This document shows positions 1 to 15,979 of a stretch of DNA of 15,979 bases, piece after piece. The notes below the pieces were generated by a model. It did not search any database. It had not been told where the DNA came from and was given only the letters and a program-made list of their open reading frames with translations. The position numbers and the translations under genes are program-made. Source of the stretch: a virus (taxonomy: Duplodnaviria > Heunggongvirae > Uroviricota > Caudoviricetes); IMG/VR virus record IMGVR_UViG_2548876865_000009, positions 1 to 15,979 of that record, one strand, 5' to 3'. Positions within the stretch are counted from its first letter, which is position 1. Every line of letters begins with the position of its first letter.

Positions 1-165
1 AACCAGCTACCTCGCCGTGCGCTTTCGCGTTATGGTCTGACTTTTCAGGGAAATATACTTTCAGTAAACTGTCAGTGCCGGATGCTCACCCGTGTCCGGC
101 GCACGCACTCCACCTCACCCGTGGAGAACTCCTTAATTACCAACCTTAGCTTCGTTGGTTAGCTA

Positions 166-384
166 TTAACGCGGGTATGTAATCATTCTGGCAATGGTTA
201 ATGCCGCTGCTTTTTCCAGATTGGTGATATCCTGCTCCAGAGAGGACAGATTTTCAGCCTGCTTAGCCCTGGCTTCATTGGCCCATTTCAGATTCTGCGC
301 TGCATTAATTTTCTGGCGCATCCACTCATAAAGTTCATCATCGGTATAGTCTGGCGCGGTGATGACGGGTTCTCGTTTCTGCAT
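166..384 (-). CDS. ydfC: YdfC-like small protein (72 aa), third gene of a dicB-operon-like block
   Basis: 72-aa ORF from track; sequence matches my recollection of E. coli Qin prophage YdfC; GAGGAA Shine-Dalgarno about 5 nt upstream of the ATG; same strand and order as YdfA/YdfB-like ORFs. Confidence 0.7.
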   Translation of the reverse strand: MQKREPVITAPDYTDDELYEWMRQKINAAQNLKWANEARAKQAENLSSLEQDITNLEKAAALTIARMITYPR

Positions 385-413
385 ACTGATTCCTCGCGGT
401 GCTGCTTCGCTTA

Positions 414-542
414 TCAGCCGTTAGATTTTGCCGAGCTGGAAAGTGCCTGTTTAAACTCACTGAAGCTGAGAGCTTCTTCGCCTTCGGCAAGGCCTTCGAA
501 GTATTCTTCGTAAGCCTTTTTCATGATTGTGTCGAAATCCAT
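414..542 (-). CDS. ydfB: YdfB-like small protein (42 aa), not in the ORF track
   Basis: Manually translated minus-strand ORF MDFDTIMKKAYEEYFEGLAEGEEALSFSEFKQALSSSAKSNG; ATG at 542-540 preceded by AGGTGA; stop TGA at 416-414; starts 1 nt after the upstream stop; length and position match YdfB of the Qin dicB operon. Confidence 0.6.
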   Translation of the reverse strand: MDFDTIMKKAYEEYFEGLAEGEEALSFSEFKQALSSSAKSNG

Positions 543-543
543 A

Positions 544-699
544 TCACTCACCTGAGTTTCTTTCCAGCCAGCGACGGGCACCATTTTCGGTTTTAAACGT
601 TTTGCTTTTGGTATACGTCATCGCGGTGAACGTACCGTCCTGGTTGGGGAACACGCCACATACCAGAGATTCGCTGTTGCCAAGATCGATAGTATCCAT
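544..699 (-). CDS. ydfA: YdfA-like small protein (51 aa); track ORF extends in frame to 780
   Basis: Internal Met of the 78-aa track ORF gives MDTIDLGNSESLVCGVFPNQDGTFTAMTYTKSKTFKTENGARRWLERNSGE (51 aa), matching recalled YdfA; GAGGT Shine-Dalgarno 5 nt upstream of this ATG; the longer 78-aa form cannot be excluded. Confidence 0.7.
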   Translation of the reverse strand: MDTIDLGNSESLVCGVFPNQDGTFTAMTYTKSKTFKTENGARRWLERNSGE

Positions 700-780
700 G
701 CTGACCTCATTTCCCCTTAACGCCGGGGTAGCGGAACAAAAACCTGCTGCATAGTTATTAAAGTTGAACCCTGCCGTCAT

Positions 781-975
781 GTTCTTACGCCTCGGGCTGG
801 CTACTTAACCCCTGACCACTGCCGGGTAACTCTAGGTATTGCCCTGCGTTCTGTGGGGCGGGGTGGGTTGATGGATACAATCTACAAATTAAAATTTAAT
901 TGGTCAATGTTTTTATCATTAAATTTGTAGTTAAGGGCGGTTGAATTAGTCCCAAAACGGGACTAGCATACAGTT
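781..975. promoter_or_regulatory. Divergent control region between the ydfA-like operon (minus) and higB (plus), with inverted repeats
   Basis: 9-bp inverted repeats ctacaaatt (882-890) and aatttgtag (922-930); internal palindrome aattaaa-a-tttaatt (887-901); hairpin or palindrome agtccc-aaaac-gggact (948-964) just upstream of the higB ATG. Confidence 0.45.
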
Positions 976-1278
976 ATGAAGATCATCTCAGTTAAAACAC
1001 TCAGGGATTTTTGGGCGGAGAATCCTGATGCAGAACAACCGCTAAGGGCATGGGTGGATGAGGCAGCAAAAGCTGACTGGAAAAGCCCGGCAGACATTAA
1101 GGCACAATACCGAACGGCCAGTATATTGAAAAACCGGCGCGTGGTATTCAACATAAAAGGTAATCATTACCGTTTAATTGTTTCAATTGCGTATCAGCGA
1201 GGATGGGTATTTGTTAAATTCATCGGAAACCATAAGGAATACGATGCCATTGATGCTGATACCATCGAACTGGAGTAA
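976..1278 (+). CDS. higB: HigB-family type II toxin (RelE/ParE superfamily mRNA interferase), 100 aa
   Basis: Small basic protein with the HigB-like C-terminal region (VFNIKGNHYRLIVSIAY...FIGNHKEYD); toxin-first order, followed 2 nt later by an HTH antitoxin gene. Confidence 0.8.
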   Translation: MKIISVKTLRDFWAENPDAEQPLRAWVDEAAKADWKSPADIKAQYRTASILKNRRVVFNIKGNHYRLIVSIAYQRGWVFVKFIGNHKEYDAIDADTIELE

Positions 1279-1280
1279 GC

Positions 1281-1640
1281 ATGAACATCAAACCTATTCG
1301 TACAGAGCAAGATTATGAAGCCGCGTTGCGTGCTGTTGAGCCCATGTTCGACAATGAGCCGGAAATTAACACGCCTGAGGGGGATTTCTTTGAGGTAATG
1401 TGTTTGCTAATAGAGGAATATGAAAAAAAACATTATCCCATTGAGCCACCATCCCCAATTGAAGCTATAAGATTTCGCATGGAACAGCAGGGGCTGACTG
1501 TGAAGGATTTGGAACCCGCAATTGGGAAAAAAAATCGGGTTTACGAGGTGCTGAATGGCACCAGAAGTCTTACGTTACCAATGATTCGCCGTCTTCATAA
1601 TCAATTTGGTATTCCCCTGGAAAGCTTGGTAGGGTTATAA
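1281..1640 (+). CDS. higA: HigA-family antitoxin, HTH (XRE-type) DNA-binding protein, 119 aa
   Basis: C-terminal helix-turn-helix (GTRSLTLPMIRRLHNQFGIPLESL); GGAG Shine-Dalgarno 6 nt upstream of ATG; immediately downstream of higB. Confidence 0.8.
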   Translation: MNIKPIRTEQDYEAALRAVEPMFDNEPEINTPEGDFFEVMCLLIEEYEKKHYPIEPPSPIEAIRFRMEQQGLTVKDLEPAIGKKNRVYEVLNGTRSLTLPMIRRLHNQFGIPLESLVGL

Positions 1641-1686
1641 AATCTGCTAGTCATTTGCCTGATGCTCGTTCCAGAAAAGGAACGCA

Positions 1687-2079
1687 TCAGGCAGTTTTGT
1701 TTTTCTGCCGCAGTAACTCTTCAAGTTTCCGTTTATAGAAATCGCGTTTTTGCTCCATATCTCGAATGATCTGCTCTGCGTCGCTTTGAGGTAACTCATC
1801 TAAAAGCGATATGATTTTTCGTTGTTGTTCTGTAAGTTGCGGTTGGTTGTTATTACTGGATACAGCAATCTTATCGCCGAGAGTTTCTTCTTCCATAAAG
1901 AACCAATGGACGGGATGTTGTGAGAGCTCTGCTAATTTTTCCAGTTTATCCATTCTTGGCATCACGCCTTTCAACCAACCTTGCACGGATTGGGGTTTCA
2001 CACCAAGACGTCTTCCCAGCTCTGACTGGTTTATGTTCAATTCCTGCAACACCTGCTGAAGGCGTTTTACAAAGATCAT
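1687..2079 (-). CDS. DicA-like (CI-type) HTH repressor, about 130 aa from the preferred ATG
   Basis: N-terminal HTH (LNINQSELGRRLGVKPQSVQGWLKG) and a C-terminal region resembling recalled DicA; divergent from a Cro-like gene; preferred start ATG at 2079-2077 with GAGGGG upstream (track start 2085 is GTG). Confidence 0.75.
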   Translation of the reverse strand: MIFVKRLQQVLQELNINQSELGRRLGVKPQSVQGWLKGVMPRMDKLEKLAELSQHPVHWFFMEEETLGDKIAVSSNNNQPQLTEQQRKIISLLDELPQSDAEQIIRDMEQKRDFYKRKLEELLRQKNKTA

Positions 2080-2204
2080 CACCACCCCTCGTAAACTAAT
2101 CTCGCGATCCTACAGAAAAAATTGATAAGTGGCATTACAAATAGAAGTTGAAATTTAAAATTAAATTTGCAAGTATCGGTATCATCGTAAAGTTTGGAGG
2201 AAAC
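2080..2204. promoter_or_regulatory. Divergent repressor/cro-type control region (operator and promoter region)
   Basis: 125-bp AT-rich gap between divergent HTH genes; AT-rich palindromic tract aaatttaaaattaaattt (2151-2168); TTGAAA (2148-2153) and tatcat (2180-2185) promoter-like hexamers; exact promoter not assignable by eye. Confidence 0.5.
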
Positions 2205-2477
2205 ATGCAAAGAAGTACTCAAGTGAAAATCCTGTCGATAATGAGCCAATCAGAACTAGGGCGTCGTCTTGGTAAAACACCACAAACTATAAGTGGATGG
2301 TTTAAAAAACGAGTTCCTGCAGAGGAGGTTATTCCAGCATGTGAGGCGCTTGGATGGGGAGTAACTCCGCATGAATTGCGCCCTGATAAATACCCTAACC
2401 CAACCGATGGCTTGCCTTGTGGACGTAAGAGTACAGCGAATGAATTACTGGCGGTGAACAATGAAAATCACTCCTGA
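2205..2477 (+). CDS. Cro-like / YdaS-DicC-type small HTH regulator, 90 aa
   Basis: HTH motif SQSELGRRLGKTPQTISGWF; GGAGG Shine-Dalgarno at 2196-2200 upstream of ATG 2205 (track ORF starts further upstream at 2148 with no good RBS). Confidence 0.7.
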   Translation: MQRSTQVKILSIMSQSELGRRLGKTPQTISGWFKKRVPAEEVIPACEALGWGVTPHELRPDKYPNPTDGLPCGRKSTANELLAVNNENHS

Positions 2478-2982
2478 ACAGGTTGGCGAGGCTCTGGATG
2501 CTTGGGTATGCAGACCAGGAATGACACAGGAGCAGGCGACGATATTAATCACCGAAGCATTCTGGGATCTGAAAGAGCGTCCGAACATCGATGTTCAGCG
2601 TGTCACGTTTGATGATGGCGCGGTTGATCAACGGGCGCTTGGCGTTAACCGGGTGAAGATATTCGAACGCTGGAAGGCTATCGACACCAGGGATAAGCGT
2701 GAAAAATTCACGGCGCTGATTCCGGCAATTATGGAGGCTATCCGGATTAGTGATTTCAGGTTGTACCGCGAAATTACTGACGGAAAAAGCATTACGTACA
2801 TGATCGCCGGGTTAAACAAAGAATATGGCGATGTGGTGGAGTCCGGTCTGCTTTTTGCTGATCCAGCCGTTGTGGAACGTGAGACAGACGAGCTTATAGA
2901 AAAAGCAATTGCTTTCAAGCGTGCCTATCGTCAGCAGTACCAACAAAAAGCCGGATGGAATTATGAGCCTTCTTTTTGCTGA
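2461..2982 (+). CDS. YdaT-like protein at the CII position, 173 aa
   Basis: Overlaps the upstream stop (translational coupling); loose resemblance to Rac prophage YdaT (IPAI motif region); family assignment is from memory only. Confidence 0.5.
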   Translation: MKITPEQVGEALDAWVCRPGMTQEQATILITEAFWDLKERPNIDVQRVTFDDGAVDQRALGVNRVKIFERWKAIDTRDKREKFTALIPAIMEAIRISDFRLYREITDGKSITYMIAGLNKEYGDVVESGLLFADPAVVERETDELIEKAIAFKRAYRQQYQQKAGWNYEPSFC

Positions 2983-3928
2983 ACGTCCGCTGGTTATAAA
3001 CACACAGCTGGCGATGAAGATTGGTTTAAACGAAGCCATTGTGTTGCAGCAACTGCATTACTGGTTGAGGGATACCAGTTCCGGCATGGAATGTTATGGC
3101 GTTCGCTGGATTTATAACACAACGGAACAATGGCTGGAACAGTTTCCGTTCTGGTCAGAGTCAACGTTAAAGCGCGCGTTTGCAAGTCTGAAAGCGCTGG
3201 GGCTTTTGCGTAGCGAAAAGCTCAATAAATCGAAGCGTGACATGACTAATTTTTACACAATTAACTACGATAGCGCGCTTTTAGATGATGGCAAAGCGAG
3301 CGAATCCATCGGGTCAAAATGCGCCACTCCATCAGGTCAAAATGACACGATGGAAGAGGTCAAAATGAAACGTTCCATTGGTTCAAAACGACCCAATCTC
3401 ATCGGGTCAAAATGGCCCGATGATCCTACAGAGAATACAACAGAGAATACAACAGAGAATAAAAAACTCTCTTGTCCGGACGCTTCGCAACCGGACGAGC
3501 AGACGCAGGAACAGGCGTTTTTAACCCGCCATCCTGATGCTGTTGTGTTTAGTGTGAAAAAACGCCAGTGGGGAACCCGGGAGGATTTGACGTGTGCGCA
3601 GTGGATCTGGGGGCGGGTTGTAAACCTGTACGAACAGGCTGCCAGTGACGATGGTGAGATCACGCGACCGAAAGAGCCCAACTGGACGGCGTGGGCCAAT
3701 GACGTGCGCACAATGCGGATGTTGGATGGACGAAGTCACAGACAAATTTGCGAAATGTTCAGGCGGGCACAACGGGATCCGTTCTGGATAAAAAACATCA
3801 AGAGTCCGGAAAAACTCCGTGAGAAATGGGATGAACTGGTTATTCGACTGTGGCGTGGTCCCGCGCAGCGTTGCGTGAATCATATTTCTGAACCGGATAC
3901 CGAAATTCCGCCGGGATTCAGGGGGTAA
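2963..3928 (+). CDS. Phage replication initiator / replisome organizer (lambda O-like), about 321 aa; carries the origin iterons
   Basis: N-terminus MSLLFAERPLVINTQLAMKIGLNEAIVLQQLHYWL typical of phage replisome-organizer N-domains as I recall them; iterons and AT-rich repeats inside the CDS; followed by a DnaC-like gene; track start 2909 lies inside the upstream gene, ATG 2963 preferred. Confidence 0.75.
   Translation: MSLLFAERPLVINTQLAMKIGLNEAIVLQQLHYWLRDTSSGMECYGVRWIYNTTEQWLEQFPFWSESTLKRAFASLKALGLLRSEKLNKSKRDMTNFYTINYDSALLDDGKASESIGSKCATPSGQNDTMEEVKMKRSIGSKRPNLIGSKWPDDPTENTTENTTENKKLSCPDASQPDEQTQEQAFLTRHPDAVVFSVKKRQWGTREDLTCAQWIWGRVVNLYEQAASDDGEITRPKEPNWTAWANDVRTMRMLDGRSHRQICEMFRRAQRDPFWIKNIKSPEKLREKWDELVIRLWRGPAQRCVNHISEPDTEIPPGFRG
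3309..3414 (+). repeat. Five iteron-like direct repeats (consensus about TCGGGTCAAAATG) at 23-24 bp spacing: putative origin
   Basis: Copies start at 3309, 3332, 3355, 3378 (degenerate) and 3402; located inside the O-like gene as in lambda ori. Confidence 0.7.
3428..3463 (+). repeat. Three tandem 12-bp repeats (acagagaataca) followed by an A-run; AT-rich element next to the iterons
   Basis: acagagaataca x2 plus acagagaataaa; encodes TENTTENTTENKK in the initiator. Confidence 0.7.
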
Positions 3929-3934
3929 CGTGCC

Positions 3935-4675
3935 ATGAAAAACATTACGTCAGGTGGTGTTCTGGCAAGAGTCAGCAGATTTGTGCCGCAGGATGCAATC
4001 CCTCCGTACCGTACGGTGGAGGAGTGGCGGGAATGGCAGCTTGCTGAAGGGCGTAAGCGCAGCGAGGAGGTTAATCGCCTGAATCATCAGACTCGGGTTG
4101 AAAAAATCATTAACCGCTCTGGTATCCAGCCGCTTCACCGGAAGTGTACGTTCGGTAACTACCGGGTGCAGAACGATGGGCAGCGCCATGCCCTGAGTCA
4201 GGCGAAATCCATTGCGGCAGAACTGGAAGGCGGCTGTACGAATTTTGTTTTCAGTGGCCGGCCTGGCACAGGAAAAAACCACCTGGCTGCGGCGATAGGC
4301 AATCGGCTGATGGAGAAGGGGGGCAGCGTAATTATCATCACTGTGTCTGATGTCATGAGTGTGTTGCACGACAGTTACGACAACGGCAAATCGGGTGAAA
4401 AATTTTTACAGGAGCTTTGCGGGGTGGATTTGCTGGTCCTGGATGAAATCGGCATGCAGCGGGATACGCGCAACGAGCAGGTCACGCTTAATCAGATTGT
4501 TGACCGCAGAACGGCATCGTTACTCAGTGTGGGGATGCTGACAAATCTTAACCATGCAGCGATGAATACACTTCTCGGCGAGCGGGTGATGGACCGCATG
4601 TCCATGAACGGTGGTCGCTGGGTGACGTTTAACTGGGAGAGCTGGCGTCCGAACGTCAGCCAGCACAGGAACTGA
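3935..4675 (+). CDS. DnaC/IstB-like AAA+ helicase loader (replication protein), 246 aa
   Basis: Walker [16 protein letters not shown] and Walker B LLVLDEIG; directly downstream of the initiator; GGGGG Shine-Dalgarno upstream of ATG. Confidence 0.85.
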
Positions 4676-4704
4676 GAAGTAATTTTTATCCGGAGGAAAT
4701 TTTA

Positions 4705-5421
4705 ATGGAAACCGTATTTGATGCACTGAAAGCACTGAAAAGAGCCTCGTCTCACGAGATTGCAGCCCGTGTTGAAATCAGCCGTGACGATGCTGTTACC
4801 GAACTCTGGAAACTGAAGCGCCGTGGTGAAGCGGATAACAAGGGTTCGATGTGGTGGCTGACTCAGGCTGGTGAAAGTGAACCAGTGTCACCGGTACCGA
4901 AAGTGACCGCGCAAATGCTGATTGAGGCGATTGAACAACATGGCCCACAAACGGCGGATGAACTGGCACTGATGTTCGGAATTACCTCCCGCCGGGCGAA
5001 TTCATCGCTGGCGATGGCAATCAGCAAAGGGCGTCTGATTCGCGTGAATCAGGGCGGTAAATTTCGTTACTGCATACCGGGCGCTGATTTACCGGCAGAG
5101 CCGGAAGCTGCATCCGTAGCGGAAACGGATGGTAAAGCCTTTCCTCAGCCAGCAGGAGTTGCGTTACCGGTACAGGAAGCGGCGACACAGGAAGAAATTA
5201 AAACAGATACTGTGGCGGACATTGTGCAGTCGCTGCCATCGTTTACCGAAACGAAAGCAGATGACCTGATTCTACCATCGCTGAATGTGGCTAACCGCGA
5301 GCTGCGCCGGGCGAAAAGTCATGTCCAGAAGTGGGAGCGTGTCTGTGCCGCGCTGCGGGAACTGAACAAACACAGGGATATTCTCCGGGATATTACCACC
5401 ACCAGAGAGCAGCAACAGTGA
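4705..5421 (+). CDS. Hypothetical protein, 238 aa, apparently two winged-helix-like domains plus a C-terminal helical region
   Basis: GGAGGAAA Shine-Dalgarno 7 nt upstream; long ORF; two similar wH-like segments (around residues 1-45 and 70-115); function unknown. Confidence 0.7.
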
Positions 5422-5735
5422 GTGGCTGGAAGACGTGGTGCCGGGCGGAAATCCTGATACTCCGGCAGTGTGCGGGAACAATGACGGTGGAATGCATCGG
5501 GATGCTTATTGGTCGTAGTGAGGCTGCGGTCAGAACGAAAGCGCGGGAACTGGGTATTAGTATGATGTTACGGGGTGATTATCACCAGTCAGCAAAATAT
5601 CCGCAGAGTGATATTGAGCTGGCGCGACAGCAGCATCAGCGTGGCGTGTCGAGGAGAGAAATCGCCAGAAAATTCGGAATGCCGTTGCGCACAGTGAATA
5701 ACTACGTTTATTTCGACAGGAGGGTGTCTGCGTGA
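5418..5735 (+). CDS. Hypothetical small HTH protein, about 105 aa, start uncertain
   Basis: GTG start overlapping the upstream TGA (GTGA); alternative ATG at 5481; C-terminal HTH-like motif [19 protein letters not shown]. Confidence 0.5.
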
Positions 5736-5959
5736 AAATCCTGTATCAGGATTACGGCCCGGTGGGGCAGGTGCTTATCAGCAGTACTGTAATGGAGTTC
5801 CGGAAGCATAACCGTGTGGTGGATTCTGTGCTGTTAACCTGTCCGGGGATATCGGCGAGTCGTGCAGGTGTGTTTATTATGAAGACGAAATTATATGGCA
5901 GTAAGGCGTGGATAAAGAAGGCGTATCGTGTAGCGTTGCAGGAGGTTAACAGTGAGTGA
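5732..5959 (+). CDS. Hypothetical protein, 75 aa
   Basis: GTG start overlapping the upstream stop; AGGAGGG Shine-Dalgarno at 5718-5724. Confidence 0.5.
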   Translation: MKILYQDYGPVGQVLISSTVMEFRKHNRVVDSVLLTCPGISASRAGVFIMKTKLYGSKAWIKKAYRVALQEVNSE

Positions 5960-6263
5960 AATTAAAGAAATGCCGGTAGTTCGTGACGAATATGGCTACT
6001 GGACACATCCTGAATATGAAAAATTCTGTGATGGTCGGGAGAATATTTCAACGGAAGAATTTAACGCGTGGATGGAGGCAAATAATCTTCAGTGGACTAT
6101 CTGCACTATGGATGAAGATGATTTTAACCTGGACGCAGATGGCCCTGATATTTCAGCATGGGAACCGGAACGACCAGAGGGCGATGGCTGGTTTATTGGT
6201 TCCATTCATGATACGGAAGATGGCCCGGTTTGTGTCTGGTTGCGAAATAAGGCTGAAGCATAA
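5952..6263 (+). CDS. Hypothetical acidic protein, 103 aa
   Basis: GTG start with GGAGG Shine-Dalgarno at 5941-5945; overlaps the upstream gene by 8 nt. Confidence 0.55.
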   Translation: MSEIKEMPVVRDEYGYWTHPEYEKFCDGRENISTEEFNAWMEANNLQWTICTMDEDDFNLDADGPDISAWEPERPEGDGWFIGSIHDTEDGPVCVWLRNKAEA

Positions 6264-6609
6264 AGGAGATAAACCAACTAACAACTAAATACTGAAGATT
6301 TAAATCAGAAACGATTTTTATTAAATCCTTAACCGGAGGGATTCCTGCACCCTCAGAATATCAGGAGGCCGCCCGAAAGGGCGGTAAGAAATGAAACATT
6401 ATTTAGAAAAAATTACCCACGAAAGAGCAGAACAACAGAGTTTCTGTTTTTCATTCTGTTTATAGTGTTGATGATACCGATATCCCCGCTATTACTGGTC
6501 TGGATAATTGGAAGGACATTTGAACCAGTTATTGAGCTATATACCGATGTGACATGGGAATCATTCAGCGCACTGCACAATAAAATTAATCCGTATAAGG
6601 AAAACTGAT

Positions 6610-7167
6610 ATGAGCACTATTACCAGAGAACGCGCGGAGATTAAATCATACATCACAGGCTTCCTGAGCGACTCGGCGCACGATAACAAGTCTTCAGACA
6701 GCCTGCTGGCTAATGTGTTTCGTATCGCGCTGGCATCACTGGAAGCAGAGCCGATAGCAATGGTAGTGCCTGATGAAATGGATTTGCTTACCTGCCATCT
6801 CGACGGTGTAACTAAAACATATGCTGATGGCTGGAACGCCTGCCGCGTCGCCATGCTTCAGGCCGGAAACTTTCGGGAAAATAAGAATTCGTCAACCAAC
6901 AATTTTCGGGAAATCTCGGAAACGTCAACCAGATCTCCGATAACTCCGGATGGCTGGATAAGCTGTACTGAGCGAATGCCTGAAAAGAGCCAGAACGTGC
7001 TTATTTCGATGAATATCGATAGCGAGGCAGGGCCATTAATATATTCCGCACGCTATCTCGGAGGCACGTTCCGGCGCGGAGGTATAGCAGTTAGTCCGGG
7101 TAATGATCTTAGGCAAGCAACCCACTGGATGCCGCTACCAGAACCGCCGCAGGAGGTGAATCAATGA
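6610..7167 (+). CDS. Hypothetical phage protein, DUF551-like C-terminal region, 185 aa
   Basis: AAGGAAAA Shine-Dalgarno 7 nt upstream; C-terminal GWISCTERMPEKSQNVLIS resembles the DUF551 motif as I recall it. Confidence 0.65.
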   Translation: MSTITRERAEIKSYITGFLSDSAHDNKSSDSLLANVFRIALASLEAEPIAMVVPDEMDLLTCHLDGVTKTYADGWNACRVAMLQAGNFRENKNSSTNNFREISETSTRSPITPDGWISCTERMPEKSQNVLISMNIDSEAGPLIYSARYLGGTFRRGGIAVSPGNDLRQATHWMPLPEPPQEVNQ

Positions 7168-7247
7168 CCTGGCCTGAAGCATTCACAACGGTAGGAATTG
7201 CGATGGCGGTGGCGCTGGTGGTGTATTCGATTTGCCGCTGGGGATAA
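7164..7247 (+). CDS. Putative 27-aa hydrophobic peptide (MTWPEAFTTVGIAMAVALVVYSICRWG), not in the ORF track
   Basis: ATG overlaps the upstream TGA (ATGA); GGAGGTGA Shine-Dalgarno at 7151-7158; single predicted transmembrane-like segment. Confidence 0.35.
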   Translation: MTWPEAFTTVGIAMAVALVVYSICRWG

Positions 7248-7457
7248 AAACGGTTTGCGGGAAAAGGATAGTTAAGTAGAATTGCAGCGGGTGCTTGAGG
7301 CTATCTGCCTCGGGCATGAACACCAACGGCAGATAGAGAAAAGCCCCAGTTAACATTACGCGTCCTGCAAGACGCTTAACATTAATCTGAGGCTCAATCC
7401 ATGCTGAACACATGTAGGTTAGCCTCTTACGTGCCGAAAGGCAAGGAGAAGCAGGCT

Positions 7458-15979: not shown

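Follow-up and report, generated by a model that had tools for sequence, protein, structure and literature searches.

The cI–N interval of lambdoid phages is a mosaic hot spot for abortive-infection genes that are expressed in lysogeny, such as rexAB in lambda and bstA in BTP1 (PMC8585504). In CP-933P, a type II toxin-antitoxin (TA) system that is addictive, paaR2-paaA2-parE2, lies between a CI-like repressor and the PL/OL analogue (PMC8630535). PD-lambda-2 is a validated anti-lambda abortive-infection (Abi) system whose toxic component is B and which cannot defend without component C (Vassallo et al. 2022; PMC9519451).

The window (the whole stretch of DNA that was analysed, 15,979 nt) carries a HigB/HigA pair between a prophage repressor gene and ydfABC genes. 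An earlier note on this DNA had placed the pair there, and its gene calls and coordinates hold. The TA pair in an immunity region to which that note had drawn attention is real and well conserved. That TA and defence genes occupy this slot is well established (PMC8630535, PMC8585504), and higBA in the repressor-to-PL slot is an ordinary case of the pattern. We read the element, with a probability of about three in four, as a canonical self-regulated type II HigB/HigA cassette carried as cargo in the lambdoid repressor-to-PL slot. The features of the locus are as follows.

166–384 (ydfC), 414–542 (ydfB) and 544–699 (ydfA/DUF1391), minus strand: the genes that open the leftward early operon (dicB type)
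700–870, minus strand: transcribed leader between PL and ydfA, outside the immunity cassette
879–907, minus strand: PL-type promoter (promoter scan, conserved hexamers and spacing)
882–930: OL, candidate repressor operators (inverted repeats, similarity to OR, motif matches)
941–969, plus strand: putative higBA promoter, PhigB (geometry common to homologous loci)
947–965: candidate HigA operator, a perfect palindrome (sole match in the window)
976–1278, plus strand: higB (match to HigB_toxin, PF09907)
1281–1640, plus strand: higA (HTH_3, alignment to K-12 HigA)
1655–1704: hairpin/terminator region (folding, inner-stem conservation)
1687–2079, minus strand: prophage repressor gene, 130 aa (HTH_3)
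2106–2172: OR, between the repressor and cro-like genes (alignment, variants, motif matches)
2205–2477, plus strand: cro-like YdaS-family gene (YdaS_toxin/HTH_3)

The locus has a divergent repressor/cro pair with an OR, an OL at PL, and cargo between the repressor and OL, as expected for a lambdoid immunity region with slot cargo. In the proposed layout the repressor gene (minus strand) and the cro-like gene would diverge from OR, while PL (minus strand), about 1.1 kb downstream of the repressor start and with OL at 879–930, would drive ydfABC and the dicB-type operon. The higBA cassette would then comprise the roughly 725 bp from OL to the hairpin 3' of the repressor gene, pointing toward that gene; it would have a promoter of its own (941–969), placed back to back with PL, and a separate terminator at 1655–1704. 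The ydfA call draws on a DUF1391 match and on the RefSeq annotation of a near-identical locus (L001), and dicB is found further left in both L001 and a second near-identical locus (L004). No known RNA element was found in region 1–2500 with Rfam at gathering thresholds.

HigB (100 aa) is a RelE-fold toxin of the K-12 HigB (YgjN) family. It matches PF09907 over all of profile positions 1–74/74 (E 6e-33, 113 bits, cut-off 27), its top sequence matches in the PDB are the K-12 HigB structures 5IFG_A and 5YCL_B (E 3e-7), and the alignment shows NxxGN...R and HKEYD stretches common to both proteins. In HigA (119 aa) a toxin-binding part at the N-terminus is followed by an XRE helix-turn-helix at the C-terminus (HTH_3 at residues 63–115), and residues 6–112 align to K-12 HigA, 5IFG_B (E 2e-9). 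The toxin gene comes first: the higB stop codon (1276–1278) and the higA ATG (1281) are on the same strand and separated by a 2-nt gap. A PF09907 toxin, a coupled toxin-first operon and a HigA-homologous antitoxin with a C-terminal XRE HTH are the sequence hallmarks of type II HigB/HigA, and the family of both proteins together with the gene order therefore supports a cassette of this type. Both genes are under strong purifying selection, with dN/dS of 0.03–0.07 for higB against three homologues and a low dN of 0.04–0.09 for higA, where synonymous sites are saturated. NCBIfam assigned none of HigB, HigA, the cro-like and the YdaT-like proteins to a family. In IMG/VR, more remote HigB homologues (37–40% identity, L029–L034) lie in unrelated contexts and are uninformative on immunity regions; the two inspected (L029 and L031) are on contigs of Bacteroidota-type phages by appearance, with one HigB beside tail genes.

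The repressor has an N-terminal HTH without a LexA-type peptidase domain and carries the same annotation in RefSeq relatives. The earlier note had called it DicA-like, and in size and architecture this is right: it is a peptidase-free N-terminal HTH protein of about 130 aa, its gene diverging from a cro-like one and preceding an operon of the ydfABC/dicB type. In sequence it is not, with only 22% identity to K-12 DicA (24% to RacR) and 49.5 bits against the NCBIfam DicA model PRK09706, below the cut-off of 101. Identity is higher, at 32–40%, to the CI proteins of Gifsy-1/2 and SPN3UB. The architecture is DicA/Gifsy-like.

PL consists of a -35 TTGACC (907–902), a 17-nt spacer and a -10 TAGATT (884–879), and both hexamers and spacing are conserved in the Salmonella prophage L065 (TTGACT/TAGATT) and in Sodalis L062 (TTGACT/TAGAGT). 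Around it lie OL half-sites CTACAAAT at 882–889 (plus) and 930–923 (minus), within inverted repeats of 12 nt (882–893/919–930) and 10 nt (884–893/895–904). OL1 (~882–904) overlaps the -10 and spacer of PL, and OL2 (~913–930) lies upstream of its -35. The OL sites are AT-rich and directly similar to 2142–2172 in OR, where half-sites are found at 2110–2117, 2135–2142 and 2172–2165 along with an AT-rich palindrome at 2151–2168. Five of the 12 matches to YTRCARAW in the window fall within the OL and OR regions, a count made on the same AT-rich, low-complexity sequences from which the pattern was derived. The OL motifs are conserved in the Salmonella and Sodalis relatives, and OR can be aligned with the OR regions of both. 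Among 18 distinct variants of the locus, 883–899 is invariant, 918–929 shows only rare changes, and the OR core 2106–2169 is almost invariant with variable flanks. OL and OR are accordingly listed as candidate operators of the prophage repressor.

PhigB, with a -35 TTGAAT (941–946), a 17-nt spacer and a -10 TAGCAT (964–969), matches the consensus at only 8/12 positions, below the threshold of the promoter scan, which did not report it. The same geometry (-35, palindrome as spacer, TAnnnT, 6–7 nt, ATG) recurs 5' of higB in the Salmonella prophage L065 and in a Klebsiella chromosome (L070), and TA..AT of the -10 is kept in all 18 distinct variants. As the higB ATG is 6 nt downstream of the -10, the higBA mRNA would be leaderless or nearly so. 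The spacer is formed by a perfect 7+5+7 palindrome, TAGTCCC-AAAAC-GGGACTA (947–965), the only match to the HigA-type palindrome in the window, with none in PL or OR. The form (A/T)AGTCCC-N5-GGGACT(A/T) is conserved 5' of higB homologues across four contexts that are unrelated to one another: the two prophage contexts have a single copy apiece, a P1-like phage-plasmid and a Klebsiella chromosome two copies each. The intergenic stretch 931–975 is quite variable among the variants (21/45 positions), which counts against the reading of a self-regulated cassette. The GTCCC/GGGAC core shows a single change, in 1/18 variants. Because higB homologues in unrelated settings are preceded by the same palindrome, it is likely to be the HigA operator.

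The earlier note had described the whole of 781–975 as dense in inverted repeats that could serve HigA, the repressor or both. The repeats are confined to ~879–965, while 781–870 has none and is a widely shared leader: 781–~870 matches 3434/5426 E. coli genomes, and the matches extend to prophages whose repressors are unrelated, namely K-12 Rac and one in EDL933; the leader segment is also found downstream of PL in Sodalis. There are candidate sites for both proteins, but as two separate, adjacent sets with a single HigA-type palindrome, and the prophage repressor and HigA probably use separate, adjacent operators. HigA as a second immunity repressor acting at OR/PL was considered and rejected, since its palindrome occurs only once in the window and HigA has no similarity to the repressor.

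The closeness of the two sets raises the question of cross-regulation, in which the prophage repressor would co-regulate higBA, or HigA would co-regulate PL, and the TA pair would be wired to the lysis-lysogeny switch. PL and PhigB stand back to back, with 33 bp between their -35 elements, and a plus-strand promoter candidate from the promoter scan (868–895) overlaps PL and OL; higB might be transcribed from this candidate, instead of or in addition to PhigB, which would couple higBA to the repressor of the prophage. In chromosomal and P1-like higBA loci there are two palindromes 29–31 bp apart. The two prophage versions retain just the proximal palindrome, and an OL2 half-site (OL2, 913–930) occupies the position of the distal operator with a 16-bp spacing that is identical in E. 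coli and Salmonella. The distal HigA operator might thus have been replaced by OL2, with release of HigB wired to the lysogeny switch, which on this sequence evidence we regard as unlikely. If it were so, PhigB activity would shift whenever the repressor was lost or inactivated, be it by induction, heteroimmune recombination or superinfection, the TA pair would be a sensor protecting this immunity type, and both the unbroken linkage of higBA to the repressor and the common OL2-palindrome spacing would be explained. The confinement of the HigA-type palindrome to PhigB speaks against cross-talk, as does the lack of any repressor half-site within PhigB in the YTRCARAW motif search, and compaction of two divergent promoters accounts for the layout without it. 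We think cross-regulation of either kind improbable and return to the proposed self-regulation by HigA.

At the other end of the cassette, a hairpin (1655–1694) lies between the convergent higA and repressor genes and overlaps the repressor stop codon. It was found by folding, the terminator scan having missed it because of an internal bulge, with -24.8 kcal/mol on the plus strand (z -3.6) and -25.2 kcal/mol on the minus strand (z -6.0). Its inner stem is kept 3' of the repressor stop in the Salmonella and Sodalis relatives. As UUUUGUUUUU follows the hairpin on the plus strand, the two together are the predicted intrinsic terminator for higBA.

The block 870–2210 is found whole, and never in part, in 148/5426 complete E. 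coli genomes and in 22/22 IMG/VR contigs of this immunity type, and the cassette sits in prophages with differing integration sites, flanks and backbones. Most of the 22 viral loci lose homology at 2417 or 2429, so that the immunity cassette has a recurrent mosaic breakpoint within the cro-like gene, at ~2417–2429. A Salmonella relative, whose repressor is 74% identical, has the same layout. A recent insertion of higBA into a DicA region does not fit its presence in all 148 genomes, all 22 viral contigs and a diverged Salmonella version. Taken together these comparisons largely favour higBA as the ancestral arrangement in this prophage family, a status that is not settled by a neighbour-joining tree of repressors, in which the Salmonella higBA carrier groups with Salmonella repressors bearing other cargo.

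The account of K-12 Qin in the same note is correct: 166 bp separate the dicA stop from ydfA, with no TA genes. Both loci have a repressor and then ydfA-ydfB-ydfC on one strand, and ydfABC are 96.5% identical. The 166-bp dicA-ydfA gap of Qin holds no TA pair, however, and homology to Qin ends at position 737, 38 bp upstream of ydfA. Given this end point and a repressor so distant from DicA, the locus is, by its sequence, a different immunity cassette from Qin and not Qin with an insertion. A recent insertion of higBA into a Qin-type region was likewise rejected, as repressor, OR, OL and leader all differ from Qin.

The repressor-to-PL slot is a cargo hot spot, since the cargo differs among relatives of the repressor: those that are 71–72% identical have PaaA2-like or PLD-like cargo in it, and in the Sodalis relative (L062) no TA or other recognised cargo gene was called in the repressor-PL interval. 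Phage H-19B and many Stx1a phages also have an unannotated higBA pair, in their case between cI and N. The H-19B proteins are 42% (HigB) and 41% (HigA) identical to those of the window, and the pair sits in the same lambdoid slot and has an upstream palindrome of its own, TTCCC-N5-GGGAA. It differs in lying on the same strand as cI and directly downstream of it, in the LexA-type CI of 234 aa and in a HigA of 139 aa. The pair in H-19B represents an independent presence of higBA in the repressor-PL slot, which is thus recurrent, and its recognition in this classic Stx1 phage is a useful annotation correction.

HigB/HigA homologues with 70–90% identity are scattered through many Enterobacterales, on chromosomes, in prophages and on plasmids of the conjugative and P1-like kinds, and HigB of the window is nearer to the P1-like plasmid copies (89–90%) than to the Salmonella prophage copy (79%), which hints at cassette exchange. 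Such a pattern would suit a selfish hitch-hiker, kept by addiction or tight linkage alone with no gain to prophage or host, its position reflecting tolerance of insertion. The strong purifying selection on higB and higA, the complete retention in 148 genomes across differing backbones and the recurrence in the same slot of H-19B-type phages make this a doubtful account. The perfect linkage over 1.3 kb is, for its part, expected from common descent alone and is no proof of addiction.

From what is known of the family, a HigA dimer would bind the palindrome at 947–965 and repress higBA, and HigA would neutralise HigB, a ribosome-dependent mRNA endonuclease. When the supply of HigA stops, the more stable HigB would arrest translation; the supply might be lost through excision, through recombination with a heteroimmune phage, or when an infecting phage shuts off the host. 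The roles in prophage stabilisation or superinfection exclusion that the note had suggested are reasonable. The most likely benefit to the element would be addiction, stabilising the prophage and its immunity cassette, and defence by abortive infection is nearly as likely.

Abortive infection as the primary role would mean that HigBA is made in the lysogen and that an infecting phage, by shutting off host transcription or degrading HigA, frees HigB, which halts translation and aborts the infection, a part comparable to that of rexAB or bstA, whose hot spot is the very slot occupied here. HigB matches the PADLOC profile of PD-lambda-2 component A (PD-Lambda-2_A, PDLC03979) at positions 1–96/97 (E 1.3e-40), and HigA matches component B (E 1e-42), but only at profile positions 1–119/402, the HigA-like N-terminal part. 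Component B is a HigA-like HTH protein with a C-terminal peptidase domain, which HigA of the window does not have, and the required component C, related to P4 antitoxin, is absent too: the next gene after higA is the convergent repressor, with no third gene. Defence-type cargo of other kinds beside related repressors, such as the PLD-like protein, and higBA in the same slot of H-19B/Stx1a phages also fit this role. Among INPHARED phages there was no copy of the whole cassette, only a higA in phage D6; this orphan, orf72, 94% identical at the protein level, could neutralise such a toxin, but it may be no more than a remnant, as P1-like plasmids have the full pair at the same site. Among the papers searched, none showed phage defence by a two-gene HigBA of this family. 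We consider abortive infection as the primary role possible, though less likely than not.

The locus adds one more documented case of the lambdoid repressor-to-PL interval as a hot spot for addiction or defence genes expressed in lysogeny. Among EHEC lineages of clinical relevance the cassette is common, and the reference genomes of O26:H11, O103:H2, O111 and O45 all carry it. Its compact regulatory map, with separate candidate operators for repressor and HigA and back-to-back promoters within ~90 bp, makes it a convenient locus for testing whether a two-gene HigBA serves addiction or abortive infection.

Compared with the K-12 HigB/HigA pair (YgjN/YgjM; 5IFG, 5YCL, 6KML), that of the window has the same PF09907 toxin, toxin-first order and palindromes in the promoter region, and the same division of HigA, with toxin binding at the N-terminus and an XRE HTH at the C-terminus. 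The sequence similarity is distant (E 1e-7 to 1e-9). In K-12 the pair lies on the chromosome and not in a prophage, and its palindrome is CCGTTGCCA-N3-TGGCAACGG whereas that of the window is AGTCCC-N5-GGGACT. The slot is the one used by rexAB of lambda and bstA of Salmonella phage BTP1, but these encode unrelated proteins that are not TA pairs and are transcribed with cI. [quoted passage not shown] There, the toxin is of the ParE type, the TA is co-transcribed with and regulated by PaaR2, and the antitoxin has no DNA-binding domain, whereas the TA pair of the window is convergent to the repressor gene and apparently self-regulated by HigA.

The window spans early as well as late regulatory regions of a lambdoid E. 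coli prophage. The following features were identified there, in this order:

166–699, minus: ydfC, ydfB and ydfA
907–902 (-35) and 884–879 (-10), minus: leftward early promoter PL, also reported by the promoter scan
976–1278, plus: higB
1281–1640, plus: higA
1655–1694: hairpin
1687–2079, minus: repressor gene
2205–2477, plus: YdaS/Cro-like gene, followed by a YdaT/CII-like gene and replication genes
After the replication genes: DUF1627, hok/sok, then DUF968, RusA and Q
After Q: DNA methylase and three tRNAs, the sRNAs STnc100 (12597–12805) and AgvB (12806–12865, minus), then a NanS-type esterase and holin

The higB product (100 aa) matches HigB_toxin (PF09907) across the full profile (E 6e-33) and also matches the K-12 HigB structures. 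The higA product (119 aa) has a C-terminal HTH_3 domain and aligns with K-12 HigA across residues 6–112 (E 2e-9). With these matches, and with the toxin gene first (2 nt ahead of higA), the pair described in the earlier note is real and correctly located. RefSeq labels the proteins “HigB family toxin” and HTH protein or “HigA family antitoxin”. The dN/dS of higB is 0.03–0.07, while higA has low dN and saturated synonymous sites; purifying selection on the two genes is strong. Our literature search found no experimental study of this higBA, though it is annotated in public genomes.

The prophage has a second toxin-antitoxin locus, of type I, at 7289–7613, where a sok RNA (7289–7463; Rfam RF01794, 113 bits) overlaps a Hok/Gef-family ORF (7401–7613). 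The corresponding nin region in related prophages contains RelE/ParD or RelE/HigA pairs instead (L001 13912–14424, L004 25061–25623, L072 28332–28894). Downstream of the Q antiterminator and the DNA methylase, 12238–14958 is a late region of the Stx-phage-like type, with the three tRNAs (Ile, Arg and Arg by the annotation of L004 and L072, both related loci), STnc100, AgvB and a 697-aa NanS-type sialate esterase; stx genes are absent between the tRNAs and the esterase.

The repressor had been called DicA-like, but it is not DicA: it shares 22% identity with DicA (24% with RacR) and scores 49.5 bits against the NCBIfam DicA model, below the cut-off of 101. Among phage proteins it comes closest to the short CI proteins of the Gifsy-1/2 and SPN3UB type (32–40% identity). 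Comparison with the dicA–ydfA junction of K-12 Qin, as the earlier note had suggested, gave 166 bp from the dicA stop to ydfA. Identity to Qin (96.5%) is confined to 1–737, and homology therefore stops 38 bp upstream of ydfA. A Qin region carrying an insertion was rejected on the grounds of the repressor divergence, the DicA score and this limit of homology. The cassette is a distinct immunity type.

Read in the orientation of the repressor gene, the window, the Salmonella higBA prophage (L065) and Sodalis (L062) all have a CTACAAAT-type site, a -35 of TTGAC(C/T), 17 nt and a -10 of TAGA(T/G)T. The CTACAAAT half-sites at 882–889 and 930–923 (candidate operator OL) flank or overlap PL, and three half-sites of this kind (2110, 2135 and 2172; candidate operator OR) lie in the repressor–cro intergenic region. 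The motif YTRCARAW has 12 matches across the window, five of them inside the ∼110 bp of these two regions; the pattern was derived post hoc, so this count is not independent evidence. Independent support comes from conservation of the half-sites in the OR and OL regions of Salmonella and Sodalis, and from their near-invariance in 18 distinct E. coli variants in which neighbouring bases vary. The window has C at 2170, where T stands in every one of the 25 further copies of the cassette that were examined; the change converts an OR half-site from TTACAAAT to TTGCAAAT and is possibly an operator variant.

Window 712–870 recurs in thousands of prophages, K-12 Rac and one in EDL933 among them, and the ∼90–110 nt from 781 onward match 3434 of 5426 E. 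coli genomes. Thus 781–870, previously counted as part of the operator region, is a common transcribed ydfA-operon leader outside any operator region. The leader from PL to ydfA (700–870, minus) is conserved in ∼3400 of the 5426 genomes beside unrelated repressors, and also in Sodalis. It contains an in-frame ATG at 780, with GAGG ahead, which would lengthen YdfA from 51 to 78 aa.

Downstream of the OL site OL2, 931–975 reads TTGAAT-TAGTCCCAAAACGGGAC-TAGCAT-ACAGTT-ATG. A palindrome, (A/T)AGTCCC-N5-GGGACT(A/T), precedes higB homologues in four contexts: once only in the window, once in the Salmonella prophage, twice in a P1-like phage-plasmid (31 bp apart) and twice in a Klebsiella chromosomal locus among metabolic genes (29 bp apart). 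K-12 higBA and the pair of phage H-19B also have promoter palindromes, but of other sequence. Together, these palindromes point to 947–965 as a candidate HigA operator and to 941–969 as a candidate higBA promoter, PhigB. The higB ATG is 6 nt past the -10 and has no Shine-Dalgarno sequence ahead of it, so the mRNA would be leaderless or almost so; the same -10-to-ATG geometry is seen at the Salmonella and Klebsiella higB loci. With UUUUGUUUUU after it on the plus strand, the hairpin at 1655–1694 (-25 kcal/mol for each strand) is predicted to terminate higBA transcription. It also overlaps the stop codon of the repressor gene, and its inner stem is kept in relatives without higBA.

The upstream region thus has two separate sets of candidate operators and not one shared set. 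The repressor and HigA may cross-regulate, as OL2 stands at the position of the distal HigA operator with a 16-bp spacing identical in E. coli and Salmonella, yet no shared site supports this.

The block 870–2210 (OL, higBA, repressor and OR) has matches in 148 of 5426 complete E. coli genomes, each spanning at least 80% of the block and, among the 60 matches listed, nearly all of it. Searches with higBA alone (at least 80% coverage) and with repressor plus cro each gave 148 genomes, the latter with 14 further partial matches to the cro 3′ end only. In IMG/VR, HigB at 97–99% identity and the repressor are found in one and the same set of 22 contigs. Far from an oddity of one prophage, higBA is a fixed part of this immunity type. 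The host prophages have varied integration sites (beside potC, beside ompW and elsewhere) and varied flanks, and the right-hand breakpoint recurs at 2417–2429, within the cro-like gene. The cassette behaves as an exchangeable “imm” unit with higBA as a constant part. Reference EHEC genomes with the cassette include O26:H11 11368 and O103:H2 12009.

Repressor homologues of 70–75% identity occur in Salmonella and Sodalis. The convergent order of repressor, higA and higB, then PL/OL, recurs in one Salmonella lineage (repressor 74%, HigB 79%), whose higA–repressor spacer (L065 ∼4400–4440) contains about four copies of a short tandem repeat, GAAGACCC, which is not in the E. coli cassette. In other lineages of Salmonella the repressor is followed directly by a PaaA2-like gene or by one for a 424-aa PLD-like protein. 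The former (L058/L059 4454–4645; repressor 71–72% identical) is an antitoxin gene beside which no toxin gene was called; the latter (L060/L061 4506–5780; also 71–72%) encodes a PLDc_2 protein, with a PIN/PhdYeFM (VapBC-type) pair farther along (7680–8353). Sodalis has a ∼200-bp spacer before OL/PL in which no toxin-antitoxin or other recognised cargo gene was called.

In a neighbour-joining repressor tree the Salmonella higBA carrier groups among Salmonella repressors with other cargo, and the window HigB is nearer to the P1-like phage-plasmid copies (87–90%) than to the Salmonella prophage copy (79%). Either higBA was captured once and later replaced or it has been exchanged repeatedly; the slot between repressor and PL is a cargo hot spot under both readings. 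The P1-like phage D6 (MF356679.1, 3001–3360) has an orphan higA, its protein 94% identical to the window HigA, adjoining an unrelated RelE/HigA pair. Related P1-like phage-plasmids hold a complete higBA at this site (L067–L069 4001–4667). The D6 gene may be what remained after replacement of the cassette, or it may have been retained as a counter-defence antitoxin.

By tblastn of phage genomes we identified an unannotated pair, with 42% identity for higB (95 aa) and 41% for higA (139 aa), in 39 records: the classic Stx1 phage H-19B, many Stx1a-converting phages and a small number of others. H-19B is the sole one of these whose gene map was examined:

AF034975.3 3501–3788 and 3785–4204, same strand as cI: higB-like and higA-like genes, directly downstream of cI, between cI and N

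Upstream of the pair are a TTCCC-N5-GGGAA palindrome and a TATAAT box. The H-19B-type pair was also tallied in 22 Stx1a-converting and other phage records; most GenBank records have no feature there. Hits in the Stx1a phage records fall at corresponding coordinates, and the one in ST2-8624 is annotated as an immunity region; HigBA in this slot is therefore a recurring arrangement.

The slot is equivalent to that of lambda rexAB and BTP1 bstA, and the cI–N interval is described in the bstA paper as a hot spot of mosaic diversity (PMC8585504). In the same slot CP-933P has paaA2-parE2, a toxin-antitoxin system within a CI/Cro/CII-like circuit with YdaS and YdaT; addiction by this system was demonstrated, and a role in guarding the immunity region against recombination was proposed (PMC8630535). 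PD-lambda-2 is a three-gene abortive-infection system active on lambda vir (PMC9519451). The window HigB matches its component A (E 1e-40) and HigA the N-terminal part of B (E 1e-42), but the locus lacks the peptidase domain and a third gene, and membership of PD-lambda-2 was therefore rejected. The data are compatible both with addiction (of the prophage or of its immunity cassette) and with abortive infection, and computation does not separate the two. The window higBA is a well-resolved case of a known pattern, toxin-antitoxin or defence cargo in the repressor–PL hot spot.

Follow-up and report, generated by a model that had tools for sequence, protein, structure and literature searches.

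The locus considered here raises the question of whether the short repeats found inside a phage gene for a putative replication initiator are also the place at which replication begins. The DNA analysed (15,979 nucleotides from a member of the Caudoviricetes, IMG/VR record IMGVR_UViG_2548876865_000009; this whole stretch is called the window in what follows) had been read from its sequence alone as containing a lambda-like origin, made of five iterons and a tandem AT-rich 12-bp repeat within the initiator gene. Our analysis leads to a related answer: a lambdoid, Stx-phage-like prophage of E. coli very probably has its replication origin in the segment from 3284 to 3499, where its initiator gene encodes the linker of the protein.

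The initiator gene and its neighbourhood

The genes and domains relevant to this question are the following:

1687 to 2085, minus strand: repressor gene, upstream of the initiator
2148 to 2477: Cro/YdaS-like gene, upstream of the initiator
2461 to 2982: CII/YdaT-like gene, upstream of the initiator
2963 to 3928, plus strand: initiator gene (open reading frame and translation; 966-nt coding sequence, 321 amino acids), O-like replication initiation protein
2963 to 3289, plus strand: N-terminal winged-helix domain (amino acids 1–109), the proposed iteron-binding part
3401 to 3844, plus strand: lambda-O-like C-terminal half (amino acids 147–294; BLASTP against lambda O)
3857 to 3925, plus strand: C-terminal tail QRCVNHISEPDTEIPPGFRG, near-identical to the C-terminus of the host DnaT
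3935 to 4675, plus strand: DnaC-type helicase loader gene, directly after the initiator (NCBIfam PRK12377, Pfam IstB_IS21, PHROG 50)

The initiator matches PHROG 391 ("replication initiation O-like") with an E-value of 1.6e-89, residues 17–321 aligning to profile positions 11–298 of 298, and the full protein has no match to any Pfam family. The same 966-nt coding sequence is called by PGAP in E. coli CFSAN004176 (97% identical), where it is annotated as "hypothetical protein". Its C-terminal half is 36% identical to lambda O over 148 amino acids (BLASTP, E 2e-26), and no N-terminal similarity to lambda O was found by BLASTP. The tail aligns to DnaT structures in the PDB (phmmer; 6aep, 2ru8, and 9zbt, E 5e-5 to 2e-4) as far as the last residues of DnaT, and matches the NCBIfam DnaT model at positions 158–179.

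The N-terminal domain gave nothing in Pfam at E ≤ 1, including Phage_rep_O (PF04492), on which lambda O itself scores 5.7e-36, and RepA_N (PF06970); its membership in either of these families is therefore ruled out at the sequence level. An AlphaFold model (pLDDT 77.8), calculated on an alignment of homologues of the 115-amino-acid N-domain, mostly fragments shorter than 200 amino acids, predicts a winged helix with helices at 54–60 and 66–79 and strands at 82–85 and 97–100. With this model, Foldseek returned winged-helix proteins only, with weak E-values, the best being 4pql, a staphylococcal plasmid replication initiator.

The loader protein scores 479.3 bits against PRK12377, above the curated cut-off of 389, and 304 bits (E 7e-91) against the DnaC equivalog, below its cut-off of 357; it is therefore a member of a DnaC-like subfamily rather than DnaC itself. 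In the phages HannyBb and mEp460, close relatives lack a loader gene at that place altogether. Rightward of the loader lie Q, a methylase, three tRNAs, and a NanS-p-like esterase, a layout which is that of an Stx phage without stx. Of 5426 complete E. coli genomes, 2943 have a match somewhere in the region 2900–4700, and 223 match it over 80% or more of its length; the prophage of the window may be defective. Searches for known RNA families, promoters, and terminators in 2400–4000 gave nothing beyond chance.

The repeats and their variation

The repeat region spans codons 108–179 of the 321-codon initiator gene, between the regions coding for the N- and C-domains, and comprises the following elements:

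3284 to 3306, plus strand: degenerate leftmost (sixth) iteron GATGATGGCAAAGCGAGCGAATC, in the register of the array, 68% identity
3307 to 3329, plus strand: iteron 1, CATCGGGTCAAAATGCGCCACTC; left half-site good, right half poor; variable among relatives
3330 to 3352, plus strand: iteron 2, CATCAGGTCAAAATGACACGATG; palindromic, nearly invariant
3353 to 3375, plus strand: iteron 3, GAAGAGGTCAAAATGAAACGTTC; core-copy match
3376 to 3399, plus strand: iteron 4, CATTGGTTCAAAACGACCCAATCT; core-copy match
3400 to 3422, plus strand: iteron 5, CATCGGGTCAAAATGGCCCGATG; best palindrome (inverted repeat 91% complementary), nearly invariant
3428 to 3466, plus strand: three tandem units ACAGAGAATA(CA) and an A-run, the proposed unwinding element (TRF), carrying CAGAGAnTAC
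3471 to 3499, no strand assigned: inverted repeat CTTGTCCGG-n11-CCGGACGAG, after the 12-mer array; family form GTCNGGTTG-n5-CAACCNGAC

The tandem repeats finder (TRF) detects a 23-bp period of 5.2 copies at 3292–3412 (score 65), and the five iteron starts proposed earlier (3309, 3332, 3355, 3378, and 3402, with spacings of 23, 23, 23, and 24) proved to be exact. The core GGTCAAAATG occurs in four exact copies, with GTTCAAAACG as a fifth, at 3312, 3335, 3358, 3381, and 3405, all of them on the plus strand within 103 bp; the window holds no exact copy outside the array. The 15-mer CATCGGGTCAAAATG, searched with up to three mismatches, has four matches against 0.58 expected, a number reached in none of 200 shuffles. 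The sixth iteron, degenerate in the window, has an intact counterpart (GAGGTCAAAGTGACC) in Klebsiella phage Kp4882-3, and so it does in the relatives from Enterobacter.

Every iteron is an imperfect palindrome centred on an A-run, with half-sites of the form CATCGGGTCA. The best ones are iteron 2, with arms TCCATCAGGTCA/TGACACGATGGA at 3328–3339 and 3343–3354, and iteron 5, with arms TCATCGGGTCA/TGGCCCGATGA (3399–3423). Dyad symmetry is present in iterons 2, 4, and 5; iterons 1 and 3 are only weakly palindromic and differ from one relative to another. In iteron 2, 4 of the 23 positions vary among 64 distinct relatives, all of them with low entropy.

For the adjoining array, TRF reports ACAGAGAATACA in 2.8 copies at 3428–3461 (100% match, score 68), which does encode a TENT repeat in the protein, as had been noticed from the sequence ((P)TENTTENTTEN in the translation). 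The segment 3427–3466 is the least stable 40-mer within 2400–4700; its dG is -44.9, and the mean for the window is -55.4 (sd 4.0). The segment called AT-rich has just 65–67% A+T, and the nearby 40-mer at 3225–3264 is almost equally unstable.

The copy number of the 12-mer was predicted to vary between isolates, and such variation was indeed found among E. coli genomes. The survey covered 138 genomes with the exact array, in which ungapped matches anchored on the right flank start at five different positions; examples of these were fetched:

2 copies: strain 13081 (at least one genome, one match sampled)
3 copies: the window, and most of the remaining approximately 119 genomes, as judged from sampled matches
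4 copies: strain 88-3493 (9 genomes)
5 copies: O178:H19 2012C-4431 and an IMG/VR locus (L008) (4 genomes)
6 copies: isolate 07-4299 (6 genomes)

The five iterons are unaltered across the fetched examples, and the array grows and shrinks in frame. This last behaviour, together with the fact that the region encodes a low-complexity linker, would fit an explanation in which the repeats are merely a disordered repetitive stretch of protein (IGSK, TENT) generated by slippage and devoid of any function in cis. We regard this explanation as extremely unlikely, given the way in which the conservation is distributed over the codons. From one iteron to the next, the core GGTCAAAATG yields the peptides IGSK, SGQN, and EEVKM and is thus read in all three frames, because the 23-bp period is not a multiple of three; a period in which the same 10-mer is read in three frames is not a peptide repeat. 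In an alignment of 86 close relatives (64 distinct sequences), the entropy at third codon positions is 0.093 bits in the iterons and 0.073 bits in the A-rich part, and 0.334 and 0.466 bits in the N- and C-domains, respectively. The 59-codon stretch with the lowest third-position entropy of the gene starts at 3287, and in this stretch codon positions 1 and 2 vary more than in the flanks. Within the gene, conservation thus peaks at the synonymous positions of this stretch, in which positions that alter the amino acid do vary, so that the constraint on the iterons and the 12-mers acts on the DNA, not on the protein. A repeat selected at the protein level is rejected on these grounds (three reading frames, synonymous-site conservation) and on the codon fixation described next.

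The motif CAGAGAnTAC, allowing one mismatch, is present in 69 of 77 related genes, in two to five copies in 62 of them. Its matches number 180 on the coding strand against 2 on the opposite one, and all except four lie directly after the iterons. Most of them are read as T-E-x-T, and in about ten lineages a spacing of 11 nt places a copy in another frame. When [TP]ExT was searched at the peptide level, 125 of 127 glutamate codons proved to be GAG, whose share over the gene as a whole is 46%, and 110 of the 111 codons for the first threonine were ACA. The variable base of the motif is the second codon position (giving N, I, T, or S), and the wobble positions are fixed.

An exact scan of IMG/VR for two adjacent motif units returned at least 120 loci, 79 of them with an N-domain of the window type upstream. 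In the remaining loci the N-domains, which BLASTP does not connect with this type, come with repeats of their own and other C-domains, and have a common xxQhhYW helix motif; one match in a giant-virus bin (L193) was set aside, since it looks like an unrelated low-complexity protein repeat. The comparison indicates that the nucleotide sequence of the 12-mer is itself conserved as a motif in several phyla, with examples as far apart as E. coli, Bacillus, and Lactobacillus, and is not mere AT-richness. The earlier description of an AT-rich 12-mer needs correction on this point. Beyond the motif, the family palindrome GTCNGGTTG-n5-CAACCNGAC follows in Enterobacterales; an inverted repeat of at least 8/9 within 60 nt past the motif is found in 39% of the related genes against 4.5% of control segments.

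We put forward, tentatively, a wider reading, which may or may not hold: that ACAGAGAnTAC, repeated two to six times at 11–12 nt and placed 5–9 nt past the last iteron, is a strand-specific and sequence-specific origin element, superfamily-wide in phage winged-helix initiators (Enterobacterales, Campylobacterota, Firmicutes) whatever the iteron, the C-domain, or the host, rather than a generic AT-rich spacer. As such an element, it could be a site by which the initiator holds the opened strand, or a start for helicase or primase. In the literature searched no description of the motif was found, and a query with its sequence gave unrelated eukaryotic papers only. A role as a primase site was considered, each unit offering a 5'-CTG on the bottom strand and having the length of a primer; this idea is weak because Firmicute primases prefer CTA, yet the motif is unchanged in Firmicutes.

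Linkage of the repeats to the N-terminal domain

The N-domain alignment was used to scan one genome per species, which yielded 80 loci with 43–96% identity, the locus at 96% being a truncated fragment. They belong to Gamma-, Beta-, and Deltaproteobacteria, Campylobacterota, and Firmicutes (Enterobacterales, Pseudomonas, Comamonas, Desulfuromonas, Hydrogenimonas, Bacillus-group genera, Staphylococcus, and Limosilactobacillus). Among the 76 genes long enough to be analysed for periodicity (N-domain 43–94% identical), the strongest direct periodicity at lags of 15–33 is one of 21–24 bp at nucleotides 250–420 in 60; the other 16, mostly short genes of the Neobacillus type, have no such array at that position. 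Nearly all homologues thus have the repeats, and the absence from conserved homologues that the sequence-only reading had named as refuting an origin is not borne out.

The sequence of the iteron differs between clades (GGTCAAAATGACC, GGACAATTTGTCC, GTGCAAATTGCAC, and GGATCAAAATGATCC), and it does so together with the protein. The residue preceding a conserved threonine, at the start of the predicted recognition helix 66–79 (S67 in the window), tracks the base that flanks the CAA core. In raw counts, which like the conservation counts given above ignore shared ancestry, serine goes with T in 30/30 cases, aspartate with G in 16/16, lysine with A in 5/5, and glutamate with T in 2/2. The aspartate type is found in Pantoea, Pseudomonas, Yersinia, Comamonas, Hydrogenimonas, and Desulfuromonas, and the serine type in Enterobacterales and Firmicutes. 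A literature search on iterons with DnaD-like phage initiators gave nothing about an initiator family of the window type.

Natural recombinants point in the same direction. In Klebsiella phage Kp4882-3 the N-domain is retained along with six iterons and the 12-mers; the phage diverges from the window right past the 12-mers and continues with a Phg_2220_C C-domain, without a loader gene. Conversely, E. coli UTME-10 and the O157:H7 strain 7636 combine an HTH_36 N-domain and repeats of another kind (TTGACCCGTCAA, period 15) with the C-half found in the window. In this HTH_36 variant, which lacks the CAGAGAnTAC motif and retains the inverted repeat at 3471–3499, homology to the window resumes at approximately 3459, and many E. 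coli genomes match only from approximately that position on. Judging from these junctions, the N-domain and the repeats swap as one module.

It could then be asked whether the conserved sequence at 3420–3500 is simply a recombination joint at a module boundary, serving the exchange of N- and C-domains and having no part in initiation. The mosaic breakpoints fall exactly here (approximately 3459 in E. coli, after the 12-mers in the Klebsiella phage), and the motif is common to initiators with at least four different C-domains. Nonetheless, a joint in the linker is to be expected in any case if the origin lies there, as has been described for the staphylococcal plasmid pPR9 (PMC5703833). Selection for exchangeability would be weak, and it leaves unexplained both the codon and strand preferences (GAG 125/127, ACA 110/111, 180 to 2) and the fixed position of the motif after the iterons. 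We therefore consider a mere joint very unlikely.

A further alternative accepts that the iterons bind the initiator, or some other regulator, and assigns to them autoregulation, copy control, or the exclusion of related phages, with the true origin elsewhere. Plasmid iterons also act in control, and ectopic copies of the lambda origin reportedly inhibit phage growth. However, the iterons are always followed by the low-stability motif array in fixed orientation at 5–9 nt and often by a palindrome, which together make up a full origin anatomy, and TRF found no other repeat array in the replication module. As for another regulator, the published YdaT/CII-like operator, TTGATT-N6-AATCAA, is dissimilar and unrelated to the iterons, so that they were rejected as a box of this kind. 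A purely regulatory role seems to us unlikely, and it is important to note that regulatory and origin roles of iterons are not exclusive.

Comparison with known replicons and significance

The anatomy of the lambda and Stx-phage origins, and the evidence that O binds their iterons, have been summarised (PMC7466680). In lambda, four annotated 18-bp iterons start at 39034, 39054, 39078, and 39101 (spacing 20, 24, and 23), from codon 117 of O onward, and in the window the array starts at codon 115; the spacing is 20–24 bp in both. The lambda iteron ATCCCTCAAAACGAGGGAA has the same design as ATCGGGTCAAAATGGCCCGAT in the window, following the form ATC(N3)TCAAAAYG(N3)GAT, and its core TCAAAACGA is flanked by inverted arms. 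The A-rich 44-mers are also alike (A26 C6 G5 T7 in lambda, A25 C7 G6 T5 in the window), as is the stability of the 40-mer (dG -44.1 in lambda, over a locus background of -55.1, sd 3.9, and -44.9 in the window). Along the direction of transcription, both loci present iterons, an A-rich segment of low stability of approximately 40 bp, and a palindrome, and both share the gene order cro, cII-like, initiator, and loader.

The differences are equally clear. The iteron arms are GGG/CCC in the window and CCC/GGG in lambda; the iterons number five or six in the window, four in lambda, and six in the Stx phages 933W and P27. In the window, tandem copies of a conserved motif make up the proposed unwinding region; lambda has only one near-copy, CAGAGAATTC. 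The helicase partner is a DnaC-type AAA+ loader (DnaC/IstB) in place of the lambda P protein, and the initiator carries a DnaT-like tail that lambda O lacks. The lambda-type architecture thus stands for the iterons in the linker, the A-rich segment, the palindrome, the lambda-O-like C-half, and the loader, but not for the N-domain, which is not that of lambda O.

There are also resemblances to the RepA_N replicons. The structures 4PTA and 4PT7 are RepA_N initiators of staphylococcal plasmids, and in the iterons of this family inverted repeats converge on a poly-A tract (PMC7145576). The origin of pSK41 (the Rep boxes) is central in the rep gene and the linker that it encodes is dispensable, while in pPR9 the N-domain and the origin have been naturally swapped for the HTH_36 type (PMC5703833). 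The window iterons share both the central position in the initiator gene and the convergence on a poly-A tract (PMC5703833, PMC7145576). The likeness to pSK41, pTZ2162, and the Vibrio PLE RepA extends to the three-part build of the initiator: a winged-helix N-domain of approximately 120 amino acids (a predicted fold in the window) with repeats in the middle of the gene that encodes it, a linker whose coding sequence is the origin, and a C-domain open to exchange. The window differs from these replicons in having no Pfam RepA_N match, in being phage rather than plasmid, and in its lambda-O-like C-domain.

The unwinding elements of bacterial oriC (13-mers, DnaA-trios) consist of a strand-specific short tandem motif beside the double-strand sites of the initiator, in the least stable segment. 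The 12-mer array of the window resembles them, although the motif, the period (11–12 nt), and the initiator family differ. The initiator of the window might conceivably bind the single strand.

The repeats themselves, the constraint on their DNA, and their linkage to and co-variation with the N-domain are observed; from these we infer a course of events that would end in the firing of the origin. The winged-helix N-domain would attach as dimers to the 23-bp iterons (five or six), whose inverted halves converge on the A-tract of each. The resulting nucleoprotein complex would destabilise the adjoining A-rich segment at 3427–3466, made of tandem ACAGAGAnTAC units, and the lambda-O-like C-half together with the DnaT-like tail would bring in the DnaB helicase through the phage DnaC-type loader or the host DnaC. 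The literature search returned no experimental report of origin activity, binding, or unwinding for this element or its close relatives. By analogy, the element would work like ori-lambda and the RepA_N replicons, while lying outside both N-domain families at the sequence level.

An origin inside the initiator gene is the textbook arrangement, so the bare finding is an ordinary one. The concept is known; the variant found here, which combines a winged-helix initiator without a Pfam family, a lambda-O C-half, a DnaT-like tail, and a sequence-specific tandem motif, is not described in the literature searched. Its recognition provides an origin annotation for a type of prophage whose initiator PGAP calls a "hypothetical protein". 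The 12-bp copy number (2–6) offers a simple strain marker, and it may also tune the strength of the origin. For the initiator family, the correspondence of serine with T, aspartate with G, and lysine with A is a testable recognition rule, and the conservation of CAGAGAnTAC across phyla suggests that the unwinding region is read in a sequence-specific manner.

Modular construction of the initiator gene

The lambda-O-like C-half of the initiator and its iteron-bearing part are not always found together, and the boundary between them lies at the following position:

3459-3470 (approximate): mosaic joint, where the 12-mer array ends; stretch compared in loci L088-L090, 1308-2270

In a spread listing of matches, many E. 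coli genomes, O157:H7 strains included, show alignments that start no earlier than query base 560 (window about 3459). The three fetched loci L088-L090 have the C-half and the DnaC-like gene in common with the window; they carry an HTH_36 N-domain, and five or six 15-bp repeats (TTGACCCGTCAAnn) replace the iterons.

The DnaC-like gene of the window is not obligatory for this initiator type, because two isolated phages, HannyBb (L004, 2564-3992) and mEp460_ev081 (L005, 2564-3971), encode the same initiator (its gene is 88% identical in nucleotides from end to end) and have no helicase loader after the initiator, a Ren-like or LygF gene being found there instead.

A subgroup of N-domain relatives from Neobacillus and Bacillus genomes (L139, L141, L142, L144-L147, L151 and L156) consists of short proteins of 225-283 aa whose genes lack an iteron array at the usual place. 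The motif CAGAGAnTAC is absent from L139, L144-L146, L151 and L156; L141, L142 and L147 each contain a single copy with one mismatch, whose position, nt 184, is not the usual one. These short relatives may have their origin elsewhere, or they may serve another role.

Other features of the window

The stretch 9883-14958 has the late-region layout of Stx phages, the order being Q antiterminator, DNA methylase, tRNAs, STnc100, AgvB and NanS-p-like esterase. Within the 378 bp from the tRNAs to the esterase, no ORF of at least 50 aa was assigned to stx. The features located in this region and in the remainder of the window are:

976-1278: HigB-like toxin gene
1281-1640: HTH antitoxin-like gene
4705-5421: DUF1627 gene
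7289-7463: sok antitoxin RNA (Rfam, 113.5 bits)
12238-12487: tRNA-Met/Arg/Arg
12597-12805: sRNA STnc100
12806-12865, minus strand: anti-GcvB sRNA AgvB
12865-14958: NanS-p-like esterase gene

The toxin and antitoxin-like pair (976-1640) forms an insertion, with a DUF1391 gene on one side and the prophage repressor on the other. The DUF1627 gene contains at its start two exact tandem copies of a 9-bp sequence, GCACTGAAA (4723-4740). The sok RNA overlaps a small ORF at about 7401-7613, and an annotated Hok/Gef family CDS is located within the nin-like region of the relative L001.

Ties of the initiators to DnaT

The last residues of the initiator resemble a host primosomal protein:

3857-3925: C-terminal tail QRCVNHISEPDTEIPPGFRG, last 22 aa of the initiator, matching the E. 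coli DnaT C-terminus

The match to the C-terminus of DnaT is one of near-identity (PDB 2ru8, 6aep and 9zbt). IPxGFRG-like tails are also found at the end of Enterobacterales relatives with unrelated C-domains, whereas the Firmicutes relatives lack them, several ending in acidic/aromatic residues such as EEDFRFDDET. This suggests that the tail mimics a host helicase-loading contact.

A second, independent tie of these phage initiators to DnaT is provided by L204 (IMG/VR contig 3300013646_000002), in whose initiator the C-domain is a Pfam DnaT DNA-binding domain (PF17948, E 3e-10), and in which the N-domain differs from that of the window while the CAGAGAnTAC tandem is the same.

Follow-up and report, generated by a model that had tools for sequence, protein, structure and literature searches.

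Genomic setting of the locus

The window, by which we mean the whole 15,979-nt stretch of DNA that was analysed (IMG/VR record IMGVR_UViG_2548876865_000009), comes from a lambdoid (Rac/Qin-like) E. coli prophage and spans its early-right region. The window carries a repressor-like HTH gene on the minus strand (1687-2085), genes for YdaS, YdaT, a replication initiator, a DnaC-like loader and DUF1627, and three small ORFs. The gene immediately upstream of the locus (5952-6263, plus strand) encodes a 103-aa protein of phrog_1372, a family with no assigned function, and its stop codon begins a 127-nt intergenic gap. On the other side lies a DUF551 gene (6610-7167, plus strand), the usual downstream partner of DUF4014 genes at a 1-nt gap, followed by a Hok/Gef toxin ORF (7401-7613) and a BOF (YgiW-like) gene (7733-8077). 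The gene list places a DUF968 gene between the latter and a Q antiterminator gene (9883-10578). Three tRNA genes (12238-12487) lie 3’ of the Q gene, with anticodons CAT (Met according to ARAGORN, Ile according to RefSeq), Arg-TCG and Arg-TCT; this layout of a Q gene and then tRNAs matches the region upstream of stx in Stx phages, for example ArgO145.

Between positions 6200 and 6700 the window and E. coli OkiPb01678 (locus L001 in our set) are 100% identical. The coordinate offset between the two is not maintained across the upstream ORFs (approximately 3930-4680), so the window represents a related, non-identical genome. In the related RefSeq genome, this prophage additionally contains a RelE/RelB pair, and its YdaS and RusA genes are frameshifted.

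A frameshifted DUF4014 gene

An earlier note on this DNA had described two unannotated micro-ORFs ahead of the DUF551 gene, and both translate as it described: a 24-codon ORF at 6391-6465 (MKHYLEKITHERAEQQSFCFSFCL and a stop codon) and a 45-codon ORF at 6471-6608 (or from a GTG at 6465), whose TGA lies 1 nt before the DUF551 ATG at 6610. Profile and allele comparisons indicate that these are two parts of a single 72-aa DUF4014 gene (Pfam PF13198) and not separate genes. The body of the gene occupies the other frame at 6399-6608 (plus strand) and covers Pfam profile positions 4-72. Micro-ORF 2 consists of the last 45 codons of that frame and by itself matches PF13198 positions 28-72 (48.6 bits, E 1.1e-12); read continuously from 6360 (6360-6605), the frame matches positions 4-72 with 87.6 bits, against a cut-off of 23.2 (E 7.4e-25). 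The 24 residues of micro-ORF 1 gave no Pfam match. Its first six codons (MKHYLE) are true codons of the gene and its seventh, K, is coincident, leaving 17 out-of-frame codons before a TAG.

At the same locus in E. coli O157 PV15-279, an intact 72-aa protein (MKHYLEKNYPRKSRTTEFLFFILFIVLMIPISPLLLVWIIGRTFEPVIELYTDVTWESFSALHNKINPYKEN) is read from the same ATG (6391-6393 in the window, plus strand), which is the annotated start in intact alleles. The intact-allele translation begins MKHYLEKNYPRKSR and ends KEN, and the protein has a basic N-terminus and one hydrophobic helix. It matches PHROG 1832 (E 1.1e-44), a family labelled, vaguely, ‘released from the phage upon host infection’. In some records the protein is named ‘sugar acetyltransferase inhibitor’, a name for which our literature search found no source.

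Aligning the window with an intact allele located the loss of frame to a single A missing after TTTAG, within codons 6-8: the run at 6407-6412 (plus strand) is A6 where intact alleles have A7. With one A lost, ribosomes starting at the ATG at 6391 would therefore stop after 24 codons. The DUF4014 frame of the window contains no ATG, GTG or TTG before 6465, and the remainder of the gene, micro-ORF 2 included, lacks a start codon of its own in good context. The copy belongs to DUF4014 by its profile match, without an intact ORF of approximately 72 aa from a canonical start, and its genomic setting is typical of the family (a lambdoid early-region accessory block, directly before a DUF551 gene). 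Most probably, the window allele is null or very leaky.

An 81/82-nt probe spanning the A run was matched to the 504 E. coli records carrying this allele: 488 have A7 and 7 have A6. Strain 2014C-3011 is an example with A6, and O157 Sakai and PV15-279 are examples with A7. A second measure of the same run is the spacing between the ATG and a conserved CC. Intact alleles all measure 29 nt; the spacing is 28 nt in the window type, which comprises the window, L001 and two IMG/VR contigs, and also in the unrelated allele of locus L125; the A7 run has thus contracted at least twice. In L125 (minus strand, approximately 5830-5860) an independent A7 to A6 contraction affects a different DUF4014 allele, which reads MVTLFRKNIRERVEQQNSCFSFCLS and then a stop. 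This pattern marks the A run out as a recurrent frameshift hot spot. We had considered the window allele as an evolutionary intermediate and dropped the idea, as A7 is common to both allele lineages, which makes A6 a secondary contraction. A homopolymer assembly error keeps some small probability as the cause of A6, a run seen in seven genomes from three sources and in two IMG/VR contigs.

The earlier note had also remarked that no ORF was annotated here, which does not hold generally. On the 100%-identical sequence, RefSeq places an 82-aa DUF4014 family protein (WP_044809747.1; L001 7161-7409, equivalent to window 6360-6608) that starts with an ATC at 6360, a start adopted because the frame has no proper start codon. 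We rejected this start, which overlaps the Shine-Dalgarno (SD) sequence described below and has no SD of its own, and regard the 82-aa model as an artefact. Three further ‘DUF4014’ entries of 80-82 aa (P0001, P0004 and P0006) may carry the same artefact. For annotation, the region is to be read as one frameshifted DUF4014 gene and not as two small proteins; this part of the locus is ordinary, a known gene that has been frameshifted.

Structure of the upstream leader

The intergenic gap falls into two parts. Its AT-rich first part (6264-6319, plus strand) lies outside the conserved element in alignments and is common only to close relatives with the same upstream gene; a promoter scan found no promoter-like site in this spacer. 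The second part is a leader element of approximately 65 nt (6320-6385, plus strand; covariance-model match 6314-6385, 97.9 bits) that proved to be portable, as described below.

Near its 5’ end the leader contains UCCUUA (6326-6331, plus strand), which matches the 3’ end of the anti-SD of 16S rRNA in full. In the minimum-energy fold its UCCU is predicted to pair weakly with the AGGA of the SD, and three of these four pairs are invariant across copies. The earlier note had proposed two hairpins, and both are present. Hairpin 1 (6336-6354, plus strand) is a 5-bp stem of GAGGG with CCCUC around a 9-nt loop (arms GGAGGG at 6335-6340 and CCCTC at 6350-6354). At -7.2 kcal/mol it is weak (z-score -0.9; 37 of 200 shuffles did as well). 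In full copies of the leader four of its five pairs are invariant, and the hairpin is missing from the minimal copies described below. Hairpin 2 (6369-6384, plus strand; CCGCCC-GAAA-GGGCGG) is strong: the 37-nt stretch that contains it (6360-6396) folds at -16.4 kcal/mol (z-score -4.4), which none of 200 shuffles equalled, and the stem reaches 7 bp if a G6368-U6385 pair is included.

The SD (AGGAGG, 6363-6368, plus strand), which is complementary to 16S rRNA, lies 22 nt 5’ of the ATG at 6391, as the earlier note had it, and hairpin 2 sits wholly between the two. This distance exceeds 13 nt, as in the split sites of phage T4, and with hairpin 2 folded only 6 nt (UAAGAA) are left between the stem and the ATG. 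The SD variants found among copies (AGGAGA, GGGAGG and CGGAGG) all retain GGAG.

The earlier suggestion that the region might be a separate regulatory RNA found no support. Scans of the window and of CFT073 detected neither a promoter nor a terminator in or adjoining the leader, and no terminator-like site was found on either strand between 5900 and 6900, the tail of hairpin 2 being UAAGAAAUG, with no U tract. A scan of 6000-6900 against Rfam 15 with E-values up to 1 returned nothing relevant, the best match being an unrelated eukaryotic element (20.7 bits against a threshold of 45, E 0.26).

Distribution of the leader and the genes that follow it

Searching 5426 complete E. coli genomes with a 101-nt probe (6300-6400) placed the leader at 4320 positions in 2644 of them, with up to six copies per genome under different annotated genes. 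Fifty-eight distinct variants of the leader have a mean column identity of 93%. In an example alignment, the block at approximately 6320-6385 is constant, the 5’ flank is variable, and there is a sharp 3’ junction right after hairpin 2. The leader is limited to Escherichia/Shigella, Citrobacter (one braakii) and some Salmonella; a scan of one genome per species recovered it only in E. coli/Shigella and Citrobacter braakii. A covariance-model search of 98 of the approximately 150 loci (about 0.9 Mb) returned near-identical or partial copies and no diverged ones, and the DUF4014 loci of Salmonella and E. albertii added two more wobble variants as well as leaderless copies. The Rac and Qin prophages of K-12 hold no copy, so K-12 transcriptome data could not be used.

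Surveying the genes downstream of 128 leader copies, taken from IMG/VR and other loci, revealed at least five unrelated families, always with an ATG 6-11 nt past hairpin 2. The distance is 6 nt for DUF4014, 7 nt for DUF7167, 9 nt both for a mosaic family starting MTELTKE (some members of which end in DUF551) and for an unassigned family starting MQDIKEN, and 11 nt for the Q-antiterminator family PF06530. RefSeq start codons agree with these leader-proximal ATGs. Four of the five families have no SD nearer the start; the exception is the Q family, with an additional GGAG between hairpin 2 and the ATG. The Q-family protein found behind the leader (in L043, L036, L044 and L076) is 171-174 aa long and combines PF06530 with sigma-70 region 4.

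Copies of the same gene with and without the leader differ in their start-proximal sequence. In each of the 15 DUF4014 genes without the leader, an AAGGAG or GGGAG lies 5-7 nt from the start codon, whereas leader-bearing DUF4014 (n=28) and DUF7167 (n=57) genes have no comparable motif outside the hairpin, the sole purine-rich motif near their starts being an AAGG inside it. Some copies of the element are minimal and consist only of TCAGGAGG and hairpin 2, with no hairpin 1. Such a unit directly follows a stop codon ahead of DUF7167 in phage ArgO145 (L141 7096-7128, minus strand) and ahead of DUF4014 in L023-type contigs, and another occurs in a plasmid-like Salmonella contig (L145) with plasmid-type TraM and KfrB genes. 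The persistence of minimal copies defines the constant unit as SD, hairpin and ATG, and makes hairpin 1 and the UCCUUAACC segment accessory.

Across the 58 variants, 98.1% of cells are paired, with one double change (G-C to A-U); the copies all share more than 87% identity, and their covariation does not exceed that of shuffled controls. Most hairpin 2 substitutions replace C by U within the 5’ arm (four positions), with G-U pairs retained, and on the 3’ arm just two types of G to A substitution occur. Because C to U on the 5’ arm keeps pairing only in RNA of the plus strand, the bias favours an RNA read from that strand; with few independent events, this is suggestive only.

Several loci depart from the usual arrangement 3’ of the hairpin. 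In four of them (L063, L031, L055 and L095) the leader is followed by remnants of 7-20 codons beginning M(T/A)ELTKE and then by an unrelated gene with its own SD; the remnants look like scars of module exchange just 3’ of the leader. In L133 and L136 (Shigella flexneri / E. coli ECMA0423), unrelated sequence beginning GGAGCAGTCACACATCTG cuts the element exactly after the hairpin, which may mark the end of an insertion or rearrangement. At the convergent junctions of L009 (1249-1276), L058 and the Citrobacter locus L137, the same hairpin runs into a T-rich tail; the L009 hairpin scores as terminator-like, and its adjoining SD has decayed to AGGAAA.

A candidate split ribosome-binding site

Taken together, we consider it likely that the locus consists of a frameshifted DUF4014 gene behind a leader that acts as a split ribosome-binding site. 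Hairpin 2 would fold in the mRNA and remove 16 nt from the path between the SD and the AUG, reducing their separation from 22 to approximately 6 nt, which would let the distant SD direct initiation in the manner of T4 genes 38 and 25. The leader would thereby serve as a portable translation-initiation cassette heading those accessory-gene blocks that follow an intergenic gap, and would move among lambdoid prophages by recombination. That the hairpin could bring the SD close to the ATG had been raised in the earlier note. Comparison speaks for it, through the conserved SD-hairpin unit and its 6-11 nt spacing in five families, the proximal SDs of leaderless copies and the T4 precedent, and it is from these comparisons that we infer a hairpin-bridged site as the most likely function of the leader.

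Some observations temper the split-site reading. In the minimum-energy fold the AGGA of the SD is paired with the upstream UCCU, which would oppose initiation, and the A-rich, unstructured sequence around the AUG could permit initiation independently of the SD. The high conservation of the leader could reflect recent spread rather than selection, and the hairpin may have another primary role, given its terminator-like form at convergent junctions.

The split sites of T4 genes 38 and 25 were reportedly described by Nivinskas and co-workers in 1999 and by Malys and Nivinskas in 2009. In these genes, hairpin folding has been shown experimentally to reduce the SD-AUG distance from 22 to 5 nt (gene 38) and from 27 to 11 nt (gene 25) (PMC3014915). 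The leader resembles them in the layout of its sequence: an SD too far from the AUG, a stable hairpin wholly between the two, and a workable folded spacing (6 nt, compared with 5 and 11 nt). It differs in several respects. The leader is known here from its sequence, bears no sequence relation to the T4 sites, and occurs in temperate lambdoid prophages rather than a T-even phage; and whereas the T4 sites are gene-specific, the leader is one cassette shared by many unrelated genes, with up to six copies per genome.

Other systems share fewer of these features. The E. coli rpmE and thrS mRNAs have non-contiguous initiation regions (PMC7297116), and like the leader they contain a stable stem-loop that interrupts the translation initiation region. 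In the leader, however, the stem-loop divides the SD from the AUG and has no known binding protein. Members of PF13198 / PHROG 1832 such as L0067 of phage 933W are of the same size and occupy the same place directly upstream of DUF551; in contrast to the window copy, whose frame is lost after codon 7, 933W and the other leaderless DUF4014 copies use an ordinary proximal SD. Intrinsic terminators and the boxB of lambda nut sites have a comparably short GC stem with, as here, a GNRA-type loop, but the window hairpin has no U tract, the element is not promoter-proximal, and minimal copies have no boxA-like upstream part. A nut-like (boxA/boxB) reading had been raised by UCCUUAAC together with the GNRA loop. 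It was dropped because the element is distant from the early promoters, can sit in one or the other early operon, stands ahead of many genes and has minimal copies without the boxA-like part. No N-like gene was recognised in the window.

Our literature search found no paper containing the hairpin sequence or the term ‘DUF4014’. The leader is widespread in E. coli prophages and is a plausible further case of an established mechanism; we found no description of this leader. If it works as proposed, it would be the first split ribosome-binding site outside T-even phages to emerge from that search, and approximately half of the complete E. coli genomes would contain a modular initiation cassette reused by prophage accessory genes. 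Such a cassette would bear on the prediction of start codons and expression in prophages and would offer a natural part for tuning translation. As the mechanism is already known, the stakes are modest.

Alternative explanations for the leader and the split gene

The leader might instead be a mere recombination junction for the exchange of lambdoid modules, its SD-hairpin geometry being incidental and without a role in translation. The flanks do change abruptly on both sides of the leader, truncated gene remnants follow it in several loci, diverged copies were not found, and the covariation is not significant, all of which such a junction would explain. We nonetheless think it unlikely as a full account, since it leaves the constant 6-11 nt placement of the ATG in five families to coincidence, together with the lack of any other SD in four of these when leaderless copies of the same gene have one. 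Against it also stand the survival of the minimal SD and hairpin unit apart from the rest of the element, and a substitution pattern that favours pairing in the RNA of one strand. Exchange at the leader and a role in translation are not mutually exclusive.

Hairpin 2 could also act mainly on the transcript, as a stabiliser, as a processing site, or as a weak terminator or attenuator that closes the replication module. Its position after the replication genes fits this idea; in lambda, the terminator tR2 follows the replication genes. The T-rich tails at the three convergent junctions, with a terminator-like score and a decayed SD in L009, point the same way. Wherever a gene follows, however, the hairpin has no U tract (UAAGAAAUG in the window) and receives no terminator call, and this reading accounts neither for the closeness of the ATG nor for the SD beside the hairpin. 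We regard a primarily transcript-level role as improbable, although it would be compatible with one in translation.

A further variant assigns the hairpin to regulation: the SD-adjacent GAAA hairpin, which is unchanged at as many as six prophage loci in one genome and precedes unrelated accessory genes and even a Q antiterminator, would be a shared translational operator, through which a phage or host RNA-binding protein switches accessory genes together, with hairpin 1 and the UCCUUA anti-SD mimic providing an alternative fold. We give this variant little credence.

The remaining alternatives concern the gene. It is very hard to credit that the A6 allele still yields full-length protein through -1 slippage or polymerase stuttering, and so serves as an expression dial or phase switch. 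A -1 slip of tRNA-Lys at GAA-AAA-AUU would restore precisely the A7-allele product, and two allele lineages show independent contractions of the run. The ATG frame (codons UUA GAA AAA AUU), however, contains no X XXY YYZ heptamer, a stimulatory signal is not evident on inspection, the A6 allele is rare (7 of 504 records), and a run of six A residues is short for transcriptional slippage.

The earlier proposal of two separately translated tiny proteins, the second perhaps restarted after the first stops, is largely refuted by the comparisons and now seems most improbable: the TAG of ORF1 overlaps the GTG at 6465 with the ATG at 6471 within 5 nt, an arrangement that would allow termination-reinitiation, but it occurs in only 7 of the 504 records, with one 72-aa ORF elsewhere, the tail of ORF1 is out of frame and has no family match, ORF2 (profile residues 28-72) would begin inside the hydrophobic helix of DUF4014, and no SD precedes 6465-6471.

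The 5’ end of the gene varies in frame in another respect. Comparison of L003:1692-1720 with L004:1572-1600 and L005:1575-1603 (window 6391-6419) shows that, set against phage alleles and the Pfam consensus (MxTLFRK(K/E)YPRK), the common allele of DUF4014 in E. coli (MKHYLEKNYPRK) has itself been frameshifted twice, the two shifts compensating each other. A base is missing behind its ATG and an extra one follows its A run, so that residues 2-7 come from a different frame of this DNA.
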